From: Escherichia coli
Lineage (GTDB): Bacteria > Pseudomonadota > Gammaproteobacteria > Enterobacterales > Enterobacteriaceae
Assembly: GCF_030384885.1 (NCBI RefSeq)
Contig: NZ_CP128615.1
Reading direction: 5' to 3' (one strand)
Length of the DNA stretch: 64,000 nt
Shown: positions 1 through 64,000 of the stretch, in pieces
Layout: every line of letters starts with the position of its first letter
Numbering within the stretch: position 1 is the stretch's first letter
Made by a program: the position numbers and the translations under genes
Notes under the pieces: model-generated
What the model was told of the DNA's origin: nothing
The model's database searches: none
What the model saw: the letters and a program-made list of their open reading frames with translations, nothing else

Positions 1-1149
1 TTTCCCTATGAATACTATTCCGTGCGGTTCAGCACCTTCTCCGGGGGGCATTTTGCCGGCTTCAGACGCTATCTGCGCCATCTGCTGTTAGACAGTGCAC
101 GCATCGATAACGAGCACGCCGCACAGGAATATACGCGCACAGTTTACAGCGTCAATGTGCCGGTAGCCGATCGGTACCGGCTTGAAAACAGTTACCGGCA
201 ACAGAAAATGCACTTCTGCACCCGGCATCTGTCAGCCATAAACGACACGCTGGATACGTATCAGTTTGGCGTGCGTTCCGGTGCTAAATCAGGTCTTGAG
301 GCGAATCTGGACATTACCGAGGACGGTATTTCCATTCGTCACCGTGGAAAAGGAAGGCAGTGCTTCATCAAAACAGAGTTTGCACTGCAGCGGCATCAGC
401 AGCAGGGAGAGCTCCACGCACTGTTGCTTGAGGAGCCGGAGAATCATCTCAGCCATGTCAGTATGAAGAGGCTGGTTAATCAGCTTGCAACTGAACGGCA
501 GACGCAGGTGTTTATTGCCACACACAGCAGCCATATCTCATCCCGCCTCGATCTGCGTAAGGCAATCCTCCTCGGGTCTGCCCGACCGGTACTGATGAAT
601 GAACTTTCCGCTGAGACTGCCGCCTTCTTCATGAAAGCACCGGACAATAATGTGCTGGAATTTGCGCTGGCCAGACGTGTGCTGCTCGTGGAGGGGGATG
701 CTGAGTTTATTCTGATCGAGGCCTTTTATCGCCGCCTGTATGGCAGGTCGCCGGAGGATGACGGGGTTCACATCATCGCTATCGGCGGAACGAGTTTCCG
801 TCGTTATCTTGAACTGGCCCGTCTTCTGGAAAATCGCGTCGCGGCCCTTCGTGATAATGACGGCAACTATCAGCAAAACTGCGATGAACGCTATGCTGAC
901 GTGCTTTGTTCCCGCTCCCGGGTATTTGCTGATCGCGATAACACCCGATCCACATTTGAAATCTGCCTGTATCAGGATAACGCTGGTCTGTGTGATGCGC
1001 TTTTCCGCGGAACACGCCGGACACTCACGGTGCAGGAATACATGCTGGCCAATAAGGCAGAAGCAGCATTCCGGCTGTTACAGCTGCACGCCGAAGAGCT
1101 GACAGTACCTGATTATATTCAGGAGGCACTGGCATGGATAAGAGAGTGA
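1..1149 (+). CDS. OLD-family ATP-dependent endonuclease (ABC-ATPase C-terminal part plus Toprim domain), 5'-partial at window edge; Gabija GajA-like
   Basis: Frame is open from base 1 (track ORF 22-1149). Translation has ATPase C-terminal motifs (LLLEEPENHLS, FIATHSSH) followed by Toprim signatures (LLVEGDAEFILIE, RDNDGNY). Stop overlaps the start of the next gene. Confidence 0.6.
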   Translation, partial: FPYEYYSVRFSTFSGGHFAGFRRYLRHLLLDSARIDNEHAAQEYTRTVYSVNVPVADRYRLENSYRQQKMHFCTRHLSAINDTLDTYQFGVRSGAKSGLEANLDITEDGISIRHRGKGRQCFIKTEFALQRHQQQGELHALLLEEPENHLSHVSMKRLVNQLATERQTQVFIATHSSHISSRLDLRKAILLGSARPVLMNELSAETAAFFMKAPDNNVLEFALARRVLLVEGDAEFILIEAFYRRLYGRSPEDDGVHIIAIGGTSFRRYLELARLLENRVAALRDNDGNYQQNCDERYADVLCSRSRVFADRDNTRSTFEICLYQDNAGLCDALFRGTRRTLTVQEYMLANKAEAAFRLLQLHAEELTVPDYIQEALAWIRE

Positions 1150-2156
1150 TATTTGCGGTTGCCGGCTCGGGCAAGACCACGCTGCTGATACAGCGGTTGA
1201 GTGAGGACCGGCGGACGCTGATCCTGACCTTCACCGTGAATAATGAAGCGCATCTCCGGGCGCAGATTATCAGACGTTTTGGCTTTATCCCGGACGGGAT
1301 CAGGGTGATGACCTGGTTTGAGTTTCTGCACGGTTTTTGCTTCAGGCCTTTCCTGCAGGAGCAGCTGGCATCGCGTGGGCTGAGCTTCGACCAGCCCCCA
1401 CCCAGAATACCGCGCACGAATGCCCGGCATTATCAGGATCCCGCCGGACGGCTGTATCACCGGAGGCTCGCACACTTACTCACAGCCCGGGGGCTGCTGC
1501 CAGATATCCGTACCCGGCTTGCCCGTTACTACGATGAACTGCTTGTCGATGAAGTCCAGGACTTTGCCGGACATGACTTTAATTTTCTGCTGGAGCTCTG
1601 CCGCGCGGAAATCACTGTGCTCTGTTGCGGCGATTTTTATCAACATACCTTTGATACAAGCCATGACGGCAACGTTAATTCAACGCTGCACGATGACATT
1701 ACGCGATATGAGGCCCGCTTCGACGCAGCAGGTTTCACGGTTGACCGGGACACGCTCAACCGGACATGGCGTTGCTCAGCTTCAGTGTGCGAGTTTATCA
1801 CCGGACAACTGAACATCCGTATCGCTGCCCATGGGATACATGCCACCCTGATTGAAACGATCACAGATGCAGAGCGCACAGCCACCCTGCACGCCGATAA
1901 TACGGTGATTAAGCTCTTCTATCGTGAACATCACCGTTACGGCTGCTATTCCATGAACTGGGGCGTCAGTAAAGGGCTCGACCACTTTCAGGATGTCTGC
2001 ATTGTGATGGGATCTTCCCACTGGAAGCTTCTGACCCGTCAGGAACTGGCAGCCCTTCCACCGTCGTCCCGTAACAGGCTGTACGTGGCATGCTCACGGG
2101 CGCGCGGCAACATTTATTTTGTTCCCGAAATTCATCTGCGCCGATTCCGGAACTGA
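1134..2156 (+). CDS. UvrD-like superfamily 1 helicase core protein (short, 340 aa), GajB-like partner of the OLD nuclease
   Basis: Walker A AVAGSGKTT, motif II LLVDEVQDF, GDFYQ, C-terminal LYVACSRARGNIYFV; start overlaps upstream OLD gene by 16 bp (operon). Confidence 0.55.
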   Translation: MDKRVIFAVAGSGKTTLLIQRLSEDRRTLILTFTVNNEAHLRAQIIRRFGFIPDGIRVMTWFEFLHGFCFRPFLQEQLASRGLSFDQPPPRIPRTNARHYQDPAGRLYHRRLAHLLTARGLLPDIRTRLARYYDELLVDEVQDFAGHDFNFLLELCRAEITVLCCGDFYQHTFDTSHDGNVNSTLHDDITRYEARFDAAGFTVDRDTLNRTWRCSASVCEFITGQLNIRIAAHGIHATLIETITDAERTATLHADNTVIKLFYREHHRYGCYSMNWGVSKGLDHFQDVCIVMGSSHWKLLTRQELAALPPSSRNRLYVACSRARGNIYFVPEIHLRRFRN

Positions 2157-2445
2157 GTCAGCTGCTTCTCAGTCGGGCACAATTCAGAAATAAAGCTGTA
2201 TGGCCAACGATGTCACTTCAGGCTGGAAAAGTGCGGATCCGGTTTTGCCTTTTTTCGGATCTGAGCGGGAAAAGTGAGAAACCAACATAGGTGTAACATA
2301 TCCATATGCCGGGCATCTGCATAGGCAAAGCATACGCATATACCTACCATCTGCATATGTAACACCTATACAAGCCGGGCTTGCAGGCATATACTTCACC
2401 TATGCGGGAATACTCCCTGGCACACTCAGCATATGAGGAAAAACC

Positions 2446-2676
2446 ATGCGCACAGTTTCGATATTTAAAAACGGCAATAACCGCGCCATCCGTCTGCCCC
2501 GGGACCTGGATTTTGATGGCGTCAGCGAGCTGGAGATCGTCCGGGAAGGGGACAGCATCATTCTGCGTCCCGTCCGGCCGACCTGGGGCTCGTTCGCGCA
2601 GCTGGACAGGGCCGATCCGGACTTTATGGCGGAGCGTGAGGATGTGGTCAGCGATGAAGGACGCTTTGAGCCATGA
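2446..2676 (+). CDS. vapB: VapB/VagC antitoxin (AbrB/SpoVT-type)
   Basis: 76-aa protein MRTVSIFKNGNNRAIRLPRDLDFDG...; 4-bp overlap with downstream PIN toxin gene; palindrome-rich promoter region upstream (2280-2445). Confidence 0.9.
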   Translation: MRTVSIFKNGNNRAIRLPRDLDFDGVSELEIVREGDSIILRPVRPTWGSFAQLDRADPDFMAEREDVVSDEGRFEP

Positions 2677-3089
2677 AGAAAACCTGGATGCTCGACACCA
2701 ACATCTGCTCGTTCATCATGCGCGAGCAGCCGGCAGCGGTGCTGAAGCGCCTGGAGCAGGCGGTGCTGCGCGGTGATCGCATTGTGGTCTCGGCCGTGAC
2801 GTATGCCGAGATGCGCTTCGGCGCCACCGGCCCGAAGGCCTCGCCGCGCCATATTCAGCTGGTCGACGCGTTCTGCGCGCGCCTCGATGCCGTCCTGCCC
2901 TGGGACCGCGCCGCGGTGGACGCCACGACGGACATCCGGGTGGCGCTGCGCCTAGCCGGGACGCCGATCGGCCCGAATGACACGGCCATTGCCGGGCACG
3001 CCATCGCGGCGGGCGCCATCCTGGTGACGAACAATGTGAGAGAGTTTGCGCGGGTCCCGGGCCTGGTGCTGGAAGACTGGGTGAAATAA
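2673..3089 (+). CDS. vapC: VapC/VagD PIN-domain toxin
   Basis: 138-aa PIN protein MKKTWMLDTNICSFIM... with conserved acidic residues; coupled to vapB. Confidence 0.9.
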   Translation: MKKTWMLDTNICSFIMREQPAAVLKRLEQAVLRGDRIVVSAVTYAEMRFGATGPKASPRHIQLVDAFCARLDAVLPWDRAAVDATTDIRVALRLAGTPIGPNDTAIAGHAIAAGAILVTNNVREFARVPGLVLEDWVK

Positions 3090-3130
3090 TCCCGTAATAA
3101 TTTCCGTGACGGAGACGACAGACATGAATG

Positions 3131-3192
3131 GGCTTTGTTGAATAAATCGAACTTTTGCTGAGTTGAAGGATCAGATCACGCATCCTCCCGAC
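3131..3192 (+). mobile_element. IS903 left-end fragment (62 bp)
   Basis: Identical to the first 62 bp of the intact IS903 copy at 23487 (GGCTTTGTTGAATAAATCGAACTTTTGCTGAG...); ends abruptly at the start of the IS3-family element. Confidence 0.8.
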
Positions 3193-3292
3193 TGGATTTG
3201 CCCCTATATTTCCAGACACCTGTTATCACTTAATGGAGTGACCCCGAGCCCGTAGACAAATCTGCCCTATAGTTTGAGCATAGGAGGAGTCT

Positions 3293-3577
3293 ATGGGCAC
3301 ATCACGTTTTACCCCTGAATTTAAGGAAGAGGCCGTCCGCCAGATCACCGAGCGGGGCTATTCTATTGCTGAAGTATCTGAACGGCTCGGCGTGTCGGCG
3401 CACAGCCTATATAAATGGCTCCGGGCTGTTAAGCCTGACAACAGTGGACAGCAGGCACAGGATTTACTGGATGCCAGAACAGAAATTCTCAGGCTGAAAG
3501 CACAGCTTAAACGCACTGAGGAAGAGCGGGATATTCTGAAAAAGGCAGCGCGGTACTTTGCAAGGGAGCCCGACTGA
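3293..3577 (+). CDS. IS3-family transposase OrfA (HTH)
   Basis: MGTSRFTPEFKEEAVRQITERGYSIAEVSERLGVS... typical IS3 OrfA with leucine-zipper-like C-terminus. Confidence 0.85.
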   Translation: MGTSRFTPEFKEEAVRQITERGYSIAEVSERLGVSAHSLYKWLRAVKPDNSGQQAQDLLDARTEILRLKAQLKRTEEERDILKKAARYFAREPD

Positions 3578-3624
3578 AGTATCGCTTTATCAACGATCAC
3601 CGTGAAATCTGGTCGATCGTTACA

Positions 3625-4212
3625 ATGTGTCGGGTCCTTAAGGTTGCCCGTGCCGGATTTTATGTCTGGCTCCATAACCCTGTATCTGCCGGAGAAAAGG
3701 ATAACCAGCGACTGCTGGAACTCATCCGCGACTCCTATACGCTGAGTGGTGGAGTTTACGGTTATCGCAGGGTTCATGGCGATCTTCGCGAAATTGGCGA
3801 AGTGTGCAGCAGAAACCGGGTTGCCAAAATCATGAGGAAAAACAGGATTCAGGCTATACATGGTTATAAAGTGCCACGCGGGAGCCGGGGACGACCGTCA
3901 CTGATAGCGCCTAATCACGTGCGGCGTGAATTTACTGTAGTGAAGCCCAATCAGGTGTGGGTCACCGACATCACCTACATCCGCACCTGGCAGGGCTGGC
4001 TGTACCTGGCAGTGGTTATCGATCTTTTTGCCCGTAATGTGGTGGGCTGGTCGATGAAGCCGACACTGTCGCGCGAGCTGGCACTGGATGCGCTGCTGAT
4101 GGCGGTCTGGCGACGTAAACCTGAAGAAAACGTCATTGTGCACAGCGATAGTAATAATGCCGATGTCAGTCTTTACCACCACTTAGTTTGCCGTTTAACC
4201 AGATTGGTGTGA
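3625..4212 (+). pseudogene. IS3-family transposase OrfB, 5' part, disrupted after the HSD motif by an IS110-family insertion
   Basis: Translation matches IS3 OrfB up to VIVHSD (about 4149) then runs into unrelated sequence and stops. Confidence 0.75.
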
Positions 4213-5525
4213 TTACTGATGCAGTGAAGACCTTCCCGCATCCTGACTCACACAGCGATCGACCTTTTGTGTCCTGCCCTGGACCCGTCGGTTGCCGGAA
4301 GCGCCTTCATGCGAGGCATCTCCTCACCGATGCGCGTGACTCAAGAAGGGCCTGACGGCTTGTCTCGTTACTGTCCTGTCCGGGTTATCTGTCTGGAGAT
4401 TCAACTCTGTTTCCTCACAGGAGCTCTGTCATGGTTGATAAAGTTACCGAAGCTGCCGTTGTGGGTGGCGTGGATACACATAAAGATTTGCACGTTGCCG
4501 CTGTCGTAGATCAGAACAATAAAGTCCTTGGGACTCAGTATTTCTCCACAACACGACAAGGTTACCGGCAGATGCTGGCATGGATGACCTCGTTTGGGAC
4601 ATTAAAGCGAATTGGTGTTGAGTGCACAGGTACCTATGGTTCCGGTTTGCTTCGTTATTTTCAGAACGCCGGGTTAGAAGTTCTTGAGGTGACTGCTCCA
4701 GACCGGATGGAGCGACGCAAACGGGGTAAAAGTGACACAATTGATGCTGAATGTGCCGCTCATGCAGCATTCTCAGGCATCAGGACAGTTACTCCCAAAA
4801 CGCGTGATGGCATGATTGAGTCCCTGCGGGTATTAAAAACTTGCCGAAAAACAGCAATATCAGCCCGCAGAGTCGCTCTCCAGATTATCCATTCAAATAT
4901 TATCTCTGCCCCGGATGAATTACGTGAACAGCTCAGAAATATGACGCGCATGCAGCTCATCAGGACCCTGGGTTCCTGGAGACCTGATGCCAGTGAATAC
5001 CGCAATGTAACCAACGTTTATCGCATTTCATTAAAGTCCCTTGCCCGACGCTATCTCGAGTTACATGACGAAATCGCTGATCTGGATGTCATGATTGCGG
5101 CAATTGTCGACGAGTTGGCACCTGAGCTGATTAAACGTAATGCTATCGGATACGAAAGCGCTTCACAGTTGCTGATCACTGCCGGAGACAATCCTCAACG
5201 GTTAAGATCAGAATCAGGATTTGCGGCACTGTGTGGTGTCAGCCCGGTCCCCGTTTCTTCTGGAAAAACGAACCGTTACCGACTTAATCGTGGTGGAGAT
5301 CGTGCTGCAAATAGTGCACTTCACATCATCGCCATCGGACGCTTACGAACTGACGCAAAAACAAAGGAATATGTCGCCAGGCGTGTAGCCGAAGGACATA
5401 CAAAAATGGAAGCGATACGCTGTCTAAAGCGATATATCTCCCGCGAAGTTTACACGTTACTGCGCAATCAAAACAGGCGGATCAACAGTATCCCGATAAC
5501 AGCTTGACTCTTAGAAGGGCGTCCA
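4150..5525 (+). mobile_element. IS110-family insertion sequence nested inside the IS3-family orfB
   Basis: About 1.38 kb insert between HSD and QGSQY codons of the IS3 orfB; encodes an IS110-type transposase; no obvious terminal inverted repeats, as usual for this family. Boundaries approximate. Confidence 0.6.
4431..5507 (+). CDS. IS110-family transposase
   Basis: 358 aa, N-terminus MVDKVTEAAVVGGVDTHKDLHVAAVVD... (DEDD-type RuvC-like fold family signature). Confidence 0.85.
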   Translation: MVDKVTEAAVVGGVDTHKDLHVAAVVDQNNKVLGTQYFSTTRQGYRQMLAWMTSFGTLKRIGVECTGTYGSGLLRYFQNAGLEVLEVTAPDRMERRKRGKSDTIDAECAAHAAFSGIRTVTPKTRDGMIESLRVLKTCRKTAISARRVALQIIHSNIISAPDELREQLRNMTRMQLIRTLGSWRPDASEYRNVTNVYRISLKSLARRYLELHDEIADLDVMIAAIVDELAPELIKRNAIGYESASQLLITAGDNPQRLRSESGFAALCGVSPVPVSSGKTNRYRLNRGGDRAANSALHIIAIGRLRTDAKTKEYVARRVAEGHTKMEAIRCLKRYISREVYTLLRNQNRRINSIPITA

Positions 5526-5589
5526 GGGCAGTCAGTATGGCAGTGATGACTGGCAGCGGTTCTGCCGGGCCAATAATCTGGTACCGAGC

Positions 5590-5802
5590 ATGAGCCGTCG
5601 CGGCAACTGCTGGGATAATGCAGTGGCAGAATCGTTCTTCAGTTCACTCAAAAAAGAGCGCATCAGGAAGCGGATATACAAAACCCGGGACATGGCCCGG
5701 GCGGATATTTTCGATTATATTGAAGTGTTCTACAACCGGGCCCGGCGCCACAGTCATCTCGGCGGCGTCAGCCCGGAGGCCTTCGAAAAGGCCTCGCAGT
5801 GA
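5590..5802 (+). pseudogene. IS3-family transposase OrfB, 3' part (frame open from about 5527: GSQY...SMSRRGNCWDNAVAESFF)
   Basis: C-terminal DDE-region motifs of IS3 transposases resume immediately after the IS110 insert. Confidence 0.75.
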
Positions 5803-5909
5803 GGACAGAAACTGTCTACCGGAGCGTGGTCACTCCACATTTAAAGAAACGAGCTTTGGTAAACATACCTGTAATGACTCCATAAAATGGCGCGTCAAAC
5901 GACACCTAA

Positions 5910-7985
5910 TCAATTAACCCCAAGCGCCTTAAACACGGCATCGACGGGGTCTGCATAAAAGCTGATCTGGAATTTTGAGAACAACTCAGCAGGAACCGTT
6001 GGAATATCTGAGGCTGAGGCCATTGGGAGCAAAATACGCTTTGCGCCACTGTCCATAGCTAACTGAAGACTGCCTGCAAGATCTTGAACAGGATTGACGA
6101 CACCACCTAAAGTCATCTCACCCAAAACAACCATCTGCTCTTGAATCGGTCGGTTCATCAGAATTGAACAGAACGCAATTAATGCAGCGAGCGATGACTT
6201 TGTACTTGGCCCCGTATTGTGGAGCTCAACAACATGGAGGTGATACTCATGATCAGAAAACTTCGCCGACGCACTGATTCTATTCAGGTTACCTTTGAAA
6301 TAATCAAAGCCAACACGCACAGCTTCTTTCGCTGCGGTATTCGAACCAAGGCCAGACACTGAGTGTTTACCAGAACCAGCCATCATCTGGGTTTCATAGC
6401 GATATAACCCAAGCTGCCCAGTGCTTCCCTGAGTAACCAAGTGCACGACACCAGCGCGAGGTAAGCCCTCAGGAATTAGCTTGCTGCCACCTTGTTCCGG
6501 TACATTGATGAAGAATTCTTCTAATGAATCGTTATCGATGTAGCTAAAGTGCACATCAAAAAATTCCATTCCGCCAAGCTTTTTCAATTGCTCTTTGACT
6601 CTACGTCTAGTTTCCAGCGCATAGGTCAGGCAGGCTCTTACATCATCTTTTGTGTACTGTGCGTCGGGGTGTAGTAGCTTTAACAAGCCCGAAACAGTTC
6701 TGCGTACAGCAATTACATCACGCTGATTAAGGTTATTACCGAGTTTGAAGAACTTATCGATAGCATCCGCAAAACTTCTTTTGCGCATTTCACGCATGTA
6801 TTCAGCAAGATAGTCTGTGATTAATCCGTAACTATTGGTGAAAAACTCAGGACGCATCTTCGGTATTTCCCATCCAGGAATATAGGAATGGAAACGGTCA
6901 AAAAAAGCAGTGTCAATCATGGCTTCAGGAAAAGGTGCCAACAGATGACTGGTCTTCACCAGTGTCTCAACGCTTTGATTGATGTTACCGACGAATACCA
7001 TGGAAGCCTTCGCTTCGATTGAATCACGACCACGGGCAAAAGACCCTGACGCCATATAATCTTTCATTATTTGGACGCCGTCTTTGTCTTTAAAGTTAAT
7101 ACCCGCTACTTCATCAAAGGCGACAACATCCCACATTCCGACCAACCCAACTTGGCGCGAGCTCATGTTATAGAACAAGTTCGCCACAGTTGTTTGTCCG
7201 CCCGAGACAAGCAATGAGTTTGGTGAGCACTCCTTGTAGACATGGCTTTTACCTGTCCCTCTTGGTCCGAGCTCACAAACGTTGTAGTTGTTTTCAACGA
7301 ATGGGATCATACGAGTGATAAGATGCCATTTCACCCGATGCTCTAAGTTGGTTGGCTCCATACCCACGGAACGAAGCAACACATCCATCCACTGATCGGT
7401 ACTAAAATGTCTTCTGGTTGAAAACACCTCATCCATGTTCATGGACGGCATTTGTATCGGTTTTAAACTCATAATGGAGAAAGGTGATGTCTTCTGACCT
7501 TCCTCAAAGAAATACTGGACGGTAATAATGCACCAGATGCCGCCAGTTAATAATTTTTCGTTGTCTTGTACTATTTTGGTCGGTACAAGGGCATCCTTGA
7601 TACCCAGGTTCGACAACGCAGCTTCATAGACGTCTTTTTTCTGGTTGAGCTTAACGCTTACTTTGTCGATGATTTTAAACGTGCCGCGTTCACGGATCAG
7701 TGACTTCACTTTCTCCGCTTCATCTGGTCGGACATAGTTCTCAGCCAAGATTTTTTTTACATTATCAAGGCCTTGCATTACAACTTCGTCGTCATCGGAC
7801 GCACAATACATGCCTAGTAAATACTCAAGCACATAGACAGGGACGTTAGCGCCTTCTTTCAATTGCTTTGTCAGATCTTTTCGAACGACACGGCCTTTAA
7901 AATATTGGTTGAGCAATGCGTCTAAATCGGCGCTTTGCATCTGATTTTTTTCGTCTTTATGATCTTGTGAAAAATCAGTTGTCAT
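5910..7985 (-). CDS. brxL: BREX protein BrxL (Lon-like protease domain protein)
   Basis: 691 aa; last gene of a brxA-brxB-brxC-pglX-pglZ-brxL syntenic block; Walker-like GPRGTGKSH and C-terminal Lon-protease-like region. Confidence 0.85.
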   Translation of the reverse strand: MTTDFSQDHKDEKNQMQSADLDALLNQYFKGRVVRKDLTKQLKEGANVPVYVLEYLLGMYCASDDDEVVMQGLDNVKKILAENYVRPDEAEKVKSLIRERGTFKIIDKVSVKLNQKKDVYEAALSNLGIKDALVPTKIVQDNEKLLTGGIWCIITVQYFFEEGQKTSPFSIMSLKPIQMPSMNMDEVFSTRRHFSTDQWMDVLLRSVGMEPTNLEHRVKWHLITRMIPFVENNYNVCELGPRGTGKSHVYKECSPNSLLVSGGQTTVANLFYNMSSRQVGLVGMWDVVAFDEVAGINFKDKDGVQIMKDYMASGSFARGRDSIEAKASMVFVGNINQSVETLVKTSHLLAPFPEAMIDTAFFDRFHSYIPGWEIPKMRPEFFTNSYGLITDYLAEYMREMRKRSFADAIDKFFKLGNNLNQRDVIAVRRTVSGLLKLLHPDAQYTKDDVRACLTYALETRRRVKEQLKKLGGMEFFDVHFSYIDNDSLEEFFINVPEQGGSKLIPEGLPRAGVVHLVTQGSTGQLGLYRYETQMMAGSGKHSVSGLGSNTAAKEAVRVGFDYFKGNLNRISASAKFSDHEYHLHVVELHNTGPSTKSSLAALIAFCSILMNRPIQEQMVVLGEMTLGGVVNPVQDLAGSLQLAMDSGAKRILLPMASASDIPTVPAELFSKFQISFYADPVDAVFKALGVN

Positions 7986-8001
7986 GTTTCACCTCAGCGC
8001 C

Positions 8002-10674
8002 TTAGAAAAAATCATCTTGGAATGCCAAATCAATGGTTACCGCGTATTGGCTATAACGGGTTCTCATTTCCGCATTCTCAAGAACTAATGTGTATTGAGC
8101 GTTTCTATCGAACTGGGAGCCAATAAGCTTTAACCTAGCTTCGCGAGTACGTTCATCCATCACTTTACTCACGCTATCAAAGTTAATCGTTTCACGACTG
8201 GAGACTTCATTACCTTGTGCATCGACGATATAGACATCCAACAACCGTGCGACGAAACGCTCGCCTACAGGGTCTGTCTGAATAAATCTGACCTTGTCGA
8301 TATTGTTTACTAATTTGATGGGCTGAGTGGCTGCTACAACACCTACCGGTTGTTTCTCATGTTTTGCTGCTTGTTCTTTTTGTAGCTCTCGCACATGTAG
8401 TACCGGTACGCAGACTTCCTGTAGCATCGCTCCGCCATGCACAAACTTAGCACCACCAACGAAGTGGAAGCGTTGAGCCGCTTTTGGAAGCAGGAACTCG
8501 GTATCACTTGAGCCATGAGCCGTATCGTTAATTGAGCCTTTCCAACAGGCTTCATCTGAAGGCAAGTTATTACCAACGATATAACGTTTCTTGGCTTCTA
8601 TCGCTCCAGCAGGTTTGGTTTTCAACGAGGTTTTGTCAGCCGCTACAAGTGCTTTTTGTTGGAAGAGGAAGCCATGGTCAGCAGTGATCACAACTCGGCT
8701 GCCGTTTAGACGGTTGATGACCCGCCCAACGAGGTCTTTTAGCTCTTCAATGGCACTACGACAGGCTTCAAACGTTTTCTCTTCAGTTGCTGCCTTATCA
8801 CCAATCGCATCAATGGTATCGTGATAGATATAAACGACTTCTACGTCTCGAACCTTGTCACGCCCCTCCTGGTTACTCCAGCTCATCAGTTCCTTAGAAC
8901 TCACTGCCATACCACCTACTTTTTGTAGGATGGCGTTGCGGTTGTCTAGACCCTGTGAAGAAATACCATCCACATAAACAGCCGTGCCTTGCTCTGGCTG
9001 GTAACTGAGCGCCTTATGAGGCAATAATGCCGCCATCCCAAGTTGGGTATAACTCGGCAAAACGCCCAACTGCGTAGACACCTCAGCCTTAAATCGCTTC
9101 TCGTTGTTAATGATAGCGCCAAGCTCATTCGCAATTTCAAAACGCAGGGCATCAGAGATGATCACAAACACTCGTTTTGTCTGTTTCAGACTCAGTCGTG
9201 TGCGAACTTCTTTTTCATAGAAGTCATACTGGTGCGGTACGCCAGAAATCTGCCACTTTTCAAGTAATTTTTCATTGGCCAAGTGACGATCCCATGCAAG
9301 GCCAAGCTCATACAAGTACCAGTTGGTATAAATGCTTTCGACTTCGTCGTCGAGCTGACGCAGTATGTCTGCACCTTTACTCAATACAGAGTGCACATGC
9401 TCATTGAACAAACGGTAAGCCTGGTCAAAACGATAAATGTCTGTGGTATAGGCGTCGTACATTGCTTTCGCGTTATCAAAGTGGAACCCATCCACATAGC
9501 GATTTCGCAAGTGCATTAACTCTTCAGCGTTGCGGATAGCTTCATAAATTGCGAAGTATTCTTTGCGTGACAATGTCCAGTGGCTAGAAAGACGTCTTGA
9601 TAAGACCGTATCAAACTGAACCCGGTCTAGCGCTTTACTGCTATCGAGCAAATCACGAACTAAACCACGGATTATGGCCTGTTCCACAGCTTCGAACGTT
9701 TCGCATTCGATAAGCTCAACCGGATGGTACTGCCCAGCACGAGTCGAAATTTCCAACTGTTGGCTAAGCACCTTAGAGATGCTTTCGTAGTAAGCGGCGA
9801 AAGAGCGGCTGTCGCGCCAGCTCACCATAAACGCCAAGGCTGTCGCCCGGCCTGATGCGCTTTTTAGAACATTGTTAAGCAACCAATCGCGTTCAACACC
9901 TTCAATTTGGCTCCAGAATTCAGTACAGAATAATTTCAACACGAAGTCTGAGAAGGTTGGCTCTTCAACTGTATAGCCAAAACCCTCACTCAGATATGCC
10001 CAGAGTGAGGTCTCAAGATCAAACTTTCCTAGCTGGCTCCATAAAGGTTGACCAAGGCTTTCATCTTCGATATAAGCCGCATATTCGCGTAGTAACCCAA
10101 GCAGAATGTCCGACAAAGACGCAGAATCAGCTTTTACAACCACTGCCATCATCTTTCTGTCTAACGACAGTTCGTCTTCGTTCTCAGTCACCCACTTTTT
10201 TAAACCGGCTATGCGCTGTTTATTGGCAAAAAAGCTCTGGCGCTTACGAATGTGCGTGCGAAGCGCCATTTTCGGAATACCCAGCTCATTAAGCAGCATT
10301 GAGCTGTGATCAGCAAAAAACTGCTCGCTATACAAACGCACGTCTAGCAACCAATCGCGGTCAGGCTCTGGCTCAGCGCTTGGAAAATAGATAAGGAATT
10401 TAGCTTCACGCTCATCTACTTCAATGCGTTTTTTCACTGCCAATACAGACTCATTGCCCATATTGAGGATGGTCAAATCATTTGGAAGCACCCGTGCAGT
10501 TTTATCCGCCGATTTATCGTCTGTTTCTTTTGCAAGCCCTTCTTTTGCAATAGAGAGGGCGTTAGCTAAATGCTCAAGCTCTTCAGTAAAGCTTTGCTCT
10601 GGGTCGTACCAAAACACAATGCGGCTTTGTTCAAATTTGGCAGCAACGCCTTGTGCCAGTTCACTAATCTGCAT
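8002..10674 (-). CDS. pglZ: BREX protein PglZ (alkaline-phosphatase superfamily)
   Basis: 890 aa; position between pglX and brxL; size and composition match PglZ. Confidence 0.85.
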   Translation of the reverse strand: MQISELAQGVAAKFEQSRIVFWYDPEQSFTEELEHLANALSIAKEGLAKETDDKSADKTARVLPNDLTILNMGNESVLAVKKRIEVDEREAKFLIYFPSAEPEPDRDWLLDVRLYSEQFFADHSSMLLNELGIPKMALRTHIRKRQSFFANKQRIAGLKKWVTENEDELSLDRKMMAVVVKADSASLSDILLGLLREYAAYIEDESLGQPLWSQLGKFDLETSLWAYLSEGFGYTVEEPTFSDFVLKLFCTEFWSQIEGVERDWLLNNVLKSASGRATALAFMVSWRDSRSFAAYYESISKVLSQQLEISTRAGQYHPVELIECETFEAVEQAIIRGLVRDLLDSSKALDRVQFDTVLSRRLSSHWTLSRKEYFAIYEAIRNAEELMHLRNRYVDGFHFDNAKAMYDAYTTDIYRFDQAYRLFNEHVHSVLSKGADILRQLDDEVESIYTNWYLYELGLAWDRHLANEKLLEKWQISGVPHQYDFYEKEVRTRLSLKQTKRVFVIISDALRFEIANELGAIINNEKRFKAEVSTQLGVLPSYTQLGMAALLPHKALSYQPEQGTAVYVDGISSQGLDNRNAILQKVGGMAVSSKELMSWSNQEGRDKVRDVEVVYIYHDTIDAIGDKAATEEKTFEACRSAIEELKDLVGRVINRLNGSRVVITADHGFLFQQKALVAADKTSLKTKPAGAIEAKKRYIVGNNLPSDEACWKGSINDTAHGSSDTEFLLPKAAQRFHFVGGAKFVHGGAMLQEVCVPVLHVRELQKEQAAKHEKQPVGVVAATQPIKLVNNIDKVRFIQTDPVGERFVARLLDVYIVDAQGNEVSSRETINFDSVSKVMDERTREARLKLIGSQFDRNAQYTLVLENAEMRTRYSQYAVTIDLAFQDDFF

Positions 10675-13600
10675 TAGTTAACCTCCGGGGCCGAACCGGT
10701 AATGGCCTTAACATCAGCCAACAGATCACCAAACTTGCCGTAATTCACTTTCACGCCATCATCCAAATCCAGTGAAATACGCATATCAGCGTAGTGTTTT
10801 AGCTTGTCATCAAACTCGCGTAGTTCAACCTGTTTCTTGATTAAGGCATCCAACTCTTTCTTGAAGCGGTTCGCTTCACTGGTCGAGTCTGCCGTTTCAA
10901 TCTGCTTCTCAAGCTGCTCTGCATAAGCATCGTATTTGCCGAGTAACGGGGTGACATACTCGGTACGCATACGCGAAAGCGTGCCCTCGTTGTAACGGTG
11001 CAGGTAAACCAGGCACTCAAAAGCCTTCTGTTTGCCTGAGCTAAACAACCAATAAATAGGACGTTTTTTGTATGTCTTCAGGTGGTCTTTGTAGAATTGA
11101 GTCGATAAATAGCGGCGGATCGTCTCAAGAGCTGATTCTGATTTTTTGGGCTTTATGGCATTTAAGCACAGAGACTCTGCAACAAAATCGAGATTTTCTT
11201 GTAAGTGTTCTTCACCCCAAACAACTTGGACAAACTCGCGGAAACGATTGGTTGCGTCGTCCTTGAACCATTCTTGGTCGGTTAGGGGAATGATGCCATT
11301 TTCGTCGGCAGCAAAAGATTGATAAGCACCTTCGGCAACGAGTTTATCAAACCCATAATTACAAGCATGAGCGTAGACTAAGCCTTCACGATCAAGAGAG
11401 TAACGCCCCATCATGCAACCAATGGAGTAACTAATGAGTTCACAGGTTGTATCAGATTTTAACTTACTTAAATCAGTAGAATTTTCATATCGAAAAGCAG
11501 GGTTAGCAAATAATGATAGTGTTGAAATATCTATTGAAACCGGCACCGAAATTCCAAAATCATTGCATATTAAAGAATTAACTTCACTTTCCAAATTGGC
11601 TTGTTCATTAACTAGATTTAACTTCACTTCATTTAGAACCTGATAAGATTCAGCAATTTTGGCACGTTTTATTTTACACAGAGGCGAACATTCAAAGTTC
11701 CATGACGTTTCGTACATATCCCAATCAACCTTTGCGTTGGAAATTAAATCGCTCACCTTTTCAAACAATGCTTCTTTGTCAGCCTTATTGAAAATTGCCG
11801 GCAATGAGGCTATTTGACTCGTTTCATAGTTAAGCGTTGGCGAAATGATTTTTAACTGTTCCAGCACTACAGATGAGTTTAACTGAGCCAATAAGGCATA
11901 TTCTTCAATTCGAGAATTAAGAAATACTGATGCACCTGCAACGTCAAATATCGCTCCTTCAGGCTGCCATCTGAACGATGGAATTCCACTCGAAATTTTT
12001 GACCAAGTTACTGAGCTACGAAAATAAAATGCACCATTTTTCACAGTTCTAGTAGGAGACCCATACAAACTTTTAGCGTATGCAAATACCTCTTCACCTG
12101 CATTTTCCCAATTAATTACGTATTCCTGATTGCCATACCATTTTCTATATGAACCGCCTTTATTATATGGAAACCATTTGAATCCTGAGGATTCAGCTTC
12201 ATCTTTAGAACTAGAGTCATACATTGAGGTGTTTACTGGAACTTCATGCCATAGCCTTAAGAATCTATTATTATCACTTGTTTGACACCCAACTCTAGTT
12301 TTAGCAACTGACGATATTGGCGCGTCCATAAATGTATTTAATATTTCCTTGGCAACCCAATAAGCAATCGGACTCCCAGGAATCTTTTTGAAATCATCCT
12401 GAGCTGTCGCTGCAAATTCATTCTCTCTATTGAGCAATGCTTTTTGCTTTTCTTCTTCATTGCCATCTATCAGCCTATAAAAGGTAGGTTGATAATGATT
12501 GATGTGCTTATTTTGAATAATCCAGGCAGTAGTCTGTACAACCTCGCCACTAATCTGACTAAAAGCGCGTGCACCGAGGTGAGCCATAGTAATAAATGTA
12601 TGGTCTTCCAATAAATTGTTTCTTAGTTGCTCATAACTCGACAAGAACATCCACGATTGCATATTGATTTGAGCATTAAATCCATATTGAGAAAGCAATT
12701 TAAATGCTCGCTCCATAAAAATGGCAAACAAGTCTGATTTACTATTTGGGTATTGTTTCTTAGCAAACTCTTTCAAATCTGCATTCATTCCTTTTGCTCC
12801 CATATAGGGAGGATTAGCAATCACAGCATCGTAACGAATAGATAAAACCAAAGCCTGGTGAACAAACTCAATCAATTGCTTCGCTGCCAGCTTCTGCATT
12901 GAGTCGCCTGACTCTTGTAGCTCTACTAGCGTGCTCAGGAGCTCTTTTAGCTGTTCATGGTCATCGCTTGGTACATCAATCAATGAACCAAAGGTCTTGG
13001 CTTGAGTAAATCTTGCCAACGTTCGCTTCAGCAGTTGGTAGCGGTTGTCTGCATTGAACGAGCTTAAATCTTGCTCTTCGTCAGAGAACAGTCCTTGTGA
13101 TGTGCCGCTTTGCCAACTTCCCGATAGGTTGAGTGCTTTCCATAAGGTCGGCAGATCAATATGGTTACTTTCCTGCAATGACAGTACATTGAGTCGCACG
13201 TTACGGGTAAAAATACGCTTGTCGTCATCTCTCGCCATCATCATCAGGGCAAAGCCAGATAGCTGTGCTGCACGATCATCTATGTCCAAGCCGAAGAGGT
13301 TGTTCTCCAGGATCATCTTTGGAATGTCACGAGAGCGGAAACCACGTTCTTCGTAGATGGCTTTTAGTACGTTGTAAGCTTCAATCAGTATGTGGCCCGA
13401 GCCACAAGCGGGATCGAGTACTTTGATGGTTTCAGGTTCAATCGATTCTGGCGTAATAGCCTTTAGCTGTTGGTTAACTTCGTCAGATTGCTGCGCAGGC
13501 TCAATGTAGTATTCCATCTGGCTTTTAATGGCAGAGTCTGGGTAGGTTTGCAGCCATTGACGACCGACTGAGTTTTGTACCAGGTACTTTACAATCCAGT

Positions 13601-14342
13601 TAGGTGTAAATAGCTGAGTAGCGGCAGGAATGTCTTCACTTTTGACTACTTTTCCGATGACCTGATCTTTCTTTTCAGAAATGTAGAATTGGTAAAGCCA
13701 ACCAATCACTTCGACTTGTTGCCAGTCCTCTTCAGGGATGCCGTCTACCAATCCACGCAGAATGGAGTCGGTACGCATTAGGTTGTCTGGTAGCAGAAGC
13801 TCTGTTTCATCGTCCAATGCGTCAAATAAGAAAGGCATCGCTTCATGTAGCTTATGGCACTGGCCTAACAGCAGTTCACGATACAGCTCTTCGTCTTTGT
13901 TGCCCGCAAGCTTGAGTTCAACAATGCGAGCTCTATCTAATCCGAGTTCATCCGCAGCGTCTTGGGCATGGTCGATAATTTCAAAGCCTTTAGGGTTGTC
14001 TGGGTGCGACAAAACACGAAAACCGTGGCCTAGATAGTCATGGATTTCCATATAGCGAATAGCACACAGACGGTTGAACCAGGTATAAGCTACTTGTTCA
14101 ATAAGTTGTGCATACCCAAGTTTCTGGCTTCTGGCTACTATGCGTTTTCTGGGCTCGGCCAGTTTACCGTCAAAACTGTTACCAGCGATTTGAAGCACAG
14201 AACCTTGTAGATTCGCTTCTGCAATTTGTAGCTCGCCCTTTTTATTCGCGGTGATACCAAAGGTATTTAATCGTTTAGCTACCGCATCCATAAATTCGCG
14301 GCGCGCTTTTGGTGCGTATTTTTTAATGTTGTTCGTATTCAT
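10674..14342 (-). CDS. pglX: BREX N6-adenine DNA methyltransferase PglX
   Basis: 1222 aa; contains the amino-methyltransferase motif IV NPPY (VIANPPYMGAKGMN) and an AdoMet-binding-like LDPACGSGHIL motif. Confidence 0.9.
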   Translation of the reverse strand: MNTNNIKKYAPKARREFMDAVAKRLNTFGITANKKGELQIAEANLQGSVLQIAGNSFDGKLAEPRKRIVARSQKLGYAQLIEQVAYTWFNRLCAIRYMEIHDYLGHGFRVLSHPDNPKGFEIIDHAQDAADELGLDRARIVELKLAGNKDEELYRELLLGQCHKLHEAMPFLFDALDDETELLLPDNLMRTDSILRGLVDGIPEEDWQQVEVIGWLYQFYISEKKDQVIGKVVKSEDIPAATQLFTPNWIVKYLVQNSVGRQWLQTYPDSAIKSQMEYYIEPAQQSDEVNQQLKAITPESIEPETIKVLDPACGSGHILIEAYNVLKAIYEERGFRSRDIPKMILENNLFGLDIDDRAAQLSGFALMMMARDDDKRIFTRNVRLNVLSLQESNHIDLPTLWKALNLSGSWQSGTSQGLFSDEEQDLSSFNADNRYQLLKRTLARFTQAKTFGSLIDVPSDDHEQLKELLSTLVELQESGDSMQKLAAKQLIEFVHQALVLSIRYDAVIANPPYMGAKGMNADLKEFAKKQYPNSKSDLFAIFMERAFKLLSQYGFNAQINMQSWMFLSSYEQLRNNLLEDHTFITMAHLGARAFSQISGEVVQTTAWIIQNKHINHYQPTFYRLIDGNEEEKQKALLNRENEFAATAQDDFKKIPGSPIAYWVAKEILNTFMDAPISSVAKTRVGCQTSDNNRFLRLWHEVPVNTSMYDSSSKDEAESSGFKWFPYNKGGSYRKWYGNQEYVINWENAGEEVFAYAKSLYGSPTRTVKNGAFYFRSSVTWSKISSGIPSFRWQPEGAIFDVAGASVFLNSRIEEYALLAQLNSSVVLEQLKIISPTLNYETSQIASLPAIFNKADKEALFEKVSDLISNAKVDWDMYETSWNFECSPLCKIKRAKIAESYQVLNEVKLNLVNEQANLESEVNSLICNDFGISVPVSIDISTLSLFANPAFRYENSTDLSKLKSDTTCELISYSIGCMMGRYSLDREGLVYAHACNYGFDKLVAEGAYQSFAADENGIIPLTDQEWFKDDATNRFREFVQVVWGEEHLQENLDFVAESLCLNAIKPKKSESALETIRRYLSTQFYKDHLKTYKKRPIYWLFSSGKQKAFECLVYLHRYNEGTLSRMRTEYVTPLLGKYDAYAEQLEKQIETADSTSEANRFKKELDALIKKQVELREFDDKLKHYADMRISLDLDDGVKVNYGKFGDLLADVKAITGSAPEVN

Positions 14343-14357
14343 ATGATCTTGCGCCTC

Positions 14358-16121
14358 TTATTCTGTCTCTACGCTGTTTGCGGGTTGTAATGCGGTTCTA
14401 ATGCGGGCAAGCAGTGTTTCCTGACGCTCGCGGTAAAAGTCCATAAACTGGTTTAGTTGTTCAGGTAATGATGTTATGGCTTGCGATTGCAGATGTGCTT
14501 GTCTTGCATTCACATCAGGCCACTGCTGCGCATACCATTCATGGGGCATTTTTTGCCGCTTCTGGTTGTTGATTGTCCCTTCCAACAGTTGAAGGTTTGG
14601 CAGCTTGTTAGATGCCTCGATGAGTTCATCTAGCTGTTCAGCTGGGACACCAACTTTTGCAAGCTTGTTACGCGTAAACAAACCTTTGGGGTAAATGTGG
14701 TCCACATGAAAGTGTCGTGAAAAATCGAATCCTGGGAACAACAAAGTCAACAAGGCAAAGGTACGCGGATTACCATAATCCAACTGCGCTAGTTCACTAA
14801 TTTCCTCTGGGTCAAAGCGCAACGATTTACCACGCTGTTGCATGGTCGCTTCAATTTTCGCTAGCGGGAAACCCGTATCACCCGATTGTTTAATGTCTGA
14901 GCGAAGCATAGTAAGCAGGGTATCCAAACCACTTCCCCAGATGCCTGACGCTTTCAACAACGACCTAATGAGCCAGTTTCTGATGCATTCTCTATCGACC
15001 GCATATTCAACCCTAGAAAGGTAGCTTGCCGTTAACTTTCGGTGGTGCAGGTAATAGGCTAACGGGAGGATGGCACTTGTTGCTCTGAGGTTTTGTGCAT
15101 TAAAACCAAAACTTGCCAGCAACTGCATTGAGAGCAATAACGCATCACGAATTGGCGTCCAGTTCTTTTCGAGAATCGCCATATTTTCCTTGTTAAAGTT
15201 CTCAACCTTAAAGCCCACGCTACCGATGTCAGAGAGCATTAAGCCTGCTTTTAAAACGAGATCTTTTGATACGTTGAATCCATCACCAACACGGTTCATC
15301 TCATCCACTAAGGCATGAATTTCTTCACGGGCATCTAACGAGCTCCACTGCGCTACGGCTATTGAAAGTAGTAAGTCTGAGTAGGACAAAGTAGTGCCGC
15401 CGCTATTCATGCGGATAAAGATATTCAGAACACGTTCAAGGCTCTGATCACTTTCTTCGTAAAACGAAATCTTATCTTTGTCATGGATAGTTCGATACAA
15501 GTGACGAAGAGTTGAGCGAGCCTCTTTGCGTTGCTCCGAGCTCAACCTAGCATCATCAGCAACTTCATCGATAAGTGCATCTTCTTCCTCTTCCATGATC
15601 CGGCCTACACGGAACCAGTATTGTTCAGATGCATCCAAAGAGGCTTTATCGTCGGTTAGGAACTCAAAGTCATACATCGACCCAGTTTCTAAGTCGGGCT
15701 GGCTTAACAGATTTAAGTGAAGCCTGCGCACTGGGAAGGCGTCATCATTGCTCCACCATTTACCTGTCAGCTTCCACGCAAATGAGCCGCGTAGGCCGAT
15801 GTTCAAAGCGGTAATCCGCTGCTGTCCATCTAGGACGGCAATGAACTCACGCTCTGGTAACTGAGTGACATTTTCACAATGGTAGTTATCTCGCTCATGG
15901 TAATGCTGCATGAACTGATAAAACTGATAGCTATGCCGGTTCTCTGGTTTTATCTTCCAGAATAGAAAGGTCCCAAACGGGTAACCTTGCAACAGGCTAT
16001 CAAATAGACGACAGATCTGTTCTGGTCGCCATACAAACTCTCGCTGGATGGCCGGTAACAGGTATTCCTGCTCAGCAACCTTGTCGAGTAATGATCTTAT
16101 TGTTCCACCCGCTTGATACAT
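14358..16121 (-). CDS. brxU: GmrSD-family type IV restriction endonuclease (DUF262 plus DUF1524), BrxU-like, embedded in the BREX locus
   Basis: 587 aa; N-terminal DUF262 motifs (LPAIQREFVW, DGQQR), C-terminal DUF1524 His-Me finger motif (HVDHIYPK); sits between brxC and pglX. Confidence 0.75.
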   Translation of the reverse strand: MYQAGGTIRSLLDKVAEQEYLLPAIQREFVWRPEQICRLFDSLLQGYPFGTFLFWKIKPENRHSYQFYQFMQHYHERDNYHCENVTQLPEREFIAVLDGQQRITALNIGLRGSFAWKLTGKWWSNDDAFPVRRLHLNLLSQPDLETGSMYDFEFLTDDKASLDASEQYWFRVGRIMEEEEDALIDEVADDARLSSEQRKEARSTLRHLYRTIHDKDKISFYEESDQSLERVLNIFIRMNSGGTTLSYSDLLLSIAVAQWSSLDAREEIHALVDEMNRVGDGFNVSKDLVLKAGLMLSDIGSVGFKVENFNKENMAILEKNWTPIRDALLLSMQLLASFGFNAQNLRATSAILPLAYYLHHRKLTASYLSRVEYAVDRECIRNWLIRSLLKASGIWGSGLDTLLTMLRSDIKQSGDTGFPLAKIEATMQQRGKSLRFDPEEISELAQLDYGNPRTFALLTLLFPGFDFSRHFHVDHIYPKGLFTRNKLAKVGVPAEQLDELIEASNKLPNLQLLEGTINNQKRQKMPHEWYAQQWPDVNARQAHLQSQAITSLPEQLNQFMDFYRERQETLLARIRTALQPANSVETE

Positions 16122-16137
16122 AGTTATCCGTTGCCTC

Positions 16138-19100
16138 TTACTTAATTCTTACTCGGTCGCCAGCTTTGACCGCAGCAATCAGCTGCTCTCTTAAAGCGGC
16201 AAGATAGGCATCAACTTCGGCTTCACTTTCAATGAATCCGGTTGTTACTGACTTAGCCATGGCATCGGTTGAGTTAATCGTTACGGTACGTTTTGCAACC
16301 GGCTGTGGCTGCACTGGTTCAGAGGCTGGCTCAGGTGCTGGAGCTGCTTTACCGGCTTTCGCTGCTTCCTCTTCGCGTGTCTGCTGTTCGAGTTCACGAC
16401 GTCTTTGCTCAGCTTCAGCTTTTTTGCGTTGATCTTCGATAAAGCCATTCAGCAACTCATAGGCTTCGTCCTCGTAACCTTCCGCTTCAGTTTGCTCACT
16501 GATAATTTGTGGTATTGAAGAGGTCGCTTCAATACGCTGTCTGCACATTTGTAACGGGCGCAGTGCTTGGTTCTGTAATTCAGACGGTGCATGAGCTTCA
16601 GCTAGCGCTTCTTTTACACGTCCGATGCGCAGATCAACACGCTCTAAGGCATGAGTGCGTTTTTCTTCAACCAATGTTGAGTTAATTTTTGCCACCTGCT
16701 CGATAAGCGGATTAATGTGGCGCAGCTGCTCATACGGCGAGGGCATATTGTAAATGCGTTCTAATTCAGTGAGCGCTTTTAATGCTTCACTGTCTTTTTC
16801 TAACGCAGGTCTATTGGCCTTAAACTTCTCGTTCAATGCGCCAGCAAGGGCTTGCCAAGTTTGAAATTGGCTATTGTAGAAGTCATCAAGATCCTCAAAG
16901 TCCTCAGCAAACTCTTCAAGGGCATCAGCGTTTTCTAAGAATCGGGTGATAAGAGCGAAGCTTGAAGTTTGCTCAAGAATACCCGCGACCAATGCAAGAC
17001 CATCGTCAATTTGAGATTTACCTGGGAAATGGCCTGTCTGTGACTTGGTTCTGAATGATTTAAGCTCTTCATTCCAAGCCAGTAATTCATCGCGCACTAA
17101 TTCGTAGAGCTCCTTTTCACCAGAGCCGGTAAAGGTTTTTGAAAAGATCTCTTTAACAAGACCAGCAGCCTTTTTGATTTGGCGCTCGTCATGTTGCCTG
17201 ATTTTATGTACACGGATCTCACCGCGTTTACGCACGCTGGTAAACGGCTCGTAAGCTTTTTTCAACGCCAGATCTGTGCCCTGGGTACTAAAAGATAACT
17301 TTCCAGCCAAGCCCAGCCTTGCAGTGAGCAATAAGATTTCATTGTCTGGCCAGCCATACGGGCGCTTGCCGAAGTGGGCAACGATGTCACGTAAGTAAAC
17401 AGGCTCATTACGCTCGACTTTTAGCGTTACGTACTGCTCAACCTCACGCGTAGCTTCTGGGTTACATTCATCCGCTTGAAGATCCAGTCCAATCTGAGCA
17501 ATATCATCAGCAACAAGTACGGCCTGTAGCTCACGCAAAACTTCACCAGGCGTCGCCTTGAGCATGTTCAATTTAGCGAAGGTGTTTTCGATAACGTATT
17601 TGTATGCTTCTTCGACGATGGCACTTGGCGTTGCTGATTTCTTCGGTAGTTTTGTGCCGATAGCGTAAACGTCAGCCTCTGCAAACAAAGCTTCAAAATC
17701 CGTTCTTAAGCGTTTTTCACGCTCAATATTTTCCATCTGCTTTTCGCGGAGAAGGTGTTCTTGCTCTGGTCGCTGTCCTGAATTTTGTTTTAAGAATCGG
17801 TCAGTTTTTATAAAGGTTGTCAGGTCATCCCAAAGACGTTTATGTTCGCCCAGCTTGACGAGCACGCACCCATCAGCCTCAAGCGTATGATTGATGCAGG
17901 CTTGATCGTGGGAGTAATTTTCAAAGTGCGAATCCAAAGGTGAAATGACTTTAATGACTAGATCTTCCAGCGTGGTGCCATCTTTTGGATGACCATTGCA
18001 AAAACGGCTCACCGCAAAGTCTTGCTTATTAATCGGGTATCGATAGGCACGATTACCTTTCAAAATACCGTCAAATACGATTGCTGAAAGCTTGTTAGAG
18101 ACCTCTGACATTTCAACGTCAGTGTGGCGGATCTCGTTTTCAATCTCTTTTTCTTCGTTGGTCAGGAAGATAAATTCATCACCATTACGCGCAATCAGCA
18201 ATTGGCGTTCAAGACGATTCAAGCTCTCTTCAATTTGTTTACGCAGCGCAATTTTATCTGCATCGATTCGATCAATTGACAGCGTCACAAGGTTGTCTAG
18301 TGTGCTTTTGACAACGTCCACATAACGGATCAAGAAAAGAGTTTTTAGAATCTTGCCATCGAATTCTGTTAAGGAATCCAACTCACAGGCTTGGTCAATC
18401 GTTCGCTTAACCGCTGGCTCCAAAAAGCTTTCAATCGGTGCATAGAAACTGTAAAACGGGATTAACACATCAAGGCCAGAGTCCTTCATCTGTTTTGCAG
18501 CTGATTGGAAAGCATCAAGTAATGAACGCTCACCCATGGCTAAGTGCTTACCCGTCGCGCCTTTTGTTCGAATTGACTCAAACACTTTTTGAACCAGCGT
18601 GTAGTGGTAAGGCACAAACGGATAGTTGTCCACGAAAGACGGAGCGTCGGTGTAGCCCTTTAGAGACGCAGTTGTCGTTTTATCAAATGTCAGCTGGTTA
18701 CGAAGAATGTCGCCCTTTTCAGCAAACACATCGATGAGGTGTGTACGAGCTTCTTCCGTTTTGGACAACAAACGCTTTTGAATAACTTCCGAGGTATTCG
18801 AGCTCGACAGCTGCAAGCGGGTACTAAAACGCCCTTGAATTTTAGAGAAGTCCTCGCCATCGCGCTTATCCATACCACCAATGGCAGCATCAATGTCTGC
18901 CTGAGAGGTAACAACGACCCAAGCTCTGCCACCACAATATGTGCCAAGATCTTCAGTAATGGTCTGAAGCTTCAACATCATTTGTGTGTTCTTACCGATA
19001 AACTGACCGACTTCATCGACTAAGAAAAGAAGGTTACGATCTCCAGTTCGATCTAAGTATTCATTAACCCACTTACAGAAGTTTCGGATATCTAGCGGGA

Positions 19101-19815
19101 AATTGTTTTCAACCTGTTCAACCCACGCTTTGGCAGACTCTAATGATTGCTCACTGGCATGAGCGAGTGCTTCTGAAAGTTCGTCTCGATAGAAGTCATA
19201 GGCGTCACGCTCCTTTTCCCAAGTTGATTGAGTCAACTCAGCAAATTTGTCCTTGAAAGACATGTATTGATTACGCTTATCAAGCTCGCGTTCTAAATGC
19301 GCAATGTGAGGAAAATCAGCGCAGTATCCTACACGCTCATTAAAGACTTTGAGGAAGACCTTAAGAATGGCATTTTCTCGGTCATCCGTATTGGCTCGTG
19401 AATCGATGTTAAAAAGAATAACATCAGTGTCTTTGGTAACAGCGTTTTGGATATCGGCCAACAGCATGGCATCGTTGATTTTGTCTTTAAAAAACTCAAA
19501 TGCTTGACGGCCTTGGCCATCCTTTTCGACAGACTTATTTTCGAGGAGGTAAGACAAAATTTTCAGGAAGTGAGACTTACCCGAACCAAAGAAGCCAGAG
19601 ATCCACACACCAATTTTTCCTGACATTGATGCGCCACTTTGCGTCACAGATGGAACGTAAGCCTCAAAGAAAGCGCGAAAATGTCGATCTAGCTCTCGGG
19701 TTACAACATACTCATCAAGTTCGACATACACACTGTCATTGTCTTTCTGTTCCGCTTTAACAACGCCGTTAATATCACGCGTCAACTTCTTGGAAAAAAT
19801 CTGTTCAATTTTCAT
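16138..19815 (-). CDS. brxC: BREX ATPase BrxC/PglY
   Basis: 1225 aa; Walker A GFFGSGKSHFLK near N-terminus; position after brxB. Confidence 0.85.
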   Translation of the reverse strand: MKIEQIFSKKLTRDINGVVKAEQKDNDSVYVELDEYVVTRELDRHFRAFFEAYVPSVTQSGASMSGKIGVWISGFFGSGKSHFLKILSYLLENKSVEKDGQGRQAFEFFKDKINDAMLLADIQNAVTKDTDVILFNIDSRANTDDRENAILKVFLKVFNERVGYCADFPHIAHLERELDKRNQYMSFKDKFAELTQSTWEKERDAYDFYRDELSEALAHASEQSLESAKAWVEQVENNFPLDIRNFCKWVNEYLDRTGDRNLLFLVDEVGQFIGKNTQMMLKLQTITEDLGTYCGGRAWVVVTSQADIDAAIGGMDKRDGEDFSKIQGRFSTRLQLSSSNTSEVIQKRLLSKTEEARTHLIDVFAEKGDILRNQLTFDKTTTASLKGYTDAPSFVDNYPFVPYHYTLVQKVFESIRTKGATGKHLAMGERSLLDAFQSAAKQMKDSGLDVLIPFYSFYAPIESFLEPAVKRTIDQACELDSLTEFDGKILKTLFLIRYVDVVKSTLDNLVTLSIDRIDADKIALRKQIEESLNRLERQLLIARNGDEFIFLTNEEKEIENEIRHTDVEMSEVSNKLSAIVFDGILKGNRAYRYPINKQDFAVSRFCNGHPKDGTTLEDLVIKVISPLDSHFENYSHDQACINHTLEADGCVLVKLGEHKRLWDDLTTFIKTDRFLKQNSGQRPEQEHLLREKQMENIEREKRLRTDFEALFAEADVYAIGTKLPKKSATPSAIVEEAYKYVIENTFAKLNMLKATPGEVLRELQAVLVADDIAQIGLDLQADECNPEATREVEQYVTLKVERNEPVYLRDIVAHFGKRPYGWPDNEILLLTARLGLAGKLSFSTQGTDLALKKAYEPFTSVRKRGEIRVHKIRQHDERQIKKAAGLVKEIFSKTFTGSGEKELYELVRDELLAWNEELKSFRTKSQTGHFPGKSQIDDGLALVAGILEQTSSFALITRFLENADALEEFAEDFEDLDDFYNSQFQTWQALAGALNEKFKANRPALEKDSEALKALTELERIYNMPSPYEQLRHINPLIEQVAKINSTLVEEKRTHALERVDLRIGRVKEALAEAHAPSELQNQALRPLQMCRQRIEATSSIPQIISEQTEAEGYEDEAYELLNGFIEDQRKKAEAEQRRRELEQQTREEEAAKAGKAAPAPEPASEPVQPQPVAKRTVTINSTDAMAKSVTTGFIESEAEVDAYLAALREQLIAAVKAGDRVRIK

Positions 19816-19833
19816 TCGGGAGGCTCCCTGCTC

Positions 19834-20427
19834 TTAATTTTTTTTACCGTCTTCAGGCACAAGCTTGAAGGCGCGATAGTAGTTTTTAGATTCGATCATG
19901 CCGAAAGGATGCAAATCCCTTCCGCTATATTCACCCGGATAGAAAAGCACTAATGGCGTGCTACCCATAACGTCTTGCAGAGCACTAAGTAACTCATGTC
20001 CTCGGATAAGAGGCCACGCACTGCCTAAGCCTGACAGCAACACAAACTCAAGTTCTGATGGCTTATATTTGTCCGCGATATACCTTGCCACTTTCTCTTG
20101 GCTCAGAGGCCCGGCTAGTGTTTTTCGAAGGCCATCAACACCGACTTGCAATTCACGCTGGCAAGCTCGGTCGAAAAGGCCTCGCTCCTCAAGCATATCT
20201 ATCAAGACTTCAAAAATATTGAGATGGACAAAGCGGTAACCACGCTTGTTGAGTTTTTCGTCAACGTGCTTAATGTGCTCTCGTACAAGCAGTTCATACT
20301 TGGCTGGATAGTCAAATACCCAAAATCCAATTTCATTGCCCAAGCCATCGTTTTTCAAAAACTTAGGGCTTTCAATTCGTTCCAGTATCAGATCAAGCCT
20401 GGTCTGAAGAGCCTTCATATTGTGCAC
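19834..20427 (-). CDS. brxB: BREX protein BrxB (DUF1788)
   Basis: 197 aa; overlaps brxA by 13 bp; size and position as in type 1 BREX. Confidence 0.8.
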   Translation of the reverse strand: MHNMKALQTRLDLILERIESPKFLKNDGLGNEIGFWVFDYPAKYELLVREHIKHVDEKLNKRGYRFVHLNIFEVLIDMLEERGLFDRACQRELQVGVDGLRKTLAGPLSQEKVARYIADKYKPSELEFVLLSGLGSAWPLIRGHELLSALQDVMGSTPLVLFYPGEYSGRDLHPFGMIESKNYYRAFKLVPEDGKKN

Positions 20428-21014
20428 TCCATTACCTCAATCAAATCTTCCCGGCCCAGACGAACTAACCAGTCTTTAACTTCTGGCATTAGGTAAACAG
20501 GTTGTATTTTCTTTGTCCTGCTATCACTCAGGTAGCCACTATCAACCAGTGCCTTAATTGCGTTGTTACCCATTTTTTTGACAGTTGAGTCAGAAAAACC
20601 GCCAAGCTCAGCATATGCCCGCACTCTCGTGTCATAAAACTCAGACCATGCATCAGCGGTTAAAGAGGGTTTATAGGTGCGACGAGCTTCGGCTAAGGTA
20701 AGTCGCATAAAATAAGCGACAACCGGAGAATGAATGAGTAATGACATCATCAGCATTTGGACATAGGCACGTTCACTCGCGGCTAAAAGATCAGTCATAA
20801 ACTCATCACCCAGGCCTTCAATACGCCAACGGATTGTTCTGGCATAACGAATAGCCGTCTGACCGGATTTTTTCTGAAGAACATTTTGCTCAACGATCAG
20901 CGACTTCCACTCATCTTCTGGAAGTTTTTTCAATAGCGATTCTGCGATTATTCTAGATTCAGTTATCAATAAACTGCCTCCGATAAGATCGCCTAAATAT
21001 TCTTTTATATTCAT
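20415..21014 (-). CDS. brxA: BREX protein BrxA (DUF1819)
   Basis: 199 aa; first structural gene of the BREX block. Confidence 0.8.
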   Translation of the reverse strand: MNIKEYLGDLIGGSLLITESRIIAESLLKKLPEDEWKSLIVEQNVLQKKSGQTAIRYARTIRWRIEGLGDEFMTDLLAASERAYVQMLMMSLLIHSPVVAYFMRLTLAEARRTYKPSLTADAWSEFYDTRVRAYAELGGFSDSTVKKMGNNAIKALVDSGYLSDSRTKKIQPVYLMPEVKDWLVRLGREDLIEVMECTI

Positions 21015-21023
21015 AAATTCATC

Positions 21024-21950
21024 TCACGATTCGCTATATCCAGGAGCGAGTGCAGCATTGTCAACGCCGTATAGTGCTTCTGGATTTTTAAGTGCTAAAT
21101 GGAACTCTCGCCCATTGCTCTTACAATTCTTTGAACAATCGATATTCCATAAACGCAGTAAATATCCAGCGAACGCAGCTCTTATCTCTACACGCAACCT
21201 ATTGTTTTCCATTGCGTAGTCCATCGATACAGCTTCTGGATGTGCTAGTTTTGGATGAGGTATCAGCTCTAGCTCAACGATTCGGTTCCATTGCTTATCC
21301 CACTGAAGAGTCTCAACTTCGTCGTTAACCTCATCCTCTAACAACTCAACTTCACTTATTCTGGTTAAAACAAAATCCCTAAATTCTCTAAGCTTTCTAT
21401 CGAATGCTCGGACATGCCATCTCAAGCCATTGTCAATCAGGGTATGAGGAACTATTTGCCTGCTCCCATGACCACTCGACAATGAGGTGTACTCAATATT
21501 AATCACAGCGCGCTTATGTATGGCTTCACTAATAGCCGCTACAACTTCCAATTTCGGCTTATTGAGATGGAATGGTGCTTCACAAGCCATAGGTGGCCTG
21601 GCCTTGCCAAGAAAGCCATCACCGAACCCTTGGCTTATCGTCGCAAGAGTTCGAACAACGTCATAATCAAACAACGGCTGGAATGCGCTCGTCTTCAAGT
21701 GCACTCTGCGCTTTTCGTCATACATAACGTTGTTAGGAGCCAACTCTTTGTACCGCGCAAAATCTTGTGTTGCCACAGACGGCGCTACGCTAAATCGCTC
21801 GGTTAAATAACTACGCCCAGCTTCACCTTTAAATAACAAAGTGAAATCAATATGAGCGAGTCGTTCTCTCTGTGCTTGGCTAAGCTCTTCAAGTCCAGTG
21901 TTGTCTTGCACTGTCAGCCTCTCAATCCATCTGGGACAAGCCCTAATCAT
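21024..21950 (-). CDS. brxR: WYL-domain transcriptional regulator BrxR (wHTH-WYL)
   Basis: 308 aa; N-terminal winged-HTH-like segment and WYL-like core (QIVPHTLIDNGLRWHVRAFD); directly upstream of brxA. True start may be an internal Met. Confidence 0.7.
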   Translation of the reverse strand: MIRACPRWIERLTVQDNTGLEELSQAQRERLAHIDFTLLFKGEAGRSYLTERFSVAPSVATQDFARYKELAPNNVMYDEKRRVHLKTSAFQPLFDYDVVRTLATISQGFGDGFLGKARPPMACEAPFHLNKPKLEVVAAISEAIHKRAVINIEYTSLSSGHGSRQIVPHTLIDNGLRWHVRAFDRKLREFRDFVLTRISEVELLEDEVNDEVETLQWDKQWNRIVELELIPHPKLAHPEAVSMDYAMENNRLRVEIRAAFAGYLLRLWNIDCSKNCKSNGREFHLALKNPEALYGVDNAALAPGYSES

Positions 21951-22269
21951 TTAAAACTAGGAAGCCATCGATTGAATGCCATCAAGCAACCTACTTTTTT
22001 TCATTAGGTATCATAGTATCAACAAGTCGTCTTGTTGGCTATAAAAATTGGCTTGACGTTGTTCGAATGTTTCTTTTCTGGCCTTGATAGAAGCTCACGC
22101 TGGAATGCCAACTGACGCAATTCATTCTCTCGAACACGCCTAGCAACTTCTGCCTGGGCTGGTAGCTGATCTTGACCCTCCATCTCCGAACAGCTTTTGT
22201 ATCTTAAGTTAACGATGTCCGCTGCCGCCGGTATTCCCTCGGGGAGTGATATCCCAGCGCGCTGTGCGG

Positions 22270-22545
22270 GTGGCTTCCATTTCCATCAGATGTCCTTCCT
22301 GCTCCGCTACTGAAGGCGTGGTGCGTAACGGCAAAAGCACTGCCGGACATCAGCGCTATCTCTGCTCTCACTGCCGTAAAACATGGCAACTACAGTTCAC
22401 TTACACCGCCTCTCAGCCCGGTACGCACCAGAAAATCATTGATATGGCCATGAATGGCGTTGGATGCCGGGCAACCGCCCGCATTATGGGCGTTGGCCTC
22501 AACACGATTTTACGTCACTTAAAAAACTCAGACCGCAGTCGGTAA
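22270..22545 (+). CDS. insA: IS1 InsA
   Basis: [43 protein letters not shown]...; track ORF 22246 start extends beyond the IS1 fragment and is not used. Confidence 0.85.
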
Positions 22546-22967
22546 CCTCACGCATACAACCGGGCAGTGACGTCATTGTTTGCGCGGAAATGGACGAACA
22601 GTGGGGTTATGTCGGCGCTAAATCACGCCAGCGCTGGTTGTTTTACGCGTATGACAGGATACGGAGGACGGTTGTGGCGCACGTATTCGGTGAACGCACG
22701 TTGTCCACGCTGGAGCGTCTTCTGGGCCTGCTGTCGGCCTTTGAGGTCGTGGTATGGATGACGGATGGCTGGCCGCTTTATGAATCACGCCTGAAGGGAG
22801 AACTGCACGTTATCAGCAAGCGATATAAGCAGCGCATTGAGCGGCATAACCTGAATCTGAGGCAGCATCTGTCAAGGCTGGGCAGGAAGTCACTGTCGTT
22901 CTCAAAATCGGTGGCGCTGCATGACAAAGTCATCGGGCATTATCTGAACATAAAACACTATCAGTAA
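22464..22967 (+). CDS. insB: IS1 InsB (expressed as InsAB' by frameshifting)
   Basis: 167 aa [27 protein letters not shown]... Confidence 0.85.
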
Positions 22968-23174
22968 GTTGGAGTCATTACCTTCTTTGCCGCCGGACAT
23001 TGTCCGGCGCAACACCAAACCGGTCTGGCGGGCTGAGCCAATCCCGCAGGCAAATTCAGCCCTTACCGGATGGCTCAGCCCCCTACTCATTGGAATTGGA
23101 TATTCAACTTTCAGGGGCTACTGCGCCAGACTTCAGTCTTTAAAGTGATTGACTTAGCGCCTGGCACACTCAAT

Positions 23175-23486
23175 TTATTTAGGTAGCGGGCCTAATTGCA
23201 CCCCATCAGGATAATACTTCCAGCCATCGCGAATTTTGACATTTTCATCCCACGGAAGTTTGTATTCGCCATTGGCAAGATCGCGCACCCAGGTCAGGTA
23301 ATTCTCGCGTTCGCCTCCCGGTTTGCCGACATAGCCCCGGCAGCCAAGGTTGAAAATATTGTTTTCCAACGCCCAGTTTTCACGCGCTTTATCCACCAGG
23401 CGCGGGAACAGCTCTGCGGTAACAATTTCCCATGGGTTGCGGTGCCCCTGCTGAATGACGTTACCGTCATAATTGCAGACCGTACC
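23175..23486 (-). pseudogene. C-terminal fragment of an unidentified gene, truncated by IS903
   Basis: Open frame runs from the IS903 boundary (23486) to stop at 23175; no N-terminus. Confidence 0.3.
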
Positions 23487-24543
23487 GGCTTTGTTGAATA
23501 AATCGAACTTTTGCTGAGTTGAAGGATCAGATCACGCATCCTCCCGACAACACAGACCATTCCGTGGCAAAGCAAAAGTTCAGAATCACCAACTGGTCCA
23601 CCTACAACAAAGCTCTCATCAACCGTGGCTCCCTCACTTTCTGGCTGGATGATGGGGCGATTCAGGCCTGGTATGAGTCGGCAACGCCTTCATCACGGGG
23701 AAGGCCCCAGCGCTATTCTGACCTTGCCATCACGACTGTGCTGGTCATTAAACGCGTATTCAGGCTGACCCTGCGCGCTGCGCAGGGCTTTATTGATTCC
23801 ATTTTTACACTGATGAATGTTCCGTTGCGCTGCCCGGATTACAGCTGTGTCAGCAGGCGGGCAAAGTCGGTTAACGTCAGTTTCAAAACGTTCACCCGGG
23901 GTGAAATCGCGCATCTGGTGATTGATTCCACCGGGCTGAAGGTCTTTGGTGAAGGCGAGTGGAAAGTCAAAAAGCATGGCCAGGAACGCCGTCGTATATG
24001 GCGAAAGTTGCATCTGGCAGTTGACAGCAACACACATGAAATCATCTGTGCAGACCTGTCGCTGAACAATGTGACGGACTCAGAAGCCTTCCCGGGTCTT
24101 ATCCGGCAGACTCACAGAAAAATCAGGGCAGCATCGGCAGACGGCGCTTACGACACCCGGCTCTGTCACGATGAACTGCGGCGTAAGAAAATCAGCGCGC
24201 TTATCCCTCCCCGAAAAGGTGCGGGTTACTGGCCCGGTGAATATGCAGACCGTAACCGTGCAGTGGCTAATCAGCGAATGACCGGGAGTAATGCGCGGTG
24301 GAAATGGACAACAGATTACAACCGTCGCTCGATAGCGGAAACGGCGATGTACCGGGTAAAACAGCTGTTCGGGGGTTCACTGACGCTGCGTGACTACGAT
24401 GGTCAGGTTGCGGAGGCTATGGCCCTGGTACGAGCGCTGAACAAAATGACGAAAGCAGGTATGCCTGAAAGCGTGCGTATTGCCTGAAAACACAACCCGC
24501 TACGGGGGAGACTTACCCGAAATCTGATTTATTCAACAAAGCC
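23487..24543 (+). mobile_element. IS903 (IS5 family), intact 1057-bp copy, no target-site duplication
   Basis: Terminal inverted repeats GGCTTTGTTGAATAAATC at both ends; flanking 9-mers differ (gaccgtacc vs agatggaat). Confidence 0.9.
23519..24487 (+). CDS. IS903 transposase
   Basis: 322 aa [45 protein letters not shown]... Confidence 0.9.
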
Positions 24544-24625
24544 AGATGGAATAGCCCCGCTCGGTGATTTGGCGGACAGCTTCTTCCTTAAATTCAGGGG
24601 TAAAACGTGGTGTGCCCATAGACTA
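24544..24625 (-). mobile_element. 82-bp remnant of an IS3-family element (orfA start region)
   Basis: Minus strand encodes MGTPRFTPEFKEEAVRQITERGYSI, near-identical to the orfA start at 3293; cut on both sides by IS903 and the IS407-like element. Confidence 0.5.
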
Positions 24626-25208
24626 TGACCTGCTCCCCGTTGATTAGTACACCCCGATGTTAGTAATGTCTTCATAAGCCACATGAGGACATCCCCATGA
24701 AGAAGCGTTTTTCCGACGAACAGATCATCAGTATTCTCCGCGAAGCCGAAGCTGGGGTACCCGCCCGTGAACTCTGCCGCAAGCATGCCATTTCCGATGC
24801 CACGTTTTACACCTGGCGTAAGAAGTATGGCGGTATGGAGGTGCCTGAAGTTAAGCGCCTGAAGTCGCTTGAGGAAGAGAACGCCAGACTCAAGAAGCTG
24901 CTTGCCGAAGCCATGCTGGATAAAGAGGCGCTTCAGGTGGCTCTTGGGCGAAAGTACTGACGACAGACCAGAAGCGGGAAGCCGTGATGCTGATGTGTGA
25001 TGCGACCGGTCTGTCGCAACGTCGTGCCTGCAGGCTTACAGGTTTGTCCCTGTCGACCTGCCGCTATGAGGCTCACCGTCCGGCTGCTGATGCGCATTTA
25101 TCAGGGCGCATCACTGAGCTGGCACTGGAGCGCAGGCGTTTTGGCTACCGTCGTATTTGGCAATTGCTGCGCCGTGAAGGGCTTCATGTTAATCATAAGC
25201 GCGTGTAG
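24626..25208 (+). mobile_element. IS3-family (IS407-group-like) element, 3'-truncated within orfB
   Basis: Begins TGACCTGCTCCCCGTTGATTAGTACACCCCGATG; orfA 24697-24960 and first 74 codons of orfB (24984-25208) only. Confidence 0.6.
24697..24960 (+). CDS. IS3-family (IS407-group) transposase OrfA
   Basis: MKKRFSDEQIISILREAEAGVPARELCRKHAISDATFYTWRKKYGG... Confidence 0.8.
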   Translation: MKKRFSDEQIISILREAEAGVPARELCRKHAISDATFYTWRKKYGGMEVPEVKRLKSLEEENARLKKLLAEAMLDKEALQVALGRKY

Positions 25209-25457
25209 TGATGCGGACTACGACGTGCGTTTGGTCCAGGACTGCTGCTACGACCCGGATCGGGATGCCCACGAAGCTCTGTTGCGTTCCGGGTTCGGCG
25301 GACGTGTACAGGTCGTGTAATTTTCGGGCCTCGCATGATCGCGGCCATAGCCGCAGGTGGATTGGTGCGAGGCAGGGCCAGTCCAAGTCAGGGTGCGGTC
25401 ATCGCGGCGCCTGCAACTCTCAAAAACCCATCGCCGTAGCGGAGGTCTTGTAATCGC

Positions 25458-26342
25458 ATGTCATTACGCACGCCCGATTTATTGTTCACAGCGATAGCAC
25501 CTGCCATTTGGGGCAGCACCTACATTGTCACCACCCAATACCTGCCGAACTTCTCACCGATGACGGTCGCGATGCTGCGGGCGTTGCCGGCGGGTTTATT
25601 GCTCGTGATGATCGTCCGACAGATTCCAACGGGAATCTGGTGGATGCGCATCTTCATCCTCGGCGCACTTAATATTTCGCTATTCTGGAGCTTGTTGTTT
25701 ATTTCGGTCTACCGCCTGCCGGGCGGGGTCGCGGCGACGGTAGGCGCTGTGCAGCCGCTGATGGTCGTGTTCATCTCTGCCGCTCTGCTAGGTAGCCCGA
25801 TACGATTGATGGCGGTCCTGGGGGCTATTTGCGGAACTGCGGGCGTGGCGCTGTTGGTGTTGACACCAAACGCAGCGCTAGATCCTGTCGGCGTCGCAGC
25901 GGGCCTGGCGGGGGCGGTTTCCATGGCGTTCGGAACCGTGCTGACCCGCAAGTGGCAACCTCCCGTGCCTCTGCTCACCTTTACCGCCTGGCAACTGGCG
26001 GCCGGAGGACTTCTGCTCGTTCCAGTAGCTTTAGTGTTTGATCCGCCAATCCCGATGCCTACAGGAACCAATGTTCTCGGCCTGGCGTGGCTCGGCCTGA
26101 TCGGAGCGGGTTTAACCTACTTCCTTTGGTTCCGGGGGATCTCGCGACTCGAACCTACAGTTGTTTCCTTACTGGGCTTTCTCAGCCCGGGGACCGCCGT
26201 GTTGCTAGGATGGTTGTTCTTGGATCAGACGCTGAGTGCGCTTCAAATCATCGGCGTCCTGCTCGTGATCGGGAGTATCTGGCTGGGCCAACGTTCCAAC
26301 CGCACTCCTAGGGCGCGTATAGCTTGCCGGAAGTCGCCTTGA
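25458..26342 (+). CDS. pecM: EamA/DMT-family transporter PecM-like
   Basis: 294 aa, multiple transmembrane segments; located downstream of tetA as in Tn1721. Confidence 0.8.
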   Translation: MSLRTPDLLFTAIAPAIWGSTYIVTTQYLPNFSPMTVAMLRALPAGLLLVMIVRQIPTGIWWMRIFILGALNISLFWSLLFISVYRLPGGVAATVGAVQPLMVVFISAALLGSPIRLMAVLGAICGTAGVALLVLTPNAALDPVGVAAGLAGAVSMAFGTVLTRKWQPPVPLLTFTAWQLAAGGLLLVPVALVFDPPIPMPTGTNVLGLAWLGLIGAGLTYFLWFRGISRLEPTVVSLLGFLSPGTAVLLGWLFLDQTLSALQIIGVLLVIGSIWLGQRSNRTPRARIACRKSP

Positions 26343-26373
26343 CCCGCATGGCATAGGCCTATCGTTTCCACGA

Positions 26374-27573
26374 TCAGCGATCGGCTCGTTGCCCTGCGCC
26401 GCTCCAAAGCCCGCGACGCAGCGCCGGCAGGCAGAGCAAGTAGAGGGCAGCGCCTGCAATCCATGCCCACCCGTTCCACGTTGTTATAGAAGCCGCATAG
26501 ATCGCCGTGAAGAGGAGGGGTCCGACGATCGAGGTCAGGCTGGTGAGCGCCGCCAGTGAGCCTTGCAGCTGCCCCTGACGTTCCTCATCCACCTGCCTGG
26601 ACAACATTGCTTGCAGCGCCGGCATTCCGATGCCACCCGAAGCAAGCAGGACCATGATCGGGAACGCCATCCATCCCCGTGTCGCGAAGGCAAGCAGGAT
26701 GTAGCCTGTGCCGTCGGCAATCATTCCGAGCATGAGTGCCCGCCTTTCGCCGAGCCGGGCGGCTACAGGGCCGGTGATCATTGCCTGGGCGAGTGAATGC
26801 AGAATGCCAAATGCGGCAAGCGAAATGCCGATCGTGGTCGCGTCCCAGTGAAAGCGATCCTCGCCGAAAATGACCCAAAGCGCGGCCGGCACCTGTCCGA
26901 CAAGTTGCATGATGAAGAAGACCGCCATCAGGGCGGCGACGACGGTCATGCCCCGGGCCCACCGGAACGAAGCGAGCGGGTTGAGAGCCTCCCGGCGTAA
27001 CGGCCGGCGTTCGCCTTTGTGCGACTCCGGCAAAAGGAAACAGCCCGTCAGGAAATTGAGGCCGTTCAAGGCTGCCGCGGCGAAGAACGGAGCGTGGGGG
27101 GAGAAACCGCCCATCAGCCCACCGAGCACAGGTCCCGCGACCATCCCGAACCCGAAACAGGCGCTCATGAAGCCGAAGTGCCGCGCGCGCTCATCGCCAT
27201 CAGTGATATCGGCAATATAAGCGCCGGCTACCGCCCCAGTCGCCCCGGTGATGCCGGCCACGATCCGCCCGATATAGAGAACCCAAAGGAAAGGCGCCGT
27301 CGCCATGATGGCGTAGTCGACAGCAGCGCCGGCCAGCGAGACGAGCAAGACCGGCCGCCGCCCGAAACGATCCGACAGCGCGCCCAGCACAGGTGCGCAG
27401 GCAAATTGCATCAACGCATACAGCGCCAGCAGAATGCCATAGTGGGCGGTGACGTCGTTCGAGTGAACCAGATCGCGCAGGAGGCCCGGCAGCACCGGCA
27501 TAATCAGGCCGATGCCGACAGCGTCGAGCGCGACAGTGCTCAGAATTACGATCAGGGGTCTGTTGGGTTTCAC
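26374..27573 (-). CDS. tetA: Tetracycline efflux MFS transporter TetA, class A
   Basis: VKPNRPLIVILSTVALDAVGIGLIMPVLPGLLRDL...; GTG start at 27573 (399 aa); the track ORF extends 25 codons further upstream. Confidence 0.95.
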   Translation of the reverse strand: MKPNRPLIVILSTVALDAVGIGLIMPVLPGLLRDLVHSNDVTAHYGILLALYALMQFACAPVLGALSDRFGRRPVLLVSLAGAAVDYAIMATAPFLWVLYIGRIVAGITGATGAVAGAYIADITDGDERARHFGFMSACFGFGMVAGPVLGGLMGGFSPHAPFFAAAALNGLNFLTGCFLLPESHKGERRPLRREALNPLASFRWARGMTVVAALMAVFFIMQLVGQVPAALWVIFGEDRFHWDATTIGISLAAFGILHSLAQAMITGPVAARLGERRALMLGMIADGTGYILLAFATRGWMAFPIMVLLASGGIGMPALQAMLSRQVDEERQGQLQGSLAALTSLTSIVGPLLFTAIYAASITTWNGWAWIAGAALYLLCLPALRRGLWSGAGQRADR

Positions 27574-27619
27574 GTCTGGCCTCCGGACCAGCCTCCGCTG
27601 GTCCGATTGAACGCGCGGA

Positions 27620-27672
27620 TTCTTTATCACTGATAAGTTGGTGGACATATTATGTTTATCAGTGATAAAGTG
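27620..27672. promoter_or_regulatory. tetA/tetR divergent promoter with two tet operator palindromes
   Basis: TTTATCACTGATAAG and TTTATCAGTGATAAAG palindromes in the tetA-tetR intergenic region. Confidence 0.6.
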
Positions 27673-27678
27673 TCAAGC

Positions 27679-28329
27679 ATGACAAAGTTGCAGCCGAATA
27701 CAGTGATCCGTGCCGCCCTGGACCTGTTGAACGAGGTCGGCGTAGACGGTCTGACGACACGCAAACTGGCGGAACGGTTGGGGGTTCAGCAGCCGGCGCT
27801 TTACTGGCACTTCAGGAACAAGCGGGCGCTGCTCGACGCACTGGCCGAAGCCATGCTGGCGGAGAATCATACGCATTCGGTGCCGAGAGCCGACGACGAC
27901 TGGCGCTCATTTCTGATCGGGAATGCCCGCAGCTTCAGGCAGGCGCTGCTCGCCTACCGCGATGGCGCGCGCATCCATGCCGGCACGCGACCGGGCGCAC
28001 CGCAGATGGAAACGGCCGACGCGCAGCTTCGCTTCCTCTGCGAGGCGGGTTTTTCGGCCGGGGACGCCGTCAATGCGCTGATGACAATCAGCTACTTCAC
28101 TGTTGGGGCCGTGCTTGAGGAGCAGGCCGGCGACAGCGATGCCGGCGAGCGCGGCGGCACCGTTGAACAGGCTCCGCTCTCGCCGCTGTTGCGGGCCGCG
28201 ATAGACGCCTTCGACGAAGCCGGTCCGGACGCAGCGTTCGAGCAGGGACTCGCGGTGATTGTCGATGGATTGGCGAAAAGGAGGCTCGTTGTCAGGAACG
28301 TTGAAGGACCGAGAAAGGGTGACGATTGA
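27679..28329 (+). CDS. tetR: Tetracycline repressor TetR, class A
   Basis: MTKLQPNTVIRAALDLLNEVGVDGLTTRKLAERLGVQQPALYWHF...; 216 aa from the internal Met. Confidence 0.95.
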   Translation: MTKLQPNTVIRAALDLLNEVGVDGLTTRKLAERLGVQQPALYWHFRNKRALLDALAEAMLAENHTHSVPRADDDWRSFLIGNARSFRQALLAYRDGARIHAGTRPGAPQMETADAQLRFLCEAGFSAGDAVNALMTISYFTVGAVLEEQAGDSDAGERGGTVEQAPLSPLLRAAIDAFDEAGPDAAFEQGLAVIVDGLAKRRLVVRNVEGPRKGDD

Positions 28330-28627
28330 TCAGGACCGCTGCCGGAGCGCAACCCACTCACTACAGCAGAGCCATGTAGACAACATCCCCTCCCCCTTTC
28401 CACCGCGTCAGACGCCCGTAGCAGCCCGCTACGGGCTTTTTCATGCCCTGCCCTAGCGTCCAAGCCTCACGGCCGCGCTCGGCCTCTCTGGCGGCCTTCT
28501 GGCGCTCCTGCTGCGGCGTCCGCTCGTGGGCCGTGGCGCGGGTCCGCGCGCCGGCCTCGTGCGCCTGGCGCTCGCGGGCGAGGTCCAGGGCGGCCGTCTT
28601 CACGTTCTGCCTTGCGCAGATGAGATA

Positions 28628-28665
28628 GGGGAGCCCGCAGAATTCGGAAAAAATCGTACGCTAAG
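28628..28665. repeat. Tn1721 internal 38-bp inverted repeat (end of the Tn1722 core)
   Basis: GGGGAGCCCGCAGAATTCGGAAAAAATCGTACGCTAAG; tnpA stop lies inside it. Confidence 0.8.
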
Positions 28666-31627
28666 GTTTTCCGGGCATCCGTAAGGGCCGAAACTTCCCG
28701 TCTTCCAGTCTGCGGCTCTGCCGCCAGACGTAATCGCCGGTTAGGTTGATGTGCTCCCAGCCCAGCGGCGACAGGAATTGCAGCAGCTCGCCGTCCACCG
28801 GCTTGCCGGCCTCGACCAACCCCTGGGTGGCGCGTTCCAGGTACACCGTGTTCCACAGCACGATAGCCGCCGTCACCAGGTTGAGGCCGCTGGCCCGGTA
28901 GCGCTGCTGCTCGAAGCTCCGATCCCTGATTTCCCCAAGGCGGTTGAAGAACACCGCCCTGGCCAGCGAGTTGCGCGCCTCACCTTTGTTCAGGCCGGCA
29001 TGCACGCGGCGGCGCAGTTCAACACTTTGCAGCCAGTCCAGGATGAACAGCGTGCGCTCGATCCGGCCCAGCTCGCGCAGGGCCACGGCCAGTCCGTTCT
29101 GGCGCGGGTAGCTGCCGAGCTTGCGCAGCATCAGCGAGGCGGTGACGGTGCCCTGCTTGATCGAGCTGGCCAGGCGCAGGATGTCGTCCCAGTGGGCACG
29201 CACGTGCTTGATGTTCAGGGTGCCGCCGATCAGCGGGCGCAACGTCGGGTAGGCTTGCACGCCCTGCGGCACGTACAGCTTGGTTTCGCCGAGGTCGCGG
29301 ATGCGCGGCGCGAAGCGGAAGCCTAGCAGGTGCATCAGGGCAAAGACGTGATCGGTGAAGCCGGCCGTGTCGGTGTAGTGCTCCTCGATCCGCAGGTCGG
29401 ACTCGTGGTACAGCAGGCCGTCGAGCACATAGGTGGAATCGCGGACGCCGACATTCACCACGCGGGTGCTGAACGGCGCGTACTGGTCGGAGATATGGGT
29501 ATAGAACAGCCGTCCCGGCTCGCTACCGTACTTCGGGTTGACGTGCCCGGTGCTCTCGCCCCGGCCACCCGCGCGGAAGCGCTGGCCATCGGAGGATGAG
29601 GTCGTGCCGTCGCCCCAGTGGGCGGCAAAGGCGTGGCGATACTGGTGGTTGACCAGCTCGGCCAAGGCCGCCGAATAGGTTTCGTCGCGGATGTGCCAGG
29701 CTTGCAGCCAGGACAGCTTGGCGTAGGTCAGGCCGGGGCTCGACTCGGCCATCTTGGTCAGCCCGAGGTTGATCGCATCACCGAGGATTGCGGACAGCAG
29801 CAACGTCCTGTCTTTGGCCTCGGCCCCGTCCTTCAAGTGGGTGAAGTGGCGGCTGAAGCCCGTCCAGTCGTCCACGTCCATCAGCAGTTCGGTGATCTTG
29901 ATGCGCGGCAGTAACTGGCTGGTTTGGTCGATCAGCGCCTGCGCCCGATCCGGCACCGCCGCATCCAGCGGGGTGATTTTCAGCCCTGACTCGGTGAGGA
30001 TGGCATCGGGCAGCTCGTTGTCCTTGGCCAGGCGGGTGACGGTGGCCAACTGCTCGTCCAGCAGCTGCAAACGCTCTTCCAGGTACTGGTCGCTGTTCGG
30101 GTTGATCGCCAGGGGCAGGGCCTGCTCGCGCTTGAGTGCGGCGAACTTCTCGGCCGGCAGCAGGTAGTCGTCGAAGTCGCGGAACTGCCGCGAGCCCTTG
30201 ACCCAGATGTCGCCGGAGCGCAGGGCGTTCTTCAGCTCGGACAGGGCGCAGATTTCGTAGAATTTCCGGTCGAGGCCTTCCGGGGTGATCACCAGCGGCT
30301 TCCAGCGCGGCTTGATGAAGGCCGTGGGTGCATCGGCCGGCACCTTGCGCAGGTTGTCGGCGTTCATCTCACGCAGGGTCTGCACGGCTGCCAGCACGCC
30401 TTGCGCGGCCGGCGCGGCGCGCAGTTCCAGCACCTCCAGCAAGGCCGGCGTGTAACGGCGCAGGGTGGCGAAGTTCTCGCCGACCAGGTGCAGGTGGTCG
30501 AAGCCTTCCGGCCGGGCCAGCAGCTCGGCCTCGCTGACGCTCTCGGTGAACTCGTCCCAGGGAATCACCGCCTCGATGGCGGCATAGGGGTCGCTGCCGC
30601 TTTCCTTCGCTTCCAGCAGCGCCTGGCCGATCCTGGAGTACAGGCGCACCTTGTCGTTGATCGCCTTGCCCTGCTTCTGGAACTGCTGCTGATGCTTGTG
30701 CTTCGCGCCGCTGAACAGCTTGACCAGGATGCGGTCATGCAGATCGACCAGCTCATCGATCACGGTCGCGGTGCTCTCCAGCACCACGGCGGCCAGGGTC
30801 GCGTAGCGGCGCTGCGGCTCGAACTTACCGAGGTCTTTGGGCGTCATCTGCCCACCCTCGCGGGCCAGCTTGAGCAGGCGGTTCTGGTGGATGTGCCGGC
30901 CCAGGCCTTCGGGCAAGTCCACCAACTGAAATGTCTTCAGCCGCTCGATGTGTTCCAGCATGTGCCGAGAGTTGGGTTTCAGCGGTGCCTGGCGCAGCCA
31001 GGTCAACCAGGTGATGCTGCTGCCGGCCTTGAGCTTCAACAGCTCGTCCAGCTTGGCCCGATGCGAGTCCGTGAGTGGTTCGACCAGGGCGCGGTAGACC
31101 CGCCGATTGGCTCGCGCAATGGCTTCCGAGCAGGCCCGGTCAATCACGCTCAGCGCCGGCAGGATGCGTCGTTTCTGCCGTAGGCTCTCCAGGGCCTGAC
31201 CGGCCAGCAGCAAGCCTTTGTCGGTCTGCTGGGCCAGCTCGGTTAGCTCGCGCACCAGGGCGCGGAAGTCGGACAGGCCGAACGGGGCCAGTTGCAGGTA
31301 GGTGCGCAGTTCCTGGGCATGCTCGCGACGGGTCACGTCGCGCTCGCCGTACTTTGCCCAGCTCGCCGGCTCGGCCTGGACTTGCTTCGCCACCCACAGG
31401 ATGACCGGCTCGGGCAGCTCGCTGTCGGTTCCCAGCGCGTAACCGGGGTAGCGCAGCAGGCAGAGCTGCACGGCGAAGCCGAGGCGGTTGGCGTCGCCGC
31501 GTCGCTGGCGGATCAGCGACAGGTCGGAGTCGTTGAAGGTGTAGTAGCGGATCAGGTCATCCTGGCTTTCCGGCAGCGCAAGCAGGGTGTCCCGCTCCGT
31601 GGCCGAGAGGATCAAGCGACGCGGCAT
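28661..31627 (-). CDS. tnpA: Tn21-subgroup Tn3-family transposase TnpA (Tn1721)
   Basis: 988 aa [31 protein letters not shown]... ending ...LTGDYVWRQ... Confidence 0.9.
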
Positions 31628-31630
31628 GTG

Positions 31631-32191
31631 TCAGTCGTCCGTGCGGAGGTACTGGTAGAGGGTTTCCCGGCTGATGTTGAACTCGCGGGCAAGCTGCGCC
31701 TTGGGCTCGCCGGCCGTCGCTCGCTGCCGCAGGGTAGCAGCCTGCTCATCGGACAGGGCTTTCTTGCGGCCCCGGTACGCGCCACGCTGCTTGGCCAAGG
31801 CGATGCCCTCACGCTGCCGCTCGCGGATCAGGGCGCGCTCGAACTCAGCGAAGGCCCCCATCACCGACAGCATCAGGTTGGCCATCGGCGAGTCCTCGCC
31901 AGTGAACACCAGGCCCTCCTTCAGGAACTCGATGCGCACGCCGCGCTGAGTCAGCTTCTGTACCAAGCGACGCAGGTCATCGAGGTTGCGGGCCAGCCGA
32001 TCCATGCTGTGCACCACCACTGTATCGCCTTCGCGGACGAAGCTCAGCAGCGCTTCGAGCTGGGGGCGCTGGGTGTCCTTGCCCGATGCCTTGTCGGTGA
32101 ACACCTTGCTCACCTGGGTTTGTTCCAGCTGGCGTTCCGGGTTCTGGTCAAAGCTGCTGACCCGGACGTAGCCGATGCGGTGCCCCTGCAC
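31631..32191 (-). CDS. tnpR: Serine resolvase TnpR (Tn1721)
   Basis: 186 aa MQGHRIGYVRVSSFDQNPERQLEQ... with catalytic serine region and C-terminal HTH. Confidence 0.9.
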   Translation of the reverse strand: MQGHRIGYVRVSSFDQNPERQLEQTQVSKVFTDKASGKDTQRPQLEALLSFVREGDTVVVHSMDRLARNLDDLRRLVQKLTQRGVRIEFLKEGLVFTGEDSPMANLMLSVMGAFAEFERALIRERQREGIALAKQRGAYRGRKKALSDEQAATLRQRATAGEPKAQLAREFNISRETLYQYLRTDD

Positions 32192-32499
32192 GATGTCTCC
32201 TTGGTTGAAGGCGGCTTAAGTGCACTTTCTGTTCCGTTGTGCCTCAAAGCCCATTTCTGTCAGGCTGAAATCTATAACCTTCGCGGGCATGTGTCAAAAA
32301 ATGGGAAAGCAGACTCTATTCTGACGAAGCGGCGCGCCCTGCCTGACATCAAGTTAGGGTATAGCCTAGATTGACATGCGCGATGCAACCCTTAACTTGC
32401 TTGCACCTATCGTTTCCATGCTAGCTTTATCGTAACGCTCAAGAAATTGGGCTTAATGCCGAAAACAATAAAATAAAACAGCCAACCCTTGAGGTTCTT

Positions 32500-34077
32500 A
32501 TGCGCCAGAATTTACCAGTGACGGGTCGAAACTTAGAACTCCCAAAAGATGCCAATATTCTTTCGACTACCTCCCCTCAAAGCCATATCACGTACGTTAA
32601 TCCTGACTTCATTAAAATCAGTGGTTTCACTGAGGAAGAACTATTAGGCCAGCCTCACAACATCGTAAGACACCCAGATATGCCGCCTGCTGCATTTGAG
32701 CATATGTGGAGTACATTAAAATCTGGCCGCTCATGGATGGGGCTAGTAAAAAATCGCTGTAAAAATGGCGACCACTATTGGGTAAGTGCTTATGTAACGC
32801 CAATAGCTAAGAATGGTTCGATTGTTGAATACCAGTCTGTAAGGACCAAGCCTGAACCTGAGCAGGTTTTGGCTGCGGAAAAATTATATGCTCAATTGAG
32901 AAGCGGGAAGGCCGCGAGGCCGAAATTGGCTGCTAGCTTTTCCGTGAAAATACTCTTGCTCATATGGGGTAGTATTATATCAAGCGCAATGGCTGCCGGC
33001 ATGCTTACTGATACATCAATAAGCAGCTTATTGTTAGCCACTTTAATGTCAGGAAGCTTAAGCTCTGTTAGTGTTTTGGCTATTCTCTCTCCTCTTGGAA
33101 GACTGGTTGAAAGAGCCAGGAATATTTCCAATAACCCATTAAGTCAATCCCTCTACACTGGGCGCACCGATGAGTTTGGCCAAATAGAGTTTGCTTTACG
33201 AATGATGCAAGCTGAAACAGGCGCCATAGTAGGTCGCATAGGTGATGCATCAAATCGGCTTAGCGAACACACCCGAGGCCTACTAAAGGATATTGAGTCA
33301 AGCAATGTACTTACAGTTGAGCAGCAGGCAGAGACAGATCAAATAGCAACGGCAGTAAACCAAATGGTGGCAAGCATTCAAGAGGTTGCGAGCAATGCAC
33401 AGCATGCTGCAGATGCGGCCGGAAGAGCAGACACTGAGACGGCATCTGGCCAGCGTCTGGTAGCCCACACAAGCCAGTCAATCACTGCCCTTGAAGGTGA
33501 AATTAGGCAAGCCACTCAGGTTATTCATGAGCTTGAAGGTCAAAGTAACGAGATATCAAAAGTTCTTGACGTTATACGAGGGATCGCCGAGCAAACGAAT
33601 TTGTTGGCACTCAACGCAGCAATTGAGGCCGCGCGTGCTGGTGAGCAGGGGCGTGGTTTTGCTGTTGTCGCCGATGAGGTTCGCAGTCTTGCTGCTCGCA
33701 CACAGCAATCGACAACGGATATTCAAAGCATGATCAGCGCTCTACAAGAGCGAGCGCAATCCGCTGTTACAGTCATGGAGCAAAGTAGTCGGCAAGCGCA
33801 CACGAGTGTAGCTCACGCAGAGGAAGCAGCTACAGCTCTTGATGGAATTGGCCAACGCGTTAACGAAATTACCGACATGAACGCGCAAATAGCGACTGCG
33901 GTCGAGCAGCAGGGAGCAGTAAGTGAAGACATAAACCGCAGTATTATCAATATACGCGATGCTGCTGATACCAATGTACAGACCGGGCAGAATAATTTGC
34001 AAAGTGCGAAATCTGTCGCTCAGTTAACTAGCGCTCTGAGCGAACTGGCAAAACAGTTTTGGGAAAAACGAGGATAA
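32500..34077 (+). CDS. Methyl-accepting chemotaxis-like protein (Tn1721 orfI / mcp)
   Basis: 525 aa with PAS-like N-terminus, two hydrophobic segments and a C-terminal MCP signalling domain ([30 protein letters not shown]). Confidence 0.8.
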
Positions 34078-34228
34078 CGCTTTTCAGTATCTCGACAGGG
34101 ATAACTTACTTTACCATCGGTTATCCCTTTTAGCCGCACAAATTTTAGCCATGGCTTTTCAGGAAGTCAGGGCTATCAGAATGGCCTTAGAAAGCCTAGT
34201 CAAAGAGCTGTCACGAGAACACCGTTAG

Positions 34229-34266
34229 CTTAGCGTACGATTTTTTCCGAATTCTGCGGTTCCCCC
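34229..34266. repeat. Tn1721 outer 38-bp terminal inverted repeat
   Basis: Reverse complement of GGGGGAACCGCAGAATTCGGAAAAAATCGTACGCTAAG. Confidence 0.8.
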
Positions 34267-34300
34267 TTAATTTCAGTATCTGTTATTACAGTTGGGTATC

Positions 34301-34372
34301 GGTGATGCTGCCAACTTACTGATTTAGTGTATGATGGTGTTTTTGAGGTGCTCCAGTGGCTTCTGTTTCTAT
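34301..34372 (+). mobile_element. IS1 left-end fragment (first 72 bp)
   Basis: GGTGATGCTGCCAACTTACTGATTTAGTGTATGATGGTG... then abuts a Tn3-family inverted repeat. Confidence 0.85.
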
Positions 34373-34806
34373 GGGGTCAGTTTGGATATCGAAAATTATT
34401 GTACGTTAAGGTCGTTTTTTGACCTTTCTACTTTAGCTGGCCTCAGCCGACGAAACTTACCGGAGGCCGGTATTCTGTTGTTTTTCCAGATGTAATCGCC
34501 TGTCAGATTGATATGCTCCCAGCCTAACGGCGACAAATGTGACAGCAGTTGCTCGTTGATCTTCACCCCTTTACGCTTCAGGGCATCGACCGCTCTTTCC
34601 ATATACACTGTATTCCACAGCGAGATAGTTGCTGTCAGCAGCGTCAGTCCACTGGCGCGGTAGCTCTGATTTTCCGGTTTACGATCCCTGATTTCACCCA
34701 GACGGTGCAGGAATACCGCGCGCGCTAGAGAGAGCTCCCATCGCTGCGCGACGGGCCCCAACCGGAGAACCAAGTTAGTTACAGCATTCAGATGAAAATT
34801 CATCAT
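34373..34806 (-). pseudogene. Tn3-family transposon end: 38-bp IR (34373-34410) plus C-terminal fragment of TnpA
   Basis: IR GGGGTCAGTTTGGATATCGAAAATTATTGTACGTTAAG; ORF fragment ...[17 protein letters not shown]...[17 protein letters not shown] matches TnpA C-termini. Confidence 0.7.
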
Positions 34807-35250
34807 AAAACCGGCGCCGGTTTGCCAGCCAGGAGCCCCTCCCCACCACTGAAAAGCGCCGCCGCCCCCGGCCGAAGGCCGGGAGTAGTGTCGCTTTTAA
34901 TGATGGGTGTTGTAACTACTCTTCGTCATCTCTGTGAGTAGTGTCGCGGTAAGTTCTGGGATACACGCTCGTAAGCGGCCCTAACGGCCCGCTAACGCGG
35001 AGATACGCCCCGACTGCGGCTGTCGCCTTGCCGGGACCACTCCGACCGCGTACAGAGGCATCTGAGCCGTTTTTAGCGGGTATAGCTTTGCAGGGAAGGG
35101 GGTGGGTGAGGCAGAACCTGTCAAAACAGCAGCCGGCTGCGCCGGGCGACGGCGCCATTTACCCGCAGTACTCCATTCAACTTCAGCTGGCGCCTCCATG
35201 CCGCTGACGCGGCATTATCTATACTTTAAGTCTGGCCACTGGAGGTAACC

Positions 35251-35335
35251 ATGTGCGGACGTTTTTCTCAGTCTATGACGCGGGAAGAGTATCTTTCTCT
35301 CCTCGCCAATGAAGCCGATCGAAATATTGCCTACG
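35251..35335 (+). pseudogene. N-terminal fragment of an SRAP (YedK/HMCES-like) peptidase gene, truncated by IS903
   Basis: MCGRFSQSMTREEYLSLLANEADRNIAY; the MCGRF N-terminus is the SRAP hallmark; cut at the IS903 end. Confidence 0.5.
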
Positions 35336-35463
35336 GGCTTTGTTGAATAAATCAGATTTCGGGTAAGTCTCCCCCGTAGCGGGTTGTGTTTTCAGGCAAT
35401 ACGCACGCTTTCAGGCATACCTGCTTTCGTCATTTTGTTCAGCGCTCGTACCAGGGCCATAGC
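35336..35463 (-). mobile_element. IS903 right-end segment (part of an IS903 copy split by Tn5393)
   Basis: 128 bp identical to the last 128 bp of IS903 in reverse orientation; continues at 42169-43102. Confidence 0.85.
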
Positions 35464-35496
35464 GGGGTCGTTTGCGGGAGGGGGCGGAATCCTACG

Positions 35497-38382
35497 CTAA
35501 GGCTTTGGCCAGCGATATTCTCCGGTGAGATTGATGTGTTCCCATCCGAGCGGCGAAACATGGGCCAAGAGATCGGGCGATAGCAGCTTTCCATCGCGTT
35601 TCTGGTTTGCAACGACCTCGCCGAGCTTCATGGTGTTCCAGAAGATGATGATGGCGGCGAGCAGATTCATGCCGGCGATGCGGTAATGCTGGCCTTCGGC
35701 GGAACGGTCGCGGATTTCACCGCGGCGGTGGAAGCTGATTGCCCGCTTCAGCGCATGATGAGCTTCGCCTTTGTTGAGCCCGATCTGGGCACGCCGTTGG
35801 AGTTCGGCATCCAGAATCCAGTCGATCATGAACAGGGTGCGCTCGACGCGACCGACTTCCCGCAGGGCTGTCGCGAGCTCGTTCTGCCGCGGATAGGAGG
35901 CGAGTTTCCGCAGAATCTGGCTTGGCGCGACGGTCCCGGCAGCAATGGTGGCGGCGATGCGCAGGATGTCGGGCCAATTGCGCTCGATCATGGCTTGGTT
36001 GACCTTTCCGCCGATCAACGCTCGCAGGTGCGCCGGGGCGGCCGACGGATTGAACGCGTAGAGCCGTTTGGATGGCAGGTCGCGGATGCGCGGAGCGAAC
36101 CGGTAGCCGAGAATGGCACATGCGGCAAAGACGTGATCGGTGAAGCCGCCCGTGTCGGTGAACTGCTCGCGGATATGGCGTCCAGCATCGTTCATCAGCA
36201 GGCCATCGAGGATGTAAGGCGCTTCGCTTGCCGTTGCAGGAATCACCTGGGTTGCGAACGGCGCATATTGGTCGGAGACGTGGCTATAGGCTTTCAGGCC
36301 CGGGGTATTGCCATATTTCGCGTTGACCAGGTTCATGGCCTCACCTTGCTCTGTAGCGACGAAGAACTGTCCGTCGCTCGAAGCCGACGTGCCCATGCCC
36401 CAGAACCGGGCCATGGGTAACGCTGCCTGTGCCTCGACCACCATGGCCAGCGCCCGGTCATAGGCTTCGCCCTCGACATGCCACCGTCCAATGCGGATCA
36501 ATTCCCAGAAGGTGTGGGTGTTTGTCGCATCCGCCATTTTGCGCAAGCCGAGGTTGATCCCTTCCGCCAAGATAACGTTCATTAGCCCGATCCGGTCAGC
36601 GCAGGGTGCTCCTGTGCGCAGATGGGTGAACGCTTCGGTGAAGCCGGTCGCCGCATCCACCTCCAGCAGGAGATCGGTGATGCGCGTGGGCGGGATCTGC
36701 TTGTAGAGATCGAGCACCAGATCTTCGGCGCCTGTCGGCGCGGCGGCTTCGAGTTTCTCGATATGCAGAACGCCGTTTTCAATCGACCCGCCCGGGATCG
36801 TGCCTGCGCGAGCGGCACGGCCAAGCTCGCGCAACCGCATGTCGAGGCGAGCTTGCCGGTCTGCCAGCCATTCCTCCGGCCGCAATGGCACAGCGAGACG
36901 ACCGCCTTCCGCGATGGATTGTGCCGGAACGAGTGCGTGTTTCAGATCGCCATAGCGCCGGGACCTAGTAAGCCAGACATCTCCGGAGCGGAACGCATCG
37001 CGCAGATGGAACAGCACCGCGATCTCCCATAGGCGAGCGTCGCCAGCCCTCTGGGCCCGAAGGTGGCGATGCCATTTCGAGCTGGGCCGCAAGAAGCTGG
37101 TCATCGCGGCATCGTTCAAACCGGTACGAAGGGCCGTCACCGCTTCCAGAAGCGGCAGTGCAACGGGCGCAGCTCGCAGATCGAGCAGGCGCAACATGCG
37201 TGGAGCGTATCGGCGGAAGCGGTGATAACCGTCGAGCACATGATTGAGCGGATCGTCGGCCATGGTGGCGGTCAGCCTGGTTGCCATTGCAACAAGGGTT
37301 TTTAAGCCGTCCCACCCTGACCCACTCGCGATGACATCGCCCAGCGGCTGGCCATCATCCTGTGCATCGACCAGGGCGCCCCCGATCTCGGCGAAGGATT
37401 TCAGGGTGTCACGCACCACCCCCGCTTCGTCTGCGACCTTTGCATGGCAAATACGCTCCGAAGCACGGTAGAGACGGCCGACGATCCGGTCGTGGGTTTC
37501 GACCACTGCGTCGGCCAACATCGCCTGCCATTCCGAGACGCAAACAGCCAAGATCGCAAGCCGCCTGTCCTCCGGGAGATCGCGCATGCCGTCGGCATAA
37601 TACCGTTCACCCTGCCTGCGCAGACGAGTCACCCGATGGGCAGGAACGCCGGCAAGCAGATCCTCGGGGAGATCGATGCGTTGCAGATATTCGAGCCGGT
37701 CGAGCAGCCGGTTGGCCGACGAAGAGTTCGAGCCAGGCTCGAACTGGCGCAGCCACACAAAACGGGTCACCCGATCATCAGCCGTCTCCTCGAGCAATGC
37801 CAGCAACTGTTCTCGGATCGACATAGGCAGCCGACTGGCGATCCTCGTCTCGATGCGTCGCTCGGCATCGACGAGAGCCGCGGCACAAAGCCGCTCGATC
37901 GTGGATGTCGCGGGAAGGACAGTGCGGGTGCGTCGGCACTCGGCTACGAAGCGACGGGCGATATCCTCGTTCGACACCGCCATCTCGGCTTCTCGGAACA
38001 ACCATTCCTTCAGCTCGCTCGCACCACGTCCGGAGAAGGTGCGGAAGCCGTAGAGCCCCCGTAACTCGGCAAGATGCTCGTGCCGTGTTTCCTCGCGGGC
38101 AGCATAGTCTACGAGATCGTCGGCACCCAGGCCAAGCTGCGCTCCGATAAATTCGATGACCTCTGCAGGGATCAGTTCGCCTGGAGCCAGCACCCGGCCG
38201 GGATAGCGCAGGACACACAATTGCAGGGCGAAGCCGAACCTGTTGTGAGCGCGCCGACGCAGCCTGATATGCCCAAGGTCTTCATCACTCAGCGTATAGT
38301 GCTTGAGCAAATCCGTCTGTGAAGTCGGCAAGCGCAACAGCGCGTCTTTCTGCCGATCGGTTAGAGTGACGCGACGCGGCAT
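35497..38382 (-). CDS. tnpA: Tn3-family transposase TnpA (Tn5393)
   Basis: 961 aa MPRRVTLTDRQKDALLRLPTSQTDLLKHYTLSDEDLG... Confidence 0.9.
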   Translation of the reverse strand: MPRRVTLTDRQKDALLRLPTSQTDLLKHYTLSDEDLGHIRLRRRAHNRFGFALQLCVLRYPGRVLAPGELIPAEVIEFIGAQLGLGADDLVDYAAREETRHEHLAELRGLYGFRTFSGRGASELKEWLFREAEMAVSNEDIARRFVAECRRTRTVLPATSTIERLCAAALVDAERRIETRIASRLPMSIREQLLALLEETADDRVTRFVWLRQFEPGSNSSSANRLLDRLEYLQRIDLPEDLLAGVPAHRVTRLRRQGERYYADGMRDLPEDRRLAILAVCVSEWQAMLADAVVETHDRIVGRLYRASERICHAKVADEAGVVRDTLKSFAEIGGALVDAQDDGQPLGDVIASGSGWDGLKTLVAMATRLTATMADDPLNHVLDGYHRFRRYAPRMLRLLDLRAAPVALPLLEAVTALRTGLNDAAMTSFLRPSSKWHRHLRAQRAGDARLWEIAVLFHLRDAFRSGDVWLTRSRRYGDLKHALVPAQSIAEGGRLAVPLRPEEWLADRQARLDMRLRELGRAARAGTIPGGSIENGVLHIEKLEAAAPTGAEDLVLDLYKQIPPTRITDLLLEVDAATGFTEAFTHLRTGAPCADRIGLMNVILAEGINLGLRKMADATNTHTFWELIRIGRWHVEGEAYDRALAMVVEAQAALPMARFWGMGTSASSDGQFFVATEQGEAMNLVNAKYGNTPGLKAYSHVSDQYAPFATQVIPATASEAPYILDGLLMNDAGRHIREQFTDTGGFTDHVFAACAILGYRFAPRIRDLPSKRLYAFNPSAAPAHLRALIGGKVNQAMIERNWPDILRIAATIAAGTVAPSQILRKLASYPRQNELATALREVGRVERTLFMIDWILDAELQRRAQIGLNKGEAHHALKRAISFHRRGEIRDRSAEGQHYRIAGMNLLAAIIIFWNTMKLGEVVANQKRDGKLLSPDLLAHVSPLGWEHINLTGEYRWPKP

Positions 38383-38507
38383 ACATGTTCCTTTTTCAAA
38401 ATCTGATAGCGTTCAAGACGCTTTGTTTATGAAGCTGGTTGAGATACATTTCCAGAGGTCAATGCAATCGTGGCCGAAGCGCCGCCTCAAACCAACGTTT
38501 GTGATAC

Positions 38508-39122
38508 ATGCTGATCGGATATGCCCGCGTCTCCAAAGCCGATGGCTCGCAGTCTCTCGACCTGCAGCACGACGCCTTGCGCGCCGCAGGTGTCGAACGG
38601 GACAATATCTATGATGATCTTGCTTCCGGCGGTCGTGATGATCGCCCTGGCTTGACTGCCTGCCTCAAGTCATTGCGTGACGGCGATGTGCTGGTGGTCT
38701 GGAAGCTCGATCGCCTCGGACGATCGCTTGCCCATCTGGTCAACACGGTGAAGGAGCTGTCAGACCGCAAGATCGGCCTGCGGGTTCTGACTGGAAAGGG
38801 CGCTCAGATCGACACCACGACTGCGTCCGGTCGCATGGTGTTCGGAATCTTCGCCACCTTGGCCGAGTTCGAGCGGGATCTGATCCGAGAGCGCACCATG
38901 GCGGGTCTCGCCTCCGCGAGAGCGCGCGGTCGCAAGGGCGGACGAAAATTCGCGCTCACCAAAGCTCAGGTGCGTCTCGCGCAAGCCGCCATGGCCCAGC
39001 GCGATACTTCAGTTTCCGATCTCTGCAAGGAACTCGGCATCGAGCGCGTCACTCTCTACCGATATGTCGGTCCCAAAGGCGAGCTCAGAGACCATGGAAA
39101 GCATGTTCTCGGACTTACGTAG
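38508..39122 (+). CDS. tnpR: Serine resolvase TnpR (Tn5393)
   Basis: 204 aa MLIGYARVSKADGSQSLDLQHDALRAAGV... Confidence 0.9.
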   Translation: MLIGYARVSKADGSQSLDLQHDALRAAGVERDNIYDDLASGGRDDRPGLTACLKSLRDGDVLVVWKLDRLGRSLAHLVNTVKELSDRKIGLRVLTGKGAQIDTTTASGRMVFGIFATLAEFERDLIRERTMAGLASARARGRKGGRKFALTKAQVRLAQAAMAQRDTSVSDLCKELGIERVTLYRYVGPKGELRDHGKHVLGLT

Positions 39123-39165
39123 TGGACTTGCCTCGGTTTCGTTCCGGTCTTTTTGAGAGCATTAT

Positions 39166-39462
39166 TTGTTATCAAGGAGACCATATATGTCATTAAAGCA
39201 TAGTGATGAATTTAAGCGTGATGCAGTTCGCATAGCACTCACTAGTGGCTTAACACGCCGTCAAGTTGCGTCAGATTTAAGTATTGGGCTTTCCACGCTT
39301 GGGAAATGGATCGCATCAATTTCCGATGAAACTAAAATTCCTACCCAAGACACTGATCTTCTGCGTGAGAATGAACGTTTACGCAAAGAGAACCGTATCC
39401 TTCGGGAGGAGAGGGAGATATTAAAAAAGGCAGCAATATTTTTCGCAGTACAAAAGCTGTGA
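39166..39462 (+). CDS. IS1133 transposase OrfA
   Basis: ...MSLKHSDEFKRDAVRIALTSGLTRRQVASDLSIGLSTLGKWI... Confidence 0.8.
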   Translation: MLSRRPYMSLKHSDEFKRDAVRIALTSGLTRRQVASDLSIGLSTLGKWIASISDETKIPTQDTDLLRENERLRKENRILREEREILKKAAIFFAVQKL

Positions 39463-40316
39463 GATTTCAGTTTATTACGGATTACCGTGGCTCTCTCTCA
39501 CGTTCACGCATATGTCGTTTGATGGGCGTAACAGATCGTGGTTTACGTGCATGGAAACGCCGTCCTCCATCACTGCGCCAGCGTCGTGATCTTATACTTC
39601 TAGCGCATATACGTGAGCAGCATCGGTTGTGTTTGGGGAGCTATGGTAGGCCGCGTATGACAGAAGAGTTGAAAGCGCTGGGCCTGCAGGTTGGGCAGCG
39701 TCGGGTTGGACGTTTGATGCGCCAGAATAACATTACAGTTGTTCGAACGCGTAAATTCAAACGGACAACGGATAGTCATCATACCTTCAACATTGCACCG
39801 AACCTATTAAAACAAGACTTTAGCGCAAGCGCACCCAACCAGAAATGGGCAGGCGATATCACTTATGTTTGGACCAGAGAAGGATGGGTCTATCTTGCTG
39901 TTATCCTTGACCTGTATTCCCGTCGCGTGATTGGCTGGGCAACAGGTGATCGATTAAAGCAGGATCTTGCATTAAGGGCACTGAATATGGCGTTGGCTTT
40001 ACGCAAACCACCACCGGGTTGTATTCAACACACAGACCGTGGGAGCCAATATTGCGCTCATGAATATCAAAAGCTACTGCTCAAACATCAATTGCTGCCG
40101 TCCATGAGCGGGAAAGGCAATTGTTTTGATAACTCCGCAGTAGAAAGCTTCTTTAAATCATTAAAGGCTGAGTTGATTTGGCGCAGACACTGGCAAACAA
40201 GGCGAGATATTGAGATTGCAATCTTCGAATATATAAATGGCTTTTATAATCCACGCCGAAGACATTCAACACTCGGCTGGAAATCGCCGGTGGCATTTGA
40301 GAAAAAAGCCGCTTAA
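39459..40316 (+). CDS. IS1133 transposase OrfB (DDE)
   Basis: 285 aa with DDE-region motifs (WAGDITYVWT...DLYSRRVIGW...HTDRGSQY). Confidence 0.85.
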   Translation: MRFQFITDYRGSLSRSRICRLMGVTDRGLRAWKRRPPSLRQRRDLILLAHIREQHRLCLGSYGRPRMTEELKALGLQVGQRRVGRLMRQNNITVVRTRKFKRTTDSHHTFNIAPNLLKQDFSASAPNQKWAGDITYVWTREGWVYLAVILDLYSRRVIGWATGDRLKQDLALRALNMALALRKPPPGCIQHTDRGSQYCAHEYQKLLLKHQLLPSMSGKGNCFDNSAVESFFKSLKAELIWRRHWQTRRDIEIAIFEYINGFYNPRRRHSTLGWKSPVAFEKKAA

Positions 40317-40422
40317 AATGAGAGATAGACCGGAACACAACCGGTGCAAGTCCATAGCAACTCGTTTCTTTTCGCAGGTTGAGCCACCTCCGCGCTTCAT
40401 CAGAAAACTGAAGGAACCTCCA

Positions 40423-41226
40423 TTGAATCGAACTAATATTTTTTTTGGTGAATCGCATTCTGACTGGTTGCCTGTCAGAGGCGGAGAATCTGGTGATTTT
40501 GTTTTTCGACGTGGTGACGGGCATGCCTTCGCGAAAATCGCACCTGCTTCCCGCCGCGGTGAGCTCGCTGGAGAGCGTGACCGCCTCATTTGGCTCAAAG
40601 GTCGAGGTGTGGCTTGCCCCGAGGTGATCAACTGGCAGGAGGAACAGGAGGGTGCATGCTTGGTGATAACGGCAATTCCGGGAGTACCGGCGGCTGATCT
40701 GTCTGGAGCGGATTTGCTCAAAGCGTGGCCGTCAATGGGGCAGCAACTTGGCGCTGTTCACAGCCTATCGGTTGATCAATGTCCGTTTGAGCGCAGGCTG
40801 TCGCGAATGTTCGGACGCGCCGTTGATGTGGTGTCCCGCAATGCCGTCAATCCCGACTTCTTACCGGACGAGGACAAGAGTACGCCGCAGCTCGATCTTT
40901 TGGCTCGTGTCGAACGAGAGCTACCGGTGCGGCTCGACCAAGAGCGCACCGATATGGTTGTTTGCCATGGTGATCCCTGCATGCCGAACTTCATGGTGGA
41001 CCCTAAAACTCTTCAATGCACGGGTCTGATCGACCTTGGGCGGCTCGGAACAGCAGATCGCTATGCCGATTTGGCACTCATGATTGCTAACGCCGAAGAG
41101 AACTGGGCAGCGCCAGATGAAGCAGAGCGCGCCTTCGCTGTCCTATTCAATGTATTGGGGATCGAAGCCCCCGACCGCGAACGCCTTGCCTTCTATCTGC
41201 GATTGGACCCTCTGACTTGGGGTTGA
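40423..41226 (+). CDS. strA: Aminoglycoside 3''-phosphotransferase APH(3'')-Ib
   Basis: TTG start; NRTNIFFGESHSDWLPVRGGESGDFVFRRGDGHAFAKIAP...; 267 aa; stop overlaps strB start. Confidence 0.95.
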   Translation: MNRTNIFFGESHSDWLPVRGGESGDFVFRRGDGHAFAKIAPASRRGELAGERDRLIWLKGRGVACPEVINWQEEQEGACLVITAIPGVPAADLSGADLLKAWPSMGQQLGAVHSLSVDQCPFERRLSRMFGRAVDVVSRNAVNPDFLPDEDKSTPQLDLLARVERELPVRLDQERTDMVVCHGDPCMPNFMVDPKTLQCTGLIDLGRLGTADRYADLALMIANAEENWAAPDEAERAFAVLFNVLGIEAPDRERLAFYLRLDPLTWG

Positions 41227-42062
41227 TGTTCATGCCGCCTGTTTTTCCTGCTCATTGGCACGTTTCGCAACCTGTTCTCATTGCGGACACCTTTTCCAGC
41301 CTCGTTTGGAAAGTTTCATTGCCAGACGGGACTCCTGCAATCGTCAAGGGATTGAAACCTATAGAAGACATTGCTGATGAACTGCGCGGGGCCGACTATC
41401 TGGTATGGCGCAATGGGAGGGGAGCAGTCCGGTTGCTCGGTCGTGAGAACAATCTGATGTTGCTCGAATATGCCGGGGAGCGAATGCTCTCTCACATCGT
41501 TGCCGAGCACGGCGACTACCAGGCGACCGAAATTGCAGCGGAACTAATGGCGAAGCTGTATGCCGCATCTGAGGAACCCCTGCCTTCTGCCCTTCTCCCG
41601 ATCCGGGATCGCTTTGCAGCTTTGTTTCAGCGGGCGCGCGATGATCAAAACGCAGGTTGTCAAACTGACTACGTCCACGCGGCGATTATAGCCGATCAAA
41701 TGATGAGCAATGCCTCGGAACTGCGTGGGCTACATGGCGATCTGCATCATGAAAACATCATGTTCTCCAGTCGCGGCTGGCTGGTGATAGATCCCGTCGG
41801 TCTGGTCGGTGAAGTGGGCTTTGGCGCCGCCAATATGTTCTACGATCCGGCTGACAGAGACGACCTTTGTCTCGATCCTAGACGCATTGCACAGATGGCG
41901 GACGCATTCTCTCGTGCGCTGGACGTCGATCCGCGTCGCCTGCTCGACCAGGCGTACGCTTATGGGTGCCTTTCCGCAGCTTGGAACGCGGATGGAGAAG
42001 AGGAGCAACGCGATCTAGCTATCGCGGCCGCGATCAAGCAGGTGCGACAGACGTCATACTAG
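41226..42062 (+). CDS. strB: Aminoglycoside 6-phosphotransferase APH(6)-Id
   Basis: MFMPPVFPAHWHVSQPVLIADTFSSLVWKVSLPDGTPAIVKG...; 278 aa. Confidence 0.95.
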   Translation: MFMPPVFPAHWHVSQPVLIADTFSSLVWKVSLPDGTPAIVKGLKPIEDIADELRGADYLVWRNGRGAVRLLGRENNLMLLEYAGERMLSHIVAEHGDYQATEIAAELMAKLYAASEEPLPSALLPIRDRFAALFQRARDDQNAGCQTDYVHAAIIADQMMSNASELRGLHGDLHHENIMFSSRGWLVIDPVGLVGEVGFGAANMFYDPADRDDLCLDPRRIAQMADAFSRALDVDPRRLLDQAYAYGCLSAAWNADGEEEQRDLAIAAAIKQVRQTSY

Positions 42063-42131
42063 ATATCAAGCGACTTCTCCTATCCCCTGGGAACACATCA
42101 ATCTTACCGGAGAATATCGTTGGCCAAAGCC

Positions 42132-43070
42132 TTAGCGTAGGATTTCGCCCTCTCCCGCAAACGACCCCATAGCCTCCGCAACCTGACCATCGTAGTCACG
42201 CAGCGTCAGTGAACCCCCGAACAGCTGTTTTACCCGGTACATCGCCGTTTCCGCTATCGAGCGACGGTTGTAATCTGTTGTCCATTTCCACCGCGCATTA
42301 CTCCCGGTCATTCGCTGATTAGCCACTGCACGGTTACGGTCTGCATATTCACCGGGCCAGTAACCCGCACCTTTTCGGGGAGGGATAAGCGCGCTGATTT
42401 TCTTACGCCGCAGTTCATCGTGACAGAGCCGGGTGTCGTAAGCGCCGTCTGCCGATGCTGCCCTGATTTTTCTGTGAGTCTGCCGGATAAGACCCGGGAA
42501 GGCTTCTGAGTCCGTCACATTGTTCAGCGACAGGTCTGCACAGATGATTTCATGTGTGTTGCTGTCAACTGCCAGATGCAACTTTCGCCATATACGACGG
42601 CGTTCCTGGCCATGCTTTTTGACTTTCCACTCGCCTTCACCAAAGACCTTCAGCCCGGTGGAATCAATCACCAGATGCGCGATTTCACCCCGGGTGAACG
42701 TTTTGAAACTGACGTTAACCGACTTTGCCCGCCTGCTGACACAGCTGTAATCCGGGCAGCGTAGCGGAACGTTCATCAGAGAAAAAATGGAATCAATAAA
42801 GCCCTGCGCAGCGCGCAGGGTCAGCCTGAATACGCGTTTAATGACCAGCACAGTCGTGATGGCAAGGTCAGAATAGCGCTGAGGTCTGCCTCGTGAAGAA
42901 GGTGTTGCTGACTCATACCAGGCCTGAATAGCTTCATCATCCAGCCAGAAAGTTATGGAGCCACGGTTGATGAGGGCTTTATTGTAGGTGGGCCAGTTGG
43001 TTATTTTGAACTTTTGCTTTGCCACGGAACGGTCTGCGTTGTCGGGAAGATGCGTGATCTGATCCTTCAA
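42132..43070 (-). pseudogene. IS903 transposase, C-terminus replaced by Tn5393 insertion
   Basis: 312-aa ORF identical in most of its length to the other IS903 transposases but ending ...AEAMGSFAGEGEILR inside the Tn5393 IR. Confidence 0.8.
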
Positions 43071-43102
43071 CTCAGCAAAAGTTCGATTTATTCAACAAAG
43101 CC
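42169..43102 (-). mobile_element. IS903 left-end 934 bp (remainder of the IS903 copy split by Tn5393)
   Basis: Includes transposase ORF 42132-43070 whose last codons now read into the Tn5393 inverted repeat; terminal IR ends at 43102. Confidence 0.85.
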
Positions 43103-43406
43103 CATTCAGTCCTCAATTTGTGCATTTTTTAAACGAAAAAAGGGTGTCTAATACGGTGAAATCATAGTATTACCAAAGTAATAAATAAAAAGTTATTTAA
43201 ATCAGTAATTTAGATTTGATTTGTAATACCTGGGTAATACCGCAGCATGGCTAAATTTTGTTTTTTTTCTTTTAAATCAGTGCGATAGCGTGATTTATCA
43301 CGCTGCGTTAGGTGTATAGCAGGTTAAGGGATAAAAAATCATCTTTTTTTGGTAGGGCGATCTCCGTAGGTTAAGGGGCATTTGGCTAAAAAGCGTCCTA
43401 TTCTTT

Positions 43407-43430
43407 GATGGTCATGCTTGCATGACCATC
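43407..43430. promoter_or_regulatory. Perfect 11-bp-arm palindrome GATGGTCATGC-TT-GCATGACCATC (operator-like)
   Basis: Read directly from sequence; lies just upstream of an array of 11-bp direct repeats. Confidence 0.4.
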
Positions 43431-43440
43431 TGAGCAACCA

Positions 43441-43592
43441 AAAACTACAGATAAACTACAGATAAACTACAAAAAACGTTTTGCCTTAGTGTTGTAAGAC
43501 TACAAATAGACTACAATAAAACTACAAATAAACTACAAAAAACGTGACAGACTACAAATAGACTACAATAAAACTACAGATAAACTACAAAA
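43441..43592. repeat. Eleven 11-bp direct repeats (consensus about RACTACARWTA) in three clusters; centromere- or iteron-like
   Basis: aaactacagat x2, aaactacaaaa, gactacaaata, gactacaataa, aaactacaaata ... in helical phase (11-bp period). Confidence 0.7.
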
Positions 43593-43650
43593 CTCGATTG
43601 ACCCCTTCTTACGAGTGTTGTAGAGTCATTTTCATACAACGGAGGGGGTT

Positions 43651-43830
43651 ATGAATAAACCAGCAGATCTGAAACCCCGCAACTTATCGGCTGCTGTCAG
43701 ATTGCGCCTAAATGAAATCGAGAACTGGCTGGACAGAGGGCTAACGCGGCATGAAATTGCTGAAATCCTCGACAGCGAATACAGCTTTTCGGTAACAGCC
43801 AAAGGGCTTGAGATGGATGGCACTGTATAG
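43651..43830 (+). CDS. Small hypothetical DNA-binding-like protein (59 aa)
   Basis: GGAGGGGG RBS then MNKPADLKPRNLSAAVRLRLNEIENWLDRGLTRHEIAEILDSEYSF...; below the 60-aa cutoff of the ORF track. Confidence 0.35.
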   Translation: MNKPADLKPRNLSAAVRLRLNEIENWLDRGLTRHEIAEILDSEYSFSVTAKGLEMDGTV

Positions 43831-44124
43831 AACGCGGCAAAACCGAAAAAATGTATTGCACAATACGCATGATAAGAGTAGCGCGAAGGGTGCAGCGGAA
43901 AGTGTATTGCACAATACACAACCGTCTGAGCCTGAAGTGCAGGAAAGTAAAAAAGCAGAGAGTCCCGGCATTATTGATAAAGAATTCTTCAAGAAAATCG
44001 GTGAGAATTTCGACCCTAAGAAGTTCAACAAAAAATTCTGAGGTGATTTATGAAAGTAGCGGTAATTAATTACAGTGGCAGTGTTCGTAAAACCTTAATT
44101 TCATCTTACCTGTTAGCCCCGCGC

Positions 44125-45181
44125 GGCTTTGTTGAATAAATCAGATTTCGGGTAAGTCTCCCCCGTAGCGGGTTGTGTTTTCAGGCAATACGCACGCTTT
44201 CAGGCATACCTGCTTTCGTCATTTTGTTCAGCGCTCGTACCAGGGCCATAGCCTCTGCAACCTGACCATCGTAGTCACGCAGTGTCAGTGAACCTCCGAA
44301 CAGCTGTTTTACCCGGTACATCGCCGTTTCCGCTATCGAGCGACGGTTGTAATCTGTTGTCCATTTCCACCGCGCATTACTCCCGGTCAGCCGCTGATTC
44401 GCAACAGCACGGTTACGGTCTGCATATTCACCGGGCCAGTAACCCGCGCCTTTTCGGGGCGGGATAAGCGCGCTGATTTTCTTACGCCGCAGTTCATCGT
44501 GACAGAGTTGGGTGTCGTAAGCGCCGTCTGCCGATGCTGCCCTGATTTTTCTGTGAGTCTGCCGGATAAGACCCGGGAAGGCTTCTGAGTCCGTCACATT
44601 GTTCAGCGACAGGTTTGCACAGATGATTTCATGTGTGTTGCTGTCAACTGCCAGATGCAACTTTCGCCATATACGACGGCGTTCCTGGCCATGCTTTTTG
44701 ACTTTCCATTCGCCTTCACCAAAGACCTTCAGCCCGGTGGAATCAATCACCAGATGCGCGATTTCACCCCGGGTGAACGTTTTGAAACTGACATTAACCG
44801 ACTTTGCGCGCTTGCTGACACTGGTGTAATCCGGGCAGCGCAACGGAACATTCATCAGTGTAAAAATGGAATCAATAAAACCCTGTGCAGCCCGCAGGGT
44901 CAACCTGAACACGCGTTTAATGACCAGAACGGTGGTGATGGCGAGATCAGAATAGCGCTGAGGTCTTCCCCGTGATGAAGGCGTTGCCGACTCATACCAG
45001 GCCTGAATAGCTTCATCATCCAGCCAGAAAGTTATGGAGCCACGGTTGATGAGGGCTTTATTGTAGGTGGGCCAGTTGGTTATTTTGAACTTTTGCTTTG
45101 CCACGGAATGGTCTGCGTTGTCGGGAAGATGCGTGATCTGATCCTTCAACTCAGCAAAAGTTCGATTTATTCAACAAAGCC
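44125..45181 (-). mobile_element. IS903, intact copy, no target-site duplication
   Basis: Terminal IRs present; transposase 44181-45149; flanking 9-mers differ. Confidence 0.9.
44181..45149 (-). CDS. IS903 transposase
   Basis: 322 aa [33 protein letters not shown]... Confidence 0.9.
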   Translation of the reverse strand: MKDQITHLPDNADHSVAKQKFKITNWPTYNKALINRGSITFWLDDEAIQAWYESATPSSRGRPQRYSDLAITTVLVIKRVFRLTLRAAQGFIDSIFTLMNVPLRCPDYTSVSKRAKSVNVSFKTFTRGEIAHLVIDSTGLKVFGEGEWKVKKHGQERRRIWRKLHLAVDSNTHEIICANLSLNNVTDSEAFPGLIRQTHRKIRAASADGAYDTQLCHDELRRKKISALIPPRKGAGYWPGEYADRNRAVANQRLTGSNARWKWTTDYNRRSIAETAMYRVKQLFGGSLTLRDYDGQVAEAMALVRALNKMTKAGMPESVRIA

Positions 45182-45673
45182 GTCTGTGTTGTAAAATGGC
45201 GCCGAAAGCCCGGCGTAGCCGGTTGCCGGGCTATAAATTCTGCCACCCTACCCCCTGCCCTGATTAGCCTTAACTCGCGAACAGCAATGAAGAAGTCAAA
45301 GTAATCCCTTTTAACCCCGGTGAGCGGGCTTTACGGCGTTTACGACGTAAAGGGCGTGATTTCCGGGGCCTAAGCGGCGGCAGCTTGCTGCTGACGCTTA
45401 GGGGGATGTTCATCAACTATTTCAGCGACACCAGGGAACTTAACACGGTAGCTGCAAAGCCCTAATCCCGCTCACCGCCACGCAGCTGCCGTACGTCCCC
45501 CACGGGGGTGCGCAGTGCTGCGCGCGGGAACGGCGGCCCGTCTGCGGGACGCGGCGCCGTACTGCGCGTTAGCGGCCGCACGCGGCCGGTTACGGGGGAC
45601 ACTCCGCCATACGACCAGCGACCCGCTGAGCTGCACAATCCACAGATAACACAAGCTACATACATGTCGATAT

Positions 45674-46245
45674 GGGAATCGGCCCACCTTGCCGGGCGCC
45701 GGTGCCGTGTGGAAATCCGCCCACCTTGCCGCGCGCCGGTGCCGTGTGGGAATCCGCCCACCTTGCCGCGCGCCGGTGCCGTGTGGGAATCCGCCCACCT
45801 TGCCGGGCGCCGGTGCTGTGTGGAAATCCGCCCACCTTACCGGGCGCCGGTGCTGTGTGGAAATCCGCCCATCTTGCCGGGCGCCGGTGCCGTGTGGGAA
45901 TCCGCCCACCTTACCGGGCGCCGGTGCCGTGTGGGAATCCGCCCACCTTACCGGGCGCCGGTGCCGTGTGGGAATCCGCCCACCTTACCGGGCGCCGGTG
46001 CTGTGTGGAAATCCGCCCACCTTGCCGCGCGCCGGTGCCGTGTGGGAATCCGCCCACCTTGCCGCGCGCCGGTGCCGTGTGGGAATCCGCCCACCTTGCC
46101 GGGCGCCGGTGCTGTGTGGAAATCCGCCCACCTTACCGGGCGCCGGTGCTGTGTGGAAATCCGCCCATCTTGCCGGGCGCCGGTGCCGTGTGGGAATCCG
46201 CCCACCTTACCGGGCGCCGGTGCTGTGTGGAAATCCGCCCATCTT
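45674..46245. repeat. Tandem array of about 15.5 copies of a 37-bp repeat (GAATCCGCCCACCTTGCCGCGCGCCGGTGCCGTGTGG with point variants)
   Basis: Contiguous head-to-tail repeats without spacers; downstream of a truncated repA paralog, i.e. in the position of an incC/incA-type iteron array. Confidence 0.85.
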
Positions 46246-46292
46246 CATGACAAAAATTTGTCAAATGACAGGCTCATGTGTGCTGATTTATG

Positions 46293-46595
46293 TCAGACGG
46301 GATTTTGCTTATCAATTATTGAGAACAGAAATTTTCCTGAATCATCAATACTATACTTAGCAAGTAAAGGTGTTTTCTCATTTATCTGCTTGAGTGCAGG
46401 ATCAAGGAAAGATCGTTTCAACTCTGCCAAGTTCTTCTGCTGGGATTCCGGTAAGACGAAACGGTCATTTAACCAAGCATGAGTAGTAACCCATAAGCCT
46501 GAAGATTTGAATTGAGCAAGACTTTCATAAAGGCGGATCGTCCGGGGATTTCGAAGACTGCCACAATCGCGGAGCGAGTAGGTGGTGAACTGGTT
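46293..46595 (-). pseudogene. C-terminal fragment of a second Rep_3-family RepA, truncated by IS1
   Basis: Minus-strand translation ...YSLRDCGSLRNPRTIRLYESLAQFKSSGLWVTTHAWLNDRFVLPESQQ... aligns with the C-terminus of the intact RepA at 54177-55043. Confidence 0.6.
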
Positions 46596-46610
46596 GGTAA
46601 TGACTCCAAC

Positions 46611-47114
46611 TTACTGATAGTGTTTTATGTTCAGATAATGCCCGATGACTTTGTCATGCAGCGCCACCGATTTTGAGAACGACAGTGACTTCCTGCCCAG
46701 CCTTGCCAGATGCTGCCTCAGATTCTGGTTATGCCGCTCAATTCGCTGCGTATATCGCTTGCTGATAACGTGCAGTTCTCCCTTCAGGCGGGATTCATAA
46801 AGCGGCCAGCCATCCGTCATCCATACCACGACCTCAAAGGCCGACAGCAGGCCCGGAAGACGCTCCAGCGTGGCCAGAGTACGCTCACCAAAGACGCGTG
46901 CCACCACCGTCCTGCACATCCTGCCATAGGCGTAAAATAACCAGCGCTGACGTGATTTAGCCCCGACGTAGCCCCACTGTTCGTCCATTTCCGCGCAGAC
47001 AATGACGTCACTGCCCGGTTGTATGCGTGAGGTTACCGACTGCGGTCTGAGTTTTTTAAGTGACGTAAAATCGTGTTGAGGCCAACGCCCATAATGCGGG
47101 CGGTTGCCCGGCAT
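46611..47114 (-). CDS. insB: IS1 InsB
   Basis: 167 aa, 95 percent-range similarity to the other insB in the window. Confidence 0.85.
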
Positions 47115-47308
47115 CCAACGCCATTCATGGCCATATCAATGATTTTCTGGTGCGTACCGGGCTGAGAGGCGGTGTAAGTGAACTGTAGCTGCCATGTTTT
47201 ACGGCAGTGAGAGCAGAGATAGCGCTGATGTCCGGCAGTACTTTTACCGTTACGCACCACGCCTTCAGTAGCTGAGCAGGAGGGACAACTGATGGAGATG
47301 GAAGCCAC
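47033..47308 (-). CDS. insA: IS1 InsA
   Basis: [30 protein letters not shown]... Confidence 0.85.
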
Positions 47309-47379
47309 TGGAGCACCTCAAAGACACCATCGTACACTAAATCAGTAAGTTGGCACCATTATCCGGCAGGCGATCTGGA

Positions 47380-49300
47380 TTATCGTCACGCTGTTAAATA
47401 TGTCGCGGTAGGGATACCCGTTACCGGATACCCCCCGCACAGATCCCGGCGTGCGCGATTTACGCACCGGGCTCCTGCCTCGGGTGTCTGGCGGTGAACC
47501 GCTCCACAGGCCATGGATGAAGAACCCGAACCCTTGGTAGCCATGCGGCTGCCAGTTTGTTTGCTTTCGTCCAGGTCGTATCATCCTTCTGGCTCCTGCG
47601 CCTGAGCGCCCGGCGCCAGAGGTTTGTTACGTGTGTCCTGAACTTCTGCATGGTGGGGAAGTTGCCCGGTACCGAGTGATAGTTCAGGTATCCCTGAACC
47701 ACTCTCCTGAGCCATTTTCCCTGTTCGGGGATTGAGTAATGCCAGCGCCTTCGCAGACCGTCTTTGATGGCTTTCAGAGTTGCCGTCATCCGATCCCGGC
47801 GGGTCTTTCGTATCAGCATGAACCTGCCGTTGCGATCTTTCCCGCTGATGTGCGTGAACCCGAGGAAGTTGAACGTTTCTGGTTTGCCTTTTCCCCTGAT
47901 GGCACGGTTTTCGGCAGCGAAGCGGCCGAACTCCATCAGACGGGTTTTCTCCGGGTGAACCGTGAGTCCGAACTCCCTCAGTCTGCGCTGCATGGCTATA
48001 CGGAAGCGCCGGGCATCGTATCGTTTGTCGAACCCGATGACGATGTCATCGGCGTATCTGACCATTACCACATTGCCTGTGGCATAGCGACGTCGCCACT
48101 GATGCGCCCACAGATCGAAGACGTAGTGGAGGTATATGTTTGCCAGCAGCGGTGAGATGACCGCACCCTGTGGGGTGCCTTCCTCCGTTGCTCGCCATTG
48201 ACCCTCCTCCAACGTCCCGGCTGTGAGCCACTTACGTATGAGCCTGATTACGCTCCGGTCGCCGATCCGATGCTCTGTGAACCTGATCAGCCATTCGTGG
48301 CTCACCCTGTCGAAGAACTGACTGATGTCGGCATCCAGTACCCAGTTTACGTTAGTGCGTACCAGCCCTGTGGCCAGTGCGTCCAGTGCATCGTGCTGGC
48401 TTCGCCCGGGTCTGAACCCGTATGAGAACCCCATAAAGTCGTTTTCATAGACTGCGTTCAGGATTTTCACCAGCGCATACTGGACGATCTTGTCCTCCAG
48501 CGAGGCGATGCCGAGCGGGCGTTGTTTTCCATCCGCTTTTGGGATGTAGTGACGCCTGCCGGGCTGCGCCCTGTAGCTGCCCTAATGTAGCCTCCGGTGC
48601 AGATCTGTTATGTTGTTCTTCATGTTTCCGGCGTAGTCCATCCACCTGATGCCATCCACTCCGGCGGCCGCTTTCCTGCTCAGGGAGAGGAATGCGGCTT
48701 CCAGTGCTTCGACTGTCAGCAGGTGGAACAATGCTGTAAACCGTTCTTTCTTCCGCTGCTTCGCAGCTTCCCGCACGCGTGACAGCCTCTGTGACATGCT
48801 TTCCCGGCTCTGTGTCCGGCGCATGTGTGGCTGTTCCGCGTTCCCCTTGGCCCCGCTCCTTCGCTCCACTGACTCCGCTCCTTTCGGGTTGTTCGCCTGC
48901 TTCGCCGCTACTATGAGCGAGTCCGACTTCTCCTCTCCGTACATCACCGGCTATGACTCCTCGTCTTCCCGGTGCGGGCCGTCTCCGACACTGGCAGATG
49001 GTCAGAGGGGAGATCTCCCGGTTCCCGCGTAGAGATCGTATTGACATGCCAGGGTCTCAGACCCCGCCGGGTCCATGTGGCACTCGCAGTATCGCACCCT
49101 ATGATGTTGCCTTCCGTTAACAGTACAACGTCGGCACCCGGTAATTTAATATACATTTCGTGGCTCAATGGCTGGCCTGTCAACACCCCTGTCAACGCTT
49201 CGCCCCATACCTCGCGGTATGCAACGCATGACTCGGGGACCTTGTGGATTGCTGGTCCTTCAATGGTCGGGGACTTTCACCCCTTGATCTCTACCGGTCT
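47380..49300 (-). mobile_element. Group II intron (bacterial, ORF in domain IV), boundaries approximate
   Basis: Encodes an intron-type reverse transcriptase/maturase; domain-V-like hairpin GAGCCCGGTGCGTAAATCGCGCACGCCGGG near 47458-47490 just 3' of the ORF; a GTGCG 5'-consensus-like motif is seen but is too close to the ORF to be the certain 5' end. Confidence 0.55.
47460..48947 (-). pseudogene. Group II intron reverse transcriptase/maturase, split by a frameshift near 48470-48600
   Basis: N-terminal ORF 48582-48947 (domain 0: ...AAAGVDGIRWMDYAGN...) and C-terminal ORF 47460-48470 (RT motifs incl. VRYADD and maturase X-domain VQGYLNYH) are in different frames. Confidence 0.7.
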
Positions 49301-49311
49301 CCCGGTGAACA

Positions 49312-49327
49312 CTGTATGTATAACCAG
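49312..49327 (+). promoter_or_regulatory. LexA (SOS) box upstream of the umuD-like gene
   Basis: CTGTATGTATAACCAG, one mismatch from CTGT-N8-ACAG, about 25 bp upstream of the RBS. Confidence 0.5.
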
Positions 49328-49352
49328 TAAAATTAGAGTGTCAGGAGGAAAG

Positions 49353-49784
49353 ATGAAACTACAACTTTTCAGCACCGGGAAAGAACTCCCGCCACAGGCC
49401 CATCCATTGTTTGCCGATCTGGCCAGCTGCGGTTTTCCCAGCCCTGCTGCTGACTATGTCGAGTCCGATCTGGATCTCCATGATTACTGCATACGGCATC
49501 CGAGCGCGACGTACTACCTGCGTGCCAGCGGAGACAGCATGGCCGACGGCAGTCTGTACAATGGCGATCTGCTGGTTGTGGACAGTGCTGAAAAGCCGCG
49601 GCACGGCGATATCGTTGTCGCCAGCATGCAGGGGGAGTTTACGGTGAAACGGCTTCTGCTGACGCCGCGACTGACGCTGCAGCCCATGAATGCCTCCTGG
49701 TCGCCGATTTATCCTGATCCCGACGAGCTGGATATCTTTGGCGTCGTCACGCATATCATCCACCGCCCGAGGGAGATGTACTGA
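49353..49784 (+). CDS. umuD: UmuD/MucA/ImpA-family SOS mutagenesis protein (S24 peptidase)
   Basis: ...[20 protein letters not shown]...[22 protein letters not shown]...[10 protein letters not shown]; the 270-aa track ORF is an upstream read-through. Confidence 0.85.
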
Positions 49785-51055
49785 TGTTTGCCCTGGCCGA
49801 TGTGAACAGCTTCTATGCCAGCTGTGAACGTGTTTTCCGCCCGGATTTGAAAGGAAAGCCGATAGTCGTCCTGAGCAACAACGACGGGAATGTAATCGCT
49901 CGCAGTGCCGAGGCGAAGCCCTGGATCAAAATGGAAACTCCGTGGTTTCAGATAAAAAACGAAAGATACCCGGAAAAAATATATGCGTTTTCAAGTAACT
50001 ATGAACTTTATGCCTCGATGTTGGCGCGCGTGATGAACAGCCTGGAGGAACTGGCCCCCAGAGTGGAACAGTATTCAATTGATGAGATGTTCCTCGATTT
50101 GACCGGCGTGGAGCACTGTATGGAGCTTGAGGACTTCGGCCGGCAGCTGCGTCAGCACGTGTATGACTGTACCCACCTGACCATTGGCGTGGGCGCCGGA
50201 CCAACGAAGACCCTCGCAAAATCAGCCCAGTGGGCCTCAAAAGAGTGGAAACAGTTTCGTGGCGTACTTGCTCTGACCAGGGGAAATCCGCAGAGAACGC
50301 GGAAACTGCTTTCACTGCAGCCGGTTGAAGAAATCTGGGGGGTGGGTAACCGTATTGCACGCAAGCTGAATGTACTGGGCATTAAGACCGCGCTCGATCT
50401 CGCCCTGACGAACCCGGCCTTCATCCGCAAAAATTTTTCTGTGGTCCTTGAGCGAACGGTACGGGAACTGAACGGGGAAAGCTGCCTTTCGCTTGAGGAA
50501 GCCCCTCCGACGAAACAGCAAATTGTCTGCAGCCGCAGTTTTGGCGTGAAGATCACGGAGTACGAGTCACTCCGTCAGGCTATCTGTCAGCACGCAGAGC
50601 GGGCCTCTGAAAAACTGCGTAAAGAGCACCAGTATTGCCGGCATATTTCCGTTTTCATCAAAACGTCTCCGTTCGCCATTAAAGAGCCTTACTACGGCAA
50701 CGTGGCTACGGAAAAACTTCTTACACCCACTCAGGACACCAGGGACATCATTGCAGCCGCTACAACGGCTCTGGAGCGTATCTGGAGGGATGGGCACCGG
50801 TATGCCAAAGCCGGAGTTATGCTGAATGACTTCACCGGCTCCGGCGTTTCGCAGCTGCAGCTGTTCGACGAACGCCCGCCACGCCCTTACAGTGCTGAGC
50901 TGATGAAGGTTCTGGACGGGATCAACAACTCAGGGCTGGGTAAAGTATGGTTTGCGGGGCGGGGTATTGCCCCGGAATGGCAGATGAAACGGGAGATGCT
51001 TTCTCCTGCTTATACGACACGATGGTCAGATATTCCTTCAGCGAAACTGGCGTAA
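49784..51055 (+). CDS. umuC: UmuC/MucB/ImpB-family Y-family translesion DNA polymerase
   Basis: 423 aa [41 protein letters not shown]...; start overlaps umuD-like stop. Confidence 0.9.
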
Positions 51056-51059
51056 AACT

Positions 51060-51140
51060 TTGGCGATTTCACCTTGAAATTCTCAGCCTAAACTGCCTAA
51101 TTACAATAAGTTAGATGTGAAATCGCCATGGCGAAATTAT
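51060..51140. promoter_or_regulatory. P1-type partition site parS
   Basis: Heptamer ATTTCAC/GTGAAAT and hexamer TCGCCA/TGGCGA boxes flanking an AT-rich (IHF-like) core, immediately downstream of parB. Confidence 0.6.
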
Positions 51141-52114
51141 TGACTCAAATTTCTGTCAAGGACCTCGTTGATAGCCTTGTCCAGTTCATCCTGAATCACT
51201 TTTGACATACGGCTAAACTCATAAGTCAGCGTACGCCCTTTCACACGCTTACGCGCGAACTTGTCCTTTTCTTCAAAAGACCAGAGTGGGGAAACCACTG
51301 ACTTTTCCTTGGGAGATGGATCTATCAATGCCTGAGATGCCTGAGAAATCAGCTTCAGTATACTGGCTTTCTGTTCGTCTTCTGGTCGCTCGCCTTCACT
51401 CAAAATTGCATCGAGCTGAGCTGATACAGACTGAATGAGTTCTTCAGGCGTTAATCCCTTTTCACTGAGTTTTTCATTAACTTCTAAAAGAAGTTTATAG
51501 TCACTAAACGATAGCTCCGACTGAACCGGGAACAGAGAAATCAAGTCTTGCGGTACGGCCGCCGCCTGCAGCGCCCTGGTAACTTTAGCTTGAGATAACC
51601 CCTCCAGTTCAGCAATTTCCTTTTGATTAAATCCGGACTCTTTAAGAGCGATCAATCTCAGGCCAATCTCCCGAAGATTATGTTCTTTAGCTGTCTGGAT
51701 ATCTTTAGCCAGTTGGCGAGCTTCATCAGCTGATAAATGCTCTTCGGTAACCATTACATCAAGGCCTGTACGGACAAAAATTGCTGAGGCTCGCCGTCTT
51801 GAACCATCCAGTATCTCAATCCTTTCACTTTGCTTAATACCAATACAGGGAAAGAACTGCTGAAACTTAATCGTCTGGATAATGGATTTCAGGGATTCCC
51901 TGGTCAGTGCAAGTTGATCTCTTCCGTTGTTTTCCTGGTTTACGAAGGTCTTACTTTCAACTTCAGATGCAGGCACCCGAACAAACCTGAACGTTACCTT
52001 CCTGCCGGTTTTTAAGGTAAATACCTGGCTTCTACCGGTGTCCGTCATTTCCGCAATTGACGCCTGGGTATTTAACTGTCTGCCGATGGTTTTTCTTTTC
52101 TCATTCGACATCAC
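51137..52114 (-). CDS. parB: P1-type partition protein ParB
   Basis: 325 aa; ...EILDGSRRRAS...GLSQAKVTRALQAA...RFARKRVKGR... strongly resembles P1 ParB. Confidence 0.9.
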   Translation of the reverse strand: MMSNEKRKTIGRQLNTQASIAEMTDTGRSQVFTLKTGRKVTFRFVRVPASEVESKTFVNQENNGRDQLALTRESLKSIIQTIKFQQFFPCIGIKQSERIEILDGSRRRASAIFVRTGLDVMVTEEHLSADEARQLAKDIQTAKEHNLREIGLRLIALKESGFNQKEIAELEGLSQAKVTRALQAAAVPQDLISLFPVQSELSFSDYKLLLEVNEKLSEKGLTPEELIQSVSAQLDAILSEGERPEDEQKASILKLISQASQALIDPSPKEKSVVSPLWSFEEKDKFARKRVKGRTLTYEFSRMSKVIQDELDKAINEVLDRNLSQ

Positions 52115-53316
52115 ATACCTCCGTTAGTACGAATGAACTCGATGCGATCAAAGACTGCCTTCGCAAAGTCTTCCGCTGCTGATTTTGCGCTTTTTAGTGC
52201 CTCTGTACTTCCATCATAGGTTGCTGGATTTGCTGAAATAACTGTGTCAAAAGTCTCCCCACAACGTTCGAAACCATCCAGTCTTGGCAGAACCATGTCT
52301 AGCATATCGGCACCGAAAACCTCTTTGGCCTGACTATGGCAAATTTTGTGATCAGACTTGTTCAGGATCTTGGACATGAAGCCGACATTACCGATGAGAT
52401 TGCAGGTGTGCCCATCCATTTCGATGGAATCTATGAGGGCAGGGAGGCTGGCCACAAACTTCAGGGAAGAATGAAAATCAACCGTCGCCGGTGGAAGAGG
52501 GGTCAACATCAGGTCTGCCGCCCCAATGCAGTTTTTCAGGAACGCATCAAGGTGAGGACCACTATCAAGGAAAATAAAGTCGTAGTCATGCTGGAGCTTG
52601 TCGATAATGTTCTCTTTAAGCACCGCATGAATATTTTTCCCTGGCAGATGTTCTTCACACAATCCCTTCCAGCCTTCAGCAAGGAATGCATCGTCAATGG
52701 AAGCGGGGATTACATCAACACCAGGGATAATAGACGGTACTATAAAATCGGAAAGTAATTCTTCACGAGACACGTTCTGGAGCATGGCCTGAGCAGCCGT
52801 ATTTTCAACCAAGCCCACTGAATTCTCATGGCTCAGGAACATTGTCAGAGATGCCTGCGGATCGAAATCGATGGCCAGAATACGCAGGTCTTCGAACAGA
52901 AGCTGAGGATGAGCTCGAAAAGCATGTGATAATGAAGCGGTAGAAACTGTCTTGGAACCACCACCTTTAAGATTACATACAAAAATCGTAAAGGCTTTAT
53001 CGAAGCGATCCCTGTACTTCGGTACTTTACGATGGTTATACAGATCGATGACATTCTGAATCGTCATCGCGTATTTCATCGTATTACCAGAAGGTTTCTT
53101 TTTAAAAATGTAGCCACCGGCTTCCATTTCGGACACAGCATACTCAACACTGCCTTTACTGAGCTTAGGCAGCTTATACAGAGCGGCTTTGCTGTATTCC
53201 TGATAGAACTCGGTAAGCTTCAATTCCTCTTTTTGCTGTCGGATACTTTCGCTCAAAGATGTCAGAAGCTTACCTGCACGTGTAGCGACTTTCCGTAACT
53301 GCTCAATATTGTCCAT
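52111..53316 (-). CDS. parA: P1-type partition ATPase ParA (type Ia)
   Basis: 401 aa; Walker A-containing NLKGGGSKTVSTASLSHA and N-terminal DNA-binding extension as in P1 ParA. Confidence 0.9.
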   Translation of the reverse strand: MDNIEQLRKVATRAGKLLTSLSESIRQQKEELKLTEFYQEYSKAALYKLPKLSKGSVEYAVSEMEAGGYIFKKKPSGNTMKYAMTIQNVIDLYNHRKVPKYRDRFDKAFTIFVCNLKGGGSKTVSTASLSHAFRAHPQLLFEDLRILAIDFDPQASLTMFLSHENSVGLVENTAAQAMLQNVSREELLSDFIVPSIIPGVDVIPASIDDAFLAEGWKGLCEEHLPGKNIHAVLKENIIDKLQHDYDFIFLDSGPHLDAFLKNCIGAADLMLTPLPPATVDFHSSLKFVASLPALIDSIEMDGHTCNLIGNVGFMSKILNKSDHKICHSQAKEVFGADMLDMVLPRLDGFERCGETFDTVISANPATYDGSTEALKSAKSAAEDFAKAVFDRIEFIRTNGGM

Positions 53317-53707
53317 TTATCACCTCATGACGTTTTTTGTCATTTTGAACAAAAAGTGTCATGTTGCAAGAAAAAAATCATATTGTTTTGATTTCGCTCT
53401 CAACAGAAGGGGGATGAAGCTCGACGGGCGTGCTACTAAATCACACTGCAGCAACACGCAGACGCACTTTTGACCATCAACAGCAACTCATACAAAAGGG
53501 CTTTGAGAAAGGTATTCAACTTGCAAGACAGGAGAGTCATTCAGAAGGATTCTGATTTTAGTTACGACCAGTGCAATGCTGAGCCTTATGTATCAGCGCT
53601 CGCCGCAGCCATGTAACCGAGCGTAGCGAGCGAACTGGCGAGGAAGCGAAGAGGAACCGTTCCGGCAGATAGCTCTTACGCTCAGCACAAGAAGAGTTTT
53701 CCATCCT

Positions 53708-54125
53708 CTGTGGGAAACAGGTCAACTTTAATGGACGCTCCGGACTATGGGAAACAGGTCAACTTCGCGGACGGCCCGGACTATGGGAAACAGGTCAACT
53801 TCACGGGCGGCCGGGAGTGTGGGGAACAGGTCAACTTCGCGGACGGCCCGGATTATGGGAAACAGGTCAACTTCGCGGGCGGCCGGGACTGTGGGAAACA
53901 GGTCAACTTTGCAGACGGCCCGGACTGTGGGAAACAGGTCAACTTCGCGGGCGGCCGGGAGTGTGGGGAACAGGTCAACTTCGCGGACGGCCCGGACTAA
54001 GGGAAACAGGTCAGCTTCTCGGACGGCCCGGACTATGGGAAACAGGTCAACTTCTCGGACGGTCGGGAGTGTGGGAAACAGGTCAAGTTAGGCAAGCACT
54101 ATGGGAAACACAGCAAGTTCAGTAT
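53708..54125. repeat. Array of about 11 direct 36-bp repeats (TGGGAAACAGGTCAACTT core); iteron/copy-control locus downstream of repA
   Basis: Regular 36-bp period read directly; located between repA stop and parA start. Confidence 0.85.
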
Positions 54126-54176
54126 CCCCCCATATGTCAGCAACAAACTAAGGGGGGAGGAAATAAAAATTACAGA

Positions 54177-55043
54177 CTATTGTTTTTTATCAAGAAAATT
54201 AAACAGCAAGCGACCATCTTCTTCAGTGGTATATGTTACCTTTAATGGCGTCTTCTCATTAATTTTCTTCAGAGCAGGTTCCAGGAAGGTACGCTTCATT
54301 TCAGCAATATTGTTTTTCTGCGAGGCAGGGAGCATAAACCTTTCACATAACCAGTCATGTGTGGTGATCCAGACACCAGTGCTCCGGAACTGACACAGGC
54401 TTTCATAAAGCCGGATGACACGAACACTATTAAGCTGGCCACAGTCATAGAGAGAATAGGTAGTGAACTGGGAGGTTAAGCCGACCAGGAATGGCATGAC
54501 CTTGTAGTTAAATTCAATCTGCCAGGAACCCCGGCCTCGCTTCATTCCTGCTTCAGCCAGCCACGGACGTTTAACTTCTTCAAACTCACCTTCTTTTGGA
54601 TAAAAGGTAACCGTTGATTCGCCCAGAGCATTTACCCCAGCCTTCACATCACGACTGGCGACAGACGTAGCGACATTGAAGTATTTGACGTAATCGGAAA
54701 CGCTGATTTTGAAGAGCGGCAATACGTCAGAGTCATCTTCCTGGCTGTCATTAAAATAGGCCTGCATGAGGCATAACCACAGCACACGTTTTGCCTGAAG
54801 AGGCAGGTAATATGCAGCTTCGGTCAATTCGTTAGATTGCTTTATACTGGCGCGTTTTTTAAACGTTTTAGTAGCTGGCAAGAGTGCTTGAGTATCCATT
54901 TCAATGCCTATGGGTAAATTTTTACCCACCCATAATGACAGTGAAAACAGAAATTGCAAGCTATCGCGATACTTATCCACCGGAAAAATCTGCACTTTAT
55001 CCACAAGTGGATAATTGAGAACTGAACTTGACCTCTTTCCCAT
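54177..55043 (-). CDS. repA: Rep_3-family replication initiator RepA (RepE of F-like)
   Basis: 288 aa; ...IKQSNELTEAAYYLPLQAKRVLWLCL...VIRLYESLCQFR... parallels F RepE. Confidence 0.85.
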   Translation of the reverse strand: MGKRSSSVLNYPLVDKVQIFPVDKYRDSLQFLFSLSLWVGKNLPIGIEMDTQALLPATKTFKKRASIKQSNELTEAAYYLPLQAKRVLWLCLMQAYFNDSQEDDSDVLPLFKISVSDYVKYFNVATSVASRDVKAGVNALGESTVTFYPKEGEFEEVKRPWLAEAGMKRGRGSWQIEFNYKVMPFLVGLTSQFTTYSLYDCGQLNSVRVIRLYESLCQFRSTGVWITTHDWLCERFMLPASQKNNIAEMKRTFLEPALKKINEKTPLKVTYTTEEDGRLLFNFLDKKQ

Positions 55044-55260
55044 AGCTTGTTGATGCGTATCCCATAGCTTGTTGACACAAAACCCACTGATACGTGATTA
55101 ATTTCCCATATTATGTTTACCAGTTGCCCATACAGGCCCCCTCTCAGGCCGCACTGTACGCGGCTTTCAGGCTCCCTAAAAGATGTAAAATAAAGAAAAA
55201 GAATAAAAAAGTACTTTATAAAAATATGCCCGTGGATAAGTGGATAACCCCGAGGGGAGG
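55030..55260. promoter_or_regulatory. Probable replication origin: short repeats over the repA start, AT-rich stretch, two tandem DnaA boxes (55231-55249)
   Basis: CCCATAGCTTGTTGA x2, A/T-rich 55170-55230, GTGGATAAGTGGATAAC. Confidence 0.5.
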
Positions 55261-55772
55261 TGATTTTTCAGGCATTGAGCGTAAGCAGAATTTATAAGTT
55301 TTGTTCCCTGGTGCTTCCTCGCTCACTCGGGGCTTCGCCCTGTCGCTCGACTGCGGCGAGCACTGCTGGCTCGATCATATCCGTGGCCGGAAGATACTAC
55401 TCCTCCCCCGAGTCGCTCTCCAGAGCCGGCTACAGCGAGACAACCCGCACGAAGATTTCTATCGTCCCTGCAGACATATTCGAATCGTTTTTATTAACCC
55501 TGGCTTCCGTCGTGACAGAACACTACGTCCTGTAAAAGGGGGACTAAGGCCCCTGAATCACACACCTGAATAATGCGGAGTTTTACGATAATGTCATTGC
55601 TGGAAACTTTCCTGACCGCTTCTCAGGGGGCAACAATCCTGTTCCTTGCCATGCTGATCTACTGGCAAAAGCGATAAATCCAAGCGGGCTGGCCTTTGGC
55701 CAGCTTCGCTGTATAAGGGGAAAAATGCGGCATATCCAGACATTTCACTAGGCAATTTGAATTCAGATATCT

Positions 55773-56063
55773 ATGCTTGGGATCCGGTCAACAGGAGGTA
55801 ACAAGATGAAACTTGAAACTATACAGATAGATAATACCGTAAGGAGTGGTCTTAATTCTTTCACTGACGGGGTGATTATTCGTGATACAAAGGTATTGAT
55901 CACGCTCAATCTCCCGGATGGACAGAAAACCACTATTGAGGGGGAATGGCGGCATATGTCGGACGCCAACAGGTTGTCAGAACGTATTACGATGCTTCAG
56001 CATGCGATCTATGAGCAGTATGAGGAATACAGAGCAGATATTCCCGTCAGCTGGTCCAGATAA
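55773..56063 (+). CDS. Hypothetical protein (probable start at internal MKLETIQ, preceded by AGGAGG)
   Basis: ORF only; no recognisable motif. Confidence 0.3.
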   Translation: MLGIRSTGGNKMKLETIQIDNTVRSGLNSFTDGVIIRDTKVLITLNLPDGQKTTIEGEWRHMSDANRLSERITMLQHAIYEQYEEYRADIPVSWSR

Positions 56064-56120
56064 CGTCTGACAGACCTCCCCGGCGAGCAGGACGTTCGCC
56101 AGCATCATTCTCCTAAGTAC

Positions 56121-56899
56121 TTAAATATTCCCTTTCAGCATGGCTACCGCATCCGCTTCGGGCATCTGAAACTGAACTCGATGCCGCGCAGCAACATCAA
56201 GTGCGAACACCTTCGTATAGACTTCCGTCGAGCTAATCGATTTGTGGCCCATCAGGCTCTGCAAAACCTTCAGTGGTATGCCGGCATACAGCACATATGC
56301 ATCGCGTAGGAGTGGCGGAACGTATGCGGGGTGACCGGCACCGAGAATGTCACCCCGTCGACGGCGGCCGCTTCAACCGCTTCGCCAATCCAGGTCCGTA
56401 CTGTCCGGTCGGTGATGTCCCAGATGCGGGCTTTCTCTGTTCTGCCGGTACGCTTGTTGCGTCTTTCCAGCGGAATTTTCAGGGTGGCCACCATCATCTG
56501 CAGCTGGCTGACGTAGTGGTGATCGGAAAGCGGAACCAGACGATGAGCCTGGCTACCGGCGGGAGCTCGGCCGGCTGTCCTGGCCGCTTTTTCGGTGCGC
56601 TGCTTAAGCGTGGCCAGCTGCACGAACGGATACGGTGGCACCAGCGAAAAATCCCCCCGGGTCAGCGCCAGCGCCTCGTTGATACGTGCGCCGGTGTTCC
56701 AGAGGGTTGCCAGCAGCATCTTGCGGTGCAAATCGGGCACATAATGGAGCAGGGCGCTGACTTCCGGTGCCAGCAGGTATTTCGGTAGTTCATCTTGAAC
56801 GAGCGCCATCTGGCGCAGGGCCAGCGCGGCGGGATAGTCAATGGCCACCGGCATTTGCGCCGGCTGCTGCGGGTGAGAATATGATAAGAGGCCGCTCAT
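56121..56899 (-). pseudogene. Tyrosine site-specific recombinase (ResD/XerD-like resolvase), frameshifted
   Basis: N-terminal 209 codons (track 56270-56899) end at ...TFRHSYAMHM; the conserved C-terminus ...LYAGIPLKVLQSLMGHKSISSTEVYTKV... continues in another frame (2-bp shift near 56285). Confidence 0.7.
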
Positions 56900-57639
56900 T
56901 GGTTTGACATTCCATCAGGTATCACTAATTGATTCCACTCCCTGTTGCGGGTAGCTTCAGCAGCGCGCAGGGCTCTTTCGCGCCTCCAGACTTTACGAAA
57001 CACGGAAACTGCAGACCATTCATCATGACCTGTAAGACGTGTTTCGGGCATCCCGGTTGCCTTGCGCAGACGGACGGCAAGAATGACAGCGTTGATGCCC
57101 AAGCGCGTGAACTGATACTGCCGTTCCCTGAAATAGTCCTTATGCCAAGGAGGGTCGGAGTATTCGGCGGCATATGCAATTGCCCTGTGGGCCTCATCCT
57201 GGAGCACCGGCAGTTCACGGATGCGATACATAAGACGTGGCTCTAAAGTCCGCCAGTCACCGGAGACATCGATCAGATTCAGTTCAGGGTAATTCGTGAC
57301 AGCTTTTCTCTCAGGCTGGGGGGCATCATCATCCTGGCCGTCATCCGTCACAACCCGGAAACAACCCTCAGCATACCGTTCAAGCATGAATACCAACTCG
57401 GTGGCAATGTAATGCAGTTCCTTTTTCATTTTATCTTCTGACGCCTGTCTCTCACGCTTAAGCGTGAAATAATGTGTCAGCCAGATGCCAGTGAGTGTTA
57501 TACCCCCAGTAAGCAGGCCAGTGATAAGCCCGGTTGCCACGTTTCCCCAGATCCCCGCCCCTTGATTAATCAGCTGTACGGAAACCGGATGGGATGTCGC
57601 AGCAACTATACTCTCAGTTGCGGCCTGTATATCAGTCAT
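56896..57639 (-). CDS. Hypothetical membrane protein (247 aa)
   Basis: Predicted TM segment GIWGNVATGLITGLLTGGITLTGIWL; start overlaps the recombinase gene. Confidence 0.4.
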   Translation of the reverse strand: MTDIQAATESIVAATSHPVSVQLINQGAGIWGNVATGLITGLLTGGITLTGIWLTHYFTLKRERQASEDKMKKELHYIATELVFMLERYAEGCFRVVTDDGQDDDAPQPERKAVTNYPELNLIDVSGDWRTLEPRLMYRIRELPVLQDEAHRAIAYAAEYSDPPWHKDYFRERQYQFTRLGINAVILAVRLRKATGMPETRLTGHDEWSAVSVFRKVWRRERALRAAEATRNREWNQLVIPDGMSNQ

Positions 57640-57689
57640 TGATCATTTACCCCTTTATATTCCTGAGAAATCCCGCCCTCTGTCCGTAG

Positions 57690-58040
57690 TCAGCGGCCGG
57701 CAGCCAGCTCTTCAGCCAGTTTCACAAACCTTTTGTGCTCAGTCTGCAGGTAATGGCTGTAAATCCGGGCATCACGTTCTGTCAGTCCGGATGGATTGCC
57801 GGTGAAGTAACGTTGCAGCACCGCAATACAGTGATTGTAGGTATCGAGATCATATTCCCAGTTTCCCAGCTCACCGGCCGCATCCAGTTCCTGGCGAAAC
57901 TGCTCGTATTTACGGAGCAGAATGCCAAGACCTAATTCTGTTGCAGCATAAAGATTATTTTCTCCTGGCGCGGAAATCGCATTACGGATTTTTTCAAAAG
58001 CATAACTGAAATCATTTCTCTCATTGAATGCAGTAAACAT
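57690..58040 (-). CDS. Hypothetical protein (116 aa)
   Basis: ORF only; co-oriented with and 50 bp upstream of the membrane protein gene. Confidence 0.4.
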   Translation of the reverse strand: MFTAFNERNDFSYAFEKIRNAISAPGENNLYAATELGLGILLRKYEQFRQELDAAGELGNWEYDLDTYNHCIAVLQRYFTGNPSGLTERDARIYSHYLQTEHKRFVKLAEELAAGR

Positions 58041-58610
58041 GTCCTTTCCTCAGTTGAATAGTTAGCCGTGCAATTTTACCACACCTCAATCATCGTCAGA
58101 TGAGTGCCACTCTGTCGCGACAGTGACTTTCACGAGAGTGATTTTCACATACTAAAATAATAAGCAGCCATATAACAACGTAATTAAATTACCTGACGGC
58201 CGCTCTGGCCGGATCCGACTTTTATGTTATTCCACAGTTTCCGGAAGTGTACCACGCACACGGAATAACCACAGCGCCCTTTCAGGGTGGTGAGCGGCCG
58301 GTCACGGGGCAGGGGAGGGGCACAACATATATGGTCACTGACAGCTGGAAACACCGCTACATCTTGTGTTTCCGGGCCGCTGCGCGCCGGCGGGGCTGAA
58401 TCAGATCCGGAACTGGTGGTTTTCGGATCTGCGGTGGAGAAATGAGAAAACAGGATATGCGCAGCATATCCACATGCCACGCATCTGCATAGGGCAGACA
58501 TACGCATATGTCAGTCATCTGCATATGTTACACCTATACAGACCAGTCCGGCAGGCATATACTGCACATATGTACTCACACATCATGCATGATCAGCCGG
58601 AGGAACATCC

Positions 58611-58841
58611 ATGCGCACAGTTTCGATATTTAAAAACGGCAATAACCGCGCCATCCGTCTGCCCCGGGACCTGGATTTTGACGGCGTCAGCGAGCTGGAG
58701 ATCGTCCGGGAAGGGGACAGCATCATTCTGCGTCCCGTCCGGCCGACCTGGGGCTCGTTCGCGCAGCTGGACAGGGCCGATCCGGACTTTATGGCGGAGC
58801 GTGAGGATGTGGTCAGCGATGAAGGACGCTTTGAGCCATGA
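58611..58841 (+). CDS. vapB: VapB/VagC antitoxin, second copy
   Basis: Protein identical to the copy at 2446; promoter region related but diverged. Confidence 0.9.
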   Translation: MRTVSIFKNGNNRAIRLPRDLDFDGVSELEIVREGDSIILRPVRPTWGSFAQLDRADPDFMAEREDVVSDEGRFEP

Positions 58842-58931
58842 AGAAAACCTGGATGCTCGACACTAACATCTGCTCGTTCATCATGCGCGAGCAGCCGGCA
58901 GCGGTGCTGAAGCGCCTGGAGCAGGCGGTGC

Positions 58932-58932
<1 letters not shown>
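58838..58932 (+). pseudogene. vapC: vapC, truncated after about 31 codons by an IS21-family element
   Basis: MKKTWMLDTNICSFIMREQPAAVLKRLEQAVL then IS terminal sequence TGTCAACGCCACGATG. Confidence 0.85.
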
Positions 58933-60440
<1,508 letters not shown>

Positions 60441-60604
60441 AAAACTGTCAGCGCTGCGAGGACGAAGAAAGTATTACGGCTAAAGCCGTAATACCTCCCC
60501 ATCCAGCTTCAAGCTATGTAGAAACTTATGTGGGTAGAGCAGTCCCGACAGGGCAGTACCGCATTGACAGGCCGTCAGGGCCACTTACGAGCTTGTATGA
60601 CAAG

Positions 60605-60642
60605 GGGGGCCGTCTGGATATAGCGAATTATTGTACGGTAAG
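60605..60642. repeat. Tn3-family 38-bp inverted-repeat-like sequence
   Basis: GGGGGCCGTCTGGATATAGCGAATTATTGTACGGTAAG, 30 of 38 matches to the IR at 34373 and in the same orientation. Confidence 0.45.
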
Positions 60643-61764
60643 CCTTTTTTGAACAGCCTTACCTATTGCTATAGAGGGGAACTCCTACGTTATACGCCGC
60701 TTTCAGGGGATTCGACCTTAATGAGACAACTCAAATATGATCGACAACTTAAACGCGATAGTTGCTGATAAAATCAATCCATTACGCGTTTCAATTGATT
60801 AAATAATGCACTTAATGTACAAAAATTCCCGATCTCAAAACTGAACCCTAAAGATACCAGGCATCTCCCCCAGGAAGCGCCCTCATGCGTTTTCCTGTTC
60901 CGCCCCTGCCACCTACCTTCTGTTTCATACTTGTTGTATTATTGTTTTTGTTTTCAATCCCCAAGGAGACGTCGCTATATGACTGTGCGGGAGACAGAGG
61001 AAAACATTGAACAAATCTTCCCTGAGCTTTCGAACTTAATTGATATTATTAATAAATGGCTTTCCCATGGAAACATTGATCCTGAACTGGCACACTTCAT
61101 CATTTATCTTCTTGATTACCTAACCACCACACACAAAAGCATATAAAAATTTTCCTTGCACATCCATTTTTTTGCGAATATTATTATTCCTGCTGAATAT
61201 GATTCAATATCGCACGCTACTCATCCATCCCAGGATAATGAGTACATAGGTTGAAGTTTCAACACCCCCATTACGGGGGTGTTTTTTTTACCAATAAACA
61301 CAAATCACACCATCGCCATACTCTGTTTGCCAGACATCGATTGGTAAATATGCGTAACTCGCTATAATACAAAAAGAAAAATCAGAACCAGAAACCAGTT
61401 TCCAGATAAAAAACACCCTCCCGAAGGAGGGGACAGACACATTCATATTTCCCAAAACAGGAATTTTTATTTTTATGACGCATTAATGAAGTTACTTCAT
61501 CTCCAGTAGATTAACTTCATTTAAAGTGGCGATCAATCATATTTATTACGACTCTAAACTATTACAACAACCACAATAAGATATCACCTCAAATATAAAA
61601 GATAACTCTTACAAAAACGTTCCGAAAACAAAAAATACAGATAAACACCAATAAAAAACAGAAAACTCTTACACATTTAAAGATGGTAAAATAATATAGA
61701 ACTGTTAGTCTAATGGAGAAGGCGCATCTGATTCAGAGCAATCTATTGCGAAGAATCAGAGTAA

Positions 61765-61806
61765 CAGGGCCCCATGATATAATCATGGGGCCCTGTTGCT
61801 TTTACA
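61765..61806 (+). terminator. Strong intrinsic terminator-like hairpin
   Basis: 14-bp perfect stem CAGGGCCCCATGAT/ATCATGGGGCCCTG with 3-nt loop followed by TTGCTTTT. Confidence 0.45.
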
Positions 61807-62184
61807 GATGTAAAAACGACCAATCATTTAACATCTGTTATCGGCACCGCCCCGGACGGGTTCGGCGCAAATATGGTATGGTACCAGCCCGGCAATTCAC
61901 CTGCCGTGCAATCTGACGAAGCAGTACCGGCGTATGCAGATATATCGTCCAGACATATCTGCCGCATTCAGGCGGTGAGTAAAGCCTTCTCTCTCAAAAG
62001 AGGAGCAACAGTTATCCACAGATTCTGGGGATAACTGCGAAAAGAATATGTGCCAGGAAAGTCGGCTCCCGGGAAAAAGACCGCTGGCGGCGCAGCTGCT
62101 GGATACGAAAGCTGAGCTGAAAGGATCCCGGGAGGACGTCCGTAAACTTCAGTCCCTGGCCCGTCATGACGGGAAGGTGAAAAA

Positions 62185-62826
62185 GTGAATGCGGATACCT
62201 GGACCCGCCTGCAGGCCTTCCGACATGCTCTGGAGCTGACTTCCTGTGAGGCTTCTCTCACCGCCGGGTATGATCACCTGAAGGATTTCCCGGCCGGTTG
62301 CAGCGAGCTGGCCAGCCAGACGCTGACTGATTATCTGACGGAAGACGGCAGCAACCTGTACTCCTGTATTGTCGGTATGCAGTGGGATAATGGTCCTGGC
62401 AGATACGGCCACGTCATTGCCGCCCCTGCCAGGGACTATATCGACCTGACCCTTGATCAGTTTCCAGGCTATCATAACCGGATTGTGGCAGAGCCCGTTG
62501 AGTCCGGCGGACAGCTCGCGGCAGACCTCAACAGGGAGCCTGCCATCAGTACAGCTGATGGAATAGTGGCCAGCGCATCAGATAAGGTTAATTACATTAC
62601 TGAACAGAAAAATCGCCAGCCAATGGTGATCATTACAGAATGTTACAAGCTGATCAGAATAACGGCAAGATTTATACCAATGTGCCAGTCATCTCAACTC
62701 TTCCAGCACCAGGTATTCCCTCGCTTATTTATCATTTCAGACGTTGGCTCCTGCAGTTTGTCCAGGAACACCTTAGATCGTTTAGCTACTGACTGGAAGG
62801 TGACACTGTCCATCCTGTCGCTATAG
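62185..62826 (+). CDS. Hypothetical protein (GTG start), translationally coupled to a 46-codon upstream ORF (62049-62189)
   Basis: GTGA start/stop overlap; no recognised motifs; 3' part overlaps a convergent ORF so extent is uncertain. Confidence 0.3.
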   Translation: MNADTWTRLQAFRHALELTSCEASLTAGYDHLKDFPAGCSELASQTLTDYLTEDGSNLYSCIVGMQWDNGPGRYGHVIAAPARDYIDLTLDQFPGYHNRIVAEPVESGGQLAADLNREPAISTADGIVASASDKVNYITEQKNRQPMVIITECYKLIRITARFIPMCQSSQLFQHQVFPRLFIISDVGSCSLSRNTLDRLATDWKVTLSILSL

Positions 62827-64000
62827 GGCTTGATATAAACCTGGCAGGCAAGGGATCTGGTTAACTCCTTTCCTTCCATAAAGTGTTTGAAGATCCAGAG
62901 ATACGTATCCACAAGCTCCAGCCCTGTACTCTGTGTCCCCGACTGGAAGACCTGCGGTTCAGCTGGTATTTCCGTTACATCCATGACCGGTGTCTGCGCA
63001 GCAGTGCCTGTCATCAGGATCCTGTCACTCTTTCGACCGACAGCTTATGGCATACAGTTGGGCTCGTAAGATCCAGAGTCAATAACTGACAGGGTTTATT
63101 CTGTCATCCTCCGGCAACAAAGGCATATACGATATTCACTTATTTTGTCGGCCCAACGGCTTTTTACAGTAGCTCGTTTTGCCCAACTGATGCTACAGCT
63201 CTTTGGTTTGCTTCATCACGGATATCAGCTCCGACACAGGCACAGCTGACTGGTTGCAACGTCTGCACTTCTCTGGACCTGAAACGTCAATTATCAGGAT
63301 TCTGACGATTAGTCTTAAGACTGTCGGTAAATTAAGTGATGCCAGTTGTCAGGATATTCATGGAGCCAGTCTGCATGCGCCTCTGGCGTTGAGACAAACA
63401 TATGAAGTGTATTTCGGATATGACTGTACGCTCAGGAAGTACGGCAGATTCCGTCAAAAATTACCTGTAAAGACAGACTTCAGAAAAAACAGTGCTCGCC
63501 GCAGACCGGTGACCGGGCGAAGCCCGCGAACCGGCGAGGAAGCGCAATATATCTGTAGTTACAGTGAGCAGGTACGCCCTGAAGCCTTCATAATCGGTAG
63601 TGTATGCTGTTTTTCCGGAATGATTTATCCACATATCCAGAGGCCCGATCCAGTAAATAGATCCATGAATGATCAATAAAGGATCCATTAAAGATCCCCA
63701 TATCGCTACAAACCTTGTTACTCATGGGCCGGGACCACGATCACATAAGCTGTGGCATGTTACTGATAAACTGTAATATGCTAATGATAAGCTGTATTCA
63801 GTAATGCATATACTGAAGTAAGCTAATGACATAAACTATGGTCAGTACGCCAGACTCTGTTGTTAAATACAGACTGCAGGTTTTTCTTCAGTCAGTTAGC
63901 GGGGCTCTGACACACGATTTGCTGTTTATTCTTTTACTGTCCACAGGCAGGAGGCTTTCTGGAAAACGAAAATTCAGACATCAAAAAACTGTTCGGCGAG

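Follow-up and report, generated by a model that had tools for sequence, protein, structure and literature searches.

The right end of the window (the whole 64,000-nucleotide stretch of Escherichia coli contig NZ_CP128615.1 that was analysed) is a known segment of the F plasmid located ahead of the RepFIB replication gene, and most of it is already known. It is very probably a mosaic of known and decayed elements that extends from a MITESen1-like miniature element (TIME) to the RepFIB initiator gene. From left to right it would consist of the TIME, a fossil of about 1.25 kb of a ColE1-type plasmid, three gene stumps and the region upstream of the RepFIB origin. A preliminary description had presented this region as uncharacterised; it is in fact F-plasmid DNA at 96-99% identity, since plasmid F matches 60428-63020 at 99.4% and 63340-64000 at 96.2%, and the segment is carried by some 300-360 IncF plasmids. 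The features discussed below are the following:

60605-60848, unstranded: MITESen1-like Tn3-derived TIME of 244 bp, with 38-bp inverted repeats that align with each other
60849-60917, minus strand (RNAII sense): putative RNAII 3' template block, 85.5% identity over 69 bp
60979-61146 including the stop, plus strand: orphan 55-codon ORF with a strong Shine-Dalgarno, AAGGAGA, 9 bases upstream, hypothetical in the F annotation (WP_000218294)
61156-61291, plus strand: uptR gene, with promoter at 61156-61184, RNA at 61192-61283, terminator stem at 61261-61283 and T-run to 61291
61341-61368, plus strand: promoter-like TTGGTA-16-TATAAT, 10/12 positions matching
61416-61431, minus strand: terminator-like hairpin CCCTCC-TTCG-GGAGGG followed by TGTTTTTT (terminator scan)
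61728-61797, unstranded: two hairpins, one imperfect (61728-61759) and one a perfect palindrome (61763-61797)
61821-61872, minus strand: decayed cer-like XerCD site, with XerC arm GGTGCCGATAA (61848-61838), spacer CAGATG and a degenerate XerD arm
61986-62099, plus strand: ColE1-type DnaA-box block, 73-80% identity to small ColE1-type plasmids
62048-62188, plus strand: 46-codon chimeric ORF, ColE1 origin-flank fused to a kfrA-like 3' end
62185-62826, plus strand: 213-codon ORF, decayed copy of a plasmid gene family of 264-268 aa
62694-63014, minus strand: 106-codon ORF, C-terminal stump (residues 266-354) of a 377-aa DUF3800 protein
63021-63340, unstranded: about 320 bp found here and in pUTI89-type plasmids, deleted in F itself
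63491-63543, plus strand: primosome-assembly-site-like (n'-pas / ssi-type) sequence GCTCGCCGCAG...GGCGAGGAAGC, 79% identity to pIGJC156 2060-2112
63625-63848, unstranded: sequences upstream of the RepFIB origin, with a perfect DnaA box at 63625-63633 plus three iteron-like repeats

The RepFIB initiator gene follows directly downstream, with a start that would be at 64001, and in identical plasmids this RepB-family gene begins one base past the window end. The stretch had been described as AT-rich, which holds for ~60850-61800 (GC 0.34-0.39) and not from 61800 onward (GC 0.47-0.57). Promoter-like sites are not enriched overall (7 versus 3.9 +/- 2.1 in shuffles). The segment at 63021-63340 has about 74% similarity to Klebsiella plasmid sequences.

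The TIME has its left inverted repeat at 60605-60642 and its right one at 60811-60848. The Tn3-type repeat that the preliminary description took as the left limit of the region is the left end of this element, so that 60643-60848 belong to the body and right end of the same miniature transposon. A global alignment with the 256-bp MITESen1 reference sequence (Table S2 of PMC13367494) gave 198 identical positions, and pYLPI6d 1431-1687 matches at 76% identity; partial matches were found in thousands of plasmids. A 5-bp target-site duplication is absent (the flanking pentamers are ACAAG and TAAAG), an absence to be expected if a cointegrate was left unresolved or a deletion occurred next to the element, and no second copy of the TIME was found here. 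The motif ACAAAAAT at ~60822 was considered as a ColE1 origin and rejected, as it sits within the right inverted repeat of the TIME.

A putative ColE1-type plasmid fossil

Immediately to the right of the TIME, positions 60849-62099 appear to be fossil remains of a small plasmid of ColE1 type, whose circle was opened at or beside the origin. This reading comes from three independent blocks, each of them matching different small ColRNAI plasmids. The first, of 69 bp, matches pPCP1 (L013, 3001-3069) and pR18.2256_3.3k (L015, 2161-2229) with E values of 3e-18 to 6e-18, and the similarity to ColE1 plasmids ends in the alignment at 60917. In live ColE1 replicons this RNAII 3' block is located just upstream of the RNA-to-DNA switch, whereas here its neighbour is the TIME, with no origin left.

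The second block is the cer-like site, which also retains the start of the accessory sequence. Positions 61829-61872 are 88.6% identical over 44 bp (E 5e-11) to 4260-4303 of another small plasmid (L016), the XerCD core of which, GGTGCTGATAA-GGGATG-TTATGGTAAAT, scores 20/22. The site in the window reaches 15/22 of the consensus (XerC arm 10/11, XerD arm ~4/11) versus 20-22/22 in five small plasmids, and a consensus scan of 60400-64000 detected no other good site. Its orientation is opposite to that of uptR, as is that of cer relative to RNAI in L012, L015, L016 and L017.

The third block carries the DnaA-box-like motif already noticed in the preliminary description. The motif is real: the DnaA-box scan located a perfect box, TTATCCACA, at 62012-62020, probably the ColE1-type box of the former plasmid, and an inverted near-copy, GGGGATAAC, at 62026-62034. 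Matches of 61-96 bp (E ~2e-11 to 4e-10) were found to pPCP1 (2812-2878), pR18.2256_3.3k (1975-2070) and L017 (1953-2012). The block stops at 62099, the point at which ColE1 plasmids go on with TTTTTCCATAGG, the origin T-run. In a functional ColE1-type origin the RNA-to-DNA switch TTTTTCCATAGG separates the DnaA box from the RNAII 3' block; here it is absent.

In a live replicon the order is DnaA box, a gap of 91-129 bp, the 69-bp block and then RNAI 256-283 nt further on. Here the RNAII 3' block comes first, followed by the AT-rich core, the cer-like site and the DnaA box, with a stop at the origin; 1.07 kb separate the 69-bp block from the DnaA box to its right. This order is circularly permuted with respect to the live replicon, which fits a circle opened near the origin. 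We infer that the small plasmid would have joined an ancestor of F through a cointegrate mediated by the TIME, an event that would explain the missing direct repeat at the TIME, and that a subsequent deletion would have eliminated the other TIME copy, the final part of the plasmid as far as the origin and the 5' part of kfrA. Plasmid pRHB07-C12_2 has a deletion of 61768-62002 beginning within the palindrome and diverges after 62076, which supports a module boundary there. Searches with exact patterns detected no live relative of the putative fossil, either in metagenome contigs (DnaA-box variant plus origin; origin plus 69-bp-block variant) or in species-representative genomes (uptR core; 69-bp-block variant). 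If the reading is correct, this would be a concrete case in which a large conjugative plasmid captured a small one by means of a miniature Tn3-type element.

Between the first two blocks extends an AT-rich core (60918-61828), at the left edge of which the GC content drops abruptly from ~50% to 34-39%. Distant BLASTN searches of 60918-61400 and 61290-61830 against 72,556 plasmids retrieved only 361 F-type records, with at least 90% identity, and no relative outside F-type plasmids. The core has no similarity to the RNAII bodies of ColE1 plasmids either, and part of the fossil could therefore be foreign DNA. The 55-codon ORF reported in this core is real, with its coordinates shifted by three bases to 60979-61146. 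Its homologues are confined to the F lineage (at least 76% identity) and include variants with a frameshift or with deletions of 27 and 39 nt; the product has no Pfam or NCBIfam match. The promoter-like sequence is also present, at 61341-61368 rather than 61351-61379; it is not followed by any ORF and has no relative outside F-type plasmids. Both hairpins previously proposed were recovered, the larger with a perfect stem of 16 bp instead of 14 (arms at 61763-61778 and 61782-61797, 3-nt loop) that is followed on the plus strand by GCTTTT. The pUTI89-type plasmids lack 61656-61730.

uptR and the position of RNAI

The suggestion that a small-RNA gene might be located here was right, and the RNA turned out to be one already described, UptR. 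It matches Rfam model RF02568 along its whole length (positions 1-92 of 92) with 123.3 bits, above the gathering threshold of 100, and an E value of 2e-21. The promoter-like sequence and hairpins that had been taken as the clue are not part of it, and the actual transcript, at 61192-61283, had been overlooked. A promoter, TTGCAC-17-TATTAT, ends 7 nt ahead of 61192, and an intrinsic terminator made of a 9-bp GC-rich stem followed by T8 was predicted at 61261-61291; the z-score of the fold is -3.3. The gene forms a transcription unit of its own, with a sigma-70 promoter and an intrinsic terminator, and is likely still functional. It is carried, unannotated, by F and F' plasmids, and among F-type variants, in which polymorphism is sparse, it is no more conserved than its flanks. 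In work from 2001 UptR is said to be a multicopy suppressor of export toxicity, and in the full-text literature we found only a passing mention.

uptR starts at a distance of 274 nt from the 69-bp block and has the strand of RNAI, which is found at 256-283 nt in L012, L013, L015, L016 and L017. The presence of uptR in the RNAI position of ColE1 replicons, on the same strand and without a match to the RNAI model, is possibly a new observation. That uptR descended from the RNAI of the fossil plasmid is a tentative explanation, to which we give somewhat less than an even chance. A random gene placed in either strand of ~900 bp would coincide in this way in only ~1-2% of cases, and no other sRNA unit in the fossil is complete from promoter to terminator. 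Both points argue against the other explanation, in which the AT-rich core (~60918-61828) would be an unrelated, horizontally acquired insert that replaced the RNAII/RNAI part and the position of uptR would be a coincidence. This has close to an even chance of being correct, and several results are in its favour. Besides the abrupt fall in GC content at 60918 and the lack of sequence similarity to RNAII or RNAI regions, the RNAI covariance model with its three stem-loops (RF00106) gave no match at E<=10 on 61120-61480, compared with 62-90 bits on five real plasmids. The alignment z-scores of uptR to five RNAIs were only 1.8-3.8, versus 7-20 among real RNAIs, and the promoter scan detected no convincing RNAII promoter to the right of uptR. 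In ColE1 replicons the RNAII primer, to whose 5' end RNAI is fully antisense, has its promoter right after the RNAI terminator. Here minus-strand promoter-like sites were found only within or upstream of uptR and none at 61290-61345; a fossil need not keep one. The UptR model had no match in the scans of two real ColE1 plasmids.

Under descent from RNAI, uptR could be what survives of the copy control of a ColE1-type plasmid that was tiny, AT-rich and highly divergent, namely its antisense RNA, a proposal that we advance with the same reserve as the descent itself. Once the plasmid had lost its origin, an RNAI-like uptR would have persisted, or else have been exapted as an sRNA acting in trans. 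If true, this would explain why an sRNA assigned to E. coli is confined to F-type plasmids, and the putative fossil offers a testable origin for the orphan UptR.

Gene stumps and origin sequences ahead of RepFIB

The coupling of the small ORFs to the right of 62048 had been described correctly: the 46-codon ORF (62048-62188) and the 213-codon ORF (62185-62826) overlap by GTGA, and the 106-codon ORF (62694-63014) is convergent. Their products gave no match in Pfam, NCBIfam and PADLOC scans. They had been considered unrecognisable, yet homology searches identified them as fragments of a kfrA-like gene, of the 264-268-aa family and of a DUF3800 gene. The ATG of the 46-codon ORF is within a stretch conserved in ColE1 plasmids; its first ~12-17 codons run through the ColE1 origin-flank and the kfrA-like part begins at ~62084. 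By tblastn, residues 167-204 of a 204-aa KfrA_N protein encoded in another plasmid locus (L008) match this ORF, with the last 10 aa identical; only the last ~35 codons of kfrA are kept. The KfrA_N domain (PF11740) scores 75.7 bits in the full-length L008 protein and was not detected by Pfam in the 46-aa product.

The 213-aa product retains an intact N-terminal part of ~115 aa, has lost about 55 aa to an internal deletion and ceases to align with the family beyond IITECYK (~62670); the last ~50 codons are the antisense of the DUF3800 stump. The N-terminal domain retains the invariant Cys, His and Asp of the family and is possibly still functional. The 106-aa product is 66% identical (tblastn, E 2e-33) to the 377-aa DUF3800 protein, and its DNA is 77.5% identical to L008 6877-7218. 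The full-length protein contains DUF3800 (PF12686) at residues 2-301 with 30.1 bits (threshold 21), and the domain had no Pfam match in the 106-aa product.

The coupled small ORFs are by-products of fusions. The novel accessory module put forward in the preliminary description, consisting of coupled 46-aa and 213-aa proteins and a convergent 106-aa protein with a regulatory RNA of their own, is most improbable; homology to disrupted genes is the very outcome which that description had named as speaking against it. The GTGA overlap, the hypothetical protein annotated for the 213-aa ORF in hundreds of plasmids and the conserved Cys, His and Asp would speak for it. However, each of the three ORFs is what is left, after truncation or fusion, of a longer gene that exists intact elsewhere, the smallest starts inside ColE1 origin-flank DNA and the 213-codon ORF ends in codons antisense to another stump.

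Further to the right, the iteron scan located repeats at 63743-63762, 63785-63804 and 63829-63848. The identical locus L001 contains the downstream iterons and the initiator gene, so that iterons and a DnaA box flank a RepB-family initiator gene, as in a RepFIB origin, and these origin sequences are likely still functional. The pas-like sequence at 63491-63543, which presumably resembles the n' site of pBR322, has two further copies in the window. We also considered uptR as the source of the Col156 calls that PlasmidFinder makes on IncF plasmids, and rejected the idea, as pIGJC156 is a Rep-protein plasmid and shares with the window only the ~53-bp pas-like sequence.

Single-strand initiation (ssi) signals are known in F-type plasmids. 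Together with the three pas-like copies, the perfect DnaA box with its inverted partner at 62012-62034 and the second perfect box at 63625, this could suggest that the ColE1-like DnaA-box block and the pas-like sequences have been retained as primosome-loading signals for RepFIB or conjugative replication. We consider this unlikely, as the DnaA-box block is 2 kb away from the RepFIB iterons and pRHB07-C12_2 persists although it lacks 61768-62002 as well as all sequence past 62076.

The practical value of these results is in annotation. In thousands of IncF records the hypothetical proteins called in this region are gene stumps, while uptR, the TIME and the putative ColE1 fossil are left unannotated. 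The understanding of the known systems is unchanged.

Comparison with known systems

Like MITESen1, the TIME has 38-bp Tn3-type terminal inverted repeats, a size of ~250 bp and no ORF (none of transposase size), and is plasmid-borne, small ColRNAI plasmids included. It differs in its length (244 versus 256 bp), in a sequence divergence of ~20%, in the lack of a 5-bp direct repeat and in being present here as a single copy. The putative fossil resembles ColE1/pMB1-type replicons such as pPCP1 and the small ColRNAI plasmids in its three blocks, conserved at 73-89%, and live ColE1 replicons in their relative orientations and in the spacing to the sRNA gene. Unlike them, it has a permuted order, has lost the origin switch and ~90 bp around it, contains a non-homologous AT-rich sequence in place of the RNAII body and an sRNA that fails the RNAI model, and has a degenerate XerD arm and no rop or mob genes. 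The uptR gene differs from the RF02568 consensus by one substitution in the terminator loop.

The stumps keep the gene order and the 4-bp overlap of the kfrA / 264-268-aa gene / DUF3800 block of L008, with 75-83% DNA identity in the retained parts. In contrast to that block, kfrA is here devoid of the entire KfrA_N DNA-binding domain, the middle gene is internally deleted with its C-terminus replaced, and the DUF3800 gene lacks the N-terminal 265 residues. Only the upstream half of the RepFIB origin is within the window, and F itself does not have 63021-63340. As in RepFIB of F/P307, the sequences are directly upstream of a RepB-family gene, with a DnaA box and with iteron-like repeats in the orientation opposite to that of the downstream iterons.

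F-type plasmid origin of the region

The stretch 60643-64000 is real sequence and known F-plasmid DNA, composed of a Tn3-derived inverted-repeat miniature element (TIME), a ColE1-type fossil in which the known small-RNA gene uptR lies, the stumps of three genes and the flank of the RepFIB origin. Plasmid F matches the window at 99.4% identity over 60428-63020 and at 96.2% over 63340-64000, with 63021-63340 absent from F itself. Among the 288 plasmid records covering at least 80% of 60643-64000 the best 25 showed 98.7-100% identity, and 319 E. coli genome records reached this coverage. The RepB-family initiator (RepFIB) begins one base past the window end in plasmids identical over this stretch, and plasmid F has its RepB initiator in the same order. 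RefSeq annotates here only one or two "hypothetical proteins".

Features of the region and of the adjacent window
53595-53647, plus strand: pas-like copy
55303-55377, minus strand: pas-like copy
58611-60429: vapB, a truncated vapC and a decayed IS21 copy, in this order
60605-60848: 244-bp TIME (right inverted repeat 60811-60848)
60849-60917: 69-bp block, RNAII 3' template (85.5%, E about 5e-18)
61341-61368: promoter-like site
61416-61431, minus strand: terminator-like hairpin
61763-61797: 16-bp palindrome, deletion end-point in one plasmid lineage
61829-61872: 44-bp block (88.6%, E 5e-11)
61986-62052/62084: DnaA-box block (73-80%, E about 2e-11 to 4e-10)
63491-63543, plus strand: pas-like sequence
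63625-63633: perfect DnaA box
63743-63848: iteron-like repeats, inverted relative to the repeats downstream of the rep gene

On the left side the F-type sequence is interrupted at ~60428 by the decayed IS21 copy, in which istB carries a frameshift and an internal stop and istA is truncated, lacking its N-terminus. F and pUTI89-type plasmids have ~250 bp more in common on this side. In the neighbouring-plasmid loci L001 and L002 a gene for an AAA-ATPase/ATP-dependent nuclease and, after it, one for a UvrD-like helicase form a defence-system-like pair flanked by two vapBC loci; the pair is located at ~7113-9682, left of the part collinear with the window and absent from that part. Three deletions are lineage-specific: 61656-61730 in pUTI89-type plasmids, 61768-62002 in pRHB07-C12_2, which begins within the 16-bp palindrome, and 63021-63340 in F.

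The right end of the region is RepFIB. The three pas-like copies in the window (~53-75 bp, GCTCGCCGCAG...GCGAGGAAGC) are 78-83% identical to positions 2047-2122 of pIGJC156 (Col156) and resemble the n'-type primosome assembly site of ColE1/pBR322.

The miniature transposon and the ColE1-type fossil

The "Tn3-type repeat" placed to the left of the region in the preliminary description is the left inverted repeat of the TIME, whose right one lies inside the region. The element shares 198 identical positions with MITESen1 in a global alignment (sequence from Table S2 of PMC13367494), and a copy on the 2.4-kb ColRNAI plasmid pYLPI6d matches it at 76% identity. Elements of this kind are known as TIMEs and transpose by the paste-and-copy route of Tn3, passing through cointegrates (PMC13367494). 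No target duplication was found at the TIME, the flanking pentamers being ACAAG and TAAAG.

Three short blocks of the window match small ColRNAI plasmids, whose replicons were located by Rfam RNAI hits. In these plasmids the DnaA-box block is followed by a 91-129-bp gap with the origin, by the 69-bp block and, 256-283 nt beyond it on the same strand, by RNAI. The window has the 69-bp block on the left, abutting the TIME, followed 1.07 kb further right by the DnaA-box block, as expected for a circular plasmid opened near its origin. The DnaA box noticed earlier is thus the ColE1-type DnaA box of the fossil. The 44-bp block corresponds to the XerC arm of a cer-type site with the start of its accessory sequence, and in one comparison plasmid (L016) it coincides with a XerCD core scoring 20/22. 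The XerD arm of the window's cer-like site has decayed (15/22); its orientation to uptR is that of cer to RNAI in four real plasmids.

In alignment A4 the ColE1 homology reaches GGCGGCGC at ~62099 and ends where the plasmids go on with TTTTTCCATAGG. This end (62085-62100) is within a few bases of the live ColE1 RNA-to-DNA switch, so that the right junction of the fossil coincides with the replication start point, which may be a coincidence or a clue to the mode of integration. The fossil is also present in pRHB07-C12_2, where the sequence diverges past 62076, indicating a module boundary there. In the history we propose, an ancestor of F would first have acquired the small plasmid through a TIME-mediated cointegrate. 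A deletion would subsequently have removed the origin stretch together with the other TIME copy and the 5' part of kfrA.

The AT-rich core and uptR

The AT-richness described for the whole region holds for 60850-61800 (GC 0.34-0.39) and not for the rest. No relative of 60918-61828 was found outside 361 F-type plasmids, nor did it align with RNAII bodies. The promoter-like hexamers, hairpins and DnaA box are all present at slightly shifted coordinates, and the promoter-like sites are not enriched against shuffles. A good Shine-Dalgarno sequence precedes the 55-codon ORF, for which no homologue was found outside the F lineage; frameshift or deletion forms of it exist.

The small-RNA gene suspected here turned out to be uptR, a full-length match to RF02568 (123.3 bits, threshold 100) with a predicted promoter (TTGCAC-17-TATTAT) and intrinsic terminator. 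Matches in complete E. coli genomes were mostly on plasmids, F' included (351 of 366), the other 15 being in chromosome records, one of them of an F'-carrying laboratory strain. Measured from the 69-bp block, the gene starts after 274 nt on the same strand, which is exactly the position of RNAI. Against descent from the fossil's RNAI, the RNAI covariance model gave no match to uptR even at E<=10, sequence z-scores with five RNAIs were 1.8-3.8 (7-20 among real RNAIs), no RNAII promoter was evident and conservation was not above that of the flanks. Weighing position against these results, we regard such a descent as somewhat less likely than not; it is the only idea here that is possibly new. 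Exact-pattern scans of metagenome contigs and species-representative genomes found no live relative able to settle it.

Gene stumps and their full-length relatives

The ORFs and the GTGA overlap exist with small coordinate shifts, but the novel module built on them does not hold, since by homology of their products the 46-, 213- and 106-codon ORFs are stumps of longer genes. Homologues of the 213-aa product mostly have 264-268 aa; in the F-type copy the first ~115 residues are retained, ~55 internal ones are missing and homology ends past IITECYK (~62670). In related plasmids the 264-268-aa gene overlaps an upstream 204-aa KfrA_N gene by 4 bp and faces a downstream 377-aa DUF3800 gene. The 46-aa ORF shares its C-terminal 10 residues with the KfrA_N protein but has its ATG within the ColE1 origin flank, which makes it a fusion artefact. 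The 106-aa ORF matches the DUF3800 protein at residues 266-354 (66% identity, E 2e-33).

The full-length 264-268-aa proteins had no Pfam, NCBIfam or PADLOC model and may represent an undescribed plasmid enzyme family. Their genes are found after kfrA with the 4-bp overlap or 30 bp past a LPD7-domain relaxase-like gene. Cys43, His80 and Asp91 are invariant, and the fold resembles those of the Cys-His-Asp enzymes of the SseI, protein-glutaminase and LapG types.
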